Origin: an uncultured Verrucomicrobiae bacterium
GTDB lineage: Bacteria; Verrucomicrobiota; Verrucomicrobiia; Limisphaerales; Palsa-1400
Assembly: GCA_963707025.1 (NCBI GenBank)
Contig: CAVPOM010000006.1
Location: 256,001-320,000 of the forward strand
Direction: 5' to 3'
Length of the DNA stretch: 64,000 nucleotides
The position numbers were made by a program, and so were the translations under genes. This document shows positions 1-64,000 of this stretch, piece by piece. Within the stretch, counting starts at the first letter, position 1, and each line of letters begins with the position of its first letter. The notes beneath the pieces were generated by a model, which was given only the letters and a program-made list of their open reading frames with translations, was not told where the DNA came from and searched no databases.

Positions 1-1452
1 CCAAGCTGGAATGTCCGCCGCTGGGCGCGTTGGAAACGGTGCTGCGCCCTTACCAAAAACACGGCGTGGCCTGGCTCCTTTTTCTACGGGAAAACGGCTT
101 CGGCGGCATTCTTGCCGATGAGATGGGGCTGGGCAAAACCTTGCAGACCTTGGCCTTCCTGGAAACAGTGGCGAGGGCACAGTGCGGAGCGCAGAGTGGC
201 CGGCGCCGTCCCCATTTGATTATCTGCCCAACGAGCCTGGTCTTCAACTGGATGGCGGAGGCCGGAGAAATTCACGCCGCAGTTGAAAGTGCTGGCCCTG
301 CACGGACCGGACCGGCACGCCCGCTTCGCTCAAATCGCGGCCAGCGACATCGTCTTGACAAGTTACGCCCTGCTCCGCCGCGACGCGGAGCGGTATGGCG
401 GGCTGGAGTTTGACACCCTGGTGCTGGACGAAGCCCAGCACATCAAAAACCGCCAGACCCAAAACGCCCAGGCCGTCAAAGCCGTCGGCGGCGCAACACC
501 GCTTTGTGCTGACCGGCACGCCCATGGAAAACTCCGTGCTCGATCTCTGGTCCATTTTTGACTTTCTCATGCCCGGCTATCTGGGGACCGCGCAGGATTT
601 CCGAGAGCGCTACGAGCTGCCCATCACCCGCGAAAAAGACGCCGCCGCCCAAACGCGGCTGGCGCGGCGGCTGCGGCCCTTCCTGCTGCGGCGGCTCAAG
701 CAGGAAGTGGCGGCGGATTTGCCGGCCAGGCTGGAACAGGTGTCCCTCTGCGAGTTGACGGCGGAGCAGCGCGGCGTTTATCAGCAGGTCATCGCAAGCC
801 AGCCGCAAGGAAGTGCTGGCAGCGGTCGGCGCGCATGGAGCCGCCAAAAGCCGCATGCTGGTCTTGAGCGCCTTGCTGCGGCTGCGCCAGGTCTGCTGCG
901 ATCTGCGCCTGCTGAAATTGGAGGGCGTCAATCCCGCCAACGCCTCCGGCAAACTGGATCTGTTCGGTGAACTGCTGGAGGAAGTCATGGACGGCGGCCA
1001 TCGCGTGCTGGTCTTCAGCCAGTTCGTCAGTATGTTGACCTTGTTGCAGGAAAGGCTCGACGGCCAGGGCATCGCCTATTGTTATCTGGACGGCTCCACG
1101 GCCGACCGCGGCGCGGTGGTGGAACAATTTCAAAACAAGCGCCGCCATTCCGGTTTTTCTCATCAGCCTCAAGGCCGGCGGAGTGGGCCTGAACCTGACG
1201 GGGGCGGACACCGTCATCCATTTCGATCCGTGGTGGAATCCGGCGGTGGAAGACCAGGCCACCGATCGGGCCCATCGCCTCGGCCAGACCAAAGTGGTGA
1301 CCAGCTACAAGCTGATCGCCCGCGACACGGTGGAGGAAAAAATCCTCGCCTTGCAAAACCGCAAGCGCGGGATGATCCGGGCGGCCCTCGGCGGCGAGGA
1401 AGAATTCGCCGCCGCGTTGACCTGGGAGGAGATCCAGGAACTGCTGGCTTGA
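1..1452 (+). CDS. SNF2/SWI2-family helicase, C-terminal part (5'-truncated by window edge, several frameshifts)
   Basis: Motifs in order across overlapping ORFs: [76 protein letters not shown]. Confidence 0.9.
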
Positions 1453-1538
1453 AACCCCAATCCGTTTCGGGGAGCACACGCGCCCTCGCGTGTTCCAACC
1501 GGCGCCCTCGCCGACCGTTCTCTCTGCCGGCCCGGAAA

Positions 1539-1760
1539 TCATTTCAGCCGATCCAGGCGGGAGTTCCGATTGTTTTCGTCACAAGTCAGCGCGAATTCCC
1601 CGTGGATCCCGTCCGCCGTGACAAACTGTTGGAGCAGCCCCGCCGGAAACTGGACGTTTTGTCCGGTGCTGCAACGCGCCAGCACATGCCGGGCCGTCCC
1701 GCGATAGTAATCCAGATACTGCTCCGCCGAAATGTGGAGCTTAAATTCATATCGCTTCAT
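1539..1760 (-). CDS. DUF2835-like small protein
   Basis: From ATG 1760: MKRYEFKLHISAEQYLDYYRGTARHVLARCSTGQNVQFPAGLLQQFVTADGIHGEF. Confidence 0.75.
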   Translation of the reverse strand: MKRYEFKLHISAEQYLDYYRGTARHVLARCSTGQNVQFPAGLLQQFVTADGIHGEFALTCDENNRNSRLDRLK

Positions 1761-2153
1761 GCAATCACCGTCCCGCCAGCAAACCCGAATCAGCCCGCGA
1801 AGGCAAGCGCGCGGGCGCGGTTGCCTGAAAGCATGTCGTGCGATGGGCCAAGCCACAGAAGCGTATCCTCTCTTGACATCAGCCGCACGTTGGAAAATCA
1901 CCACTGGTCAGTCATCCTCATGGCCGAAGGCGCAAGGACGCAAAGGGTCGTTTCTGTCCCGGCATCTTTGCGTCTTGGCGAGTTTGCGATGAGCGGTCTT
2001 TTTTATCCGAAGAATACCACCAGGAGCACATCGGCCCCACCGGCAACAAAACGCGAAAACGCACTTGCGCCGGAGTAAAGGCGGCACTATAGTTCGTCAA
2101 GCACCGACGATGACACGGCGATCAAACCGCGGTCGCATTGACCGATCAAACTC

Positions 2154-4265
2154 ATGTATTTCGGAGCCGATTACCACCCGGAGCACTGGGTCCACCCTTA
2201 CGCGGGTTCGGCCGAGGAGCCGGAAGCCCGCTGGAAAAGGGACATCGAATTGATGCTGGCCGCCGGCATTAATACGGTGCGCATGGGCGAATTCGCCTGG
2301 GGAATTTGCGAACCCCGGGAAGGCCAGTATGATTTTGCCTGGCTCCGGCGCGTGATGGATTTGATGGGCGAAGTCGGCATCCAGGTGGTGCTGGGCACGC
2401 CCACCGCCGCCCCGCCGGTCTGGCTGAGCCGCCAGCATCCCGAGATCCTGCCCCTGGACGAACGGGGCCTGCCGATGAGCGACGGCACCCGGCTGGCTTG
2501 CTGCTTGAACAGCGATCTTTACTGGGATTATTCCAAGAAAATTGTGCGCGCCATGGCCGAGGCCCTGGGCAACCATCCCCAGCTAATCGCCTGGCAAGTC
2601 CACAATAACGCCGGCGTCCATTCCATCATCCCTTGCTTCAACCAGGAGACGCGGCGGGATTGGCACGCCTGGCTCAAGGCCAAATATGAGGATATCGGGC
2701 GGCTGAATGATATGATGGGCCTGCGCTTCTGGGGCCAGTTGGTCAGCGATTGGTCGGAGGTGCCGATGCCCATGGTCGCGCCCGCCCCGCATAATCCCTC
2801 CTTGCTGATGGATTGGCGGCGTTTTTGCAGCGATACCATTGTCGCTTTTGTCAGAATGCAGGCCGACTTGTTGCGGGAACTGACGCCCCACGCCCCCACC
2901 ACCAGCAACATCCGCGTTTTCGGCCATCAGGTGGACCTTTTCGATCTGGCGGGCGTGCTGGACTTCGCTTCGCTCAACAGCAACGCCACCATTCAGTCCA
3001 AACCCGCGGTCAACGCCTGCGAAATAGATTTCCTCCGTTCCCTCAAAAAGGGAGGCAGCAAGACGCCCGGGGGCGAGGAGGGTTTCTGGGTGATCGAACA
3101 GCGGGCCGGGCACGTCAACTGGCAGGAAGTCAATTCCCTGGTCCGCCCCGGAGTGGTTCGCCTGTTCACTTATCAAGTGCTCTCGCGCGGAGCCGATGCG
3201 GTGCTTTATTTCTTTTGGCGGCAGCCGCGCATCGGGACGGAGAAATTTTATGGCGCCATCCTGGCCCACAACGGGCGTGGGGAAAACCGGATTTACCAGG
3301 AAATCAGCCAGATCGGGGAGGAAATCAAACGGCTGGCTCCCGCCTTGGAAGGCACCAAGGTGGTGGCCGAGGCGTGCATTCTTTACAGCCACGAAAACGA
3401 TTGGTCTCTCTCCCTCCCGCGCCAGCCCAACGCCAATTTCAGCCTGCGCAACCATGTCCAACTTTTCCACAGCGCGCTGCACGACCGAAATATCCCGGTG
3501 GATTTCGCGCGGCCGGGCGACGATCTGTCGCGCTACAAGCTGGTGCTGGCGCCCTCCCTGAGCCTGCTGGCCGCCGGGGAGACCGACGCGCTCAAACTCT
3601 ACGTGCAAAATGGCGGCACGCTGGTGGCCACCTGCAACAGCGGCCTGGTGGATGAGCACCACATCGCGGCCGATGACGGTTTTCCCCACAACATGACCGA
3701 TTTGTTCGGGCTGGAAGTGCTGGAGTTCGATCCGATTGGGGCGGATCATGAGAATCATCTCGCCTTCAAAGGCCAGTTTCACGCCAACCATGCCCACCGC
3801 GCCCGGCTCTGGTGCGATGTCATCGCGCCCGGCAGTTGCCAGGTTCTGGCCACTTACACGCATGATTTCTACGCCAGCCGGCCCGCCGTGACCTTGAACG
3901 AATTCGGCCTGGGCAAGGCCATCTATATTGGCACCGTTTCCGACCAGCCTTTTTACGACGATTTGATCGCCTGGCTGCGCACCATCTGCTCCTTGCATCA
4001 ATTGCTCAAAGTGCCCGACACCGTCGAGGTCAGCATGCGCGAGAGGGCGGGCATGAAGGTCTTTTTCCTGCTCAACCACCAGAGCAGCGCGGTGCGCATC
4101 ACCTTTTACAAGCCCATGCACGATTTTCTGACGGAGCGGACCATCACCGGCAATTACGACCTGCCCCCCCACGGAGTCCTTGTGCTTGACGAAATCCGCA
4201 CCGGCGAGGCCGCGGCCCCGGAGGAAAACCGCGGCGTTGCGGCCGCGGCGCGGCCGGCCTTTTGA
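2154..4265 (+). CDS. Beta-galactosidase, GH42 family
   Basis: YFGADYHPEHW, RMGEFAW, LGTPTAAPPVW, C-terminal trimerisation-type domain; 703 aa. Confidence 0.9.
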   Translation: MYFGADYHPEHWVHPYAGSAEEPEARWKRDIELMLAAGINTVRMGEFAWGICEPREGQYDFAWLRRVMDLMGEVGIQVVLGTPTAAPPVWLSRQHPEILPLDERGLPMSDGTRLACCLNSDLYWDYSKKIVRAMAEALGNHPQLIAWQVHNNAGVHSIIPCFNQETRRDWHAWLKAKYEDIGRLNDMMGLRFWGQLVSDWSEVPMPMVAPAPHNPSLLMDWRRFCSDTIVAFVRMQADLLRELTPHAPTTSNIRVFGHQVDLFDLAGVLDFASLNSNATIQSKPAVNACEIDFLRSLKKGGSKTPGGEEGFWVIEQRAGHVNWQEVNSLVRPGVVRLFTYQVLSRGADAVLYFFWRQPRIGTEKFYGAILAHNGRGENRIYQEISQIGEEIKRLAPALEGTKVVAEACILYSHENDWSLSLPRQPNANFSLRNHVQLFHSALHDRNIPVDFARPGDDLSRYKLVLAPSLSLLAAGETDALKLYVQNGGTLVATCNSGLVDEHHIAADDGFPHNMTDLFGLEVLEFDPIGADHENHLAFKGQFHANHAHRARLWCDVIAPGSCQVLATYTHDFYASRPAVTLNEFGLGKAIYIGTVSDQPFYDDLIAWLRTICSLHQLLKVPDTVEVSMRERAGMKVFFLLNHQSSAVRITFYKPMHDFLTERTITGNYDLPPHGVLVLDEIRTGEAAAPEENRGVAAAARPAF

Positions 4266-4280
4266 TCCCCGGCGCCTGCC

Positions 4281-4694
4281 ATGCCCAGCGGCCCGTTTTC
4301 CTTTCCTCCGCGGCGTTCCCCGCCGCCGCCTTCCTCCCCCCGGCAGCGCGCGCTGGCCCAGTGGCGCGGCTGGAATTGGAGCGGCGATGAAATCGCCCGG
4401 CAAGCCTCCGGGAAAAAGGCCGCCGCCATCCTGCCCCGCGTGCTGGCCGGTTTGCGCATGGACCGCCGCCAGGCGGAGGCGGAAATTTTGCAGGTTTGGA
4501 GTCATCAATTGGATCCGAACATCGTGGCTCACGCCCGGCCCGCCGGTATCCGCCACGGCACTTTATTCGTCAATGTGGACAGCAGTGTTTGGCTGGATGA
4601 GATCGTGCGCTACCGGCGCCGCGAAATCCTGGAAAGGCTGCAGAACAGTTTTGGGCGCGAGTTGATTCGCAGAATCTCCTTCCGGCTGGGTTAG
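4281..4694 (+). CDS. DUF721/DciA-family protein
   Basis: W...IVAHARPAGIRHGTLFVNVDSSVWLDE pattern. Confidence 0.8.
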   Translation: MPSGPFSFPPRRSPPPPSSPRQRALAQWRGWNWSGDEIARQASGKKAAAILPRVLAGLRMDRRQAEAEILQVWSHQLDPNIVAHARPAGIRHGTLFVNVDSSVWLDEIVRYRRREILERLQNSFGRELIRRISFRLG

Positions 4695-6169
4695 GCGCGT
4701 TCTCCCCCGCTGGCTGGCGCCCGGCCGGGCGGCGGGGCCGCTGGCGTCCTGGGGCCGAGGCCCAGCTTGGCCCGGAGGTAATTGGCATTTTGGGGCGAAA
4801 GATAATGTTCCATTTGCTCCAGTTCGTCTCTTCTTAACTTCGACATCGGCTCAAGGGCGATGCGCTTGCCATTGGGGTCGTTCAGTCCTCCGGGAAGGCG
4901 GCTCATGTAGCTGCGCCAAATCGCCTCCGCCAAATGGCTGAAATTCTCCGCCCGGTCGGCATCATCCCCGATCAAGCACAGGTACTCCTGCGAAATCAAA
5001 CCCAGGATGACCCCGGTCATCTTGGGTTGATCCAGTTCCCCGATCTCGGATTGGATTTGTTTGAAGGCGTATTCTTCGACGGTCAGATTGGTCTCGTCGC
5101 CGGTGATGGCATTGGTGAAGTTCTGCTTCAAACAGTTGAACCAGTGCAAGGCTTCCCGGTCGCGGTTATACTCATACAACAGCACGACGGCCTCCTTGAG
5201 AAAATTCTTCTGGGCGTTCTGCACCACCTTCTTGTCCGTCTTGTCCAGCAGGGTCCTTTCGTAGGAGGCGTTGACCTTGGGGACAAGGTCCAAATCGGGC
5301 CAAAGAATGAAATTCTCCTCCGTGACATTAGTGACCCACGGGGGCAGGGCGCCGCCGCGCCGGCAGGCCTGCTGCATGATGGAGTAGGCGAAACGGCGCA
5401 CCAGGTCCCGGTCCTCCTGCGTTCCCTTGCGCACGCCCATCTCCGCCCAGTAAATGGCGTGGGCGTCCGGCAAACGCCAGTCCAGCGGCCCGTAGGTCTG
5501 GTCAATGTGCTGGATGAATTCCGGGTCCATCTGATAATCCTCGCGCAATTTCCTGGCCCGTTCGCGCTCGGCCGGCGTCTGGGGGTGGAGCAAGGCGGCA
5601 AAGTCGGGATGGCCGCCCAGGATGTCCTGCATTTGCTGGGCCCAGCGGATTTTGTAAAGCATGTGGGCGTCGTCCAGGTTCTGCCCGATCTTATGGCGGA
5701 AAATCCAGGACAGATCCTGGTAGATTTTCGGATCGGCCGGGTTGTAGTGCAGGCCCTTGTGCAGCAGTTCGATGCCGCGCTGCACCCAGCGCCAGCGTTC
5801 CTCGAAGTCCTTGCACTTGACAGATATGTTGTAGGCCATGTTCCAGGCCTGCATCCGCCAAACCTCGCTGTAATGCGGCTCCAGCGTGGTGATCCAGTCG
5901 GCCAACTGGACCATTTCAAAATACCGCTCCTCATCCTGCAGTTCGGTGGCCCGCATCCACAGGGCGTTGGAAATCAGCCCGCGGAAACCGCCCAGGGCCA
6001 CGGTGGTGAAGGCCAGGATGGGTGGCGCGTTGGACAAGGGCGGCAGGCGGGTGAAGCCATAGGCCGCGCGGTCCGTGTTCAGCCGCCCCTGCATTTGCGA
6101 GGAGCCGCAAAAAAGCGCCGCCGCCAATCCCACCAGGGCCGGCTTATAAAATCTGGCTCGAAAATTCAT
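4691..6169 (-). CDS. Conserved hypothetical PVC-type helical/TPR-like protein with N-terminal membrane anchor
   Basis: Long ORF with host-like codon bias; LGGFRGLISNALWMRA and QAWNMAYNIS motifs. Confidence 0.75.
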   Translation of the reverse strand: MNFRARFYKPALVGLAAALFCGSSQMQGRLNTDRAAYGFTRLPPLSNAPPILAFTTVALGGFRGLISNALWMRATELQDEERYFEMVQLADWITTLEPHYSEVWRMQAWNMAYNISVKCKDFEERWRWVQRGIELLHKGLHYNPADPKIYQDLSWIFRHKIGQNLDDAHMLYKIRWAQQMQDILGGHPDFAALLHPQTPAERERARKLREDYQMDPEFIQHIDQTYGPLDWRLPDAHAIYWAEMGVRKGTQEDRDLVRRFAYSIMQQACRRGGALPPWVTNVTEENFILWPDLDLVPKVNASYERTLLDKTDKKVVQNAQKNFLKEAVVLLYEYNRDREALHWFNCLKQNFTNAITGDETNLTVEEYAFKQIQSEIGELDQPKMTGVILGLISQEYLCLIGDDADRAENFSHLAEAIWRSYMSRLPGGLNDPNGKRIALEPMSKLRRDELEQMEHYLSPQNANYLRAKLGLGPRTPAAPPPGRAPASGGERA

Positions 6170-6340
6170 CCTTCGCCGCTCCAACTTAATGCACAATGTT
6201 CAAAATCCAAAGTCTTATATTCAACGCGCCGCCGGCCTCCCAATTCCGCCAGCCCGCCGATTTTTAGCCGCGCCTGGAAAGCGGGGCCAATGCCAAATGC
6301 ATCCTCCTCCGCCAGGCCTTCCTCCTTCGCAGGGCCTGCC

Positions 6341-6373
6341 TGCCCGCCGTCGCATGCAGGGCGCTTGTTCGCC
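6341..6373 (-). mobile_element. Degenerate half attC site (R'' GGCGAAC plus left arm) ending cassette 5
   Basis: Minus strand ggcgaacaagcgccctgcatgcgacggcggg just after the stop at 6384; GCGAAC complements the GTTCGC core that opens this cassette at 6949-6954; no right arm found. Confidence 0.55.
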
Positions 6374-6383
6374 GCCGCGGTGT

Positions 6384-6941
6384 TCATTCGCTTTTGAAAC
6401 CAAGCAGCTTGAGGGACTGCGTTACCGCATCCGTATCTGAATGGCCATCGGCTGCGGCACGCAGACGCTCCTTAAGCGGTTCTCGAATCGGGGAATCGCT
6501 GGCAGTGAGAAGTGCTTCGATTTCGAGGAACCGTGTGAACCAAGGCTGGCCCTCGTGCTCCACGTATCGCGCGAGATCATCGATGCACCTGTCGTAGGTG
6601 CTACTGTTCTGAGCGTTAAAGCGAAAGTGGTAGTGAGCCGCGCGGAGGCGCTCAGAGAAATCGTAGCGAGGGCCGTTGGGTGAGAGGGCCTCAAGCACAT
6701 CGTTCAGAACCCGAATCCCGAAGCCAACGTCTAAGGTGACCGAGTAGTTCCTGGGCCGCCCGTAGGAGCTGCCTTGGCGGAAAAGAGTGATGAAATCAGC
6801 AGGGTGCTCGTGCCTCCGTGCCCACAACATCGTCTTGGTTCGATTGAAGCCAATCGGCTCGATTCGCGCAGAGAAGTCCTTAGCTGCACTCTCCACACCC
6901 TGGCGGACGACTTGTGTAGTGTCAGTGGGGACGGGCTTCAT
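6384..6941 (-). CDS. Integron cassette 5 ORF, hypothetical protein
   Basis: Lower GC; ATG a few bases after the GTTCGCA core of the adjacent attC. Confidence 0.75.
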   Translation of the reverse strand: MKPVPTDTTQVVRQGVESAAKDFSARIEPIGFNRTKTMLWARRHEHPADFITLFRQGSSYGRPRNYSVTLDVGFGIRVLNDVLEALSPNGPRYDFSERLRAAHYHFRFNAQNSSTYDRCIDDLARYVEHEGQPWFTRFLEIEALLTASDSPIREPLKERLRAAADGHSDTDAVTQSLKLLGFKSE

Positions 6942-6948
6942 ACTTTCT

Positions 6949-7082
6949 GCGAACGTAGAAAGTTGAGCCACCGCCGACTCGCGGCGTGAATCCCGACTTG
7001 TCGGGAAACAAAAGCGCCATCCGCCTTCGCTCCGCAGCTACGGTCGGACAGGACGGCGGTTGGCTCCGGAGACTGGTGAGGT
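6949..7082 (-). mobile_element. attC site (cassette 4)
   Basis: Minus strand ACCTCAC...ggagccaaccgccg...cggcggtggctcaac...GTTCGC imperfect palindrome between ORFs. Confidence 0.8.
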
Positions 7083-7083
7083 A

Positions 7084-7440
7084 TCATTGTTTGTGCCATA
7101 TCATCTGTGTGTGCCCATCAATACTCAAAACCACCAACTTGTCTCCAAGAAGACTCACAACTTTGTTGCTCTCCACTTGGAAAGCGCCGTCCTGACGATC
7201 AGCATTGGTCACTGTACCAATGGCGTATCCGTTCTTGACCTGCCACGTTCCCTTAACGGTCTCGATACCGGATCTCTTCATAACATAAGTCCCATCAGCC
7301 CTGTTCTCGATTACTTTGGCTGGATCTGAATCCAATGACCACACCCCGACTATACCACGGCGAATAACAGCATCGCTTGTGGTCGTTGTGCAAGCCGTCA
7401 GCAACAAGCTCAATGCGAATAATGTAGGTATGAATTTCAT
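7084..7440 (-). CDS. Integron cassette 4 ORF, predicted lipoprotein
   Basis: MKFIPTLFALSLLLTAC lipobox, then IVGVWSL...DGTY...GTWQV beta-rich domain. Confidence 0.8.
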   Translation of the reverse strand: MKFIPTLFALSLLLTACTTTTSDAVIRRGIVGVWSLDSDPAKVIENRADGTYVMKRSGIETVKGTWQVKNGYAIGTVTNADRQDGAFQVESNKVVSLLGDKLVVLSIDGHTQMIWHKQ

Positions 7441-7455
7441 AAAGGTGTGAATGAC

Positions 7456-7558
7456 GCCTAACGTCCAGAGCTCAGGCACGCGGGACCAAACCACCTGAAT
7501 CCGGGCTTGTCGGGAAACAAAAGCGCCATCCCTCGTTGGCTGCAGTGAATTGTTAGGC
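7456..7558 (-). mobile_element. attC site (cassette 3)
   Basis: GCCTAAC ... GTTAGGC ends with internal imperfect inverted arms. Confidence 0.9.
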
Positions 7559-7568
7559 ATCAATGTGT

Positions 7569-7871
7569 TCATGTGAAGAACAACTTTCCAATGACGACTA
7601 CGAGTAGAACCCAAGCGAGAATAATCGCGATGGCAATCGCAACCAGACGAAGATAGTAGCCGAAAAACCGACCAATCGTCTTCGATATGCGCCAACGTTC
7701 ACGTAAGGCAGACGTTGCATAATATAGACTTCCGAGCGTGATGAGAATACCAATAGGGAGTCGGACGAACATCGGAGCGTGCGGAAGGGCAAACCACCAC
7801 AGTGGGAACAACACGGCGATCAAAACCGCCTCTGGCCAATCGGCAGTAGAGATTTTCAGGCGTGGTCGCAT
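7569..7871 (-). CDS. Integron cassette 3 ORF, small membrane protein (about 3 TM segments)
   Basis: Hydrophobic 100-aa ORF filling the space between two attC sites. Confidence 0.75.
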   Translation of the reverse strand: MRPRLKISTADWPEAVLIAVLFPLWWFALPHAPMFVRLPIGILITLGSLYYATSALRERWRISKTIGRFFGYYLRLVAIAIAIILAWVLLVVVIGKLFFT

Positions 7872-7874
7872 GAT

Positions 7875-8000
7875 GCCTAACGTCCAAGCTCAGGCACAGC
7901 CACCGGAGACTGAGCTTGGCTGCAATGATGATGTTCAAATTTCATGTCCCGGTCAAAACTGAAAGGGGCGGTGGCTGTTGCCTGCAGCGATTTGTTAGGC
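7875..8000 (-). mobile_element. attC site (cassette 2)
   Basis: GCCTAAC...caggcacagccacc...ggtggctgttgcctg...GTTAGGC. Confidence 0.9.
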
Positions 8001-8010
8001 GTCATCGTCG

Positions 8011-8388
8011 CTACTCCCATCTGGCCTCAACATTCGGCCTACCAAGAAGCTGGACGAGGTGGTCGCTGCTTACCAGTGCAAAATGTGATACGCCTCTGTT
8101 GCCGCTATAAATCTGACTGAACTGCTCCAACCAACTGGAACCTTCCACAAGTAATAATGGAAATGTTTGTGACGGTCTGAGCATCGGGAGAAGTGAAACC
8201 GGCAGAAAGTCGAACCCCGGACACTCCTGCTCGAAACGAAGTGCGACAACTCCTGTGAAGTGAAGCACCAAAACTCTGCTGCCAACCATCCGCACTGTCA
8301 GCTTGTCATCCTGAAATGAATACGAAATTGAATCGAACGGTGAATCAATATCTGGCACCGGCTGCCACTTGGAAACGCGTAATGTCAT
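8011..8388 (-). CDS. Integron cassette 2 ORF, hypothetical protein
   Basis: 125-aa ORF bounded by attC sites, lower GC. Confidence 0.8.
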   Translation of the reverse strand: MTLRVSKWQPVPDIDSPFDSISYSFQDDKLTVRMVGSRVLVLHFTGVVALRFEQECPGFDFLPVSLLPMLRPSQTFPLLLVEGSSWLEQFSQIYSGNRGVSHFALVSSDHLVQLLGRPNVEARWE

Positions 8389-8392
8389 AAAC

Positions 8393-8491
8393 GTCTAACG
8401 AAAAAAGCTGAGCCACCGCCGACTCGCGACGTGAACCGCGATAGCGGAACTGCAAGCGCCAACGGCGGTTGGCTCCGGCGACTTGTTAGGC
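8393..8491 (-). mobile_element. attC site (cassette 1)
   Basis: GTCTAAC...gagccaccgccg...cggcggttggctc...GTTAGGC. Confidence 0.9.
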
Positions 8492-8508
8492 CACTGGCCA
8501 ATCATAAC

Positions 8509-8736
8509 TCAATGTCGTATAATCAGCGATGCGGCTAAAGTGCAATACTCTGCCGGAACTGTCCAGACCTCTGCGTGCTGGCCGCCAGCTCCACCTTCCG
8601 AAATGCGCTTGCATCGTGGCTCTCCAAACCAAAGTGCGAGATGGTCATCTGGTGCGCCGCCGTCCTGCGGTGTGCCAACAACCACAGCGAGCAATCCATC
8701 CGTCTCAACTAACTGTCCTCGCTTGAAAATACTCAT
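8509..8736 (-). CDS. Integron cassette 1 ORF, hypothetical protein
   Basis: 75-aa ORF starting about 12 nt after the GTTAGGC core at the attI junction. Confidence 0.75.
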   Translation of the reverse strand: MSIFKRGQLVETDGLLAVVVGTPQDGGAPDDHLALWFGEPRCKRISEGGAGGQHAEVWTVPAEYCTLAASLIIRH

Positions 8737-8743
8737 GGTGCGA

Positions 8744-8775
8744 AGTGGCCTAACAATTAATATACGCCAGCTTGT
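8744..8775 (-). mobile_element. attI site / first cassette junction
   Basis: GTTAGGC core (minus strand, 8748-8754) with no attC hairpin, between the first cassette and the divergent intI. Confidence 0.7.
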
Positions 8776-8788
8776 TCGTGTATTACGA

Positions 8789-8802
8789 TGTCCGAATGAA
8801 CA
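8789..8802. promoter_or_regulatory. Putative LexA box overlapping the intI start codon
   Basis: TGTCC-GAAT-GAACA, one mismatch to the Verrucomicrobia LexA motif TGTTC-N4-GAACA. Confidence 0.55.
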
Positions 8803-9031
8803 CTTCCGAAAGAGTGCGGCGGCTTACGGAAATTGTTCGACGCCAACATCTTGCGCTCGCGACCAAGCGCACTTGCTGCGCCTGGCTCAGGCGATATTGC
8901 GACTTGCTCAAAGGGCTGCCGTTGCGTATGCCAGGTGAACATAAACAGGAACGGTTTCTGACCGTCCTGACCCGAAAGGATGTCGCCGCCAGTACCCAAA
9001 ATCAAGCCTTTAATGCAATTAACCGACCGCG
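8796..9031 (+). pseudogene. intI: Integron integrase, N-terminal fragment, truncated at a MITE
   Basis: RRQHLALATKRTCCAWLRRY...ERFLTVL...VAASTQNQAFNAI resembles the IntI N-terminal domain; divergent from the attC array; no catalytic domain found in the window. Confidence 0.85.
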
Positions 9032-9168
9032 GGGCGCATCTTGACACTGCTGCTGGCGGAGTGCGGCCGTCCCCGGCCGCAGCAAGCCGGGGATTTTTTG
9101 GGTGCGCAGGAAGATCACCGGCGCGCCGTGTTTCCCACGCTGCTGCGCCCGAGGACGGGGAATGGCGC

Positions 9169-10656
9169 TTAAATAAGGGAAGCCTTTCTTTTGGCCCGGG
9201 CCAGACGGCGGCGTTTATTGCGGCTCCAGGGCTGGCGGTATTGATGCCGCGATTTGTTCAAATGGGGGTATTTGGATCGTTTCTTGACAGCGCGCGGCTC
9301 CGCTCTTCCCGGACGCCTGGGCACCAGATCGGTCGCCAGCCTTCGGAGCAGCCGCTGCCATAATTGGCGGCGCCGTCCCCCTTTGTTCCGGGCGTGTCCG
9401 AGTTGTGCCAGTGCCTGCGTCCATTGCCGGAAGGCGTCCAGGCTGCCTTTGAAACTGATCCGATCCAAGTCCACGTTCTGGCTTTGCGCGGCTTCGGCCA
9501 TGATCCAGCGCAGGAAATTATGGGCGGTGAGGAAGAGCAGGAGTTCTTTCTCCACCATGCGGGGACAGAGGCAATGCAGGCTCTGCATGCCCAGGGTGGT
9601 TTTGAGATCGTCCAGGCACAGTTCCATGCGCCAGCGCCGGGCATAAGCGGCCGCCAGTTCCTCCGCTGGAAAAAGCGCCGCATCCAACAGGGTCGTGACC
9701 AGGGTCAGGTGGCGGGTGCGGAAGCCGGCCCGGCTCAGGCGCGCGCGCAGCACCCGCACCGTGATCTGCGGCGGCAGTCCGAGCCATTCCAGGAACGAAA
9801 GCAGGGGCGAAGGCCGGCCGGGTTTGGACCAGGTAAAGAGCGCGTCCCAGTGACCCAGGCGTTGGCGGGCCTGGCGGAAATCCACCTTGCGGTTGCGCAC
9901 GGAGACCCGCGCGAGCAAATCCACGCCCAGGAGTTGGAGGACGGCGGCGATAATATAAACCCCATAGGCGCGGTCGCCCAAGAGGATGTCGCCGGGGTGC
10001 AAAGCCGAGCGCAAGCCGTGGAGAAACAGAGCCAGTTCGGAGGAGCGCAGGCTGCCGGTGGCTTTGGCCAAAAGGGCGCCGCTGGCGGCGGAGAACAGAG
10101 CCACCACGCGCAGGTGGGGAAAGCCGCCGCCGGGCTGCAGGCTTTGGCTGGGGGGAAAGGCCGCCCGATTGGCCGGGGTGTCGGGCAGGTGGGTGCCGCT
10201 GCCATCAACCGCTTTCAACGGGCGGCCCTGTAGCAGCGTACTGGCCGGGGCGCGCTTTTCGGCGCTGTCGGCGCTGGCCGCGAAGGCTTGCTCCAGCAAG
10301 GCCAGGGGGAGTTTGGCGCGGGCCTGGCAATAGGCGCTGCTGTCCGGCTCCGGTTCCGGGCCTTGGACCAAGGCCAGCAGGGCCTGCACCTGAAGGACGA
10401 CGTGGCGGCAGGAAGTGTTGGCTTGGAAGACTGGCCAGACCCAGCACCACCAGGTGCGAACCAGAGTGTAAACCTGCTCGCGGGAGTAGTCGCCGGCGGC
10501 CGGTTTTCGCAGGAGGTCGGTGGGCAAGGCGGGAGCCAGGCGGTCCTCGATCTGACTCAAGGTGGCGTGACGGAGGCGCGCCAGGCTGTGGGCACAGCGG
10601 CGGCCCGCCGCCGCCAGACGGGGCCGCCAGGCCGGGAAGAAGGGGGTGTCGGGCAT
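9169..10656 (-). CDS. IS4-family DDE transposase
   Basis: AYCQARAKLP, AVDGS, LLGDRAY, YARRWRMELCLDDLK (YREK-type motif), RPGRAEPRAVK. Confidence 0.93.
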   Translation of the reverse strand: MPDTPFFPAWRPRLAAAGRRCAHSLARLRHATLSQIEDRLAPALPTDLLRKPAAGDYSREQVYTLVRTWWCWVWPVFQANTSCRHVVLQVQALLALVQGPEPEPDSSAYCQARAKLPLALLEQAFAASADSAEKRAPASTLLQGRPLKAVDGSGTHLPDTPANRAAFPPSQSLQPGGGFPHLRVVALFSAASGALLAKATGSLRSSELALFLHGLRSALHPGDILLGDRAYGVYIIAAVLQLLGVDLLARVSVRNRKVDFRQARQRLGHWDALFTWSKPGRPSPLLSFLEWLGLPPQITVRVLRARLSRAGFRTRHLTLVTTLLDAALFPAEELAAAYARRWRMELCLDDLKTTLGMQSLHCLCPRMVEKELLLFLTAHNFLRWIMAEAAQSQNVDLDRISFKGSLDAFRQWTQALAQLGHARNKGGRRRQLWQRLLRRLATDLVPRRPGRAEPRAVKKRSKYPHLNKSRHQYRQPWSRNKRRRLARAKRKASLI

Positions 10657-10705
10657 AAGGCGGTATATATACCGCCTTATTGACACGTCTGCTACTCTTT
10701 TCTTT

Positions 10706-11053
10706 ATGCCGACTCACAAAACAACCCGGCCAGCCCAATGGCAGGCCCAATACGCCCAATTACGCGACCGGCTGGCCAGAACCGGCTGGATCAGCGAGGG
10801 CTACGTGCAAGACCGCGGCCCCGGAGCAGGCGGCCCTTGTTATCAGTGGACCCGCAAGGTCAAAGGCAAAACGGTCAGTGTCGCTCTCTCCAAAGAACAA
10901 TATGAGTGGCTCCATGACGCCATTGCCGAGTGGCGGGAGGTGCAAGCCACCATCAAAGCCATGCAACGCTTGAGCCGTCAGGTCTTGTTTGAAACCATCC
11001 CGCATCCCCCGCGTCGTAAGAGGCTGGGTAAGAAAGTTTTAGGTCTTATTTAA
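10706..11053 (+). CDS. IS-associated accessory protein (DUF6788-like)
   Basis: GPCYQWTRKVKGKTVSVALS motif; stop codon lies in the right IR. Confidence 0.75.
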   Translation: MPTHKTTRPAQWQAQYAQLRDRLARTGWISEGYVQDRGPGAGGPCYQWTRKVKGKTVSVALSKEQYEWLHDAIAEWREVQATIKAMQRLSRQVLFETIPHPPRRKRLGKKVLGLI

Positions 11054-11262
11054 GCGCCATTCCCCGAGGACGGGCGCACTCCTGCAGCGTTCTTGCGCCT
11101 GATTCCGCTAGCAGTGTCAAGATGCGCCCGTGTCGCGAGGCTGGCGGGACTGCTGCTTTCAATAGCCAGGATGCTCCGCCCGCCGCGCGCCGACTCCGCC
11201 CAACCCGCCTCTTCACCGTTCCAAACCCCCAATGAAAACCCTTGCGCAGCCGCTTTGCGGGG

Positions 11263-11727
11263 TCAGCCACCTTGACCGCCAACTGTGCCGCGTTTGATCT
11301 CAACCAGCGGGCCGCCTGACTGGACCGGCCCGCCTGATCCATCCCCGCTTCTTTTACGCTCCACTCCGTAATGGAAGCCCGCCTCATCTTGGTATCCCAT
11401 TGGAACGAGCCTGTTGAGGATGGCGGCCCGAAGCGTTTGCAGATGCGCCAGAGCCGAAACCTTGCCGCCCGGCGCTGATTCGTCCATGGCAGGGGAAAAG
11501 ACAGCCGCCGTGCCCGAGTCCGCGACGCTGCCGACGGCGCCGGCGACGGGTTGCAGTCGAAACGATTTTAAAACCTCCGCCAAACGGCGCGCCGCATCTG
11601 CGGTGGCCTTGCGCGCTTCGATAAGCTCATCCAGCTTTTGTGCGGCCTGGATCGCCAACTGGGGGAATTTCGCGTCGGCGCTGCTCAATTCAATCTGCTT
11701 GTTCTCGAATCCGGGATTGTTTGTCAC
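11263..11727 (-). CDS. Hypothetical protein (possibly chimeric)
   Basis: GGAG RBS before GTG start; co-oriented with the upstream RHH gene. Confidence 0.5.
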   Translation of the reverse strand: MTNNPGFENKQIELSSADAKFPQLAIQAAQKLDELIEARKATADAARRLAEVLKSFRLQPVAGAVGSVADSGTAAVFSPAMDESAPGGKVSALAHLQTLRAAILNRLVPMGYQDEAGFHYGVERKRSGDGSGGPVQSGGPLVEIKRGTVGGQGG

Positions 11728-11776
11728 AAGGCGCTCCTTTCTGTGCGTGTTTCGCGATCATGCAAGAGGAACTTAT

Positions 11777-11980
11777 TTACAAGTCCGCCGGATGTTTGCG
11801 CACCAGCGTGCCCTCCCGCAGGAGATTGCGCATGGCTTCCGCCAAGAGGCGTTCGGCGGCTTCGGACCTGGTGTTGCCGAAGTAACCAGTCGCCACCAGC
11901 TTTTCCAAATCCCGAACCAGGGCCGGGGAAGTGGAGATTGTGACCTTGATGGTCGGGTGCGCGTTGCGTGATCGTGGCAT
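11777..11980 (-). CDS. Ribbon-helix-helix (CopG-like) DNA-binding protein
   Basis: IKVTISTSPALVRDLEKLVATGYFGNTRSEAAERLL. Confidence 0.7.
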   Translation of the reverse strand: MPRSRNAHPTIKVTISTSPALVRDLEKLVATGYFGNTRSEAAERLLAEAMRNLLREGTLVRKHPADL

Positions 11981-12135
11981 GTCAATACGGCGGTTTTAGT
12001 TGAAAACAAGCATATATTTAGCCATTTGTTATGGAATTGCAAGCACTTTTTTGAGGTATTTTCGGCTTTACCGTGTCGCCGCTTCCACCCATGCATTGTC
12101 CAGCCAGGCGGTGTGAAATGTCCCGGGGTAATTCG

Positions 12136-14355
12136 TCAGCGGCGGCGCTGCCGGCGGGGGAAATGTTGGCCCGGATGACGGCTAGGCGCGGGGTCGCCCG
12201 GCCTGCCGGCGCGGCGGACGGGAGGGGCGGCGGGGCGGGCGGGGGCGGAGGGGACGAGTTGGAAGTCAACCTGCTTTTTGAAGGTGTCCACTTTATAGAC
12301 CTGCACGGTGAGCCGGTCGCCCAGCTTGATGATGCGGCGGGTGCGGCGGCCCACCAGATGGCCGCGCGCCTGATCGAAGATGAAAAAGTCGTCCTGGATG
12401 GAGGACAGATGCACCAGGCCGCTCATGCCCAGGCCCGGCACGTCCACAAAGAAACCGAAATTGCGGGCGTCGGTGACCAGGGCCGGATAGGGTTCGCGGC
12501 GGCCCGATTTCAACTGGGCCTTGAGGAAGGCAAATAGTTTGACATCCTTGCTGTCGCGCTCGGCGTCGGCGGAGTTGCGCTCGGTTTCGGAAATGTGCAG
12601 GGCGGTTTCCTTGAGGGAAGGCAGCGAAGGCCCGAGGCGGTCAAAGAGGGCGCGGTGGACCAGCAGGTCGGCGTAGCGGCGGATGGGCGAGGTGAAATGG
12701 GTGTATTTGGCCTTGCTCAGCCCGTAATGGCCCAGCGGTTCGACGGCGTAGCGGGCGCGCATGAGGGATTTGAGAAAACCGATTTTCAGGGCCGGGCCGA
12801 CCGGCAGGTCGTTGAGGCGGCGCATCAGTTTCTGCACCTCGCCGCGCTGGGCCAGGTTGCCGCAGGGGATTTGATGGCTGAGCACCTCCTGGCGGTATTC
12901 CTGCAAACGGCGCTCGTCGGGCGGTTCGTGGACGCGATAAATGGCGGGACGGCGCAAGGCCATCAAGCGCGCCGCCACCGCCTCGTTGGCCAGGAGCATG
13001 TATTCCTCGATCAACTGGTGGGAGACGTCGTTCTCGATGCGTTCGACGCGCAGGAGGCGGCCCTGTGGGTCCAGACGGATTTTCGAGTCGGGAAAATCCA
13101 GGTCGAGCGAGCCGGCCTTGAAACGGGCGCGGCGGAGGTGCTGGGCCAGGGTGTGTGCCTGGCGCAGCATCCGCTCGATGGCCCCGTCCGGCGACGGGCG
13201 CTGGATGACGGCCAGCGCTTCCGGGTAAGTGAAGCGGCGCGCGGAGCGGATGACGGCGGGATAAAATTTGGCGTTGAGCACCCGGCCATCGTCGGAGAGA
13301 AGGAACTCGACGCATTTGGTCAGGCGGTCCGCGCCCGGTTTGAGGGAGCAAAGCTCGTTGCTCAAGGCCTCGGGCAGCATGGGGATGACCCGATCCACCA
13401 GGTAAGTGGAATTGCCCCGCAGGCGCGCCTCCGCATCCAGCGCGCCGCCCGGTTTGACGTAATGGGAAACATCGGCAATATGCACCCAGGCTTTCCAGCG
13501 CCCTTCCCCGGCGCTCTCCAGGCAGATGGCGTCGTCAAAATCCTTGGCGTCGTCGGGATCAATGGTGATGACCGGGTGGGCGCGGCAATCCACCCGTCCG
13601 GCCAGATCGGCCGGGGAGGTGTTCCCCGCCGTGCGGCCCCGGGCCATGAGTTCGGCTTCGTGCAGCGCGTTTTTGGGAAAATGGAGCGGCAAATTGTATT
13701 GACGCAGGACGGAAAGCATGTCCACGCCCTCCTGGTCCGGCTGGCCCAGGACTTCGAGGATCTCGCCTTCGGGATTGGTATGGCGCGATTCCCAGTGGCG
13801 GAGCCGGACCACCACTTTGTCGCCGACGCGGGCCGGCTGCGCGGCGTCGCGGGGCGGGCTGACGTAAATGTCGTGCGGGATGCGCGGATCATCCGGGATG
13901 ACGAAAAGAAACTGTTTGCTTTGCTGGAGAGTGCCGACCAGGTGTGAGCGTTTGCGCTCGAGCACGCGGACGACGGCGCCGGTCAAGGGGCCGCCGGCCG
14001 GGCGGCGGGCGGCGGGCAGGACCTCGCGCCGCACCAGAACGCGGTCGCAATGCATGGCGGTGGCGGTGGCGCTTTCCTCCACCACAATTTCCTGGAGGGC
14101 GGGGTCATCGGGTTGGAGGAAGCCGCGACCCTGGCGGTTGATGCGGATGACGCCCGGCACCAGGTCGGCCTGTTGGGCCAGGATATAGCGGTTGCCCTTG
14201 GTGCGGACAATCCGGCCGCTTTTTTCCAGGAGATGCAGCGCCTGCTGCAAGGGCTGTTGCTCATAGGGGCGCAGTCCCAGGCGGCGGAGCAACTCCGGGA
14301 CGTTGCAGGGCACGTAGTCATGCCGTCCCAGCAATTTGAGGATGTTATCGTCCAT
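12136..14355 (-). CDS. rnr: Ribonuclease R
   Basis: TIDPDDAKDFDDA, HIADVSHYV, YTHFTSPIRRYADL, C-terminal S1 domain. Confidence 0.95.
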   Translation of the reverse strand: MDDNILKLLGRHDYVPCNVPELLRRLGLRPYEQQPLQQALHLLEKSGRIVRTKGNRYILAQQADLVPGVIRINRQGRGFLQPDDPALQEIVVEESATATAMHCDRVLVRREVLPAARRPAGGPLTGAVVRVLERKRSHLVGTLQQSKQFLFVIPDDPRIPHDIYVSPPRDAAQPARVGDKVVVRLRHWESRHTNPEGEILEVLGQPDQEGVDMLSVLRQYNLPLHFPKNALHEAELMARGRTAGNTSPADLAGRVDCRAHPVITIDPDDAKDFDDAICLESAGEGRWKAWVHIADVSHYVKPGGALDAEARLRGNSTYLVDRVIPMLPEALSNELCSLKPGADRLTKCVEFLLSDDGRVLNAKFYPAVIRSARRFTYPEALAVIQRPSPDGAIERMLRQAHTLAQHLRRARFKAGSLDLDFPDSKIRLDPQGRLLRVERIENDVSHQLIEEYMLLANEAVAARLMALRRPAIYRVHEPPDERRLQEYRQEVLSHQIPCGNLAQRGEVQKLMRRLNDLPVGPALKIGFLKSLMRARYAVEPLGHYGLSKAKYTHFTSPIRRYADLLVHRALFDRLGPSLPSLKETALHISETERNSADAERDSKDVKLFAFLKAQLKSGRREPYPALVTDARNFGFFVDVPGLGMSGLVHLSSIQDDFFIFDQARGHLVGRRTRRIIKLGDRLTVQVYKVDTFKKQVDFQLVPSAPARPAAPPVRRAGRPGDPAPSRHPGQHFPRRQRRR

Positions 14356-14431
14356 GAATGTCAAGAGGGCGAGTATGGCGCAGAAGGGAGGGAGAGGGAA
14401 GGGGAGAATTTTGGCCATCCGAGAATTTGGG

Positions 14432-14630
14432 ACATCGCGTTAGTGATGGGTGGCAGGGCGCGCACTCCGTGCGCGCCGCGGCGGGAAGTCCCGGCGTGGC
14501 GGGACCCTGCCTGTCCCGGCCCGCCCATGACGGACGCATTACGGTTTTGAATTGGGGATTGGGGACAATGGTTGCGGCACGCCGTATTGGCAATCCACCG
14601 ATGTCACCGGCGGTCATAGACCGCCGCTAC
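14432..14630. repeat. REP-like palindrome cluster
   Basis: gcagggcgcgcactccgtgcgcgccgc (14453-14479) and cggcggtcatagaccgccgctac (14608-14630), related to copies elsewhere in the window. Confidence 0.7.
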
Positions 14631-14683
14631 AAGGAGCATTCGGGGTTGCATAATCTTGGGGGTTCCGTAGGCTGGGCGTTGTC

Positions 14684-15583
14684 GTGCCAACCAAACGAGG
14701 ATCCATCCATTTGTTCCGCTTTGCGGGAATAGATGTGTATTTGCACTGGTCGTGGTTTGTGCTGGCCGTCTATGGCATCCAGATGCTCAAGGAGTATTTT
14801 TCCAGCTATTTGTGGCCGGCCCTGGCCTACGGGGCGCTGTTTGCCATCGTCACCTTGCACGAATTTGGCCACGCCCTGGCCTGCAAACAGGTGGGAGGGC
14901 GCGCCGATCAGATTGTGCTCTGGCCATTTGGCGGAGTGGCTTATGTGTCGCCGCCGCGCCGGCCCGGCGCGACCCTGTGGTGCATCGCGGCCGGACCGCT
15001 GGTCAACGTCGGGTTGTTCCCCATCCTGGCGGGAACGACGCTGCTGGCGCAAAGGCTCGGCTGGCCTCATTTCGCGCCGGACGCTTACCAGTTCACCGTG
15101 ATCTTGTTGTATATTGATGTGATGCTCCTGGTCTTCAATCTGTTGCCCATCTTTCCGCTGGATGGCGGGCAGATTCTACAGTCCTTGCTTTGGTTTATTT
15201 TCGGTTATGCGCGCAGTCTGATGATTGCGGCCTCCCTGGGCTTGGTGGGAGTGGCGGTGTTGATCCTGTTTGCGATCAACCAACATGCCTGGTGGCTGGG
15301 GGTGATGTGCGGGCTGGTGGTTTTGTATTGCTGGAGCGGCTTGCTGCGGGCGCGGGTTTTGTCGCGTCTGGCGGCGGCGCCAAAACACCCGGGTCTGGCT
15401 TGTCCGGCCTGCCGGGAAGCGCCGCCGGCGGGACCGGTTTGGATGTGCGGGCGCTGTCGCCAGGGCTTCGATGTCTTCGCCTCCGGCGGGGTCTGTCCGC
15501 ATTGCGGCGCGCAAGTCGCGGAGGTGCCCTGCCTAGCCTGCGGGACGGCCAGCCCGATCCAGGCCTACCAAACCCCGGTTTAA
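14684..15583 (+). CDS. M50 site-2 metalloprotease with C-terminal CxxC zinc ribbon
   Basis: HEFGH, AGPLVN, FNLLPIFPLDGG; four CxxC pairs. Confidence 0.9.
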   Translation: MPTKRGSIHLFRFAGIDVYLHWSWFVLAVYGIQMLKEYFSSYLWPALAYGALFAIVTLHEFGHALACKQVGGRADQIVLWPFGGVAYVSPPRRPGATLWCIAAGPLVNVGLFPILAGTTLLAQRLGWPHFAPDAYQFTVILLYIDVMLLVFNLLPIFPLDGGQILQSLLWFIFGYARSLMIAASLGLVGVAVLILFAINQHAWWLGVMCGLVVLYCWSGLLRARVLSRLAAAPKHPGLACPACREAPPAGPVWMCGRCRQGFDVFASGGVCPHCGAQVAEVPCLACGTASPIQAYQTPV

Positions 15584-15741
15584 GGCAAAGCGCGGGCGCG
15601 ATTGCCAAAGGCCGCCGCTGGAATGAATACGGATGGAATCCGGGCGTCTTATGTAGTAGAATCAGCCAGCGGTCCGAAGCCATGAACGCGGCGAATTAAG
15701 CTTGTGCCGGCGTTTTAAAAGCAAGCAAACTCAATAAAGCT

Positions 15742-17578
15742 ATGAATCCCAAAACTTTTGGAGGTTCGATCTGGCTCCTCTTGTTCGGAGCGGCCTCGGT
15801 TCTTCTCATCGGCGCCTTCACCCGGTTGGACAGCGGCGGCCAGCCCGACGGCGCGGCGACCAATGCGCCCGCCCCGCCCCCCGCGGCGGCTGGCGCGGAC
15901 TTTTCCGCGCTGGACCCGCCTCCCGCGCCCGCTTCCGCCGGCGCGCCGATGCTGCCGTCGGACTTGTCGCCGGGCCTGGAGGAAATCATCAAAATGGCGC
16001 AGGCGCATATCGCGGAGGACACCATTCTGGCTTACATCCAGAATTCCGGGCAGAGCTACAATCCGTCGGCGGATGAAATACTTTATCTGTCTGATTTGGG
16101 CGTGACGGACAAGATTGTGGCGGCGCTGTTCCCAAAGCCGGACGCCGCGCCGGCCGGCACTGCCGCGCCGGCGGCCCCGCCCGCCGCCGTCCTGGCGCCC
16201 GAGCCGCCGCCGGCGCCGGCCGCCGGGAGCCCGGTGACCGGGGCCGCGCCGGACAGTATGATTGACGCGCCGCCGGCCGCGGCGGGGGAAGAACCGCCCC
16301 CATTGCAGAATCCGCAGGACAGCTATTTTTACGACAGCCTGGCGCCCTATGGGAGCTGGGTGCAGACGGCGGAGGGGTGGGCCTGGCAACCGATGGTGGC
16401 GTCGGTGGATGGGAACTGGCTGCCTTATCGGGACCGGGGGCAGTGGGTGCTGACGGACGACGGGTGGTATTGGGCGTCGGATTATTCCTGGGGTTGGGCG
16501 GCTTTTCATTATGGGCGATGGAGCCAGGACGGGCTTTTCGGATGGGTGTGGGTCCCCGGCCAGGTCTGGGCTCCGGCCTGGGTGGCGTGGCGGAACACGA
16601 CGGACGGCTTCGCCGGCTGGGCGCCGTTGCCGCCAGGCGCGCATTTTCGGCGCGGGGCCGGGCTGTTCGCCGGCGCGGGGCTGGGCGGGTTTAATGTCAG
16701 CTACGGATTGAGCGCCTCCTCCTTCACCTTCGTGCCGCAAAATCATTTTCTGGCCCGCAACCCGGGCCGGTTCGCCGCGCCGGTGTCGCGGGCGGCGGCC
16801 CTGTTCCAGAGCAGCGCGCCAGTCAATAATTATTCCTTCTCCGGCCGGAGAATCCTCAACCTGGGCGTGAGCGCCGAACAGATTGCGGCGGCGACGAAGG
16901 CGGCTGTGCCCAAACTCGCGATCAAGGATGTTCCCTCGCCCGACTCCGCCGGCGGCCGGAACGCGGGCCGGAGTTTGGCGGTTTTCCGCCCGAATGCAGC
17001 CGGGCCGGCTGTCCGGTCATCGGCGGAGAAGCCAACCCAGCCGGTTTTGATCAACAAGACACCGCGCCCGGTCACGACGGAGGCGGCTATGCCGGGGGCG
17101 GTTTCCTCCCGTCCGGCCACGGTGGCGTCGGATTATTCCGTCCCGGCGCTGCGCCCAACTTACCCTGCGTTGCCGTCCCAGCCCGGTTTGATCAGCCGCA
17201 ATTTGCAGCCTCCGGCCGACCCGGGCGACGCCGTTCCCAGCCGTGCCCGCCCTGCCTGCGGGCGGACGGCTCTCTTTGACAGGCGGTGGCGAAGTGCGCC
17301 GCATCCCGTCTCCATCCGGGCCGGCGCCGTCCGCAGGCTATCCGTCCTACAGCCAGCATGGCGTCAGCCCCGCCCCTCCGGCGCTGCCGGGAAGCGCGCC
17401 GTCCTACAATGCGGCGCCGCACAGTTCACCGGGCTACAGCGCGCCTGCCTCCGCCCCGCAACACAGCGCGCCGGCAATCGCCCCGGCGGAAAGCCATGGC
17501 GGGGGCGGACAGGCTAGCCAAGGCGGCGGGTCGGCGGGGTCCAATTCGTCTTCCAGCTCATCCAAGCCGTCCAAGTAA
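15742..17578 (+). CDS. Exported Pro/Ala-rich protein with Trp-rich DUF6600-like domain (frameshift near 17250)
   Basis: Signal-like N-terminus; FYDSLAPYGSW...YSWGWAAFHYGRW...WAPAWVAW; tail continues in frame 17243..17578. Confidence 0.75.
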
Positions 17579-17673
17579 ATGGCGGCGGTTCTGGCGAGTC
17601 TCAACGCGGCGGCGAACAAGGAGTTTTGAGAAGGAAAGGTGACAAAAAAGCGCCGCCTGCCTGGTCAAGTCTT

Positions 17674-18584
17674 TCAGGCCGGCGGCTTGTTCTGGGCGTC
17701 GTTGCGCAAGGGCTTAATCTTCTTCGCCGATTGCGCGAGCGAGAGGTAATTCTCACTGGTCACAACCTTGCGTCCGCTCTTCCTTTCCAGTTCGCGACGG
17801 GCATTGCCAGCCACCGCGCCGCCGGCATGGGCGGTTTGTTTGTTCTGCGGAAAGCCCTGGGCGTCGCGGGTGCGGGCAATTTCGGTGGTGGAGGCTTCCC
17901 CCAGCATGGAGAAGATCAGTTCGAGGTCCGTCATGTGGTCGCGCAGGTTTTCACGCTTGAGACGCTTATATTCGGCGTATTGGCTGGGCGTGAGGCCGAA
18001 GGCGGCTTTTCAGATTTCAGCGGTGAGTATGGCGTATTCGCGCTGTTCTTTGACCCCGCGCTTTTTCCACTCGTCGGTCAGTTCGTCACGGATGGCAATG
18101 GAGCGCATCCGTTTCTCGATCCAATCGTCGGAATAGCCCTTGGCTTTGTAGAGGGCGCGGGTGCGTTTGGTGGCGAGCTCCGGGTCTTCAATTTCCTGGA
18201 TTCGTTCGTAACCCACCCTGGCCAGCCAGCGTTTGAACGGCTCAGCCTTGGGGCTGGGGATGGATTGGATGAGGCGGAAGATGCCTTCGGTGTTCCAGCA
18301 TTGAAGTAACTGGCGTCCGCCGGGCGTGTCGAATTCAAGGCCAAGGGGGGGGGCAATTTGCCCCCCCCTTTGAGGGCTTCGGCCAGGGGCAGATCACGGC
18401 GGCGCATATCTCTGAAATAGCCTTGCGGATTTGCCGAATCGGTCAAGGCCGCAACAACCTCGGTGATGACAAACCACCATTCATTGTTGTGAATGGCGCG
18501 GCGGACTTCCTTTCGCTGGAACAGGGCGATGTGGGTTTCGGGGTTTTGCCCGGTGTCATTCACGGTTTGTTCGCCGGAAATCAT
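17674..18584 (-). pseudogene. Bro-N domain (antirepressor-like) protein, disrupted
   Basis: VRRAIHNNEWWFVITEVVAALTDS; IQSIPSPKAEPFKRWLA in another frame; NLRDHMTDLELIFSMLGEAST; homopolymer frameshift near 18365 and in-frame TGA at 18010. Confidence 0.8.
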
Positions 18585-18747
18585 GCCCGGACATGTTCCT
18601 GAATTGCAAGCCTCTCTCCCGTCGGAAAACAGCGGCCGTCGCCGAGGTTATGGCGGGACAGCCGACAAGGGAACGCGCAGGGATAAGCAAAGGTTGCGAA
18701 AATTTGCCGAAAGCAAATGAAATCGCCACCGAAAATTGACGGATTAA

Positions 18748-20931
18748 CTAGACCAGCCCGACCCATTTGCGGCCGATCCAATAGACGGTGAGGAGGAAGA
18801 GGATGGCGCCGCCCCACCGCGGATCGCTCCAGATGCGGACGCGTTTTTCGACCGGCCCCGGTTCGGGCAGAAGTGAAATCTGCTTGACAACATTGTCGAA
18901 GTCGTCCGCCGTGAAACTGGCGCCCCGGGAGACGGCGGAAATCTCGCGCAAGACCCGGGCGTTGACGGGCTGGCCCAGTTTCTCCAGCAGGGGCGGAGCC
19001 ACCAGCAACGCGGTTTCCAGATGGCGGCCATGCGCCGGGGAGGCGGCCTCCATTTTGTAGCGGCCGCTTTCCAGGGCGGCGAAGGCGGACTTGAAAACGC
19101 CCCAGCCTCCTGGCAGGGGCGCGAATTCCAACCGCTCCACCCGGCCGGAGGGCGAGGTGATTTTGCCGGTGACCGGCCCCTTGTCAATAGGAAAACCGGC
19201 CTCGTCCAGCACGGTGCTTTGCAGATAAACGGTGTCGCCGGCCTGCGGAGCTTCCGGGCTGTAGCTGAGGCGGATGCCTTCCTTTTCGGAGAGGTGGCGC
19301 TGATGGGCCATCCAGCGGACGACCTGCCCCCAGAAGCGGTAATGAAATTTGTCCTCCACGCCGCGCCGCCAGCGCCAGGCGCTGTCGGTGCCGAGAAAGA
19401 GAACCTTGCCCGCGTCGGCCGAACGGGTGACGAGCAGGGGCATGCGGCCAAAGTCGTTGCGCAGGGAGGAATGGACGGCGAGGACCTCGGAGCCGGGCCG
19501 GCTCTTTTCCACGGCGGCGGACCAAAAGAAGCCGGGCAATTGCTTCCACAACTCGTCATTGCGATCTTCGTCGGAATCGAAGCGGGTGAGCCAATGGCGT
19601 TTGCCGGCGCTGGTCAGGACCAGTTGCACCTCGTTTTGCAATCCGATGCCCTGCGGTTTGGACGGGTCCAGGATGACGGGATATAAATCGGCCAGCGGGC
19701 TTTGGAGAAAAGTGGCCTCGCGCCCGCGTTGGCCCGGGACAAAGACCAGGCCGCTGGCTTGCTGCTCGACCAGGCCCCGGATCATGGCGGCGTTGGTCAG
19801 GGTCAGCTCATTTTGGCCGATGCCGACGTCGCCCAGAAAAATCACATCGTACGGGGCCAGCGCTTCCTTGGTGGCGGGGAAGGCCGGGATGTAGTTGGGG
19901 CCGTCGCCCGGCCCGATGTCAGGATGGTAGAGCAGGCAGTGCATGTCCACGCCGGGATCGCGGGCCAGGGCGTTGCGCAAATAGCGATATTCCCAGCGCG
20001 GCAGGGAATCCACCACCAGCACCTTGAGTTTTTCCTGGCGGATGGAAATATGGAAGGAACGTTGGTTGTTTTCGGCCATGCTTTCCTCCGGTTCCACCGG
20101 CACTTTGACGGTGGCGGTGATTTCCCCGCCGGTGCGCGGGGACCAGAGAATGGCGTCTTCCACCGCGCCGTTGGGCGGGATGGTAATGTCCTTTTTGGCC
20201 TGCTCGCCCTGCGGATCGTAGATCGAGACGGTCGTCTTGACTTGGCGGGCCAGGGTGCTGGTGACCTTGAAGGGAACGGCGATGTCCTCTCCCAATAGAC
20301 CGTAGGCCGGCATGGAAACATTTTCCAGAATCAAGTCCGGCATGGGTGTCGGGCGGCCTACCGCCACGCTGAAAATGGGAATGTTTTGCTCGCGATAGCG
20401 GGTGGCGGTGGCGAGCGGGGATTGGCCCAGGTTCCAATCGCCGTCGGTCAAGACCAGCACGGCCTTGAGATTCTTGAAATCATGCAACGCGCGTTCCAGG
20501 GCGGCGTTGAGGTCGGTGCCATTGATGGCGTTGGCGTTGGTGGAGGGCCTGGCGAAATCCTCCACGGTCACTTTGGCCTTGTTTTGCAGGGGCAGCCAAA
20601 ACTTGCCGGCGCGCTTGGCCTCCAGCCATTGGGCGCGGCTGACCACCTGGTTGGTCAGGGTCAGATCGCGCGTTTTCATGCTGTCGGAAGCGTCCATGAG
20701 GATGGCGATCTCCGGCAGGACGTTGCGCTGGAGGTGTTCGACGTATTCCGGGCGCAGCGAGGTGAAGACGAGCAGTGTCACCAATAAAAAGCGCAGGCAC
20801 TCCAGCCGTCCCACCGCCCGGCCGCGGGCGCTGCGCTGCCAGTTGGCCCAGCCCAGCCAGCCCGCGAAAAGCCAGATGGCCAGCGCGGGCGCGAGCACGG
20901 CAAGCGGGGCGGCGAGTTGAAGGTGGTTCAC
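18748..20931 (-). CDS. Membrane-anchored vWA / glutamine-amidotransferase-like domain protein (MoxR operon)
   Basis: DASDSM MIDAS-like motif, VLTDG, PRWEYRYLRNAL, TM segments at both ends. Confidence 0.8.
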   Translation of the reverse strand: MNHLQLAAPLAVLAPALAIWLFAGWLGWANWQRSARGRAVGRLECLRFLLVTLLVFTSLRPEYVEHLQRNVLPEIAILMDASDSMKTRDLTLTNQVVSRAQWLEAKRAGKFWLPLQNKAKVTVEDFARPSTNANAINGTDLNAALERALHDFKNLKAVLVLTDGDWNLGQSPLATATRYREQNIPIFSVAVGRPTPMPDLILENVSMPAYGLLGEDIAVPFKVTSTLARQVKTTVSIYDPQGEQAKKDITIPPNGAVEDAILWSPRTGGEITATVKVPVEPEESMAENNQRSFHISIRQEKLKVLVVDSLPRWEYRYLRNALARDPGVDMHCLLYHPDIGPGDGPNYIPAFPATKEALAPYDVIFLGDVGIGQNELTLTNAAMIRGLVEQQASGLVFVPGQRGREATFLQSPLADLYPVILDPSKPQGIGLQNEVQLVLTSAGKRHWLTRFDSDEDRNDELWKQLPGFFWSAAVEKSRPGSEVLAVHSSLRNDFGRMPLLVTRSADAGKVLFLGTDSAWRWRRGVEDKFHYRFWGQVVRWMAHQRHLSEKEGIRLSYSPEAPQAGDTVYLQSTVLDEAGFPIDKGPVTGKITSPSGRVERLEFAPLPGGWGVFKSAFAALESGRYKMEAASPAHGRHLETALLVAPPLLEKLGQPVNARVLREISAVSRGASFTADDFDNVVKQISLLPEPGPVEKRVRIWSDPRWGGAILFLLTVYWIGRKWVGLV

Positions 20932-20983
20932 AACGGAAAATGCAGAATGCAGAATGCAGAATGCAAAATGATAAAGGGTTTCA

Positions 20984-22978
20984 TCAGGCAGTTTGCTTCT
21001 CCGGTTGCCTCGCGGTTTTCATCACCCCGGCGCCTTTGGCCGCCGGTCTTTTGCCGGGCAGGATCAAAAGGCCTTCGCCCAGCAGCAGGAGGAGCATGAG
21101 AAACAAAAACAAACGCCAAATTTCCCCCTGCAATTGGCCCGTGTCCACCCGCCGGTCTTGCAACATTTGCAGCGGCAGATCGCCAAACAATTTCCTGAGG
21201 TCGCCGGAGTCCACCATTTCCGGGTCGTCCTCGCCCGCGGGACGATTGACGGCCAAGAGTTGATCGCCGGATTGATAGACCCCGGCCTGGAAACGGATGT
21301 CTTTGGGCTCCTTGGAATCCACCGCCACCCACGTTTTGGCCAGATCGGCCGCGCTCAATTCGCCGCAAGCGGCGCTGGCCACCGATTGCAGGCGGCGCGA
21401 GCCGTCCTGGAGCAGGCGTTGCAGCATCGGCACCAGCACCGGGCCATCCGCCAGGCTGGACCAATCGTCGGCGGGCAGCGAGGCGCAAAAATAAAACTCG
21501 CCCCGGCCCAAACTTTGCCGCGCCAGCAGGGCCGCGCCGTCTTCAAATGCCGCCAGCACGTTTTTTTGTCCGGCAATGATCTGGCGTCGCGGAAAATCCG
21601 TTTGCCCGAGCGGCAGGCTGATGCGCTCATTGCTCCGGGCCAGCGGGCCTTCGTCCTCGTTCCAGCGCAAAACATGAAAGCCGCCCGGCGCCGGGGAAAC
21701 TTCGACCGCGCCCCAGCCCAGGGCGTCGAATTGTCCGGCGTCGGCGCGGCCGGGCGGAAAAAAGACGGCCACGCCGCCCCCGGCCACGAAGGACTGCACG
21801 CGCGCGGCGGTCTCGCCGTCGGGCAGCGCGTCCTGCCAGAGGAGAAGGGAGCAGCCATCGAGATTGGCGGCGGGAAATTCGGCGGGCGCGAGCAGCGCGG
21901 CCGGCTGGCCGGAGCGGGCCGCGGCGGCCAGTTGCAAATAACGCGCCGTGTCCGGGGAACGGCTCACCACCACTCCGCGCAGCGGCGTCTCGGCCCCGTA
22001 AACAAAATAAGCCGAGTTGTCACGCGCATTGGCATCGGCCGGCAAGGTAAAACTGCCCCAGCCGCCCGCCGGATGCGCCCCCAGATCAACCCGGCGGCGC
22101 CAGCGCAGGGACTGGCCCTCGAAGGCGGCCGGCGTTTGCGTTTGCGCCCCGTCCAGCGTCAGCGTCACCGGCAGGGAAGAGTTGGCGGGGCGGTTGCGCT
22201 CCAGATCGAGGACGAATTGCAGTTCCGATTGGTCGCCCTGGGAACGCCGCGCCACTTCCTTGAGGGAGATGGATGCGTTGGCGTCGGCGGGCTGGCTCAG
22301 GACCAGAAGGCGCACGCGCACTTTCTGGGAGAGCGACCCGAGCTGGCCGGCCAGGTCCTTCCAGCGCGGGTCCTCCGGATGCCAGTTGCTGCGCTGGGCG
22401 TCGGAAGCGATCCAGAGTTCCGCCGAGCCGGCGCGGTTTTCCATCAGCCAGTTGAAGGCGGCCCGGAGCATGGCGGGAACATCGGCGGCGGTGTCGGTCG
22501 GCCCGGTGGCGGGCAGGCGCATGAGATTGGTGGCCCGGCCGGCTTCGGCCGGGAGGAGGGTGGCGCTGTCAATAAGAACCAGATGGCTGCTTTCCTCAAA
22601 TTCCCCCGCCGCCTCCGCCAGCAGCCGGATGGCTTGCTCGCGCTTGCTGACCCCACCCGTCTTGATTTCCATGCTGGCGGAGCGGTCCAGCAGAATGACA
22701 ATCGCGTCCGGCGCGGAGGAAACCGCCCAGCCCATCCAGCCGCCCGCCAGCGGCCGGGCCAGAAAGAGGCACAGCGCGGCCACCGCGGCCATGCGGAAAA
22801 GCAGGATAAGAAGCTGGCGCAATTTGGTGTTGCTGACCGAGCTGCGCGTGGCCGCCACCAGAAAGCGCATGGCGGCCCAGGGATGGGAGCGATGGCGCAG
22901 ACGGTTGAGGAGGTGGATGATCACCGGCACCAAGAGCAGCGGCAAACCCCAGAGCAGAATGGGCTGAAGGAATTGCAT
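20984..22978 (-). CDS. BatA-like N-terminal double-TM / vWA protein
   Basis: MQFLQPILLWGLPLLLVPVIIHLLNR...WAAMRFL, LDRSASM. Confidence 0.85.
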   Translation of the reverse strand: MQFLQPILLWGLPLLLVPVIIHLLNRLRHRSHPWAAMRFLVAATRSSVSNTKLRQLLILLFRMAAVAALCLFLARPLAGGWMGWAVSSAPDAIVILLDRSASMEIKTGGVSKREQAIRLLAEAAGEFEESSHLVLIDSATLLPAEAGRATNLMRLPATGPTDTAADVPAMLRAAFNWLMENRAGSAELWIASDAQRSNWHPEDPRWKDLAGQLGSLSQKVRVRLLVLSQPADANASISLKEVARRSQGDQSELQFVLDLERNRPANSSLPVTLTLDGAQTQTPAAFEGQSLRWRRRVDLGAHPAGGWGSFTLPADANARDNSAYFVYGAETPLRGVVVSRSPDTARYLQLAAAARSGQPAALLAPAEFPAANLDGCSLLLWQDALPDGETAARVQSFVAGGGVAVFFPPGRADAGQFDALGWGAVEVSPAPGGFHVLRWNEDEGPLARSNERISLPLGQTDFPRRQIIAGQKNVLAAFEDGAALLARQSLGRGEFYFCASLPADDWSSLADGPVLVPMLQRLLQDGSRRLQSVASAACGELSAADLAKTWVAVDSKEPKDIRFQAGVYQSGDQLLAVNRPAGEDDPEMVDSGDLRKLFGDLPLQMLQDRRVDTGQLQGEIWRLFLFLMLLLLLGEGLLILPGKRPAAKGAGVMKTARQPEKQTA

Positions 22979-22987
22979 GCGGGGGGT

Positions 22988-23882
22988 TCAACCGCCGGCC
23001 GCCAGCCGGGCGCGCGCCACCAGAAAATCGGCCAGCGCTTTTTCATAGGGTTGGTCGGTCACCACCTGCCGGTAATCGGCCGCAAATTCATGGCAGCCCT
23101 CGCGCAGCGCGTCCAGGAACAGCCAGATTTGCCGCAGGTACTCCTCCCGCACCGCCGCCGGTTCGGTCACCAGATGGAAGGAGGTTTCCAAATCCACGAA
23201 CCGGGTGGGACGGTCAAACTTAAAATCCAGCTCCGCCCGGTCCAGCAATTGAAAGAGAGCCAGGTCGTGTTTTTGAAAGCGCAGATGCTGGAAGCAATCC
23301 AGCAGCGGGGCCAGATCGCAAAAGAAATCGGAAAAAACCACGATCAAGGCGCGGCGTTTGACCTTTTCCGCCAAGTCGTGCAGGGCGGGCAGCAGGCCGG
23401 TTTCCCCGCGCGCCGCGGATTTTTGCAGGGTATCCAGGATCAGCTTGAGGTGGGCCGGGTTGCGCCGCGCCGGGATTTCGAAGAAGGTCTTTTCCGCGGT
23501 GCAGAACAACCCCACCGCGTCGCCCTGGTGCGCGGCCAGATAGCCCAGGGCGGCGGCCATGCGCTTGGCGTAATCGAGCTTGGTCGCCCCGGCTTTTCCG
23601 AACTTCATGGAGCCGCTGCAATCCAGCACCAGATAGCAGCGCAAATTGGTTTCGGCCTCGAATTCCTTCATGAAGAAACGGTCGGTGCGGGCGAAGACCC
23701 GCCAGTCGAGGCGGCGGATGTCATCGCCGGGAACGTAGTTGCGGTATTCGGCGAACTCGACGCTGGAACCGCGGTGGGGGCTTTTGTGCAGGCCCGAGAC
23801 GGAGCCTTCCATGGCCTGGCGGGCCAGCAAGGGCAGGTGCATGAGGCGGGAAAGCACCTTGGGATCCAGCAACTGGTTGTCT

Positions 23883-23890
<8 letters not shown>
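22988..23890 (-). CDS. DUF58 family protein
   Basis: GSSVEFAEYRNYVPGDDIRRLDW, LDCSGSM. Confidence 0.92.
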
Positions 23891-24935
<1,045 letters not shown>

Positions 24936-25149
24936 AAGTGTCTTTCAGTCAATGCCGCTGCAATTTAACAGGCGGTCGCCAAAGTTCAACGTTTAAGGTT
25001 GGAATAAGGCAGTGCTTCCGCCATCGGTGGTAGGGCGGGCAGTCCTCTGCCCGCCGCACGACGATCGTGCGACGTTGTTGCTTCCGCCAAAGCCCGATGG
25101 CAGGCAGCGGAATGCCCCCCTGCGACCCACTTCTTGAGCATCCGGAGCC

Positions 25150-25252
25150 ATTTGGCCGAGTGCATCAAACCTCGCGCGTAAGGCCGGCAATGGAAGCGGG
25201 GATTGCGGACCACGATTGGAGCTTGGAAGAGATTGTGAGCCCGATAAGATAA
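25150..25252 (+). pseudogene. C-terminal remnant of an IS1-like transposase
   Basis: RVHQTSRVRPAMEAGIADHDWSLEEIV resembles the RVHxTLRVTPAMxAG..DHVW tail of these transposases. Confidence 0.65.
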
Positions 25253-25410
25253 AAACCATGAAACCTGCCGGACCTATAGAATTAAGCGATGGGGCCATGC
25301 TGTTGGTCATCGTAAGAGATGGCAAGGTGATTCATTACTCCGGGAACCTCTTGTTGTCGCACGCGGAGTTCGGGGTGGCTTTCTTTGAATTCGAGGTTAC
25401 ACTTACACTG

Positions 25411-25815
25411 ATGCAAGCAGAGACCTCCGAACGAAGCTGGAGTCCCGCGAGCCAGGTCATCCTTGGCGCGGACCCGCAACTGGTTCTTTACGGGGACGCC
25501 GTGCTTTGGTTTCACAAGGTCGAACTCTTCCGGCAGCACCAGGAACAGCGCATGTATCTCCGGAGTCCAGGACCGGAGGATTTGGCGCTGCACAAGAAGC
25601 TCCTGCAACGCCTGATCGCCGATGGCGAACATTTGCTCCGGCTGATGGCACAACATGGCTTCGTGGCGAACAGCGACGCCGTGACCCCCGAAGACGTGGC
25701 GGCGACCGTGCGCAGTTTATGCGCAGATTTCCGAGGCTGGCATGAACCGATGCCGGAAGCCCGGCGCGAAGTAATCCTCCACCAAGTCTTCGATGTCCCG
25801 CAATCCGCTCATTGA
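25411..25815 (+). CDS. Hypothetical protein (start may be 25258)
   Basis: Coding-like ORF overlapping the downstream gene. Confidence 0.55.
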   Translation: MQAETSERSWSPASQVILGADPQLVLYGDAVLWFHKVELFRQHQEQRMYLRSPGPEDLALHKKLLQRLIADGEHLLRLMAQHGFVANSDAVTPEDVAATVRSLCADFRGWHEPMPEARREVILHQVFDVPQSAH

Positions 25816-26031
25816 AGCCATCCACGAGGCCCGCTACGATCTTGAAACTTGCGCCCGTCAGGAGCGTGCCGCCCGCCAGAAGAAACTCGAAGACCTGCTC
25901 CCCAGGCGCTGGAACGCTCCGGCTCGAAAACCAAACCCGACGAACTTCTGGACGCCCTTTTCGACGATTACCGTGAGTTTCGCCGTGGCAAGCGTCGCGA
26001 AGAATGGCCTCGGTTGCGCCCGGGTAAGTGA
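25793..26031 (+). CDS. Small hypothetical protein (frameshift near 25900)
   Basis: MSRNPLIEAIHEARYDLE... continues as ...PDELLDALFDDYREFRRGKRREEWPRL in another frame. Confidence 0.55.
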
Positions 26032-26064
26032 GGGGCACAAGCGTTTCTTTCGTGCTCCCTTGGA

Positions 26065-26766
26065 TTAGTGAGTGGCAAAGGCGGTGAAATCCGCGTTCGG
26101 CGGGGCGCGGAAGACCTTCTCGGCGCCGCGCCAGTTCAGGCCAATGGATTCGGCGTGCAAGGCCTGGTTGGGCAAAATCAACTCCTCCCTCTGCCGCGCC
26201 GTCAGCCGGTTCTGCACCAGCGCCAGATACAAATCCTCGCTTCCGCCATAGAGTTTGTCGCCCACGATGGGATGGCCGATGGCGGCCAAATGAATCCGGA
26301 TTTGATGCTTGCGCCCGGTGCGCGGCCGCAGGCGCAGCCGGGAAAAATCCCGCCCGCCGCGCCGGAAACGGCGCTCGACAAAAAACTCCGTCCGCGCCGC
26401 CGCCCCATCGGGGCGCGCGCAATCCTTGATGGCAATCTGGCTTTTTTCATCCTTGCCCAGGGCCAGGTCAATGGCCCCGGAATCCTCCCGCACCGCGCCG
26501 TGGACGATGGCCAGATACTCCTTCCGCACCCCGCCGCTTTCCCACAACTTGCCCAATTCCCCGGCGGCGGCGGAGTTCTTGGCCACGACGGTCACGCCGC
26601 TGGTTTCCCGATCCAGGCGGTTGACCAAGTGGCCTGCCGCGCCCAAATAGAGGCGGACGCGGCCGATCAAGCTGGAAAGCTCGCCACCTTTGGTGGGATG
26701 GCAGACCAAGCCGGCTGGTTTATTCACGACCAGCAGGGCGGCGTCTTCGTAGATAATGTCGAGCAT
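26065..26766 (-). CDS. RluA-family pseudouridine synthase
   Basis: VVNKPAGL, NRLDRETSG, TGRKHQIRIHL, PIVGDKLYG, LHA. Confidence 0.93.
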   Translation of the reverse strand: MLDIIYEDAALLVVNKPAGLVCHPTKGGELSSLIGRVRLYLGAAGHLVNRLDRETSGVTVVAKNSAAAGELGKLWESGGVRKEYLAIVHGAVREDSGAIDLALGKDEKSQIAIKDCARPDGAAARTEFFVERRFRRGGRDFSRLRLRPRTGRKHQIRIHLAAIGHPIVGDKLYGGSEDLYLALVQNRLTARQREELILPNQALHAESIGLNWRGAEKVFRAPPNADFTAFATH

Positions 26767-26803
26767 CTATAGATAATTGCGGATTGCGGATTGCAGCGGG
26801 GCC

Positions 26804-28174
26804 TCACGGCAGTTGGGCGCGGTAGAAGCGGAGAGGAGGGGGGGCCAACTGCGGGTCGGTGAAAAGGAGCCGGCCGGGGCCAAAGGTGCTGCTCCAAATC
26901 GGGAGCCAGGCCACCAAATTGGAGGAAGCCTCGACGACCACCAACTGCCCGGTCGGGCCGGTGAGGACGAACTCAAACTGGCCCTGGTTGAGGCCAAAGG
27001 GCAACGCGGAGCTGAGGATGGTGGGCGGCACGAATCCGATGCGGATGGTGTTATTGGCCGTGTCGGCCACAAAGACGCTGCCCTTCCCGTCCACCGCCAA
27101 ACCGAAAGGAGAACAGAACAGAGCGTTGGTGCCCAAGCCATTGTTGGAGCCGTTGTTCTGGGGCTGGCCGCCGATCGTGCTGGTCACCCAGTTGGTGCCA
27201 ACGGGTGTCAGTTTGCGGATGGTGTCGTTTTCTTCGTCGGCCACATAAATATTGCCATTGGTGTCCACGGCCAGGCTTGTGGGATAGTAAAATTGAGCCG
27301 TGCTGGCGCCATCAGCGGAGCCGTGCTTGCCCGGCCCCAGCCCGGCGATGGTGGTGACAATCCAGTTCGTGCCGGAGGGCGTCATCTTGCGAATCTCGTT
27401 GTTGAACTGGTCGGCCACAAAGAGATTGCCGTTGCTGTCCATGGCCAGGCCCGAGGGAGCGTTGAATTGGGCGGCCGTATTGGTGCCATCCGCCACCCCG
27501 GAGTTGTGCAGCCCCTGCCCGGCGATGGTGGTCACGACCCAATTGGTCGTCCCCGGCACCGGCCTGATTTTGCGAATGGCGTTGTTGTACTGATCGGCCA
27601 CAAAAACATTGCTGTGGGCATCCACCGCGACTCCCGCCGGCTGGTCGAAGAGGGCGGCTGAGTTGGTGCCATCGGCAAAACCAGTGCCATTAGCGCCCGG
27701 CCCCTGCCCGGCGATGGTGGTCACCACCCAGTTGGTCGTGCCGGTTATCGGGGTGACTTTGCGGATGGCGTTGTTCAACTGGTCGGCCACAAAGAGATTG
27801 CCGGAAGGGTCCACCGCTATCCCGGTGGGCCAATTAAAAAGGGCCTGTGCATTGGTGCCGTTTTGCACGCGGTTCTGATTGACCGGGTTGGCCGAACCGG
27901 CGATGGTGCTGACGACCCAATTGGTGCCGACCGCGGTGATTTTGCGGAGGGTGCAGCTTATTTGATCCGCCACGTAAAGATTGCCCTGGCCGTCCACGGC
28001 GACGCCGGCAGGGCCGTGGAACTGGGCGCTGGCATTGCTGCCATCCGTCCAGCCGCCGTAGAGGATGCTGGGATTGCCGGCAACGCTGCGGTAGGCATAG
28101 CTCTGCGCATACCCGTTGGCGGCGATGATCCACATCGCCAGCAGGCCTCCGGCCAACTGAATTTTGGTTTTCAT
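26804..28174 (-). CDS. Secreted NHL-repeat beta-propeller protein
   Basis: Signal peptide; six F..P.G.AVD..GNLFVAD..N..IRK repeats; C-terminal EASSNLVAW...FYRA domain. Confidence 0.9.
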   Translation of the reverse strand: MKTKIQLAGGLLAMWIIAANGYAQSYAYRSVAGNPSILYGGWTDGSNASAQFHGPAGVAVDGQGNLYVADQISCTLRKITAVGTNWVVSTIAGSANPVNQNRVQNGTNAQALFNWPTGIAVDPSGNLFVADQLNNAIRKVTPITGTTNWVVTTIAGQGPGANGTGFADGTNSAALFDQPAGVAVDAHSNVFVADQYNNAIRKIRPVPGTTNWVVTTIAGQGLHNSGVADGTNTAAQFNAPSGLAMDSNGNLFVADQFNNEIRKMTPSGTNWIVTTIAGLGPGKHGSADGASTAQFYYPTSLAVDTNGNIYVADEENDTIRKLTPVGTNWVTSTIGGQPQNNGSNNGLGTNALFCSPFGLAVDGKGSVFVADTANNTIRIGFVPPTILSSALPFGLNQGQFEFVLTGPTGQLVVVEASSNLVAWLPIWSSTFGPGRLLFTDPQLAPPPLRFYRAQLP

Positions 28175-28336
28175 CAAGGCTGCCCGGCTCGGCACTGTGT
28201 ATAGCAAAATCTCTGCGCAATGCGCAATGGAATTCTCAGCCTAAATTCACCAGTGGCCAGGCGGCAGAAAATATCCGCGTCAGGCTGCGGTCCATGCTCC
28301 AATCTGACGCTGAGCAGTTCCGCAGGAAAGATCACC

Positions 28337-29694
28337 TCAGTCCCCGATGACAAACACCTGCTGCACGGTGATGCTCTTGGTGAAGCCGGGCTTGAAGGCC
28401 TTGGCCCGCAGAATGGTGGGTCCGCTCAACTGGATCGGCTTCTCATAAAGCGGGTCCGCGCTGGTGGGCAGGCTCCCGTCCAGCGTGTAGCGGATGCTCG
28501 CCCCCGGTTCGGCTTCCTTCAGGGTCACTTCCATCGGACGGTCGTAACGGCCTTGCGGCGGCGAAATCTCCGGCGGCGCCACCACGGGCGGGCCGGGCAT
28601 GCTTTCGATCCATTGCCGCAACAGCCGCATCCCCTGCTCATCCACCCGGTTGTGCGCCAGTTGCGGCATTTTGATGGCTTCCAGCGAGCTGGCCCGCATG
28701 TAGATGAGCGAGCGCCAGATGTCGTTGGGCGCAATGGCCCGCGCGCCGTCAATGCCTTCGTCAATTAGAATTTGTCCGGCGATCAGGTTCTGTTGCGGCA
28801 GGGGCGTGTCATAGCGCGCGTCAAAATACGCCACCGTCCCGCCGGGCCGGTGGCAGTGGGCGCAGTTGGCGTCCAGGTAGGACCTGGCCCGGTCCTCCAA
28901 ACTGCGGCCGGCGTCCTCCGCGCCCGCCAGCCTGGGGTAGCCGGCCACCCGGTCCTCCTCCAGCGCCGGGTCAAACAGTCCCAGGTGGTTCCAGGCCCGC
29001 AATTGATTGTCGGCCCGCCCCGATGGATAATCAAAATCGCGGTTCATCTGGCGGGTTTTCACGCCCAGGACCAGGCCGGCCCGGCCGTGTGGCACACCAG
29101 GCAATCCTGCCGGCTGGGATAGTACCACATCTGCGTCCGGCTTCCCGCCGCCGTTTTGATCACAATCGCCTCGGTCAAATTGCTGGCCAGCAGGTCGGCG
29201 TCGCTGTTGTCCGCCCGCCATTTGTAGGTGGCCCCATAGACTCCGCCGCCGGCGTCGCACACCAAAAACCGCGTTTCCAGACGGCGTGTCACGGTGGGGC
29301 GCGTTTCGTCGGTCGCCAGTTCGAAGTGCTTGACAAACACCGTCCCCTTGGGAAAACTCCATTCCCCGGCGGGCCGGAATCCGATCTTTCCCGCCGGCTG
29401 GCCGTCCTGCTTGGGCGGGGCCATCCAGCGCCATTTGGCCGCCCCATCCGACCAGAACGGGACATTGAGGTCGTAAGGGATCAGGCCGTCGCCGGGCGCC
29501 AGTCGGGCCGTGTCCTTGAAAGCGCCGGTCTGGGAGAGCAGCAGGGGCAGCGCTCCATTTGCCCGCTCCGGCATATGCAGGCCGGCCGGAGCGCACGGTC
29601 CCGCCTCCAGCCCGTACGGTTTGGCTCCCTCCCCGCCTGCGCCGAAGCAGGACACGACCGCGCCGGACAAAAGACACACCATCGCAAATCTCAT
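28337..29694 (-). CDS. Exported c-type cytochrome-like protein with C-terminal FN3/chitobiase-like domain (frameshift near 29075)
   Basis: LLSQTGAF...PYDLNVPFWSDGAAK, CLVCH and CAHCH heme motifs, IRYTLDGSLPT. Confidence 0.8.
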
Positions 29695-29712
29695 ACCACC
29701 GGATTCTTACCT

Positions 29713-30486
29713 TCAAAATGGAGTCCGCGCATCAAGAAAAAATTGAGTGTGCCCGTCCAGAAAAAGGCGGTTGCGGCCGCCGGGATGGATGGTATAACCC
29801 AGCAGCGGCGGATTAACCGTCGGAGCCGTTTTCGGAAAATATGGGTCCACCATCAACTCCACGTCCGCCGGGCCGTTGATCACGCCCAGCAGCGGGTCGT
29901 TGGCCGCGATCAGGTCCATCACCCCCTGCACCTCCGATTTCGTCCAAAAATCTTCCAGCATCACGTTGGTGTCCGCCAAATCGTTGGTCCGGTCGAAGCG
30001 CCACCCCCAATAGCGCGTCATCGGCACGGTGGGGTCCAGGGAGACGGCTTGCACCGATTGCACCGCCGTTCCCGCCGGCGAATCCAGGGCCGCGGGACAG
30101 GACCAAATAGGAAGGGTGGCCCCTTCATCCAGCAGCACGATGGCCGCCCATCCTGTGCGCGGATCGGAAGGGGGCCAGCTTGTCCACGGGCGGAAACCGC
30201 CGGGCAGGCTCGCTTTCAATTCGCGCTCATCCGGAAATCGGTCGCCGTAATCGCCCAGATACAGGGCGAAGGCCGTCCCAATCTGCTTCAGGTTGGATAC
30301 GCAGCCCGACTTCTGCCCCGCCTGCTTGGCGCGCGCCAGCGCCGGCAACAGCAGGCCGGCCAGGATCGCGATGATGGCAATCACCACCAACAACTCAATC
30401 AAGGTAAACGCACCCGCCCGCGCCGGTCCAGGACCGCCGCAAATCTTCCCTCCGCCGCGCGGCTTCTGCTCGGCATTATTTCTCAT
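29713..30486 (-). CDS. Prepilin-type N-terminal cleavage/methylation protein with H-X9-DG motif
   Basis: [39 protein letters not shown]. Confidence 0.92.
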
Positions 30487-30729
30487 GGCGCAACCACCCG
30501 GTAAAAACGCGACGGTGCATTCTTCGCGCGGGGGTCAACCGCGCTGGACGGCACGGCGGCCGGCGCGTGGGCGCTCCACGAAATCCATTTCACCAAATTT
30601 GGCATCTGCACAGACAGCTTGGGCCTCAGAACTGCTTCTCAGTTCCTCTAATTTCTCACATTTGCTGCTTAAATGCAAGCCGGCAGCCCCCGAGGATCCT
30701 GGATTGACCGCCTTCCTGGAGAAGGCCGG

Positions 30730-31134
30730 CTAGCCGCGGCGCCGTTGGTAAAGAAACAACAGCAGGACCACCGCCGCCGACATGAAGCCAATCGCTCCTC
30801 CCAGGGAAACGGCGGAAACGTAATCCTGGTCTGTCGCCCCGGTCATGACCAAATAGGTGATCTCATCCAACACCATGGCGCTGCCGATGCCCAGGGCCGC
30901 GGGAGCCAGGCGCGCCGCCAGCCGCCGGCGCGGACCAAAGGCCAGAATAAAGGCTGCCGGAATTACCAGAAGGATTCCGATAAACAAGTGATGCACCAAA
31001 TAACCGCCGGGATAAACATGCTGGACGCGCACCAAGTGGAGATAGAGCCGCTGGCACAGAAAAGTCGCCAGCATGGGCAGCAAAATCAGCCGGAGCGTTT
31101 GTTTCGGGGACAACGGATGTGGGTTTTGTTCCAT
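30730..31134 (-). CDS. Membrane protein (about 4 TM segments)
   Basis: VHHLFIGILL and LGIGSAMVLDE hydrophobic segments. Confidence 0.75.
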   Translation of the reverse strand: MEQNPHPLSPKQTLRLILLPMLATFLCQRLYLHLVRVQHVYPGGYLVHHLFIGILLVIPAAFILAFGPRRRLAARLAPAALGIGSAMVLDEITYLVMTGATDQDYVSAVSLGGAIGFMSAAVVLLLFLYQRRRG

Positions 31135-31305
31135 AAAATGCGGAGCAGGCTCGTCAAGGAACCGGCCGTGTCGAAGTTTAATCGTTGGCCAAGCCAGTTC
31201 AAGATCATCCTCGTTTCCGGCGGCCAGGGAACGCCCCGAAACCCCAGCCGCCCGCTTGCCAAAATAGTTTCTTTTCCACTCCTGATCCTGTAGTCATTGT
31301 CCGGC

Positions 31306-32394
31306 ATGAAAACAGTTGCTCCGCCCCTGCTCCATGGCGCGCTCCTTTGCGCCCTATTTTTCCTCCACCCTGTTGCCGCTTCGGCCCAGCCGTCGGCCGA
31401 CTACCAGGTTTTTGTCTCCAATGAAAAATCGGGCGACCTCACGGTCATCAACGGCGCCGATTTCAAAGTGACGGCCACCATCCCCGTCGGCAAACGCCCG
31501 CGTGGCATTCACGCCAGTCCGGACGGCAAGACGGTTTATGTCGCTCTGAGCGGCACCCCCATCTCCGCGCCGCCCCAACTGGATGCCCGGGGCAACCCCG
31601 TTTTTCAAAAAAGCGGCGACGACGACGATGACAACGCCAAGGCGGACAAGGCCGCCGACGGCATCGGGGTGGTGGATGTCGCCCAAAAAAAATTCCTGCG
31701 CAAAATCCCCGCCGGCTCGGACCCCGAAAACTTCGCCCTGAGCGCGGACGGCACGCGCCTCTACATTTCCAACGAAGACGCCGGCGCCGCCAGCATCCTC
31801 AACATCGCCACCGAGAAGGTCGAACACATTGTCCTGGTCAGCCGCGAGCCGGAAGGCGTGGCCGTCACCCCCGACGGCCGGGCCTTTTACGTCACTTGCG
31901 AGACGGCCGGCGACATTTTTGTAATTGACTCAAAAAGCGGCCGGGAAATCGCCCGTTTCGCCGTCCCTCCCCGCCCCCGCAGCGTGGACTTTCTGCCCGA
32001 CGGCTCGCGCGCCTTCATTCCCTCCGAGTCCGCCGGGGAATTGAGCGTGGCCGATTCAGTCAATCATAAATTACTCCGCACCGTCTCCCTCCCCAAGGGC
32101 TTCCGGCCCATGTGCGTCAAGGTCGCTCCCGATGGACGCAAGGTTTATGTCAGCACCGGCCGGGCCGGCGCCATCTGCGTCCTGGATGCCGCCACCGCCG
32201 CGGTGCTCAGCACCATCCCGGTCGGGGCGCGCCCTTGGGGCATTGCCCTCTCGCCCGACGGCCGCCGCCTCTACTCGGCCAACGGCCCTTCCGACGACGT
32301 TTCGGTGGTGGACCTCGTGGCGGAAAAGGAAATGGCCCGCATCAAGTCCCCCGGCAGTCCCTGGGGCGTGGTCATCGTCCCGCCTTCGCGCTGA
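31306..32394 (+). CDS. YVTN beta-propeller repeat protein, exported
   Basis: Signal peptide; repeated IPVG..P.G...SPDG..VYV. Confidence 0.88.
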   Translation: MKTVAPPLLHGALLCALFFLHPVAASAQPSADYQVFVSNEKSGDLTVINGADFKVTATIPVGKRPRGIHASPDGKTVYVALSGTPISAPPQLDARGNPVFQKSGDDDDDNAKADKAADGIGVVDVAQKKFLRKIPAGSDPENFALSADGTRLYISNEDAGAASILNIATEKVEHIVLVSREPEGVAVTPDGRAFYVTCETAGDIFVIDSKSGREIARFAVPPRPRSVDFLPDGSRAFIPSESAGELSVADSVNHKLLRTVSLPKGFRPMCVKVAPDGRKVYVSTGRAGAICVLDAATAAVLSTIPVGARPWGIALSPDGRRLYSANGPSDDVSVVDLVAEKEMARIKSPGSPWGVVIVPPSR

Positions 32395-32486
32395 GGGCCG
32401 GCCCGGGCGGCCTTGCTATTGGCGCCGCGGCATCCGTCGGATCGGTCGGATCGGTCGGATCGGTCGGATCGGTCGGACCGGTCGGC

Positions 32487-33746
32487 TTAGGCCGGTTCGC
32501 CTGGCAAGCCCAGGCCCCTGACGACCCACTGCCCGTCAATCATGGAAACGGCCACCTCGCCGGCATGGTGGACCAGGGCCGCCGCGCACTCCGCGGCCGG
32601 ACCGGTGTAGGCAATGGCCACCAGGTCCGCCCGGCTCCCCGGGGAGAGTTCCCCGGCGCGGCCCTGCCAGCCCAGGGCGCGGGCGCCGTTGCGGGTGGCC
32701 ATTTGCACAATGGCCTCCGGCGCCACCGCCGGATGGGCGGCGGCAAACTGGCGCATTTCGGCAAAAAGATTCAACTCCGGCTTCGGCCGCCTGGAAGCCG
32801 CCACGCTGGCCAGGCTGTCCGTGCCCAGACAGACATTGACGCCCGCGCCCGCCAGCGCCTCGTAGGCGAAGGGCTGATGTTGAAAGTAGGCGTGGCTGCG
32901 CGGACAATGCACCACGCTGGCCCCGCTCCGGGCCAGGGCCTGGATGTCCGGCGCCGCCAGATAATTGGCGTGGATGGCCAGAAAATTTTCGCCCAGCAGC
33001 CCGCAACGCTCCACCTGCGCCAGGGGCGTGCCCAGGCCGCAATCGGACATCTCGCGCTGGTTGCTCAGCCAGTCAAACATGGCTCCGCGCCGGTGGGCGA
33101 ACATTTCAAATTCCTCCGCCGACTCGGCCACATGCATCGTCACCCGCCAGTTTTTCCGGCGGGCCAGCCGGGCCGCCTCCTCCAGCAGCGGCGCGGTGGT
33201 GGAATAGAGCGCGTGGGGCGAAAGTCCGGCCAGGCCGCGCGGCGCTTCCAGGCTGTCAATTTTCGCCGCCGCCTCCCCCAGAATTTCCCCCGGGGCGCGC
33301 CGGCTTTTCACCCCCGTGACTTCCAGAAACGAGGCCACGCGCAAGGGCGTGCCGGACCACACTTCCGGCAGCAACTCCGGCACCGCTTCGATGTCCGCCA
33401 CCGTCGTGCTCCCTGTCCGCGCCAGCATGGCCGCGCCCGCCAGCCAGGCGTGGGCGTAATCGGTGTAACTGGCCTGCGCTTTGAGCGCGAGCAGGGACTT
33501 GATCCAGTCCGGGAATTGCCGCGGCGCCGGCAGGCCGGTCATCCCGGTGTAATCCAAGTGGCAATGGGCGTTGATCAAACCGGGCAGCAAAATGGCCGCG
33601 CCCAGATCCACCGGAGGTTCCGCCGCGTGCGCTTTGATTTCCGGCCACGAACCCACCGCCGCGATCCGTTTGCCGGAAAGCAGCACCGCCCCGTCGGCAA
33701 TGGCCGGGCGGCCCACCGGCCACACGATGCGGGCGCGCAGAATCAC
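32487..33746 (-). CDS. Metal-dependent amidohydrolase (deaminase-like)
   Basis: PGLINAHCHLD, SPHALYS, HVAES, HCPRSH, LGTDS. Confidence 0.9.
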   Translation of the reverse strand: MILRARIVWPVGRPAIADGAVLLSGKRIAAVGSWPEIKAHAAEPPVDLGAAILLPGLINAHCHLDYTGMTGLPAPRQFPDWIKSLLALKAQASYTDYAHAWLAGAAMLARTGSTTVADIEAVPELLPEVWSGTPLRVASFLEVTGVKSRRAPGEILGEAAAKIDSLEAPRGLAGLSPHALYSTTAPLLEEAARLARRKNWRVTMHVAESAEEFEMFAHRRGAMFDWLSNQREMSDCGLGTPLAQVERCGLLGENFLAIHANYLAAPDIQALARSGASVVHCPRSHAYFQHQPFAYEALAGAGVNVCLGTDSLASVAASRRPKPELNLFAEMRQFAAAHPAVAPEAIVQMATRNGARALGWQGRAGELSPGSRADLVAIAYTGPAAECAAALVHHAGEVAVSMIDGQWVVRGLGLPGEPA

Positions 33747-34103
33747 TCAAGTCGCTTCCGCCGCCTGGCGTCTGGCCTTGCCGCGGGAGCCGAGGGTGTG
33801 TTTGCGGGCTTTATATTTATTATGCCGCTTGCGCAACTGCTGCTCCATTTTCTTGGTCACCAGGTCAATGGCGGTGTAGAGATCGCTCTGGCAATCCTCG
33901 GCAAACAGGTCGGGCCCGGGAACGGAAAGCCGCAGCGAACAGGTAAACCGCCGTTCCGGCACTTTCAGATGGTCATGTTCCACCGAAACCCGGGCGCTGG
34001 TGGCGTAGTGGTCCAGGTGTTCCAGCTTTTCAATTCGGGTCAGGATATGATCTTCAATCGCTTTGGTGAGAGTGACGTTGTGCGTCGAGAGAATGAACTT
34101 CAT
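33747..34103 (-). CDS. hpf: Ribosome hibernation promoting factor (RaiA/HPF)
   Basis: HNVTLTKAIEDHI...DLYTAIDLVTKKMEQQLRK. Confidence 0.85.
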   Translation of the reverse strand: MKFILSTHNVTLTKAIEDHILTRIEKLEHLDHYATSARVSVEHDHLKVPERRFTCSLRLSVPGPDLFAEDCQSDLYTAIDLVTKKMEQQLRKRHNKYKARKHTLGSRGKARRQAAEAT

Positions 34104-34312
34104 GCCCTTAACTTGCCCCGATTCGCCAAAAAATCCAGCAAAACTGTTTTTTCCCTCTCCACCGTGCCCGGGCCGGAGCGCCTTTTACCACGGCCTGCCG
34201 GGACTCCGTCCAGCGGTGTTGTTTCCAGCGCGCGGGTTTGAAATGTCCGGGCGCAGCGCCCTTCACGGCCGAAGCAGGTGGAGCCAGCGCGGCCGGGATA
34301 AGAATGCCCCCG

Positions 34313-34738
34313 TCAATTGAGTTGGCCGAATTCCGCCAAAGACGACTGCGCCAGGTTCCCCTCCACTGCGTTGAGGAGCTCCTCCAGGAGCACGCGCAGC
34401 GCCGCAAAATCCAGAGGCTTGCGGATGACCGCATCCACCGGATTATCCGGGCTGGCGCTGTGGCCAAAGCCGGTCATCATCAGAATCGGCTGCCGCGGCG
34501 CCATCCGGCGGATGCGGGCGGCCAGTTCATTGCCTTTCAGGAAAGGCATTTCATAATCGGTCATCACCAGGTCAAAGTGCCCCCGCGCAAACAGACCCAG
34601 CGCTTCGGCCCCATTATTGGCCTCCACCACCCGGTAGCCGATCTGCACGAGCAAAAGCCGCACCGTGTCGCGCAAAAAGCCTTCATCATCCACCAGCAAA
34701 ATGCGCTTCACAACTGGCGCGTCTCGTTTTGTATTCAT
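34313..34738 (-). CDS. Single-domain response regulator
   Basis: ILLVDDE, DLVMTDYEMP, MMTG, KP. Confidence 0.9.
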   Translation of the reverse strand: MNTKRDAPVVKRILLVDDEGFLRDTVRLLLVQIGYRVVEANNGAEALGLFARGHFDLVMTDYEMPFLKGNELAARIRRMAPRQPILMMTGFGHSASPDNPVDAVIRKPLDFAALRVLLEELLNAVEGNLAQSSLAEFGQLN

Positions 34739-34754
34739 TTGTCAGCAATGCAAA

Positions 34755-34770
34755 AGCAAAATCCCTGCCA
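34755..34770 (-). promoter_or_regulatory. Putative sigma-54 promoter
   Basis: Minus strand TGGCAG-GGATT-TTGCT just upstream of the ATG. Confidence 0.6.
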
Positions 34771-34979
34771 TCTCGCTTTTGAGAATCCCACCCCCCTGCG
34801 GCGCTTCTTAATCCTGATCGGCATCCTTGATTTTAAGAATGCCGCATGGACCAAGGAGCTTAAGATTACGATTAAGATTAAGATCAGGAGCGGATGCTCA
34901 GAAAGCGGCATGCGCCTCCTTCCTCTCCCCTGCGCAATTCGTCCTTCATAATTGACCCTTCCTGCTTCATACTTCTGCC

Positions 34980-35765
34980 GTGCCGACCAAAATCATCTCC
35001 GTGGCCAACCAAAAAGGTGGCGTGGGCAAGACGACCACGACCATCAACCTGGCCGCCTGCCTGGCCGCGGTCGGCCGCCGCGTTCTCCTGGTGGATTTGG
35101 ACCCCCAGGCCAACGCCACCAGCGGCCTCGGCCTGGAAAAACTCGAAGGCGCCAGCGCCTACCGGCCCCTCCTCGGCGAAGGCGCGCTCCTGGAGAAAAT
35201 CAAACCCACCGCCTTCGACCGCCTCAGCGTCGTGCCCAGCGAGGTGGACCTGTGCGGCGCGGAAATTGAAATCGCCCGGGCCGAAAACCATCTCCAGCGC
35301 CTGTCCCTCCTCCTCCAGCCGCTGGCCCGGATGGGCCGCTTTGATTTTATTATGATTGACTGCCCTCCCTCCCTGGGCATCCTCACCCTCAACGCCTTTG
35401 CCGCCTCCGACCATCTCATCGTCCCCCTGCAATGCGAGTACTACGCCCTGGAAGGCATCTCCACCAGCCACCGCGTCCTCAGCCAGGTGCGGGACAACGG
35501 CATCAACCCCCGCCTCAACCTCCTGGGCATCCTCATGACCATGTTCGACAGCCGCACCCGCCTTTCCGCCCAGATCGTCGGCGAGGTCCGCGACCATTTC
35601 GGCCCCACCGTCTTTGACACCGTCATCCCCCGCAGCACCCGGCTGGCCGAGGCCCCCAGCTTCGGCAAACCGATTATTTACTACGATCCCTACAACGCCG
35701 GCGCCGCCGCCTACGAAGTTCTGACCCGGGAGCTCCTCCAGCGCCTCGGCGAAAAAGACCATTGA
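34980..35765 (+). CDS. parA: ParA/Soj family ATPase
   Basis: ANQKGGVGKTTT, DLDPQANAT, IDCPPSLG, PLQCEYYALEG, LAEAPSFG. Confidence 0.93.
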   Translation: MPTKIISVANQKGGVGKTTTTINLAACLAAVGRRVLLVDLDPQANATSGLGLEKLEGASAYRPLLGEGALLEKIKPTAFDRLSVVPSEVDLCGAEIEIARAENHLQRLSLLLQPLARMGRFDFIMIDCPPSLGILTLNAFAASDHLIVPLQCEYYALEGISTSHRVLSQVRDNGINPRLNLLGILMTMFDSRTRLSAQIVGEVRDHFGPTVFDTVIPRSTRLAEAPSFGKPIIYYDPYNAGAAAYEVLTRELLQRLGEKDH

Positions 35766-35844
35766 AAACAATTCCGTATTCGGTCCTCCCCGGCGAAAAG
35801 AATTGTCTTTGGCAGAGGCCGCCGGTGGGTTAGTATAAATCAAG

Positions 35845-36063
35845 ATGAAAACGGTCGAAGCGATCATTGAACCGGACGGCGAGGTGCGGCTGGTTGAGCC
35901 GGTGCGAGTGTCCTCACCACGACGCGCCCTGGTGACGATCCTTGATGAAGCGCCGATCATCCATGAGGCTGCGCTGTTGAGCGAGGCCGCGCTGGCCGAG
36001 GATTGGAATCGCGCAGAGGAGGATGCAGCATGGGCGCATTTGCAGCCGGGCAAGTCGTCATAG
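35845..36063 (+). CDS. Putative antitoxin
   Basis: ALLSEAALAEDWNRAEEDAAWAHL tail; overlaps the downstream toxin gene. Confidence 0.75.
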   Translation: MKTVEAIIEPDGEVRLVEPVRVSSPRRALVTILDEAPIIHEAALLSEAALAEDWNRAEEDAAWAHLQPGKSS

Positions 36064-36365
36064 TCCGCTTCCCTTTTTCGGATCTCAGCGACTCGAAACT
36101 GCGCCCGGCAGTGGTGCTGGCTGACGCCGGGCGGGGTGATTGGATTCTGTGCCAGATCACGAGCAAACCTTACGGCGATTCCCGCGCCGTTGCGTTGAGT
36201 GACGCTGACTTCGCAAGCGGCGCGCTTCACCTTGCGAGTCATGCCCGCCCCGGCAAACTTTTCACCGCCCACGCCAGCCTTGTTGCCAGCCAAGCCGGCG
36301 CGTTGCGAACAGAAAAATATCTCGCCATTCGGGATGCAGTCGTGCGGATGATTCAAAAAAGTTGA
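36030..36365 (+). CDS. PemK/MazF-family toxin
   Basis: GQVVIVRFPFSDLSDSKLRPAVVL...ILCQITSK. Confidence 0.88.
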   Translation: MGAFAAGQVVIVRFPFSDLSDSKLRPAVVLADAGRGDWILCQITSKPYGDSRAVALSDADFASGALHLASHARPGKLFTAHASLVASQAGALRTEKYLAIRDAVVRMIQKS

Positions 36366-36549
36366 CCAACCAGGCGTCCCCGTCTGCGAAGTCCTGACCC
36401 GCGAACTCCTCCACCGCCTCGGCGAAAAATAGAATTCAACTTCCTGTAGCGGCGGTCTATGACCGTCGCAAATTGCAGATGCCCTGCCATACGGGTGGCA
36501 CGGGCGACCCGCCCGTACCGCCGGGCCACTGGCCCGGCGGAAGCCTCAG

Positions 36550-37008
36550 TCAATCAGAGGTCCAATTGCCGATGGTATTAGTGCCGCCTTGTCCGTCTTT
36601 TCCCTTGGAGTAGAGATCGTAACTGGCCGGGTTGTGTTTGCCCGGAATTTCATAAACATAAGCCTGTCCCCAGGGGTCGAGTGGAACTCTGTCCTTTTGC
36701 AAATAGGGGCCTTTCCAAGTGCCCTGCACATCGCGCGGCTTTATTATTAATGCCTGCAAACCGTCGCCGCCGCTGGGGAGATGCCCGCTGTCCACTTCAA
36801 ACATGGAGAGCGCGGTCACGAGATGGGAAATCTCCACTTTGGCCGCGGTTCTGTCAGCATCACCGCGACGCCCGATGAGACTTGGAAGCACGATGCCGGC
36901 CAGAATCGCCAGAATGGTCAAGACCAGCAACAGTTCCACCAGGGTGAAGCCGGGCCGGAGCCATGAGTTCATCCGGCCTGTTTTTGATTTGATGTTTTTC
37001 ACGTTCAT
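36550..37008 (-). CDS. gspG: Type II secretion major pseudopilin GspG
   Basis: GFTLVELLLVLTILAILAGIVLP, WKGPYL, DPWGQAYVY, SKGKDG. Confidence 0.9.
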   Translation of the reverse strand: MNVKNIKSKTGRMNSWLRPGFTLVELLLVLTILAILAGIVLPSLIGRRGDADRTAAKVEISHLVTALSMFEVDSGHLPSGGDGLQALIIKPRDVQGTWKGPYLQKDRVPLDPWGQAYVYEIPGKHNPASYDLYSKGKDGQGGTNTIGNWTSD

Positions 37009-37410
37009 AAAATCAACATTCGGTTGTTTATTTGACCGCTTTTTACCACAGGCTAATACTGGATGCCGTTACCGCATTTAGCATGCCAACCGGGCAAAAG
37101 GCCATTTTGCCGGCAAACACCGTGCTCTTGACTGAACGCATCAACCTAAAAGCGCAAAGCTTGCGCAAGGTTGCGCAAAGAATGCGCGCCGGTTCCCGCG
37201 CCCCAGCCGTTGCTCAATCCAGTGCGCCTGGGCCAATCTGTTGTCAGCGGGCCAAGACGCCTGTTTCTTTAACACCCGGCCACCGAGTCACCGCCGGCAG
37301 CCTTGGGCGGCGGCGGAGGCCGGCCAGCCGGGGTCCACAGGCCGGGATTGGGGGTTGAACTTGCGGATTGTAATGAGGCGGCCCCGGACACTATTTTACC
37401 GGGATTCTTT

Positions 37411-38127
37411 ATGGCCAAACAAGTTGCCGAAATGCCGGTGGAAAAAGCCACCATGGAATTGCCGGACACCAAAACCCTCCGCCTGCAATGGCCCCAGGGC
37501 TACGACCCGGAGTTCAAGACCGGCCAGTTCATCACCCTGTTCTTCGCCGACAGCCCCGCCTACAAACGCGCCTACTCCCTTTCCTCCTGCGCCCTGGACC
37601 GCGGCTTCTACGAAGTCACCATTAAGCGCGACGGCAAAATGGGCACCCGCATCGTGGACTGGGTCCAGCCCGGCGACAAACTGTGGGTCATCCCTCCGAC
37701 GGGCCGCTTCCTCCCCGTGCTGGAGCCGGACAAACACCTCATCTGCATCGCCGGCGGCTCCGGCGTGACCCCCTTTCGCGGCTTTGTGCGCGAGGCCACC
37801 CGCCGCGGCCTGGCCACCCGAATTACCATCCTTTACAGCGTCCGGACGCCCAACGACATCATCTTCCACCAAGAATTCCGCCAACTCGAACAAGACAACC
37901 CCCATTTCAAATTCCTGGTCACCTGCACCCGTCTTGCGGCGGAGGATCCCTGGCCGGGCCGCCGGGGCCGCATCGAAGCCGCCTGGGTGCGCCAGCACAT
38001 CGGCGAACTGCACCACACCGTCTTTTACGCCTGCGGCCCCAACGCCCTGGTGGACGCCACCGAGCACCTGGTGACCGGGGATCTGAACGTCCCCAAAGAG
38101 CAGATGAAAGTCGAAAAGTGGGGGTGA
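37411..38127 (+). CDS. FAD/NAD(P)-binding oxidoreductase (FNR-like)
   Basis: GQF, RAYSLSS, IAGGSGVTPF, YACGP. Confidence 0.9.
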   Translation: MAKQVAEMPVEKATMELPDTKTLRLQWPQGYDPEFKTGQFITLFFADSPAYKRAYSLSSCALDRGFYEVTIKRDGKMGTRIVDWVQPGDKLWVIPPTGRFLPVLEPDKHLICIAGGSGVTPFRGFVREATRRGLATRITILYSVRTPNDIIFHQEFRQLEQDNPHFKFLVTCTRLAAEDPWPGRRGRIEAAWVRQHIGELHHTVFYACGPNALVDATEHLVTGDLNVPKEQMKVEKWG

Positions 38128-38237
38128 GGCGGGAAGGCGGATTTCATCCTCCATTTTTCTTCAGCCGCCGCGCGGATTTTTATGGCGGCCCGGAGGCCAA
38201 ACCATATATAGTCGCACCACGACGACATTGGGAACTT

Positions 38238-39365
38238 ATGCTTAAGCGAACGCCACTCTTCGCCGCCCACCAAAAACTGGGCGCCCGCCTGATTGATTTC
38301 GGCGGCTGGGAAATGCCCCTGCACTACTCCGGCATCCTCGATGAACACCAGGCCGTGCGCACCGCCGCCGGACTGTTCGATATTTCCCACATGGGCCAAA
38401 TCGTCGTGCGCGGCAGCGCCGCCCCGGAATTCCTCAACGGCGTCCTGACCAACGACATCCGCAAACTGCAAAACCGCCAGGGCCAATACACCCTGATGTG
38501 CAATGAGCGCGGCGGCGCGATTGACGACCTTTACGTCTATCAGGTCGAGGCCGAAGAATTCCTCCTCATCGTCAACGCCTCCCGCATCAGCGCCGACGCC
38601 GCCTGGCTCAACCAGCAACTGAGCGCCTTTCCCCGGCGCGCCGCCGTGGATTTGAAGAATCTCTCCGCCGACTTCGGCGCGCTCGCCCTGCAAGGCCCCA
38701 AAGCGGCCCAATTCATTGACGCTTGCTTTGCCTCGCCCTCCCACCCGAGCCTGGCGGCCACGCTGCGCAAAAATGACATCGCCCGCCGCGAGTTTCTCGG
38801 CCGGTCCATCTTCATTTCCCGCACCGGCTACACCGGGGAGGACGGTTTTGAAATGGTCGCGCCCGCCGAAATCGCTGACGCCCTTTGGAACAAAGTCCTG
38901 GAAGCGGGCGCCCCGTTCGGTTTGAAACCCGCCGGACTGGGCGCGCGCGACACCTTGCGCACCGAAGTCTGTTACCCGCTCTACGGCCATGAACTGGACG
39001 AAAACACCACTCCTCTGGAGGCCGGTTTGGGCGTATTTGTCGCGCTGGGCAAAGGCGAGTTTACGGGCCGGTCAGTCCTGGCCGGGCAAAAGGCCCGCGG
39101 CACCACTAAAAAACTGGTCGCCTTCAAATCCGCCGAAAAATCCGCCCCGCCCCGCCCCCATTATCCCATCTGGAGCGCGGGCCCGGACCGGCGGCCCATC
39201 GGCCACGTCACCAGCGGCACCCAAAGCCCTTCGCTGGGGATTGGCATTGGCATGGGCTATGTTCCGCCGGAAATGGCCGCCGCCAACAGCCCCATTGCCA
39301 TTGAAATCCGGGGCAAACACGCTCCGGCCACCATCGTGCCCAAGCCCCTTTACCGCAAAGGCTGA
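38238..39365 (+). CDS. gcvT: Glycine cleavage aminomethyltransferase T
   Basis: FGGWEMP, FDISHMG, RTGYTGEDGFE, GLGARDTLR. Confidence 0.95.
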   Translation: MLKRTPLFAAHQKLGARLIDFGGWEMPLHYSGILDEHQAVRTAAGLFDISHMGQIVVRGSAAPEFLNGVLTNDIRKLQNRQGQYTLMCNERGGAIDDLYVYQVEAEEFLLIVNASRISADAAWLNQQLSAFPRRAAVDLKNLSADFGALALQGPKAAQFIDACFASPSHPSLAATLRKNDIARREFLGRSIFISRTGYTGEDGFEMVAPAEIADALWNKVLEAGAPFGLKPAGLGARDTLRTEVCYPLYGHELDENTTPLEAGLGVFVALGKGEFTGRSVLAGQKARGTTKKLVAFKSAEKSAPPRPHYPIWSAGPDRRPIGHVTSGTQSPSLGIGIGMGYVPPEMAAANSPIAIEIRGKHAPATIVPKPLYRKG

Positions 39366-39416
39366 AAAACCCCCTGGCCCGGCCCGCCCCCTTCCCCCAA
39401 CTGTCAACACTAATTT

Positions 39417-39803
39417 ATGAGCTCCCCAATTCCCCCCGGCGTCCTCCACGCCAAAACTCACGAATGGGTCCGCCTCCGCGACGGCGTGGCCACCATCGGC
39501 ATTAGCGACCATGCCCAGCACGAACTGACCAACGTGGTCTTTGTGGAATTGCCCGAGGTGGGCCGTTCCCTCCAGGCCGGCGCGGCCTGCGCCGTGGTCG
39601 AATCGGTCAAAACCGCCAGCGACATTTATTCCCCCGTCAGCGGAGAAGTCACCGCCGTCAACCAGCAGCTCGTCCAGCATCCCGAACTGGTCAACACCGA
39701 TCCCTACGGGGCCGGCTGGTTTTTCCAGGTCAAACTCTCCCGGCCCGCCGAACTGGAGGCCCTGCTCGCCCCCGCCGATTATGGCCGGGAAATCGGGGCC
39801 TGA
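39417..39803 (+). CDS. gcvH: Glycine cleavage H protein
   Basis: HEWV, GISDHAQ, VESVKTASD lipoyl-lysine motif, NTDPYGAGW. Confidence 0.95.
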   Translation: MSSPIPPGVLHAKTHEWVRLRDGVATIGISDHAQHELTNVVFVELPEVGRSLQAGAACAVVESVKTASDIYSPVSGEVTAVNQQLVQHPELVNTDPYGAGWFFQVKLSRPAELEALLAPADYGREIGA

Positions 39804-39808
39804 GGTTT

Positions 39809-41440
39809 CTACGGCACCACCGCCTGGAAAAAACTCGTGTCCCCCGGCGCCGGCACGGTGATGGCGCGAACGGGAACGGTGTCATAATTGGTGGCGATGG
39901 GTGTCCAGTTGACCAGGTCTGGGGAAGACTCAATGACGTAGGTCACGTTGCCCTGGCCCTGCAAAGTGAACCCGAATTGGCTGGCGGGCGCGACGGGGGC
40001 GGCGGGCGCGCTCAACCAAGGGGGGGTCAAGCTGTCATAAACCTGGATGATGGCCACGGCGGTGGTGGTCGCCTGATTGGCCCCCGGCGGCGAATAAGCG
40101 CGCCAGACCGAGGCGTTCAAATCTGTCGCATATAAATTTCCCGCCCGGTCCCAGGCCACATCCAGGAAGGCGTCATTGGTCAAGGCGTCGTTGGTGCCCG
40201 CTCGCAGCCGGGTCACCAGCGCGCCATGCGCCGCCTCATAAATGTTGACCGCGCCGTTTTGCAGGTCGAGCACGTTCTGGCTGCCGTAGCCCTCCACCGC
40301 CACTGCCACCCAGCGGCCCGTCGGATCCACCGCGACGCCGGCGGCGTTTTCCAGCGAGTAATCTGGCGAACCAACGCTCCAATTGGTGGTCAGGTCCGGC
40401 TGGCCGCAGTAGGGCGGGAAACAAAAAAGGCGCGGCATCTGGTAAAAATCCCCGGGATCCCTGAATCCATCCAGGCATTGAATGGCATAGATCGTGCCGC
40501 TGGCGTCCACCGACACACCGTAGGCGCAGAGGTTCAAGCCGGTGTTGCTGATGCCCACCACCACCGTGCCAGTATCGCTTGCCGCCACCGCGCCGTCGGC
40601 GGTCACATCCCACCGCACCACCCCCGCGCTCGGACCGTTGGTGTTGGCGTCCGCCATCCAAATCTGCGTCTTGGCGCCGCCACCGGTGACACAGGGGCCG
40701 CTCAACAGCGCGCTCGAATTCGGGTAATTGCCGGAATTCAGAGCGGTCAGGTAATTGGTCGAGAGGACTTCATCAAAAGCCAGGACGCGCCCGCCGGCGC
40801 TCCAGTCATTGATATAAACGGTGTCATCCTGCGCAATGGCAATCTTCCACGGACTGAAAAGGTTGCCAGCCCAAGGATAACTCTGGCTGAATCCTCCCTC
40901 GTCGCCGGGACTGCCATCGGCGTTGAATTTACAAATGCCGGCGCCGGACGGCGGGGCATTGCCCACGAAGACCCGGCCGTAATATGGGCTGTTGGTGTTC
41001 TGGTTGACCGCGATGCCGGTCGGATCGAGCACAAAAAAATTCGCGCTGTCATCGGTGATGTTGGTCCAGGCCGCGTGGCCCGCCGCCGCCGCCGTGATGC
41101 TGATTTGATAAATTCCCGCGGCGACGTTTTGGCCCGCCTGGTTGGTGCCGCCCCAGACCAGGCCATTGCTCCCGGCGTTGGTGCCCGGCAGGCTGTTGGT
41201 CCAGACGACGGTGGCGCCGCAATAAATCTGCGCCAACACGTTGCTGGCCGGTTCGTTGAGGATGTAACTGATCTGCACCGCGCCGGCCGGGAGCATCGCG
41301 ACATTGTTGGTGGAACCGTTGAGTTTGATGTCGGTGGCATACACATTGGCCCACCCGGAAAGCCCCCCGCAAAGCAGCAGCAGCGCCACCCCCAATTGGC
41401 ACCAGTTGCGGCGGTCAGTTTTCATCTGGCAATAATGCAT
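39809..41440 (-). CDS. Secreted protein with FlgD-like Ig domain and beta-propeller
   Basis: Signal peptide; ISYILNE...WGGTNQAGQNVAAGIY; C-terminal YVIESSPDLVNW...FFQAVVP. Confidence 0.8.
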   Translation of the reverse strand: MHYCQMKTDRRNWCQLGVALLLLCGGLSGWANVYATDIKLNGSTNNVAMLPAGAVQISYILNEPASNVLAQIYCGATVVWTNSLPGTNAGSNGLVWGGTNQAGQNVAAGIYQISITAAAAGHAAWTNITDDSANFFVLDPTGIAVNQNTNSPYYGRVFVGNAPPSGAGICKFNADGSPGDEGGFSQSYPWAGNLFSPWKIAIAQDDTVYINDWSAGGRVLAFDEVLSTNYLTALNSGNYPNSSALLSGPCVTGGGAKTQIWMADANTNGPSAGVVRWDVTADGAVAASDTGTVVVGISNTGLNLCAYGVSVDASGTIYAIQCLDGFRDPGDFYQMPRLFCFPPYCGQPDLTTNWSVGSPDYSLENAAGVAVDPTGRWVAVAVEGYGSQNVLDLQNGAVNIYEAAHGALVTRLRAGTNDALTNDAFLDVAWDRAGNLYATDLNASVWRAYSPPGANQATTTAVAIIQVYDSLTPPWLSAPAAPVAPASQFGFTLQGQGNVTYVIESSPDLVNWTPIATNYDTVPVRAITVPAPGDTSFFQAVVP

Positions 41441-41591
41441 TTCCCAACCACTCCATTTTAAAGATTTGGGCCCGCGCCTTCAAGCGCCACCCCCTCCTTA
41501 CCCTTCTGTTATCATATCATATCCTAAAAACAAGTCCTTGACAGTTTAAAAATCATATATCAATATATCCGCATTCGTTGATATAGCGATA

Positions 41592-41727
41592 CTCATATCG
41601 AGTGGTGGAGGGACTGGCCCGATGAAACCACGGCAACCGGCGGCAGATGCGTTTTGCCGCGCCAGGTGCCAATTCCAGCCCGCGCGCAGCCGGCGGTTCT
41701 TGCCGGTGTGGCCGGGAAAAGATGAGA
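41592..41727 (+). ncRNA. SAM-I riboswitch
   Basis: ctcat...gagtggtggagggactggcccgatgaaacc..gcaacc...ggtgccaattcc...gatgag consensus, upstream of a sulfur amino-acid operon. Confidence 0.92.
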
Positions 41728-41849
41728 AGAGCGCGCTCCCTCTTCTCACGCCGGGCCGGGGCCTGTTTGCCCCGGCCCGCGCCGCCCATCTCCCGATGGA
41801 CCGAGCCAGCCGGCGGCGGGTTGCAGCCCGCCGGCGCAGAGCAGGATTT

Positions 41850-43115
41850 ATGGAAAAACATGAGAAAAACAGCGGTTTCATGAAGGCGCTCAAATGCCGG
41901 GAATGCGCCCGCGAATACCCATTGGCCGCCACCCACGTCTGCGAGTACGACTTCGGCCCGCTGGAGGTCGCCTACGACTACGACCGCATCAAACAATCCA
42001 TGACCCGCGCCGCCATCCAGTCGCGCCCCATGACCATGTGGCGGTTCCGCGAACTGTTGCCGGTGGCCGGCGACCCAACCGTCGGGCTGGAGGTGGGCGG
42101 CACCCCGCTCATCAAGGCCGACCGGCTCGCCAAACGCCTTGGCATCAGGGAATTGTGGATCAAAAACGACACCGTCAATTATCCCACCCTGTCCTTCAAG
42201 GACCGCGTAGTCAGCGTGGCCTTGAGCCGGGCGCGCGAACTCGGTTTCACCACCGTCGCCTGCGCCTCGACCGGCAATCTGGCCAACTCCGTCGCCGCCA
42301 ACGCCGCCGCCGCCGGCCTCAAAGCCTACGTCTTTATCCCCTCCGATCTCGAGCACAGCAAAGTGGTCAATTCCTGGATCTACGGCGCCGAGGTCATTGG
42401 CATCAAAGGACATTATGACGAAGTCAACCGCCTGTGCGCCGAGATTGCCGGCAAATATCCCTGGGCCTTCGTCAACGTCAACATGCGCCCCTATTACGCC
42501 GAAGGCTCCAAAAGCCTGGGCCTGGAAATCGTGGAACAATCCGGCTGGCGCGTCCCGCCCCACACCGTCGTCCCGATGGCCTCCGGCTCCTTGCTCACCA
42601 AAGTCCATAAGAGCTACGGCGAAGCCATCAAACTGGGACTCGCGCCCGAAACCGGATACAAGATCCATGGCGCCCAGGCCACCGGCTGTTCCCCCATCTC
42701 CACCGCCCAAAAGGCCGGCCTGGATTTCTTCAAACCCGTCAAACCCAACACCATCGCCAAATCCCTGGCCATCGGCACCCCGGCGGACGGCTTTTACGCC
42801 CTCAGAGTCATGAAAGACACGGGCGGCTGCGCCGAAGACGTCAGCGACGATCAGATTCGCGAGGGCATCAAGCTCCTGGCCGAGTGCGAAGGCATTTTTG
42901 CCGAAACCGCCGGCGGCGTGACCGTGGGCGTGGCCAAGAAACTCATTGCCAGCGGCGCCATTCCGGCTGAGGACAGCGCCGTGCTCTGCGTCACCGGCCA
43001 CGGGCTGAAGACCATAGAGGCCGTGGCCGGCCACGCCAGCTTCACCCGCGAGATCAAGCCCAGCCTGCGCGAATTTGAAGCCCTGCTGGCGCAGGGGGAA
43101 AAGGTCGGTGCGTGA
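41850..43115 (+). CDS. thrC: Threonine-synthase-like PLP enzyme
   Basis: N-terminal CxxC, GGTPL, PTLSFKDR, ASTGN. Confidence 0.88.
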   Translation: MEKHEKNSGFMKALKCRECAREYPLAATHVCEYDFGPLEVAYDYDRIKQSMTRAAIQSRPMTMWRFRELLPVAGDPTVGLEVGGTPLIKADRLAKRLGIRELWIKNDTVNYPTLSFKDRVVSVALSRARELGFTTVACASTGNLANSVAANAAAAGLKAYVFIPSDLEHSKVVNSWIYGAEVIGIKGHYDEVNRLCAEIAGKYPWAFVNVNMRPYYAEGSKSLGLEIVEQSGWRVPPHTVVPMASGSLLTKVHKSYGEAIKLGLAPETGYKIHGAQATGCSPISTAQKAGLDFFKPVKPNTIAKSLAIGTPADGFYALRVMKDTGGCAEDVSDDQIREGIKLLAECEGIFAETAGGVTVGVAKKLIASGAIPAEDSAVLCVTGHGLKTIEAVAGHASFTREIKPSLREFEALLAQGEKVGA

Positions 43116-43138
43116 ACTCCAGCGCCAACTGAAGCATT

Positions 43139-43396
43139 GTGGCAAACCATCGCTATCGCATCCGATACGCGGCATCCGCGCTGGACGATTTGCGTTCGCT
43201 CCCAAAACGGGAGGCGGATCAAATCCTCCGCAAAATTTTGCGGCTTGAACACGGCTTGCAGGGCAACATCAAGCGCCTGCAAAACGCCGACTTTGGTTTT
43301 CGGTTGCGAATGGGTGATTATCGGGTTTTATTTGATGTGATGGGCGATACAATCATGGTTCAAAAAATTGGCAACCGGAAAGATGTTTATGATTAG
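43139..43396 (+). CDS. RelE/ParE-family toxin
   Basis: ALDDLRSLP...FRLRMGDYRVLF...IGNRKDVYD. Confidence 0.88.
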   Translation: MANHRYRIRYAASALDDLRSLPKREADQILRKILRLEHGLQGNIKRLQNADFGFRLRMGDYRVLFDVMGDTIMVQKIGNRKDVYD

Positions 43397-43580
43397 CAGC
43401 ACTGCGGAAAAACCGACCGCGAAAAGACAACGGAAGAATGTCATTGCCCAAATTTCCTCGTTGCGCGAGCAGGTGGCAGATTTGAACGATTACCTCGACC
43501 TGTTGGAAGCCCGCGCCCGCAACAAAGGCAAACGCACGTTCACGACGGAGGAGGTCCGCAAACAGCTTGGCCTCGCCTGA
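43389..43580 (+). CDS. Putative antitoxin (downstream of toxin)
   Basis: LREQVADLNDYLDLLEAR...TTEEVRKQLGL; overlaps the toxin stop. Confidence 0.7.
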   Translation: MISSTAEKPTAKRQRKNVIAQISSLREQVADLNDYLDLLEARARNKGKRTFTTEEVRKQLGLA

Positions 43581-43589
43581 AGGACAAGA

Positions 43590-44054
43590 ATGATGTTTTC
43601 GTTCGGCCAATCAGAGGAGGAGCGCATTGAGGTGGATGTGCTTCGCTATGAACGTGCGCTGACCGGCGAGTATTGGGATGACAACTGGCTGACGGTGGAG
43701 ATCCGTGTTCGCGCAGGTGGCTTTCGAGGCAAGGCCGCAGCCACGATCCTCACGAGCGAGCTGGAGAAATTTTTGTCGGAGCTCCGACCGCTTTGTGAGA
43801 AGTTAACCGGTCAGGCAAAGTATGAGACGATGGAAGGACAGTTGAACTTGCTTTTAGCTGGCGACGGAAAAGGACACATTGATCTTTGCGGCGAAGTCGC
43901 TGACCAAGCCGGAATTGGCAATCGTCTTCACTTTACTTTGCAATTTGACCAGTCACAGTTGGGGATGTCTATTCGTGAACTTGAAAGAGTTGTGTCACAG
44001 TTTCCAGTGCGCAGTTCCAATACGCCGACAAAATCTGCTGCAGCAAAAAATTGA
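43590..44054 (+). CDS. Hypothetical protein (WapI/immunity-like)
   Basis: WDDNWL...GGFRG...LQFDQSQL; lower GC. Confidence 0.6.
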   Translation: MMFSFGQSEEERIEVDVLRYERALTGEYWDDNWLTVEIRVRAGGFRGKAAATILTSELEKFLSELRPLCEKLTGQAKYETMEGQLNLLLAGDGKGHIDLCGEVADQAGIGNRLHFTLQFDQSQLGMSIRELERVVSQFPVRSSNTPTKSAAAKN

Positions 44055-44064
44055 AATCAAATTT

Positions 44065-44340
44065 ATGCCAAAAAAAGTCCGAATTCCAACCCCGCTCCGC
44101 AAGTTGACCAACAACGAGGAGCTCATCGAGGTCCACGCCGCCACCATCGGCGGGGCCATTGCCGAATTGCAGACCCGCTTCCCCGGCATCAAGGAACGTC
44201 TGGTGGACGAGGCCGGCGGCATCCGCCGCTTCGTCAACGTCTATGTCAACGAGGAAGACATTCGCTTCCTGCAAAACCAGGAAACCGCCCTCAAAGAGGG
44301 CGATGAAGTGAGCATCATTCCCGCCATCGCGGGAGGGTGA
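44065..44340 (+). CDS. MoaD/ThiS/CysO-like sulfur carrier
   Basis: VRIPTPLR...FVNVYVNEEDIRF...IIPAIAGG C-terminal diglycine. Confidence 0.92.
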   Translation: MPKKVRIPTPLRKLTNNEELIEVHAATIGGAIAELQTRFPGIKERLVDEAGGIRRFVNVYVNEEDIRFLQNQETALKEGDEVSIIPAIAGG

Positions 44341-44368
44341 ACCATTCAACCAGGCAAGGAAGCCGCCT

Positions 44369-44662
44369 ATGCCAGCCAAAAAATCCAAAGCCCAGCCCAG
44401 AACCGGAGCCGCCACCCCGCCGGCGCAATTCCGCCTCTGGCTCATGTACCCGCCCCGATTAATCACCACGCCGGTGATCTGGGAGTTGGCCCGCAAATTC
44501 CCCGTCGTCACCAACGTCCGCCAGGCCAGTGTCACCGATGAGATCGGCATCGTCTGCCTGGAATTGAGCGGCCCGCGCCCGGAAGTCAAAGCCGCCATTA
44601 AATGGCTCGAAGGACTGGGCATCAAAGTGGAACCGGTCGAAATTGGGGTGATCGAGAGCTAA
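44369..44662 (+). CDS. NIL-domain protein
   Basis: PVIWELARKFPVVTNVRQASV...LELSG...WLEGLGIKVEP. Confidence 0.8.
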   Translation: MPAKKSKAQPRTGAATPPAQFRLWLMYPPRLITTPVIWELARKFPVVTNVRQASVTDEIGIVCLELSGPRPEVKAAIKWLEGLGIKVEPVEIGVIES

Positions 44663-44768
44663 GGGTTTCCACTACAAGAAAATACAGATATTCGCGTTCC
44701 CCGCTTGACCAAAGGCCACACCCACCTTTATATAGCCTATTGCTGCGGCGCACAGTCAGTGAAATGCT

Positions 44769-45065
44769 ATGACAAAGCGTGATCTCGTAATCCAAATCAG
44801 CGAAGAAACCGGCCAGGTCCAGCAAAAAGTCCTGGTGGTGGTGCAGCGGACTCTGGACCTCATTTCCGCCGCCCTCGCGGCCCGAAAAACCGTCGAGTTG
44901 CGCAACTTTGGGGTCTTTGAAGTCAAGGTTCGCAAAGCGCGCATCGGCCGCAATCCCAACCGCCCGGAAAAGGACGTGCCGATTCCCCAGCGCGCCGTCG
45001 TCAAGTTTAAGCCCGGCAAGGAAATGCGGGAAGCTGTTTTGCGGGCGCCGCCTCCGCAGGCCTAA
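44769..45065 (+). CDS. HU/IHF-family DNA-binding protein
   Basis: MTKRDL, VELRNFGVF, RIGRNP, VKFKPGK. Confidence 0.93.
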   Translation: MTKRDLVIQISEETGQVQQKVLVVVQRTLDLISAALAARKTVELRNFGVFEVKVRKARIGRNPNRPEKDVPIPQRAVVKFKPGKEMREAVLRAPPPQA

Positions 45066-45235
45066 GCGCCAACCGTCCGCCCCGTTTTTTCGCCCGGCGA
45101 ACCTCCGGTTTCGCTGCCGCCACCCGCCGCTCCGTGAGGCAAGAATGTGTCAAGAATTTACCAACTTCACCATTCACCCGTTCCGCCAGGCCAGCCAAAG
45201 GCCGCGCCCATGACCCGCCGCCAATGAATTGTTCT

Positions 45236-45715
45236 TTACGCGACGCGCAACTCGGCCGCCGCCGGGATGGCGCTCTCGCGGCCAGGATAATCGGCTGCGG
45301 CCGCGCGCATTTTATTGGCCTGGTTATAGGCTTCCATCTCTAAATCCGTCTGGCGGATCAAGCGCGATAACACGGCCTCAGCCAACTCGTCCGGCGTAAA
45401 AGGCTTTTGCAGATAATCGTCGGCCCCGCTCGTCATGCCGCGGCGGAAATCATTATGGCTCCCGCAACCGGTCATCAGAATAAAAGGAATCGTCGCGGTG
45501 AATGGCAACTCGCGAATGGCGCTTAACAAGTGAAGCCCATCCATCCCCGGCATGCGCACGTCGCTGATGATCAGGTCCGGCTTCTCGGCCAGGACCATTT
45601 GAATGGCCGACTCCCCGCTGGTGGCCTCGCGCACCGCAAATCCAAAATTGCCCAACACGGTCTTGACGATGGTTCTCACCTCTTGGTTGTCATCAATCAC
45701 AAGTATGCTTTTCAT
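45236..45715 (-). CDS. Response regulator receiver protein
   Basis: ILVIDDN, DLIISDVRMPGMDG, GADDYLQKPF. Confidence 0.9.
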   Translation of the reverse strand: MKSILVIDDNQEVRTIVKTVLGNFGFAVREATSGESAIQMVLAEKPDLIISDVRMPGMDGLHLLSAIRELPFTATIPFILMTGCGSHNDFRRGMTSGADDYLQKPFTPDELAEAVLSRLIRQTDLEMEAYNQANKMRAAAADYPGRESAIPAAAELRVA

Positions 45716-46135
45716 AGCAGGTCTTCATATCAGAATCCGTGCCAACCGCTCTCAACGGAACAAAAGCCGGGAAACTGTCACTTTTTAAGGCGTAAATGGC
45801 CGTTTATGGCTTGCCTTGAAGCAGCCTTTCGCCTGCCTGCCCTGCCACTGGGTAAAATTTGCCCCCCGGCTCATACCGTTTCTAGTTTGCTTTTCCACTG
45901 TAGCGGCGGTCTGCGACCGCCGCCAATCGCCTTGGCAAAAGTGCAGTTACGAACTGGAAACGGTATTAGTTGGCACACAGCACCTCTTGCGCCGCTTGGA
46001 ATCTGTGGCGGACAAGCCCATGGTGGAATGGCGGTGGAGCTGGGGAGAAGCCTGGGGATGGAAAAGCTTTACTTCTGTTCGGAGCGCGGTTATCCATTTC
46101 GTTGGCCTCAATGAGCGGGTTGGCCGGTTTGTTTT

Positions 46136-46594
46136 ATGAAGAAGGTGGTGAAATGGATTTTGGCCGGCGGTTTGGTGACCGCAGTGGTCTTGCAGTTCTT
46201 TAATCCGGCGCTGACCAATCCGCCCGTCGCGCCAGGAAAAGATGTGATGGCCAGCAACGCGCCGCCGGCCGGGATCGCGGCGCTGCTGCACCAGGCCTGT
46301 TATGATTGTCATTCTTGCGCAACGAAATGGCCCTGGTACAGCCATGTGGCGCCCCTTTCCTGGTTTGTCACCAGCCACGTCAACGAAGGCCGCGAGGCCA
46401 TGAATTTCTCGGAGTGGCCGCATGATGACGCCTATAAGGCCGCCAAGCGATGGACCAAGATCAGCCGCCGGGTGGACGACGGCTCGATGCCGCTGACCAG
46501 TTATACCTGGATTCATCCGCCTGCCCGCCTGACGGCGGAGCAGAGAAAGCAATTGAGCGATTGGTCCGCGAAAATGGCGGATAAGCTCAAATAA
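46136..46594 (+). CDS. Heme-binding domain protein (cytochrome c-like)
   Basis: ACYDCHS, WPWYSHVAP, NFSEW, MP. Confidence 0.85.
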   Translation: MKKVVKWILAGGLVTAVVLQFFNPALTNPPVAPGKDVMASNAPPAGIAALLHQACYDCHSCATKWPWYSHVAPLSWFVTSHVNEGREAMNFSEWPHDDAYKAAKRWTKISRRVDDGSMPLTSYTWIHPPARLTAEQRKQLSDWSAKMADKLK

Positions 46595-46801
46595 TGGCGG
46601 CTTTCCGCCTTGCCCAACCCGGATTTTTCCCGCCGCATGGGCCGCGCCGGCACCCCCAGGCGTTGGGCCAGACCCAGGTTAGGCAATCTGATGGTGTGGA
46701 GACACAACGCTAATACTCCGGGCCCGCGCCACAAATGATTTGAAAAGGGAACCGGTTTGGTTACCATCCCCGCCTGATTTTTGGTTGTCCAGGATTGACA
46801 G

Positions 46802-47914
46802 ATGCGATTTGCTGTTTTTGACGAAACGAAGGATGGCGAAACCCGGGTCGCGCTGGTTCCCGATGCGGTCAAAATGTTGCTCAAAAAGCAGCATGCCGTC
46901 TCGGTGCAATGCGGCGCGGGACGGGCCGCGTCCATCCCCGATGCGCAGTTTGCCGCCGCCGGGGCGCAAATGGCGGCCGACCCCGCCGGGCTGGCGCGCG
47001 CCGCGGACTGCCTGTTGCGGGTGCGGGCGGTGACGGAGGAGGAGGCGGCGGGGTTTCCCGAAGGCAAGGGGCTGATCGGTTTTTTGGCGCCGTTGCGCAA
47101 TGCCGAACTGGTCAAGGTGCTGGCGCGGCGGCGGATCACCAGCTTCAGCCTGGATGCCATTCCGCGCATCTCGCGGGCGCAAAGCATGGACACCCTTTCC
47201 AGCATGGCGACCATCGCCGGTTACAAGGCGGTGCTGCTGGCGGCGGACGCGCTCCCCAAGTTTTTGCCCATGCTGACGACGGCGGCGGGGACGATTCGTC
47301 CGTCGCAGGGGTTGATTTTGGGGGCGGGGGTGGCGGGCCTGCAAGCCATTGCCACGGCGCGGCGCATGGGGGCGGTGGTGGAGGCCTTTGACGTGCGGGC
47401 GGCGGTGAAGGAGCAGATCAAGAGCCTGGGGGCGGCCTTTGTGGAAATTCCCAACCCGGAAAATCTGGAAGACAAGGGCGGGTACGCCAGGGAGGTTTCG
47501 GCGGAAACGCTGGCCAAACAGCGGCAATTGCTGCATGAGCGGGCCAAGCTGGCCGATTTCATCATCAGCACCGCCCAGGTGCCGGGCAAACCCGCCCCGC
47601 GCCTCATCACCAAGGAAATGGTGGCGGACATGAAACCGGGTTCGGTCATCGTGGATCTGGCGGCGGAGAGCGGCGGCAATTGCGAGCTGACCCAGGCGGG
47701 GCAAACCATTTGCGCCCACGGCGTGACCATTATCGGCCCCATCAACCTGGCCGCCCGCATGCCCCTGGATGCCAGCCGCATGTTCGCGCGCAACCTGGCC
47801 AATTTTATTTTGGAAATCACCATCGAACAAGGATTTACCATGGACTGGAAGAATGAAATCTTCGCCGGGACCTGCGTTACGCATGGCGGCGAACCAACCC
47901 GCAAGGCCCCATGA
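46802..47914 (+). CDS. pntAA: NAD(P) transhydrogenase alpha subunit part 1
   Basis: ETRVALVP, PRISRAQSMD, GAGVAGLQAIATA, DLAAESGGNC. Confidence 0.95.
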   Translation: MRFAVFDETKDGETRVALVPDAVKMLLKKQHAVSVQCGAGRAASIPDAQFAAAGAQMAADPAGLARAADCLLRVRAVTEEEAAGFPEGKGLIGFLAPLRNAELVKVLARRRITSFSLDAIPRISRAQSMDTLSSMATIAGYKAVLLAADALPKFLPMLTTAAGTIRPSQGLILGAGVAGLQAIATARRMGAVVEAFDVRAAVKEQIKSLGAAFVEIPNPENLEDKGGYAREVSAETLAKQRQLLHERAKLADFIISTAQVPGKPAPRLITKEMVADMKPGSVIVDLAAESGGNCELTQAGQTICAHGVTIIGPINLAARMPLDASRMFARNLANFILEITIEQGFTMDWKNEIFAGTCVTHGGEPTRKAP

Positions 47915-48216
47915 GCGCGCTGGCCATGATTTATATTTTCATCCTCGCCATCTTCACGGGCGTGGAAGTGATCTCGCGGGTGCCGACCGTGCTGCATACG
48001 CCGCTGATGTCCGGGGCCAACGCGATTCACGGGATTGTGCTGATTGGAGGCGTGATTGTTTTGGGCAATGCGGGGGACGACAAGGTGTTGTTCACGCTTG
48101 GTTTCATCGCCGTGGTTTTTGGGACGCTCAACGTGGTGGGCGGGTTTGTGGTGACCGACCGGATGCTGGAGATGTTCAAAGCCAAGGCCCCGGCCAAAGA
48201 CAAAGACGCCAAATGA
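47911..48216 (+). CDS. pntAB: NAD(P) transhydrogenase alpha subunit part 2
   Basis: LHTPLMSGANAI, NVVGGFVVTDRMLEMF. Confidence 0.95.
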   Translation: MSALAMIYIFILAIFTGVEVISRVPTVLHTPLMSGANAIHGIVLIGGVIVLGNAGDDKVLFTLGFIAVVFGTLNVVGGFVVTDRMLEMFKAKAPAKDKDAK

Positions 48217-49619
48217 CCAGCGCCCACATCTCCGAAGCCGCCTATCTCCTCGCTTCGCTGCTCTTCATTTTTGGATTGAAGCGGCTCAGTTCGCCGCGCA
48301 CGGCCCGCTCCGGCAACCTGGTGGCGGCGATGGGCATGGCGCTGGCGCTGGGCGGGACTTTCATTCGGCCGGGCATGGGCCATTTCGGCTGGATTATTTT
48401 GGCCATTGCCATTGGCACCGTGCCGGGCTGGCTGCTGGCCAAGCGTGTCAAGATGACGGCGATGCCGCAAATGGTTTCGCTGTTCAACGGGATGGGCGGG
48501 GCGTGCGCCATGTTTATTTCGCTCGGCGAGGAAATAAAGTGGGAGGGCGCTCCCGCGGGCAAGGCTTCGGCGTTCGCGGTTCTGGCCTATTCGTTTCCAA
48601 TGTTGCTGGGGATGACTTTGGGAGCGATCAGTTTCACCGGCAGCCTGATTGCCTTTGGAAAATTGCAGGGATTGGTCACCGAAAAACCGGTGCGCTGGCC
48701 GGCGCAGAAATTGATCAATGTGGTGTTGGTCGCGAGCATTCTGCTGGCGGCGTTCGCGTCCTGGTCCCCTGAAAACAGAACGGTTTCGATAATCATATTG
48801 GCGGTGTTGGCGTTGTCGCTGGGAGTCTTGCAGGTGTTGCCCATCGGCGGGGCGGACATGCCCGTGGTCATTTCTGTCTTGAATTCCTGCACCGGCTTGG
48901 CGGCGGCGGTGACCGGGTTTGCCATGCACAACATGTCCATGATCATCGCCGGCACGCTGGTCGGGGCGGCGGGATCGCTCCTGACGGTCTTGATGTGCAA
49001 GGCGATGAATCGCTCCCTGGCCAAAGTCATCTTCGGCTCCTTCGGCGGGGCGGCCCAGGGCCAGGCGGCGGCGGGATCATCGGACAAAACCCTGCGCGAA
49101 ATCGCCGCGGCCGAATGCGCCATCATGATGGGCTACGCGCGCAAGGTGATCATCATTCCCGGTTACGGGCTGGCGGTGGCCCAGGCCCAGCACCTGGTGC
49201 ATGAACTGGATGATTTGCTGGAAAAGCGCGGGGTGGAAGTCAAATACGCCATTCATCCGGTGGCGGGCCGCATGCCGGGCCACATGAACGTGCTCCTGGC
49301 CGAGGCGGACGTGCCTTATCCGAAGTTGCTGGACATGGAGGAAATCAACCCGGAATTCGACCAGGCCGACGTGGCGCTGATCATCGGGGCCAACGACGTG
49401 GTCAACCCGGCGGCGCGGACCGACGCGGCCAGCCCGATTTACGGCATGCCCATACTGAACGCGGACAAGGCGAAAAATATAATTGTCATCAAGCGCGGAC
49501 GGGGGACGGGCTTCGCGGGGATTGAGAACGATTTGTTTTACAACCCGAAGACCAGGATGCTGTTTGGAGACGCGAAGAAGGCGCTGCAGGAGCTGACCAC
49601 CGAAATCAAGGCGCTGTGA
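48213..49619 (+). CDS. pntB: NAD(P) transhydrogenase beta subunit
   Basis: MTAMPQMV, IGGADMPVVIS, HPVAGRMPGHMNVLLAEA. Confidence 0.96.
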   Translation: MTSAHISEAAYLLASLLFIFGLKRLSSPRTARSGNLVAAMGMALALGGTFIRPGMGHFGWIILAIAIGTVPGWLLAKRVKMTAMPQMVSLFNGMGGACAMFISLGEEIKWEGAPAGKASAFAVLAYSFPMLLGMTLGAISFTGSLIAFGKLQGLVTEKPVRWPAQKLINVVLVASILLAAFASWSPENRTVSIIILAVLALSLGVLQVLPIGGADMPVVISVLNSCTGLAAAVTGFAMHNMSMIIAGTLVGAAGSLLTVLMCKAMNRSLAKVIFGSFGGAAQGQAAAGSSDKTLREIAAAECAIMMGYARKVIIIPGYGLAVAQAQHLVHELDDLLEKRGVEVKYAIHPVAGRMPGHMNVLLAEADVPYPKLLDMEEINPEFDQADVALIIGANDVVNPAARTDAASPIYGMPILNADKAKNIIVIKRGRGTGFAGIENDLFYNPKTRMLFGDAKKALQELTTEIKAL

Positions 49620-49637
49620 CGCGCGGCACGCAAAGCA

Positions 49638-49715
49638 ATGGACTTGGTGGACGGGGTGAACGGAGTGGACGAGTTGGACGAGTTGGACGAAGCGGACTGA
49701 GCGGACTTGGTGGAC
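49638..49715 (+). repeat. 9-bp-period array, 9 units of (G/T)TGGAC-NNN
   Basis: Units start at 49638, 49647 ... 49710. Confidence 0.85.
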
Positions 49716-49739
49716 GGGATGCAGCGCGGAGAATAAAAT

Positions 49740-50483
49740 ATGCCTGAGCCGGAGAAATTAATCCCTGTGCATGGGGGCTATCGGCGCTTGAAGAGCTTTC
49801 AGGTGGCGCAACTGGTCTATGATGTGACGGCGCGTTTCTGCGACCGCTATATCGAAAAACGCAGCCGCACGCACGATCAGATGGTCCAGGCCGCGCGGTC
49901 GGGCGTGCAAAATATCGCGGAGGGGAGCCAGGCGTCCGGCACGTCGAAGAAGACTGAACTCAAGTTGACTAACGTGGCGCGGGCCAGCCTGGAGGAGCTT
50001 CGGCTGGATTATGAGGATTTTTTGCGGCAAAGGAAGTTGACCCAGTGGGGGCGCAATGATCCACGAAGGGAGGAACTTATCGCGCGGCGGCCCGCGACCG
50101 CGGACGATGTGGCCCGGTGGGCGCGGGATGTGCGCGGGTGGGGCTGGGGTGGACAGAGTGGACAAAGTGGACAGACTGGACAGAAGAAAGGCGCGCCGGA
50201 GTCCACAAAGTCCACACAGTCCACGCAGTCCACACAATCCACAAAGTCCACAAAGTCCACACAGTCCACGCAGTCCGGGTTGTCCACACAGTCCACCTTG
50301 TCCACGCAGTCCACTTACGCCGAGATTGCGGCCAACGGGGCGCTGACGCTCATCGCCGTGGCGTGCGCCTTGCTGGACCGGCAGCTCAGCAGTTTGGGCA
50401 AAGCGTTTGTGGCTGAGGGCGGTTTCACCGAGCGCCTCTACCGGGTGCGCAGCGGGCGGAGGGTCTTCAAGCCCCAAAGTTAG
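49740..50483 (+). CDS. Four-helix-bundle protein (23S-IVP/Avd-like fold) with suffix domain and in-frame repeat insert
   Basis: GGYRRLKSFQ, DQMVQAARSGVQNIAEG, VARASLEELRLDYEDFLR, GGFTERLYRVR. Confidence 0.88.
   Translation: MPEPEKLIPVHGGYRRLKSFQVAQLVYDVTARFCDRYIEKRSRTHDQMVQAARSGVQNIAEGSQASGTSKKTELKLTNVARASLEELRLDYEDFLRQRKLTQWGRNDPRREELIARRPATADDVARWARDVRGWGWGGQSGQSGQTGQKKGAPESTKSTQSTQSTQSTKSTKSTQSTQSGLSTQSTLSTQSTYAEIAANGALTLIAVACALLDRQLSSLGKAFVAEGGFTERLYRVRSGRRVFKPQS
50149..50314. repeat. Inverted 9-bp-period arrays inside the CDS (4 x GTGGAC-NNN, then 13 x GTCCAC-NNN)
   Basis: Units at 50149-50181 and 50201-50314; translate as GQS/GQT and STK/STQ repeats. Confidence 0.9.
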
Positions 50484-51894
50484 CGGCGCGCGGGTCGGTG
50501 GCGGAGATGATGACGCTGACCGATTTCTGGTTGAAGCCCTTGAAACCGCCGCGGCGCTGCAAATTCTCCAGGTGGCTCCCCAACGCGCCTTCCTTGACAA
50601 ACTTTTCGCGCTGTTCCCTGGTGATCCAGCCGGCTTGCACAAGTTTTTCGGCGCGCTCCGGTCGGACCGGCCAGCGTTCGCCTTCGGTGAAAGCCTGCCG
50701 CAGGAATGGGAAATCGGAAAACGGCTTCATCGTGGCCACGCCCTCGGCCCGCAGTTGCTCGCGCAACAAATCGAAATCAAACCGGGCTTCCAGATGGTGC
50801 AGGCCGGCTTGCAGAAAACTTTCCCCGTGCAAGGCGGTCCATAATCCGACGGTGCCCAGGCACGGGGCCGGCGAGAGCCTGGACGTGGAAAAATCAATCT
50901 GCCTTTCGCCGGGCATCAAATCCACGTCGGCGAAAACGACGATGCCCGCGACGGGGTGTTCGCTGATTTGCGCGCCCCAGCCCGCCTCGGCCCCGGCGTA
51001 AAAGCGTTCTCTTTTCACAAAACCGAGGCGGAGGAGAAACCGGATCACGTCCACAAAGCATGGGCGCGAACAACGAAAGGTGTGATGGTCATGGTTGCCC
51101 CAGCCCAGGCCAAGGCGGTCCTGGCGGCGTTTTTGTATTTGCGCGGCGCGGTTGCGCTGCTCCCAGTAGCGGCGTTCCTCCGCAAAAAAAAGCTGGCAGG
51201 CCAATTCCGGCCCGACGGAGCCGAGGATTTCATCCAGCGCGGCGTTGGCGGCGGCGAAGCCCGCGCGATTGCTGGCGGCCTGACGCGGGCGGGTCCGCCA
51301 AAGATCCTGGGCGCGCAGGATCTTCTTCAACCGGGCGGCTGGCAGGGGTGCCGGCACAAATCCGGCGTAGCCGTTGCGCTCCACCGCCTCCAGCCGGGTG
51401 CCCTGCTGCTCGCTCACCACCACGCGGCGCAACCGCCCGAAGGGGTCGCCCTCGACCGGGCCGGCCAGGGAGAGGGCCGCCGCGAAATCGGCCACCGCTT
51501 CCGCCCGCAAGGCGATGACCGCAGGATGGCGCCCCGCCGCCTTTGCCACCCGCACCCGCGGCAGGAGGGCTTGGGGATGTTTGAGCACCATTTCGCCCCG
51601 GGGCGCTTCCACCCTGTCGGAGACAAATCCCAAATCGCGCAACGGCTTTTCGTCCTCCGGCCCGAGCGCCAGATGGTCCATCCAATCGAAGAACTCGGTG
51701 CCCGTTTCATCCTGCATTCGCCGGGCCAGCAGGCGGGCGGCCCGGTTGCGCTGGAGAAAGGACTCCAGGCGCTGGCGCAGCAGCGTTTCGGCAGCGAACG
51801 CCAGCGGCCAATCGTATGGAGCGGGCCGGGCGTTGGCGGCGCTGGCCGTCGCCGCCGGTGCGGATTCTATGTCCGCATTTGCAATGGTTGGCAT
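50467..51894 (-). CDS. Conserved hypothetical protein, possibly VOC/glyoxalase-like metalloenzyme
   Basis: 475-aa ORF with DHL, WGNHDHHTFR and GLHHLEARF His-rich motifs. Confidence 0.7.
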   Translation of the reverse strand: MPTIANADIESAPAATASAANARPAPYDWPLAFAAETLLRQRLESFLQRNRAARLLARRMQDETGTEFFDWMDHLALGPEDEKPLRDLGFVSDRVEAPRGEMVLKHPQALLPRVRVAKAAGRHPAVIALRAEAVADFAAALSLAGPVEGDPFGRLRRVVVSEQQGTRLEAVERNGYAGFVPAPLPAARLKKILRAQDLWRTRPRQAASNRAGFAAANAALDEILGSVGPELACQLFFAEERRYWEQRNRAAQIQKRRQDRLGLGWGNHDHHTFRCSRPCFVDVIRFLLRLGFVKRERFYAGAEAGWGAQISEHPVAGIVVFADVDLMPGERQIDFSTSRLSPAPCLGTVGLWTALHGESFLQAGLHHLEARFDFDLLREQLRAEGVATMKPFSDFPFLRQAFTEGERWPVRPERAEKLVQAGWITREQREKFVKEGALGSHLENLQRRGGFKGFNQKSVSVIISATDPRAANFGA

Positions 51895-51999
51895 GGGGAA
51901 AGTTTAGGAACAGGGAGGCATTGAGATTAAGATCAGGATTAGGATTTAGATTAAGAAGAGGACGGAGAGGGCGGTGATCAGGCGCATGCGGATGCCAAA

Positions 52000-53049
52000 C
52001 TAGACGGCCGGGTGCGGCTCCGCCCGGGGAATTTCCTCTTCAACGCCCATGAAATGCAGGCCCAATTGCACGACCAGCCACTGGCTGAAAGCGCGCGCTT
52101 TCACTTCGCTCCAGCCGCAGGGGGACAGCGCCTCGCGCCGGAGCGCCGCCCCGGGCTGGCGCCGGTCCAGGGCGGGCAGATAACTGTAGAAAGCGCCGCT
52201 GGAGAGCCGGCTGACCCGGCGTTGCAGGCAGACGCCGGCAATTTCCCCGCGTGGAAAGGTAATGGACTGCTTGCGCCCGCCGGTCTGCGGCAGGGTGAGG
52301 GCTTGGGATTTCTCGTCAATGAACAAGTCGTATTTGCCGGAAGCATTGCGCCAGGCCGTCCAACAGAAGGCGGCCGCCGCCACCGTCAGCACCGCCGCCC
52401 AGGTGTTTTCCATCGCCTTGAGGCCCGGGGCCAGGCCATTCATGGCCAGGACCGGGAAGGTGGCGGCAAAGGCCGCGCCACCCAAGGCATAAAAGCCCGC
52501 GGCCGGCGCCGACAGCCAAGCCAGCCGGACGCGAATCCGGCCGCCTTGCCGCCAAATAGGCACTCCGCCCGCCTCCGGCACGCGCCACAGTTCGCGCAGG
52601 CGCGCCCCGATCCAGAGCCAGAGCATGATCAAGGCGACGTTGACCGGGATGGAAAACAAAATCACCATCAGATCAACTCCCTCCACTCCCGTCGCCAGGA
52701 CGGAGTTGGCCGGGTTGTTGGGATCGTAAAAGACGGTGTGCTCCGACCACTTTGGAAATTTCCGCACGATGTCCCTTCCGGTGCTGCTGGAGTAATTGTC
52801 GTCATACCGGTAGCGGGTGCCGCGGTACTCCTTCCCGTTGACGTTGTAAGCATACTCGACGGTGACGCCGGAGTGGAAGCTGCTGTGCGGGCTGACCTCG
52901 CTCAACACTATTTGGCCGCGGGTGGTCGCGAAGTTTTTGGCCAGGTATTGCCGCAGCGTCGTGCCAAAGACAAAGTAATCAGCCCCGGCCACCATCGCCG
53001 TCCAACATATCAGCGTCACCAGGACGATATACACCGTGGACTTGGACAT
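52000..53049 (-). CDS. DUF3592-domain membrane protein
   Basis: TM segment, then VEYAYNVNGKEYRG...VFYDPNNPANSVL, further TM segments. Confidence 0.78.
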   Translation of the reverse strand: MSKSTVYIVLVTLICWTAMVAGADYFVFGTTLRQYLAKNFATTRGQIVLSEVSPHSSFHSGVTVEYAYNVNGKEYRGTRYRYDDNYSSSTGRDIVRKFPKWSEHTVFYDPNNPANSVLATGVEGVDLMVILFSIPVNVALIMLWLWIGARLRELWRVPEAGGVPIWRQGGRIRVRLAWLSAPAAGFYALGGAAFAATFPVLAMNGLAPGLKAMENTWAAVLTVAAAAFCWTAWRNASGKYDLFIDEKSQALTLPQTGGRKQSITFPRGEIAGVCLQRRVSRLSSGAFYSYLPALDRRQPGAALRREALSPCGWSEVKARAFSQWLVVQLGLHFMGVEEEIPRAEPHPAV

Positions 53050-53094
53050 GCCCGGTAATATGCACCAGCATGGCCCGGTGACAACCCCCAAAAT

Positions 53095-53529
53095 TCAGCG
53101 GCTTGGCCCGGGCCGCTCCGGGTGGAATTTGCCGCCGTCACCCGGTTGATAAAGGCGCAGGCCCAGCACGCCGCGCATGAGTTCAAAATGGGGGTCGGCG
53201 GCATAAACCCGGCAACCCCACTGCAAGGACAGGCTGGCGATCAAAATGTCACTCCACGGAACGGCGTGCCCCTGGTCGCGCAAGCGCCAGGCACAGTGCA
53301 GCGCAAAATCCCACGCCCCGTCATCAATGACCTTGTGGGGGATGGATTCAAAACCAGCCGACAGGCGCGGCCGATCCTGCCGGCGCGCGCCCGCCAGCAC
53401 TTCCAGTTTGATCGGCCCGCAAATGACGGCCTCGGCCGCCTCGATCAGCCCTAGCAACCCGCTTTTGCACGCCCGGCAGCCGTCGCGCCGGGCGCACTCG
53501 ATCCAGACCGATGAATCCACCAGCACCAT
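53095..53529 (-). CDS. vapC: VapC PIN-domain toxin
   Basis: MVLVDSSVWI, EVLAG, DILIA, ADPHF. Confidence 0.88.
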   Translation of the reverse strand: MVLVDSSVWIECARRDGCRACKSGLLGLIEAAEAVICGPIKLEVLAGARRQDRPRLSAGFESIPHKVIDDGAWDFALHCAWRLRDQGHAVPWSDILIASLSLQWGCRVYAADPHFELMRGVLGLRLYQPGDGGKFHPERPGPSR

Positions 53530-53534
53530 AGGCG

Positions 53535-53738
53535 TCAACCCTGGAGTTTTTCCACCTCGTCGTTGGTGGCCGGATAGTCCAATTCCCCCTTGCCCAACAA
53601 GAGGGCGAAGTCCCTGGCCTTCCCGCACCGCACAATCTCGGCGACGGCGGCGGCCACCGCCGAACTTTGGTCTTTGACCTGCAATATCCGGCAGGCATCC
53701 GCCAACAGATCATCCGCGATTTCGACGGTCAGTCTCAT
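53535..53738 (-). CDS. vapB: VapB antitoxin (DUF2191-like)
   Basis: MRLTVEIADDLL...SAVAAAVAEIVR directly upstream of vapC. Confidence 0.8.
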   Translation of the reverse strand: MRLTVEIADDLLADACRILQVKDQSSAVAAAVAEIVRCGKARDFALLLGKGELDYPATNDEVEKLQG

Positions 53739-53833
53739 ACCAATTGATATATCCGACCGGGCCGCCTTTTTCAAGCGTGGCATGGACGGGGGCAGCCGTG
53801 ATGGCGGATCTTCCTTCTTGGGCAACGGGCAAT

Positions 53834-53927
53834 TCTTAATCTTAATCTTAATCTTAATCTTAATCTCCTCCGGGCCAAAAGTCCTCAAAATGGGATTAAG
53901 AGTAAGATTAAGATTAAGAGCAGGAGG
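53834..53927. repeat. Inverted 6-bp microsatellite pair (TTAATC)n...(GATTAA)n
   Basis: About 5 TTAATC units facing about 4 GATTAA-like units; related arrays at 34806-34890 and 51923-51958. Confidence 0.85.
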
Positions 53928-54027
53928 CAGAAGCCGTTCCGCCCGAAAACGAGCTGCCCGCGCCGCGCCGCGCTGCGGCCAGTTTCCATTGGACATGGCG
54001 CGGGCGCGGTATTTCAATGGGCCGGCT

Positions 54028-54687
54028 ATGGCGCGCGAAAGTTTCTCCGTTCAATCCAAACGCGCCCTGGAGATCATCGGCCGGCTCAAAACGGCCTATC
54101 CCGGGGCGCACTGCGAACTGGATTACTCCAACCCGATCCAGTTGCTCGTCGCCACCATCCTCTCCGCCCAATGCACGGACAAACGGGTGAACCTGGTGAC
54201 GCAAACGCTCTTCCAAAAATACCGGACGCCGCGGGAGTTTGCCCAAGCGCCGCCGGGCGTGCTGGAAGCCGACATTAAAAGCACCGGGTTCTTCCGCAAC
54301 AAAGCCAAAAGCATCCGGGGGGCCTGCCGCGCCCTGCTGGAAAAGCACGGCGGCCAGGTTCCGCGCGACATGGCGTCACTGGTGCAACTGGACGGGGTGG
54401 GGCGCAAAACCGCCAACGTGGTCCTGGGCAACGCCTTCGGCCTGGCCGAGGGCATTGTGGTGGACACCCATGTGGCGCGGCTGGCCAGGCGGCTGCGGCT
54501 GAGCCGGAACACCACGCCGGAAAAAATTGAATCTGATTTGCAAAAGCTCGTTCCGCGGGCGGATTGGACGCTGGTCAGTCATTTGCTCATCTGGCACGGA
54601 CGCCGGCGTTGCGGCGCGCGCCAGCCGGATTGCGCGGGGTGCGAAATCAGGAGCCTTTGTCCGACGGGGCGCGCGGCTTTAGGTTGA
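54028..54687 (+). CDS. nth: Endonuclease III
   Basis: LLVATILSAQCTD, LDGVGRKTANVVL, VDTHV, C-X6-C-X2-C-X5-C cluster motif. Confidence 0.95.
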   Translation: MARESFSVQSKRALEIIGRLKTAYPGAHCELDYSNPIQLLVATILSAQCTDKRVNLVTQTLFQKYRTPREFAQAPPGVLEADIKSTGFFRNKAKSIRGACRALLEKHGGQVPRDMASLVQLDGVGRKTANVVLGNAFGLAEGIVVDTHVARLARRLRLSRNTTPEKIESDLQKLVPRADWTLVSHLLIWHGRRRCGARQPDCAGCEIRSLCPTGRAALG

Positions 54688-54689
54688 CG

Positions 54690-55363
54690 ATGGAAACCTG
54701 GTATTTGCTGGAGTCTGGAGCGGGACCGCCCGCTTACAACATGGCGCTGGACGAGGCCTTGCTGGAATCGGCCCCGCAACGGGCGCGGCCCGTCCTGCGC
54801 TTCTACAGTTGGACGGAGCCGGCGGCCACCTTTGGCTACGCGCAAAAATACCGCCAGGCCGCCGCCCTCACCCGCCTGCGTCCCCTGGTGCGGCGCACGA
54901 CCGGCGGCGGGGTGGTGCCGCACGACGCGGACTGGACTTACAGCCTGATTTTTCCGCCGCAACACCCTTGGCATCGCCTCAGGGCGGCGGAAAGTTACCG
55001 GCGCCTGCACGAATGGATTCGCGCCGCCTTCGCGCGGCTCAACGTGCCGGCGGCCCTGGCCGCTTCCAGTCAAAAAGAAATTCCAGGACACTGTTTTGCC
55101 GGCCCGGAGACGTCCGATCTGCTCTGGGGCGGACGCAAGATCGCGGGCGCGGCGCAGCGGCGGGCGCGGACGGGCTTGCTCATCCAGGGATCGGTGCAGC
55201 CGCCGCCCGGCCTGGCCCGGTCGGACTGGCAATCAGCCCTCTGCCGGGAGATGGAGAGGGAAGTGGCGTGGCAGCCGTTCCGGCCGGCCTGCTGCCCGCG
55301 GAACTGGCCCTGCGCCTGCAAGAGGAGAAGTACGCCCAAGCCAGTTTCAACCAGAAACGGTGA
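54690..55363 (+). CDS. Lipoate-protein ligase A family (frameshift near the 3' end)
   Basis: NMALDEALL, LRFYSW, RRTTGGGVVPH, KIAGAAQ. Confidence 0.88.
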
Positions 55364-55791
55364 GCCGCCCTGATGCGTCAGTCATGGGTGGGCCGGAAAA
55401 GGTAGGGCGGGCAGTCCTCTGCCCGCCGCGCGACGGTAATGCGACGATGCTGCCTCTGCCAAAGCGACGGCGCGCAGGCGCCTGGACCTCCTTGCCAAAA
55501 AAGATTTGAGACGCTCGCGCCCCGCTCCTGAGCGGCTTGCTTGGGAGCGCGCGCATCGCGTTGTGTAGGTCGCATTGCGCCTGTGGCGCAAGTCCCGCTT
55601 CTTCCCGCTTCCGGGGAGCGCACGCGCCCTCGCGTGCTGCGGGCCGCGCCTCGCGGCCCGCAGTACCCCCCTCGTCAATGAAAGGGGTCCTCCTCATCCA
55701 ACCAAATGCTGTATTCCGTCACTTACCATAATCCATCCCCAAAAGCAACGAAAAATGACCGTTAAAAAATCGCTTTGGTTGAACAAATCCA

Positions 55792-55819
55792 TTGACACTA
55801 TGCTCATTTAGTCTATTCT
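55792..55819 (+). promoter_or_regulatory. Putative sigma-70 promoter
   Basis: TTGACA-16 nt-TATTCT upstream of AAGGAGG RBS and ATG 55889. Confidence 0.5.
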
Positions 55820-55888
55820 GTGGACGGGCAGGCGATCCACTCGTCCGGCGGAAAACAACACGACAGGTTATGGTTTAAGGAGGATGAT

Positions 55889-56860
55889 ATGAGGAATGGC
55901 AAAATTGCAAAACTGCTCTCCACCGTCCGGGATGAGCTCAATGTGCGCATGGACAACGGCGAAAACGGCGGAAAACTTCTGCGCTGGCTCAACGGACTTC
56001 CTGAAGTCAAGGCGACGCTCCAGGCCAGCTTTGGCGGCCAGCCCGTCAGCAAGCAAAATCTCTGCGAATGGCGCCAGGGCGGCTTCCGCGAATGGCAGCT
56101 TCATTACCAATGGATTCATCAGGCTTATGAACTCAACCGGCTCACCACCGACATGGAGCAAGTGCTGGATGCGCCCATGCTGGCCGGCGACATGGCCAAA
56201 CTGCTGGCTGTCCGCTACGCCGCCCTCCTCAACACCTGGGATGGCGAGGCGGACCCGAAATTCGAGCGCGGCCTCCGCCTGCTGCGCGGCCTGGGCCAGG
56301 ACATCGCCTTGCTGCAAAGGACCTTGCATCGCTCCAGCCTCCAGGAAATTGCCTCCGACCAGCATTTTGAGGACGACTGCAACAAGAGAAGGGAGAAAAT
56401 AAGGGGGATGGCCATGGCCCCCATTTTGGCCAGGATGGAACAGAACAACCTGGAAAGGCTGTTTGGCAACTATGTGGACGAAGCGGCGGCCAGACGGCTC
56501 GCCGAATTTGTCACCGCCATCAAATTTAACCTGCCGCTGCCCAAAACGCCCCGACCGGAGCCGCCCGGTCAAACCTCCCGGTCAAACCCAAAGGCCCCGG
56601 CCGCCACTGTAGCCGCGGTCTGCGACCGTCGCACTCGTCGAACCTCCCGGTCAACGCCGGCGCCCGCGCCGGTTGTAGCGGCGGTCTGTGACCGTCGCAC
56701 TCCTCAAACCTCCCGGTCAAACCCGGTGTCATCGGCCCAGCCACTCAAACCCTCTCAGCCTCCGCCAACGCCGCCCGGTCAAACTGCTTTGCCCCCGGCT
56801 GTCCGGTCTGCTATGCCCGGCCAGGCCGCCGAAGAGCCGCCCGGTCAAACCGGGTCAAAC
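55889..56860 (+). CDS. Exon 1 of intron host gene: phage Mu gp27/DUF3486-like N-terminal domain plus PPGQT/SNP repeat tail (predicted exon 2 is 58820-58837)
   Basis: RNGKIAKL...VRDELN...LLRWLNGLPEV...SKQNLCEWRQGGF; tail built from CCGGTCAAAC repeats. Confidence 0.7.
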
Positions 56861-58819
56861 GTTGCGCCAGTGAAGTTGGTTGGAACGCGGGTGAAAGTCC
56901 CGTCCGTCGAATTAGGCTGTTCACGACGGAACACGACCTCAACAGCGCCGCCGCGAGGCGGGGTTGGAAGCTGAGGGAGATGAACAGACGGGCCGTAATG
57001 AAAATGAACCACATCCAATGAGCCTCGATAAGTTTAGAACCGGAGACAAGCCGAGCCGCTGTTTGACCGGCGAAGGCCGCAGGGAGGAGGCAGGGCAACA
57101 GTCAGAGCCTTCTCAACGCTCCGGCGGGGTCGGCGTGGACGGCACGTCTGGAAGTTCAACCAAGGTAAGCTGGGAGAACTCCGGCGGCGGGCGGCCAGCC
57201 CAACCGCCCGCGCAAGCTGGCAAGACCAGTCAGGCGAGCGGCCCTGCCGGAGAAGTCGGAGTTCCTCATAGTAGCGTGGACTTGTTTGCGCTCCAGGCGG
57301 ATTTCCGCCGGGAGTTGCGCGAGCGAACGCAAAGGGGGAACACTTGCTCAATGCGTGGAGGCGAAGCGAAGGATGCGGGGATGGCCGGGGCGACCCGGAT
57401 AGCAACCCCGGAGAAAGTTCGGCAGCTTCAAATCGCGCTCTATCGGAAAGCCAAAGCAGAGCCGAAGTATCGGTTCTGGAGCCTGTATGGGGAATTGCTG
57501 CGCAAGGACGTGCTCGAAACCGCCTTGGCAGCGCAACAGCGCAACGGCGGGGCCGCGGGAGTGGACGGACAGAGTATGGAGTCCATCACCGCCGACCCGG
57601 CCCTGCGCCAGCAATGGCTCGACCGCCTGCAAGCAGAACTCAAAGCCAAGACGTATCGGGCCAGCCCGGTGCGGCGGGTGATGATTCCCAAGAGCAGCGG
57701 AGGGGAACGGCCGTTGGGCATCCCGACGGTCAAGGACCGGGTGGTGCAAACGGCGGTGTATCTGGTGCTGATGCCGATCTTGGAGGCGGACTTTCATCCG
57801 CGCTCCTACGGCTTTCGGCCCAAACGCCGGGCACACCAAGCCATTGCGGAAATCCAACAAGCAGTGCAGCAAGGCTACGTGGAAATCATCAACGCGGACC
57901 TGACGAAATATTTCGACACGATTCCGCACCGGGAACTGATGAAGGCCGTGGCCCGGCGGGTCAGCGACGGCAGCGTGCTGCGGCTCCTCAAGAGCTGGCT
58001 GCGCGCCCCGGTCGCGGAGGAAGACCAGGACGGCACCAAGCGAGTGATCCCCAACCGGCGCGGCACGCCGCAAGGCGGGGTCATCTCGCCGCTGCTGGCC
58101 AACCTCTACCTCAACCCGCTGGATCACGGGGTGAACGAGAAAACCTCCGGCCAAGCCCGCATGGTGCGCTACGCCGATGACTTTGTCATCGCGTGCGCGG
58201 CGGGGTGCGGCGGAGGGCTGATAGCGCGGCTCAAGAAATGGCTTCGAGCCAAAGGGCTGACCCTCAACGAAGTCAAAACCCGAATTGTGAACATTCGCAA
58301 GGAAGGGATCAACTTCCTGGGCTTCAACCTGACCTGGCGCAAGTCCTTTGGAGGGCGCGGCTACCTGCACGTTCAACCCAGCCAGAAAAGCCGGGGGGCC
58401 CTGCGCGAGAAACTGGGCGGCATCCTCAACCACTGGACGCAGGGGCGTCCGATACAGGAGGTGGTCAAAGAGGTCAACCAAGTCTTGCGCGGATGGGCGG
58501 GCTACTTCCACTACGGCAACAGCGTCTCGGTGATGAACCGGATGAAACACTACAGCCAAAACCGCTTTCGGCGCTGGCTGTGGCGCAAACACGGTTGCCG
58601 CCGCAGCCTGTGGGAACACTACGTTCCCGAGCAGTTGCACCAGCGTTATGGACTCTATGAACTGCCGACCACGGCGAAGTGGAAGGCGGCCCGATGAATG
58701 AGTTCGGAGAGCCGAATATGGGAAATCCGTCCGTTCGGTTCGATGAGGGGCGAAGTGGCAGCGCGAGACTGACAACTGCGGTCAGTTCAATCCGCCTCCT
58801 TCCACTTCGCCTACTCTAC
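56861..58819 (+). mobile_element. Group II intron (complete ribozyme plus IEP)
   Basis: 5' GTTGCG; EBS1 hairpin gccg-ctgtttgac-cggc-gaaggc at 57055-57077; D5 gagccgaatatgggaaatccgtccgttcggttc; D6 ending ...cttcgcctactctAC. Confidence 0.92.
57381..58697 (+). CDS. ltrA: Group II intron reverse transcriptase/maturase, no endonuclease domain
   Basis: GAAGVDG, RPLGIPTVKDR, SYGFRP, DLTKYFD, GTPQGGVISPLLANLYL, RYADD, FLGF, LRGWAGYF. Confidence 0.95.
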   Translation: MAGATRIATPEKVRQLQIALYRKAKAEPKYRFWSLYGELLRKDVLETALAAQQRNGGAAGVDGQSMESITADPALRQQWLDRLQAELKAKTYRASPVRRVMIPKSSGGERPLGIPTVKDRVVQTAVYLVLMPILEADFHPRSYGFRPKRRAHQAIAEIQQAVQQGYVEIINADLTKYFDTIPHRELMKAVARRVSDGSVLRLLKSWLRAPVAEEDQDGTKRVIPNRRGTPQGGVISPLLANLYLNPLDHGVNEKTSGQARMVRYADDFVIACAAGCGGGLIARLKKWLRAKGLTLNEVKTRIVNIRKEGINFLGFNLTWRKSFGGRGYLHVQPSQKSRGALREKLGGILNHWTQGRPIQEVVKEVNQVLRGWAGYFHYGNSVSVMNRMKHYSQNRFRRWLWRKHGCRRSLWEHYVPEQLHQRYGLYELPTTAKWKAAR

Positions 58820-58955
58820 CATAATTGTGAAGCTTGACCACCTTGACCATGAGCATCCACTCCACCACTCCACCACTCCATTCGGCCTCCGCATTGCGCC
58901 TGCGTCCCGCTTGCTTTATCCGCGGACTCAATTATTCTGCAAGACCTGATTTGAT

Positions 58956-60104
58956 ATGCAATTGGACAATGACGAAATCCGGCGCTACTCGCGCCACTTG
59001 ATTCTGCCGGAGGTCGGGCTGGCCGGGCAGAAGAAGATTTGCTCGACCAGCGTGCTGTGCATCGGCGCGGGGGGGCTGGGTTCGCCCATCGCCATGTACC
59101 TGGCGGCGGCGGGCATCGGCAAGCTGGGCCTGGTGGATTTTGACACGGTGGATTTTTCCAATCTCCAGCGCCAGATCATCCACGGCACCGCCGACGTGGG
59201 CCGGCCCAAAATCCAATCGGCCCGCGACACCATCCACCGCATCAACCCCAACGTCGAAGTGGCGCTGCACAATGCCCGCCTGACCAGCGAAAACGCGCTG
59301 GAGATTCTCGCCCCGTACGACATCGTGGTGGACGGGACGGACAACTTTCCCACGCGCTACCTGACCAACGACGCGTGCGTGCTGCTGAAAAAGCCCAACA
59401 TCTACGGTTCGATTTTTCGATTTGAAGGGCAGGCCAGTGTGTTCGCGCCGCATTTGCACGGCCCGTGTTACCGCTGTTTGTATCCCGAACCGCCGCCGCC
59501 CGGCATGGTGCCCAGTTGCGCGGAAGGCGGCGTGCTGGGCGTGCTGCCCGGCATCATCGGCTGCATCCAGGCCACCGAGATTTTGAAATTGGCCCTGGGC
59601 AAGGGCAGTTCCCTCCTGGGCCGGCTGCTCCTGCTCGACGCCCTGGAAATGAAGTTCCGCGAACTCCGGCTCCGCCCCGATCCCCAATGCCCATTGTGCG
59701 GCGAAAATCCCACGATCACGCAGTTGATGGATTACCAGGTGTTCTGCGGCATCCCCGACGCCCCGGCCCAGCCGGCCTCCAACCCGGACGAAGTGACCGT
59801 GCAGCAGATGAAACAGGCCCTGGACGACCCCAAGCTGGGGATCCAGGTCATTGATGTGCGCGAGCCGGATGAACATCAAATCGCCCACGTCCAGGGGGTG
59901 CCGCTCATCCCCTTGAGTGTGTTGCCGCAACGCTTCACCGAGCTGGATCCCAACCAGCACATTTACATCCATTGCAAAAGCGGCGCGCGCTCCCTCAAGG
60001 CGCTGCAATTCCTGCGCGAACAAGGCTACAAGTACTTGAAGAGTGTCCGGGGCGGCATCAACGCCTGGGCGGACGAAGTGGACCACAATGTTCCGAAGTA
60101 TTGA
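58956..60104 (+). CDS. moeB: MoeB/MoeZ adenylyltransferase with rhodanese domain
   Basis: RYSRH, IGAGGLGSP, SNLQRQ, DGTDNF, CYRC, DVRE...HCKSGARS. Confidence 0.95.
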   Translation: MQLDNDEIRRYSRHLILPEVGLAGQKKICSTSVLCIGAGGLGSPIAMYLAAAGIGKLGLVDFDTVDFSNLQRQIIHGTADVGRPKIQSARDTIHRINPNVEVALHNARLTSENALEILAPYDIVVDGTDNFPTRYLTNDACVLLKKPNIYGSIFRFEGQASVFAPHLHGPCYRCLYPEPPPPGMVPSCAEGGVLGVLPGIIGCIQATEILKLALGKGSSLLGRLLLLDALEMKFRELRLRPDPQCPLCGENPTITQLMDYQVFCGIPDAPAQPASNPDEVTVQQMKQALDDPKLGIQVIDVREPDEHQIAHVQGVPLIPLSVLPQRFTELDPNQHIYIHCKSGARSLKALQFLREQGYKYLKSVRGGINAWADEVDHNVPKY

Positions 60105-60252
60105 GAAAATCCGCCCCTCTGCGCCTTCCTTTTCAAATTCCAACACGCTCTGGCTGCGGCCCTGGAAAGATTTATGGGGAAATTGTTTGCTGATTTGCGC
60201 GGGCATGATAAGATAAGGTGCTATAATTACATATTTTAATAAACCGTAGCTT

Positions 60253-63200
60253 ATGAAAACTGACTTGAAGAGATTCTCCCTGGGGTTGTGTGTCCTGGCG
60301 GCCTGGGCCGGCTTTAACCGCGTCTGCTCCGCACAGGTCGCCGTGACCATCACCCCCAATGCGGTCAGCAACACCTACCCCGGGAAGATCACGCTGCAAG
60401 TGACCGGATTGAACCCGGGGGAAAGCGTGCTGGTGCAGAAGTATTTGGACGCCAACACCAATGGCATCGTGGATGCCGGGGATTTTGTGGTGCAACAGTA
60501 CAGCTTGACGGACGGGCAGGCGGCGGTTTTCAGCGGGGTGACCAATTCGGGCGTTCCCGGCGACACGGACACGAACGCGGGCCAGATCACCGCGATATTG
60601 TATTTTCAAAATGGCGACTTCGGGCAAACTATTGTCGGGCAATATCTGTATGTGGTTTACAGCGCGACCGGCCGGTTCGCGCCCATCACCAACCAGTTCA
60701 CCGTCACCAACGCAGCCTATGCCCAGTCATTCAGCGGCAGCGTGGTCAACAGCGGCACCAATATGCCCAATGCCGTCATTTTGGTGCTGGCCGCCACAGG
60801 CAAGGGGGGTCCGGTGGCCGAGGCGGTGGCCGGCAATTCGGGCAATTATGCGGTGGCGGTGCCGCCCGGAACCTACTCGCTGGTTGCTGTCAAAAGCAAT
60901 TTTGTCGCGGATGCCACGCTCGCGGGCAACCTGGTTTTGGGCAGCGGGGCGAACATCAACACCAATTTGAGTCTCTTCGGCGCCACCCAAACCATTTCCG
61001 GCAGAATTGTGGACGCGAATAATTCCAGCATCGGATTGCCGGCAATTACCATGCCCATGCAAACGCCGGGGGGCCTGCTGGCCATTGCCTTCACGGACAC
61101 CAACGGCAATTTCAACGCGGGGGTCAATCCCGGCCACTGGAAGGTGGAAGGCGACCCCGGCGGGTTGGTCATCCACGGTTATCTTTCCTTGCAAAATAAA
61201 TTGCAGGTGGACACCACGGCCGGCAGCGTCTCCGGCGTTTCCATCGCCCTGCCCAAAGGGACGGCCATGTTTTATGGCACCGTCCAGGACAATCTCAGTA
61301 ATCCCCTGGAAGGTGTTTCTCTCTTTTCGCAAGACAACACCAATCAATACGAAGCGGATGTCGTCACCACGGACAGTGGAAAATACTGGGCGGTGGCGCT
61401 GGGCGGCACCAGCGGCGACTCCTGGAACGTGGAAATTAGCAGCGACAGCAACACCGGCTTCAGCAATTATCTCTTTACCTTCCCCATGCTGGGTGAAAAC
61501 GGCGGGACCAACATCGGCGTGGGGCAGGCGGTGGAGGTGGATTTCACGGCGGTCCTCGCCACCAATCAAATCTACGGCTTCCTCCACGACAGCGGCGGCA
61601 ATCCCATCCCCAACGTCCAGGTCAGCGCCTCGGCCACCATCAGCGGCCAGAATTTCCAGCCGCAGGCCATTACCGATGGCAGCGGCTATTATTCGTTGAA
61701 CGTGGCCAACGGCAATTGGAGCGTCACCGTCTTTTGCGGGAGCGGCGACAACAGCCTGGACAACGCGCTGGGCGCGGGCAATTATCAATGCCCGGAACCC
61801 CAAAACACCAATATTGTCAATACTAATGCCGTGATTAACATCACGGTCCTTCCGCCTTACACCGGCCCCTATCAAATCAGCGGCGTCGTCACCGATCGTG
61901 GCGGCACTCCGGTGGTGGGGGTGCAGGTTTATGCCAGTGATGGCGTGGGCGACAACCTCACCACCATGACCGACGGCGGCGGGCACTACTCCTTCAACGT
62001 GGGCAACGGGAGCTGGAACCTGGACCTGGACTGCAGCGGCTTGAACTCGCAGGGCTATGGCTGTGCCAGCGGCCTGCAGACCAATGTTTCGGGGGCCAGT
62101 GTGGTGGTCAATTTCACGGTCGTTCCCACCTACTCCGGAGGCCCCTATCAAATCAGCGGGGTCGTCACCAATAATGGCGGCACTCCGGTGGTCGGGGTGC
62201 ATGTCTATGCCAGTGATGGCGTGGGCGACAACCTCAGCACCGCGACCGACACCGGCGGGCACTACTCCTTCAGCGTCGGCAACGCGAACTGGAATGTGAA
62301 CGTGGATTGCAGCGACTTGAACTCGCAGGGCTATGCCTGTCCCGGCGGGCAGCAGACGAATGTGTCGGGAGCCAGTGTGGTGGTGAATTTCACGGTTCGT
62401 CCCACCTACTCGGGAGGCCCCTATCAAATCAGCGGGGTCGTCACCAATAATGGCGGCAGTCCGGTGACGGCGGTGCATGTTTATGCCAGTGATGGCGTGG
62501 GGGACAACCTCAACACCACGACCGACAGCGGCGGGCACTACTCCTTCAGCGTCGGCAACGCGAACTGGAATGTGAACGTGGATTGCAGCGACTTGAACTC
62601 GCAGGGCTATGCCTGTCCCGGCGGGCAGCCGGCGAATGTGTCGGGGGCCAGTGTCGTTGTGAATTTTAGCGTGCAGCCGTGCGGTTCGCTGACCATCCAG
62701 ACGACGAGCCTGCCCGACACGATCGTAGGCGCCAGTTATAACGCCCAACTCAATAATTCCGGCTGTGACGCGCCTTTCACCTGGTCGCTGACGCTGGGTT
62801 CCCTGGCTTTGCCGCCAGGCTTCAGCCTTTCCTCCAATGGCGTTATTTCCGGAATGGTCACCAGCGCGGACATCGGGACAAATTATTTCTCCGTGCATGT
62901 GACGGACGGCCTGGCAAACGCGGCGGACCAATTATTGTCGCTGACGGTCTATCCGCCCCTGCAAATTTCCTACAACGGTTCGAGCAATGGGACGGTGGGA
63001 GTGTTTTACAGCGGGCAACTCCTGGTGTCGGGAGGCGACCCGTTCACGACGGGCTTCCCTTACAACGCCACCCTGGTCAGCGGTTCCTATCCGCCGGGCT
63101 TGAACCCTTCCTTTGGAACGATCACCACTTCCAACGCGGCTTTTGTCCTTTCCGGCACGCCCACGCTGAGCGGCACCTTCCCGTTTGTCGGGGTGGTGAG

Positions 63201-63738
63201 CGACGCCGAGGGCCATCAAGTGACCAACATTTATTCGATCACGATTGCCTCCGGGGCCGCGTTGCAGATCACGACCACCACGCTGAGCAATGCGCAGGCC
63301 GGGCTTTTTTATACCAACCAGCTTCAAGCCAGCGGCGGCACCCCGCCTTACACCTGGACGGTGGCGCTGGGTTCCCAGCCGGTGCCCACCGGTTTGAGCC
63401 TGGCGCCCAGCGGCGCGCTCTCGGGGGTGCCGTCCAACGGCGGCACGGGCAATTTCATCGTGCGCGTGACCGATCACGTTTCGGGCACGCTGACCCGTGG
63501 CTTGCAACTCATCATCAATCCCAAACCCTCTCTGGCCTCCCCATTCTGGCAGGCCAGCCAATTTCAAATGCGGCTGAGCGGGGCGGCCGGGCAGAATTAC
63601 ACCGTGCAAATGTCCACCAATTTGAGCAACTGGACTTCGTTGTTCGTCACCAACAACGGGCTGACTAATTCCTTTCTCGTGACCGACCCCAACGCGACCA
63701 ACAAACAACGCTCCTACCGTGTTTTAGTCGGGCCATGA
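60253..63738 (+). CDS. Large secreted beta-sandwich repeat protein (carboxypeptidase-regulatory-like and putative Ig domains)
   Basis: Signal peptide; three 92-aa repeats; GGTPPYTW-type Ig domains; C-terminal YTVQMSTNLSNW...YRV. Confidence 0.88.
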   Translation: MKTDLKRFSLGLCVLAAWAGFNRVCSAQVAVTITPNAVSNTYPGKITLQVTGLNPGESVLVQKYLDANTNGIVDAGDFVVQQYSLTDGQAAVFSGVTNSGVPGDTDTNAGQITAILYFQNGDFGQTIVGQYLYVVYSATGRFAPITNQFTVTNAAYAQSFSGSVVNSGTNMPNAVILVLAATGKGGPVAEAVAGNSGNYAVAVPPGTYSLVAVKSNFVADATLAGNLVLGSGANINTNLSLFGATQTISGRIVDANNSSIGLPAITMPMQTPGGLLAIAFTDTNGNFNAGVNPGHWKVEGDPGGLVIHGYLSLQNKLQVDTTAGSVSGVSIALPKGTAMFYGTVQDNLSNPLEGVSLFSQDNTNQYEADVVTTDSGKYWAVALGGTSGDSWNVEISSDSNTGFSNYLFTFPMLGENGGTNIGVGQAVEVDFTAVLATNQIYGFLHDSGGNPIPNVQVSASATISGQNFQPQAITDGSGYYSLNVANGNWSVTVFCGSGDNSLDNALGAGNYQCPEPQNTNIVNTNAVINITVLPPYTGPYQISGVVTDRGGTPVVGVQVYASDGVGDNLTTMTDGGGHYSFNVGNGSWNLDLDCSGLNSQGYGCASGLQTNVSGASVVVNFTVVPTYSGGPYQISGVVTNNGGTPVVGVHVYASDGVGDNLSTATDTGGHYSFSVGNANWNVNVDCSDLNSQGYACPGGQQTNVSGASVVVNFTVRPTYSGGPYQISGVVTNNGGSPVTAVHVYASDGVGDNLNTTTDSGGHYSFSVGNANWNVNVDCSDLNSQGYACPGGQPANVSGASVVVNFSVQPCGSLTIQTTSLPDTIVGASYNAQLNNSGCDAPFTWSLTLGSLALPPGFSLSSNGVISGMVTSADIGTNYFSVHVTDGLANAADQLLSLTVYPPLQISYNGSSNGTVGVFYSGQLLVSGGDPFTTGFPYNATLVSGSYPPGLNPSFGTITTSNAAFVLSGTPTLSGTFPFVGVVSDAEGHQVTNIYSITIASGAALQITTTTLSNAQAGLFYTNQLQASGGTPPYTWTVALGSQPVPTGLSLAPSGALSGVPSNGGTGNFIVRVTDHVSGTLTRGLQLIINPKPSLASPFWQASQFQMRLSGAAGQNYTVQMSTNLSNWTSLFVTNNGLTNSFLVTDPNATNKQRSYRVLVGP
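61864..62680 (+). repeat. Three tandem 276-bp intragenic repeats
   Basis: ggcccctatcaaatcagcgg starts at 61864, 62140 and 62416. Confidence 0.9.
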
Positions 63739-64000
63739 CGGCCGGGCCATGGGCGCGGGGTCCGGCCAGCGGGTCGGCATCGGCGCGCCGCACCGGCACT
63801 GCCGCCCCATCGTTGCGGCTGGCGCCGGCGCCTCAGCCGGAAAGATGCAATTGAACCACGGATGAACACAGATAATCACGGATAAGGCAAGGCGATGACG
63901 GGCTTTTTCCTGGGGCTGGACAGAGCTGCCAAATCGTGAGCGAAAGGAGCACGGAGAAATCTCCTTTTCTGCGCCGTAGGATCCGTGTCCATCCGTGTTC

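Follow-up and report, generated by a model that had tools for sequence, protein, structure and literature searches.

Analysis of a 64-kb stretch of verrucomicrobial DNA from a soil bacterium (the window) identified, at positions 56861 to 58819 of the plus strand, a complete group II intron whose protein has no endonuclease domain, inserted in a tandem array of short repeats. We consider it about 85% probable that this retroelement, which lacks an endonuclease (En), is active or was so until very recently, and that it homes to a dispersed tandem repeat and not to a unique gene. Homing by ordinary EBS-IBS pairing is known; judged from sequence, the specialization on a dispersed tandem repeat appears to be new, and the full-text literature searched, with most subscription journals outside its scope, held no description of group II introns homing to tandem repeats or to a decamer array. 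Since each group II intron requires a long unique site, bacterial genomes usually contain few of them; the known routes round this limit are terminators and attC sites, used by IIC introns, and divergence of specificity. The intron described here would keep its base-pairing specificity and direct it to a short repeat spread by the host over dozens of spacers.

Intron anatomy and the paired target

The intron is 1959 nt long and is defined by Rfam matches together with its 16 genomic copies. RF02005 matched at 56894-57139 (D1-D4; 63.3 bits, E 2.5e-16, gathering score 49) and RF00029 at 58707-58819 (D5/D6; 42.6 bits, gathering score 40), and the two matches account for all six domains of the ribozyme, with catalytic domain V and domain VI among them. 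Both borders were set independently by a comparison of the occupied site C4:746013 with an empty paralogous site on contig C14, in which identical flanks are directly joined; this confirms the claim of an initial annotation of the window that the intron starts directly after the last copy of a repeated motif. The consensus ends of group II introns are 5' GUGYG and 3' AY. The 3' end, CUAC, fits this consensus, and the 5' end, GUUGCG, is one base longer than GUGCG and identical in all 16 copies; GUUGCG also begins the introns of three related genomes (G014, G019, and G020) and of L047, while GUGCG is found in the more distant L048-L054.

The intron-encoded protein (IEP; 57381-58697, plus strand) lies between the two RNA matches, in the position of domain IV, and combines a reverse transcriptase (RVT_1, E 2e-38) with a maturase (GIIM, domain X, E 9.6e-15). 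The Pfam search found nothing else in it, and its C terminus extends 32 aa past GIIM, without an H-N-H endonuclease domain, which makes the intron En-minus; according to passages of PMC4424553, the En-minus lineages are classes C, D, E, and F. The closest rhizobial ltrA genes, found by tblastn against plasmids, are at most 45 to 47% identical to the IEP, a level of identity that assigns no class. The IEP frame is intact in 7 of the 16 copies; the other 9 have one G fewer at 58388-58393 (G5 versus G6), which splits the frame and is either real or an assembly error.

The exon-binding loops were located on the RF02005 alignment. EBS1 (GUUUGAC, 57061-57067, plus strand) is part of the 9-nt terminal loop of the hairpin at 57050-57077, gccg-CUGUUUGAC-cggc, in which CUGUUUGAC is assigned to the loop with high posterior probability, as the initial annotation had placed it; the bases at 57061-57070 read GTTTGACCGG. 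This loop is exactly complementary to IBS1 (GTCAAAC, exon positions -7 to -1, 56854-56860, plus strand), the seven bases at the 3' end of exon 1, which belong to the last array unit, and the 7/7 pairs bear out the earlier claim that EBS1 is complementary to the repeated motif. EBS2 (GUUU, 57032-57035, plus strand) is contained in a 12-nt stretch of domain I, AUAAGUUUAGAA, in unpaired columns of the same alignment, and this bulge is 25 nt upstream of EBS1. It forms 4/4 pairs, just 4 bp in the window intron, with IBS2 (AAAC, exon positions -14 to -11, 56847-56850, plus strand) in the penultimate unit, exactly 10 nt 5' of the matching bases in the IBS1 unit. Sequence comparison and motif search define the target, at 56841-56860 (plus strand), as a pair of array units at 10-nt spacing, CCGGTCAAAC CGGGTCAAAC. 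The structure built on the alignment has a free energy of -41.4 kcal/mol versus -42.0 for the minimum; free-energy folding of 57016-57136 by itself did not single out the Rfam structure (z -0.04).

We propose that the intron RNA would recognize two adjacent units of the 10-nt array, with EBS1 pairing to the GTCAAAC of one unit, EBS2 to the AAAC of the unit before it, and the C that follows, the first base of exon 2 in the window, probably serving as IBS3. Reverse splicing would then take place just 3' of the EBS1-bound unit, presumably followed by endonuclease-free priming. With dozens of arrays on offer, most of them in spacers ahead of genes of the same orientation, an intron of this kind could have risen to 16 copies while leaving coding sequence uncut. 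Its orientation in the spacers is such that host transcription could supply the intron RNA, and transcription and splicing probably take place in vivo.

Genomic copies and the spacing rule

The source genome contains 16 full-length copies of the intron on 11 contigs, which are 99.745 to 100% identical and differ at just 7 columns. GTCAAAC is found directly 5' of 15 copies and C directly 3' of all 16, and 14 copies lie within decamer arrays; the array is absent at C11:46161, and at C4:333216 a different array is present and the EBS1 pairing includes a mismatch and a G-U pair. EBS2 is fully paired (4/4) in 13 copies, one of them via a G-U pair, and two copies have AAAG at IBS2, giving 3/4 pairs. 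The initial annotation had suggested that a coding repeat of a single gene family may be a multicopy landing pad; the repeated motif is indeed what the copies follow, but only 2 of the 16, the window copy and C4:375642, are in the host gene family.

Occupancy follows the spacing of the units. Only 15 of the 1443 GTCAAAC heptamers in the genome carry the intron, as do 14 of the 59 array sites. Sites of the form AAAC-N3-GTCAAAC are occupied in 12 of 46 cases, versus 0 of 25 with an N2 spacer (9-nt spacing), 0 of 7 with N4, and 1 of 11 with N5, these spacing counts being the sole register control for IBS2. A rule of two units at 10-nt spacing, then C, predicts which of the heptamers are occupied; 35-odd sites in all fit it, and about 20 sites that do so are empty.

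The flanks of the copies are either unrelated or 75 to 94% alike over 60 to 400 nt, with the exception of the window and C4 gene paralogs, which share 1005 nt upstream at 99%. Such flank groups are what one would expect if a block made up of repeat and intron had been multiplied to 16 copies through segmental duplication or recombination, with the arrays carried along, or if the copies were an assembly artefact. We find this very improbable, since introns that are 99.7 to 100% identical are joined to flanks that are much more diverged or unrelated, and the copies on the 11 contigs adjoin different genes. The genome also has empty paralogous sites, in which members of a flank group lack the intron (C14 compared with C4:746013 and C12:24448 compared with the 3' flank of the window), and the 10-nt spacing rule of occupancy is not expected from duplication.

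Positive GC skew on the sense strand of the intron was seen for 11 of 16 copies versus 8 of 31 empty sites. GC skew was rejected as a proxy for the replication strand, as its correlation with the coding strand is weak and negative here (r -0.20), and for this reason no conclusion is drawn on lagging-strand targeting, a bias known from En-less introns. Among contigs of three DNA runs and one RNA run, compared at 90% likeness, none bridges the intron, and neither joined exons nor an empty site at this locus were seen. Two joints from the RNA run, 57162>58800 and 57186>58704, could represent ORF-less derivatives; the contig joints have short sides (20 to 37 nt) at 90% likeness and probably stem from other reverse-transcriptase genes or relatives.

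Arrays as a genomic feature and the host gene

In the window, the array forms the 3' end of a gene for a conserved hypothetical protein, and the insertion point lies six codons ahead of the stop. Exon 1 is an ORF of 972 nt, or 324 codons (55889-56860, plus strand), and exon 2 reads CAT AAT TGT GAA GCT TGA (58820-58837, plus strand); as previously claimed, reading the exons without 56861-58819 restores the frame (..GSN-HNCEA-stop). CCGGTCAAAC occurs exactly at 56565, 56578, 56713, 56775, and 56841 on the plus strand, so that all five positions first reported were recovered by sequence search, and once on the minus strand, at 57061, in the EBS1 loop; there is no further exact copy within the 64 kb. 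At up to one mismatch, 21 matches were found in the 64 kb versus 5.95 expected, a number reached in 0 of 100 shuffles. One of two variants noted earlier holds (CGGGTCAAAC at 56851), but the other, placed at 56647, reads GTCAACG at 56650 and differs at two positions. A repeat search further revealed two 66-nt tandem units in the gene tail (56593-56724, plus strand; 80% identity), each composed of a small hairpin (CGGTCTGCGACCG) and two array units at 13-nt spacing; the C4 paralog protein, P0002, has three such units. Past the insertion site, two inverted partial array units, CTTGACC, are present at 58833-58839 and 58842-58848, as annotated, with the stop codon within the first, and a co-oriented gene of ThiF/MoeB type with a rhodanese domain (58956-60104, plus strand; Pfam ThiF E 2.7e-83, Rhodanese E 5.1e-16) begins 137 nt downstream.

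The host protein has a helical core of about 225 to 237 aa and a tail built from the DNA repeats. Its 128 homologs at E<=1e-3 are all named "hypothetical" and all from Verrucomicrobiota. The tail ..GQTQSNPVKPE.EV* was found, by a regular expression of our own, in 56 of 120 homologs of other Verrucomicrobiota, and the 3'-end array is retained in the family down to about 45% identity. This distribution, with the location of the window copy and its paralog C4:375642 at the end of that gene, is the support for the view that the landing pad is a coding microsatellite tail (PGQT/SRSN) of one gene family, in which the other motif copies are alternative sites. Several findings make that view hard to credit. 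Fourteen of the 16 copies are outside the host gene family, and the genes downstream of the copies are unrelated. The peptide GQTQSNPVKPE.EV itself consists of three tandem decamers, each read in a different frame; across the genome, the one DNA unit turns up in each of the three frames, with no consistently open frame at 14 translated array sites of the 59. Within the host gene, just the last of six exact GTCAAAC copies has AAAC at -14 to -11; the others are poor targets because this second pairing site is absent, and all five are unoccupied in both paralogs.

The function of the host protein was addressed by profile and structure searches. Pfam gave no family at E up to 10 for three of four host-family proteins scanned, and for the fourth, P0011, solely a subthreshold match to FANCL_C (E 0.2, 12.4 bits versus a cutoff of 27.3). 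Weak matches to phrog_426, the N terminus of a small terminase, were seen for two of the four, P0011 and P0017 (E 0.0015 to 0.0047), and none for the window's own protein. The best hit of a PDB profile search had an E of just 0.6. The AlphaFold model of P0017 is all helical (pLDDT 77) and had no fold match in the PDB at E<=0.001 by Foldseek. Direct repeats that could serve as att sites around the host gene were sought at the C4 paralog and none were found. That the host protein binds the arrays is pure speculation.

The landing pad is a DNA-level tandem array of 9- to 10-nt units (GGTCAAACC) that is dispersed over the genome. At the 59 array sites the unit spacing is 9 nt in 17 cases and 10 nt in 36. 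Most arrays lie in long spacers, mainly 100 to 550 nt (median, 284 nt) upstream of co-oriented, unrelated genes. An inverted partial copy usually follows 12 to 14 nt after the array, and [TG]TGACC is present within 45 nt downstream of 31 of the 59 sites versus 3% of random 45-nt windows. The possibility that TTGACC is a -35 promoter box was rejected, with TAnnnT 16 to 19 nt after it in 0 of 32 sites. One of the downstream genes was identified from Pfam (ThiF and rhodanese), and the others, judged by eye from their sequences, appear to encode glycosidases, a purine-synthesis enzyme, a release-factor methylase, pyruvate-phosphate dikinase, a hydrogenase-maturation protein, and a ribosomal protein, among others; no shared function was seen among them, and a regulon was rejected.

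Of 30 other genomes of the family, 16 have GTCAAAC-N3-GTCAAAC; among 30 from other families of the order, none does. The arrays are a dispersed intergenic short tandem repeat: present at many loci, tandem, noncoding, and lineage restricted. They are features of the host, found also in relatives without the intron: arrays are abundant in G025 (211), G023 (30), and G004 (29), in which no match to the IEP was found at E<=1e-60. These counts tell against the idea that the arrays did not pre-exist in the host and are products of the intron or of its reverse transcriptase, for example footprints left on insertion and loss or the outcome of template slippage. Arrays and intron do occur together in four genomes in which the array dialect fits the loops, as that idea would have it, but 45 of the 59 arrays in the source genome are empty and the host gene family keeps its 3'-end array across highly diverged members. 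To our knowledge, no target duplication by group II retrohoming has been described, and we judge an origin of the arrays from the intron to be very improbable.

The arrays resemble the TAACTGA repeats of Beggiatoaceae, which passages of PMC4679880 describe as 2 to 6 short tandem units at many loci, lineage restricted and upstream of genes without a common function. They differ in unit length (9 to 10 nt versus 7 nt), in their distance ahead of the start (the median above versus a few nucleotides), and in the inverted partial copy. Mobile introns are not known to home to TAACTGA repeats. A family-specific decamer array with a trailing inverted copy, upstream of many verrucomicrobial genes, was previously undescribed in the literature searched.

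Known systems and related genomes

The natural home of RmInt1, from Sinorhizobium meliloti, is an insertion-sequence gene, unlike that of the window intron, a 10-nt tandem array with EBS1 and EBS2 on two of its units. In other respects the two are alike: passages of PMC4615759 and PMC8914252 describe RmInt1 and its relatives as En-less IIB introns, with an IEP of reverse transcriptase and maturase, a high copy number per genome, and targets set by EBS-IBS pairing, in which related introns diverge in specificity and colonize the genome. With the group IIC introns of terminators and attC sites, the window intron shares a specialization on a multicopy, mostly intergenic motif that makes spread nearly harmless; group IIC introns, according to passages of PMC4424553 and PMC12584367, recognize a DNA hairpin with short EBS1/EBS3 pairings only, whereas the window intron matches RF02005 and not a IIC form, uses a 7-nt EBS1 and an EBS2, and targets a fixed-spacing direct repeat. 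The terminator or attC hairpin, short IBS1, and absent EBS2 of group IIC are not what was found here. Introns of Thermosynechococcus elongatus reportedly spread through divergence to many sites and relaxed specificity, in contrast to the window intron, for which one specificity would be enough because the site itself is repeated. The likeness between the two is the genomic proliferation of closely related group II introns (passages of PMC2882425).

In three related genomes, the two loops covary with the local array unit. EBS2/EBS1 read GUUU/GUUUGAC with AAAC/GTCAAAC in the source genome (G000), CUUU/GUUUGAU with AAAG/ATCAAAC in G014 (EBS2 4/4 in five of six copies, one via a G-U pair), GUUU/GUUUGAU with AAAC/ATCAAAC in the one copy of G019 (1/1), and GUGC/GUGUGAC with GCAC/GTCGCAC in G020, where EBS2 pairs 4/4 and EBS1 pairs fully, including one G-U pair, each in two of three copies. 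EBS2-IBS2 covariation is seen in G014 and G020. A subfamily in G014 with EBS1 GGUUGAU is mismatched at position -2 in all three copies with known flank, and the covariation counts as three or four lineages because the kin are not independent. Each of these dialects prevails in its own genome: GTCGCAC-N3-GTCGCAC occurs 61 times in G020 versus 0 to 1 in four other genomes, and TCAAAG-N3-RTCAAAS 77 times in G014 and 45 in G019 versus 3 to 6 elsewhere, which is near the control level. The +1 base is C in six and T in two of the eight relatives' copies with known 3' junction. For the flanks of close relatives, the initial annotation was correct about the kind of repeat and the matching EBS1 loops, but the pad is not a coding PGQT/SNP tail.

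Sister genomes differ in array "dialect," with EBS1 and EBS2 altered to fit. A broader reading, to which we give somewhat less than even odds, is that "tandem-repeat homing" is a further strategy besides unique sites, terminators, and attC sites, and that the arrays are functional and bound by a factor. EBS1 and EBS2 would then have converged on successive units of one host decamer array that sits in leaders or upstream regions; as the array sequence drifts between genera, the intron must co-evolve with each dialect, in a three-way arms race, or by hitch-hiking, among host element, binding factor, and intron. The system may serve as a natural test bed for the EBS2 spacing constraint on reverse splicing, for introns following a moving target across genera, and for how retroelements find "safe," transcribed, multicopy niches, which bears on models of intron proliferation.

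Among more distant relatives (L047, L048-L052, and L054), the bulge that holds EBS2 in the window intron pairs, as read by eye, with positions -15 to -10. A contig from a wetland RNA library joins the 5' end of a related intron to CCAATCAAGG repeats ending ATTAAGG, and a second contig from the wetland RNA run carries an EBS1, CCUUAAU, that is the exact complement of ATTAAGG.

Anatomy of the intron and its insertion sites

A complete group II intron occupies positions 56861-58819 of the window, with RF02005 (the Rfam D1-D4 family) matching 56894-57139 (63.3 bits, E = 2.5e-16) and RF00029 (D5/D6) matching 58707-58819 (42.6 bits). The product of the ORF between these matches, the intron-encoded protein (IEP), carries a reverse transcriptase domain (RVT_1, E = 2e-38) and a maturase domain (GIIM, E = 9.6e-15); since nothing follows GIIM, it has no endonuclease domain. 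The Rfam alignment places a hairpin at 57050-57077 with the 9-nt loop CUGUUUGAC, the final seven bases of which (EBS1, 57061-57067) are exactly complementary to the final seven bases of the exon (56854-56860), and the alignment and the sequence thus bear out the pairing between this loop and a repeated motif proposed in the initial annotation. Between two helices of the same arm lies a 12-nt bulge, AUAAGUUUAGAA (57028-57039), unpaired in the alignment, whose GUUU (EBS2, 57032-57035) can pair with AAAC at -14 to -11 of the exon, the same word one unit upstream. At -41.4 kcal/mol the alignment-based structure of the arm is about level with the free-energy minimum (-42.0 kcal/mol), and free folding of the arm alone did not single it out. 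The initial annotation was also correct that removal of the intron restores the reading frame across the exon junction, that two inverted CTTGACC copies follow the intron, and that the motif recurs in the host gene: five exact copies lie there on the + strand, its only other occurrence in the 64 kb is the loop itself, and allowing one mismatch gives 21 matches (5.95 expected), a number attained in 0 of 100 shuffles.

The genome to which the window belongs (G000; 6.96 Mb, 18 contigs) contains the full-length intron 16 times, the copies being 99.745-100% identical with 7 variable columns. GTCAAAC precedes 15 of them, a C comes next after all 16 (CA in 15, CG in one), and 14 lie inside tandem arrays with a 9-10-nt unit, (N)GGTCAAACC. 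The exceptions are C4:333216, in a different decamer array (CAAGCCAAAT) to which EBS1 still pairs apart from a single mismatch, one of the pairs being G-U, and C11:46161, where a single unit precedes the intron and there is no array. Flanks of the copies are unrelated or 75-94% alike over 60-400 nt, and comparison of occupied sites with their empty paralogs places both intron borders with single-nucleotide precision. Near-identical introns, unlike flanks, and empty paralogous sites together indicate independent insertions; duplication as the origin of the 16 copies was rejected on the grounds that the flanks are diverged or unrelated and that empty paralogs exist. In nine copies the G6 run at 58388-58393 is G5, splitting the IEP frame into 341 and 107 aa; as this indel does not track the SNP pattern, an assembly error in the homopolymer, slippage on repeated occasions, or a family of non-autonomous copies mobilised in trans may account for it. 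Another, distant group II-type reverse transcriptase (45% identity to the IEP) lies at C15:110667-111665 on the - strand; its frame is interrupted by a TAG, and it probably represents a decayed member of a different intron lineage.

A second pairing and a fixed spacing

Occupancy depends on spacing: the intron is found at 15 of the 1443 GTCAAAC heptamers in G000 and at 12 of the 46 AAAC-N3-GTCAAAC sites (N, nucleotides between the two words), with 0/25 occupied at N2, 0/7 at N4, 1/11 at N5, and none at N0-1 or N6-7. Pairing of EBS2 with its exon target, IBS2, is complete (4/4) in 13 of the 16 copies, including one that has a G-U pair, 3/4 in two, and poor in one. Pairing of EBS2 one unit upstream explains why arrays are targeted. 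The suggestion that the host gene's own motif copies serve as alternative landing sites did not hold, as AAAC stands in the IBS2 register at only one of its six exact GTCAAAC copies, the occupied one; a variant, GTCAACG, lies at 56650.

The mechanism is ordinary EBS-IBS homing of an endonuclease-less group II intron. The review PMC4424553 gives three known group II target specificities: homing sites, terminators, and attC sites. The present intron differs in its specialisation: the target is a tandem decamer dispersed over the genome, of which EBS1 reads one unit and EBS2 another, at a constant offset of 10 nt. A full-text literature search, with most subscription journals outside its coverage, found no published report of tandem-decamer homing. 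That the intron splices and is mobile at present we infer, as we would any priming route and any function of the arrays.

Loops and array dialects in relatives

When 60 related genomes were searched at the protein level, four yielded close IEP relatives (85-89% identity): G014 (seven places), G019 (one), G020 (three), and G003 (a fragment). In the first three, both loops and the 5' flanks change in concert: EBS2 and EBS1 are CUUU and GUUUGAU in G014 (5' flank ..GTCAAAGTGAATCAAAC), GUUU and GUUUGAU in G019 (..GGTCAAACTGAATCAAAC), and GUGC and GUGUGAC in G020 (..AGTCGCACCCGGTCGCAC). In each of these genomes the variant concerned is the prevailing array dialect: searching for GTCGCAC-N3-GTCGCAC gave 61 matches in G020 and 0-1 in each of four other genomes, and TCAAAG-N3-RTCAAAS gave 77 in G014, 45 in G019, and 3-6 elsewhere, not above the reversed-pattern control. 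Both loops co-vary with the host's array dialect. There are counter-cases: in a G014 subfamily whose EBS1 is GGUUGAU, all three copies with a known flank have a mismatch at -2; one G014 copy (L031) pairs poorly and lies outside any array; and GTCAAAC precedes one of the G020 copies, giving one mismatch.

Among distant relatives from the genome collection, with pairings read by eye, five copies in one Verrucomicrobiae chromosome (L048-L052, 57% identity) have EBS1 ACCCGAA and the bulge CCGAAA after ..TTTCGGATTTCGGGT, each preceded by ..T(T/C)TCGGA(T/G)TTCGGGT; EBS1 is nearly a copy of EBS2, which makes this another case in which a short direct repeat is read by both loops. In L054 (55%) and L047 (66%), too, this bulge supplies the EBS2 pairing. 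One contig of a wetland RNA library, which may include DNA, joins the 5' end of a related intron to CCAATCAAGG repeats ending ATTAAGG, and a separate, physically unlinked contig of the same run carries EBS1 CCUUAAU, its exact complement. A soil DNA run contains a near-identical intron at a further ..GTCAAAC site. Contigs of an RNA sequencing run (X15) contain the joins 57162>58800 and 57186>58704, from domain I/II to domain V/VI, skipping the ORF (sides of 21-26 nt at 90% likeness); their source may be ORF-less forms derived from related introns.

The arrays and the host gene

The genome-wide count called for by the initial annotation gave 59 array sites in G000. Its idea of a repeated landing pad was right in kind but not in object, the pad being neither a coding microsatellite of a gene family nor the host gene's several copies: besides the window's intron, just one of the 16 copies (C4:375642) lies in the host gene family. 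Outside G000, 16 of 30 genomes from its family contain GTCAAAC-N3-GTCAAAC, compared with 0 of 30 from the order's other families (reversed control about 0). Among the carriers are G025 (211 matches), G023 (30), and G004 (29), for which no IEP match was obtained at E<=1e-60; the arrays are host features, not intron products. In G000 they sit in long spacers, where crude ORF calls found the nearest downstream ORF co-oriented in 40/46 cases (median 284 nt) and the nearest upstream ORF in 27/42 (median 624 nt), a bias that its p-value overstates, since adjacent sites can have genes in common and two of the "downstream ORFs" belong to the intron itself. No common function was found among the downstream genes, and no consistently open frame across the arrays in 14 translated sites of the 59. 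In a typical empty site, two to four repeats of ..CCGGTCAAACC and then CA lead into a run rich in T, AACCTTGACC, and ATG, after which CACTCC-type repeats begin. At 31/59 sites an inverted [TG]TGACC is found no more than 45 nt downstream, versus 3% of random windows, with a -10 box after it at 0/32 sites. We found no published description of such arrays; the nearest analogue identified is the TAACTGA direct repeats of Beggiatoaceae (PMC4679880).

A recurrent composite unit consists of an array, about 95 conserved nt (GTGAGGGATAAAAATGTGGAAGACCCTCAC, with a possible ORF of about 30 codons starting MWK), and a second array. It occurs in G000 at C7:414046-414181, C7:204396-204520, C13:76138-76264, C18:613633-613759, and C7 near 462,000 (- strand sites 88807/88918), with the intron in the second array of three of the five. 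Array pairs 110-112 nt apart also occur in G014 and G019, and the unit therefore seems conserved across genera. A second array family, (GGGGTCAAAG)n GGGGTCAAAC then CATATATTTGC, ends GTCAAAC|CA with AAAG at the IBS2 position and is never occupied (C6:59671; C16:109395; - strand, C12 393150 and 395567, C18 83654, C7 425098). Spacers around the array sites carry TGCATTT runs upstream and CACTCCA(C/T) runs downstream, and BLAST links a recurrent module of about 100 nt upstream of many sites.

The host ORF (55889-56860) encodes a conserved hypothetical protein with 128 homologs, all unnamed and from Verrucomicrobiota, and no Pfam family. The model of homolog P0017 is helical (pLDDT 77) and has no fold match in the PDB; a weak small-terminase-like N-terminal match is seen in homologs P0011 and P0017 and not in the window's own protein. 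The conserved core stops near residue 225-237, and the tail consists of DNA repeats. Many homologs end ..GQTQSNPVKPE.EV*, a peptide that results when three tandem decamers are read in the three frames one after another; its stop codon falls inside the inverted copy. The array at the 3' end is therefore old, and for the window's intron it was simply one of the many arrays available. Host gene and intron are bracketed by an imperfect direct repeat some 30 nt long (CGCATTGCGCCTG..GTCCCGCTT; 55572-55616 and 58887-58923); its 13-mer has only three occurrences in the genome, and no such repeat is present at the C4 paralog. The host-gene tail also contains a 66-nt tandem duplication (56593-56724), of which the C4 paralog has three units. 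Each combines the hairpin CGGTCTGCGACCG with array units 13 nt apart and translates as ..VAAVCDRRT...
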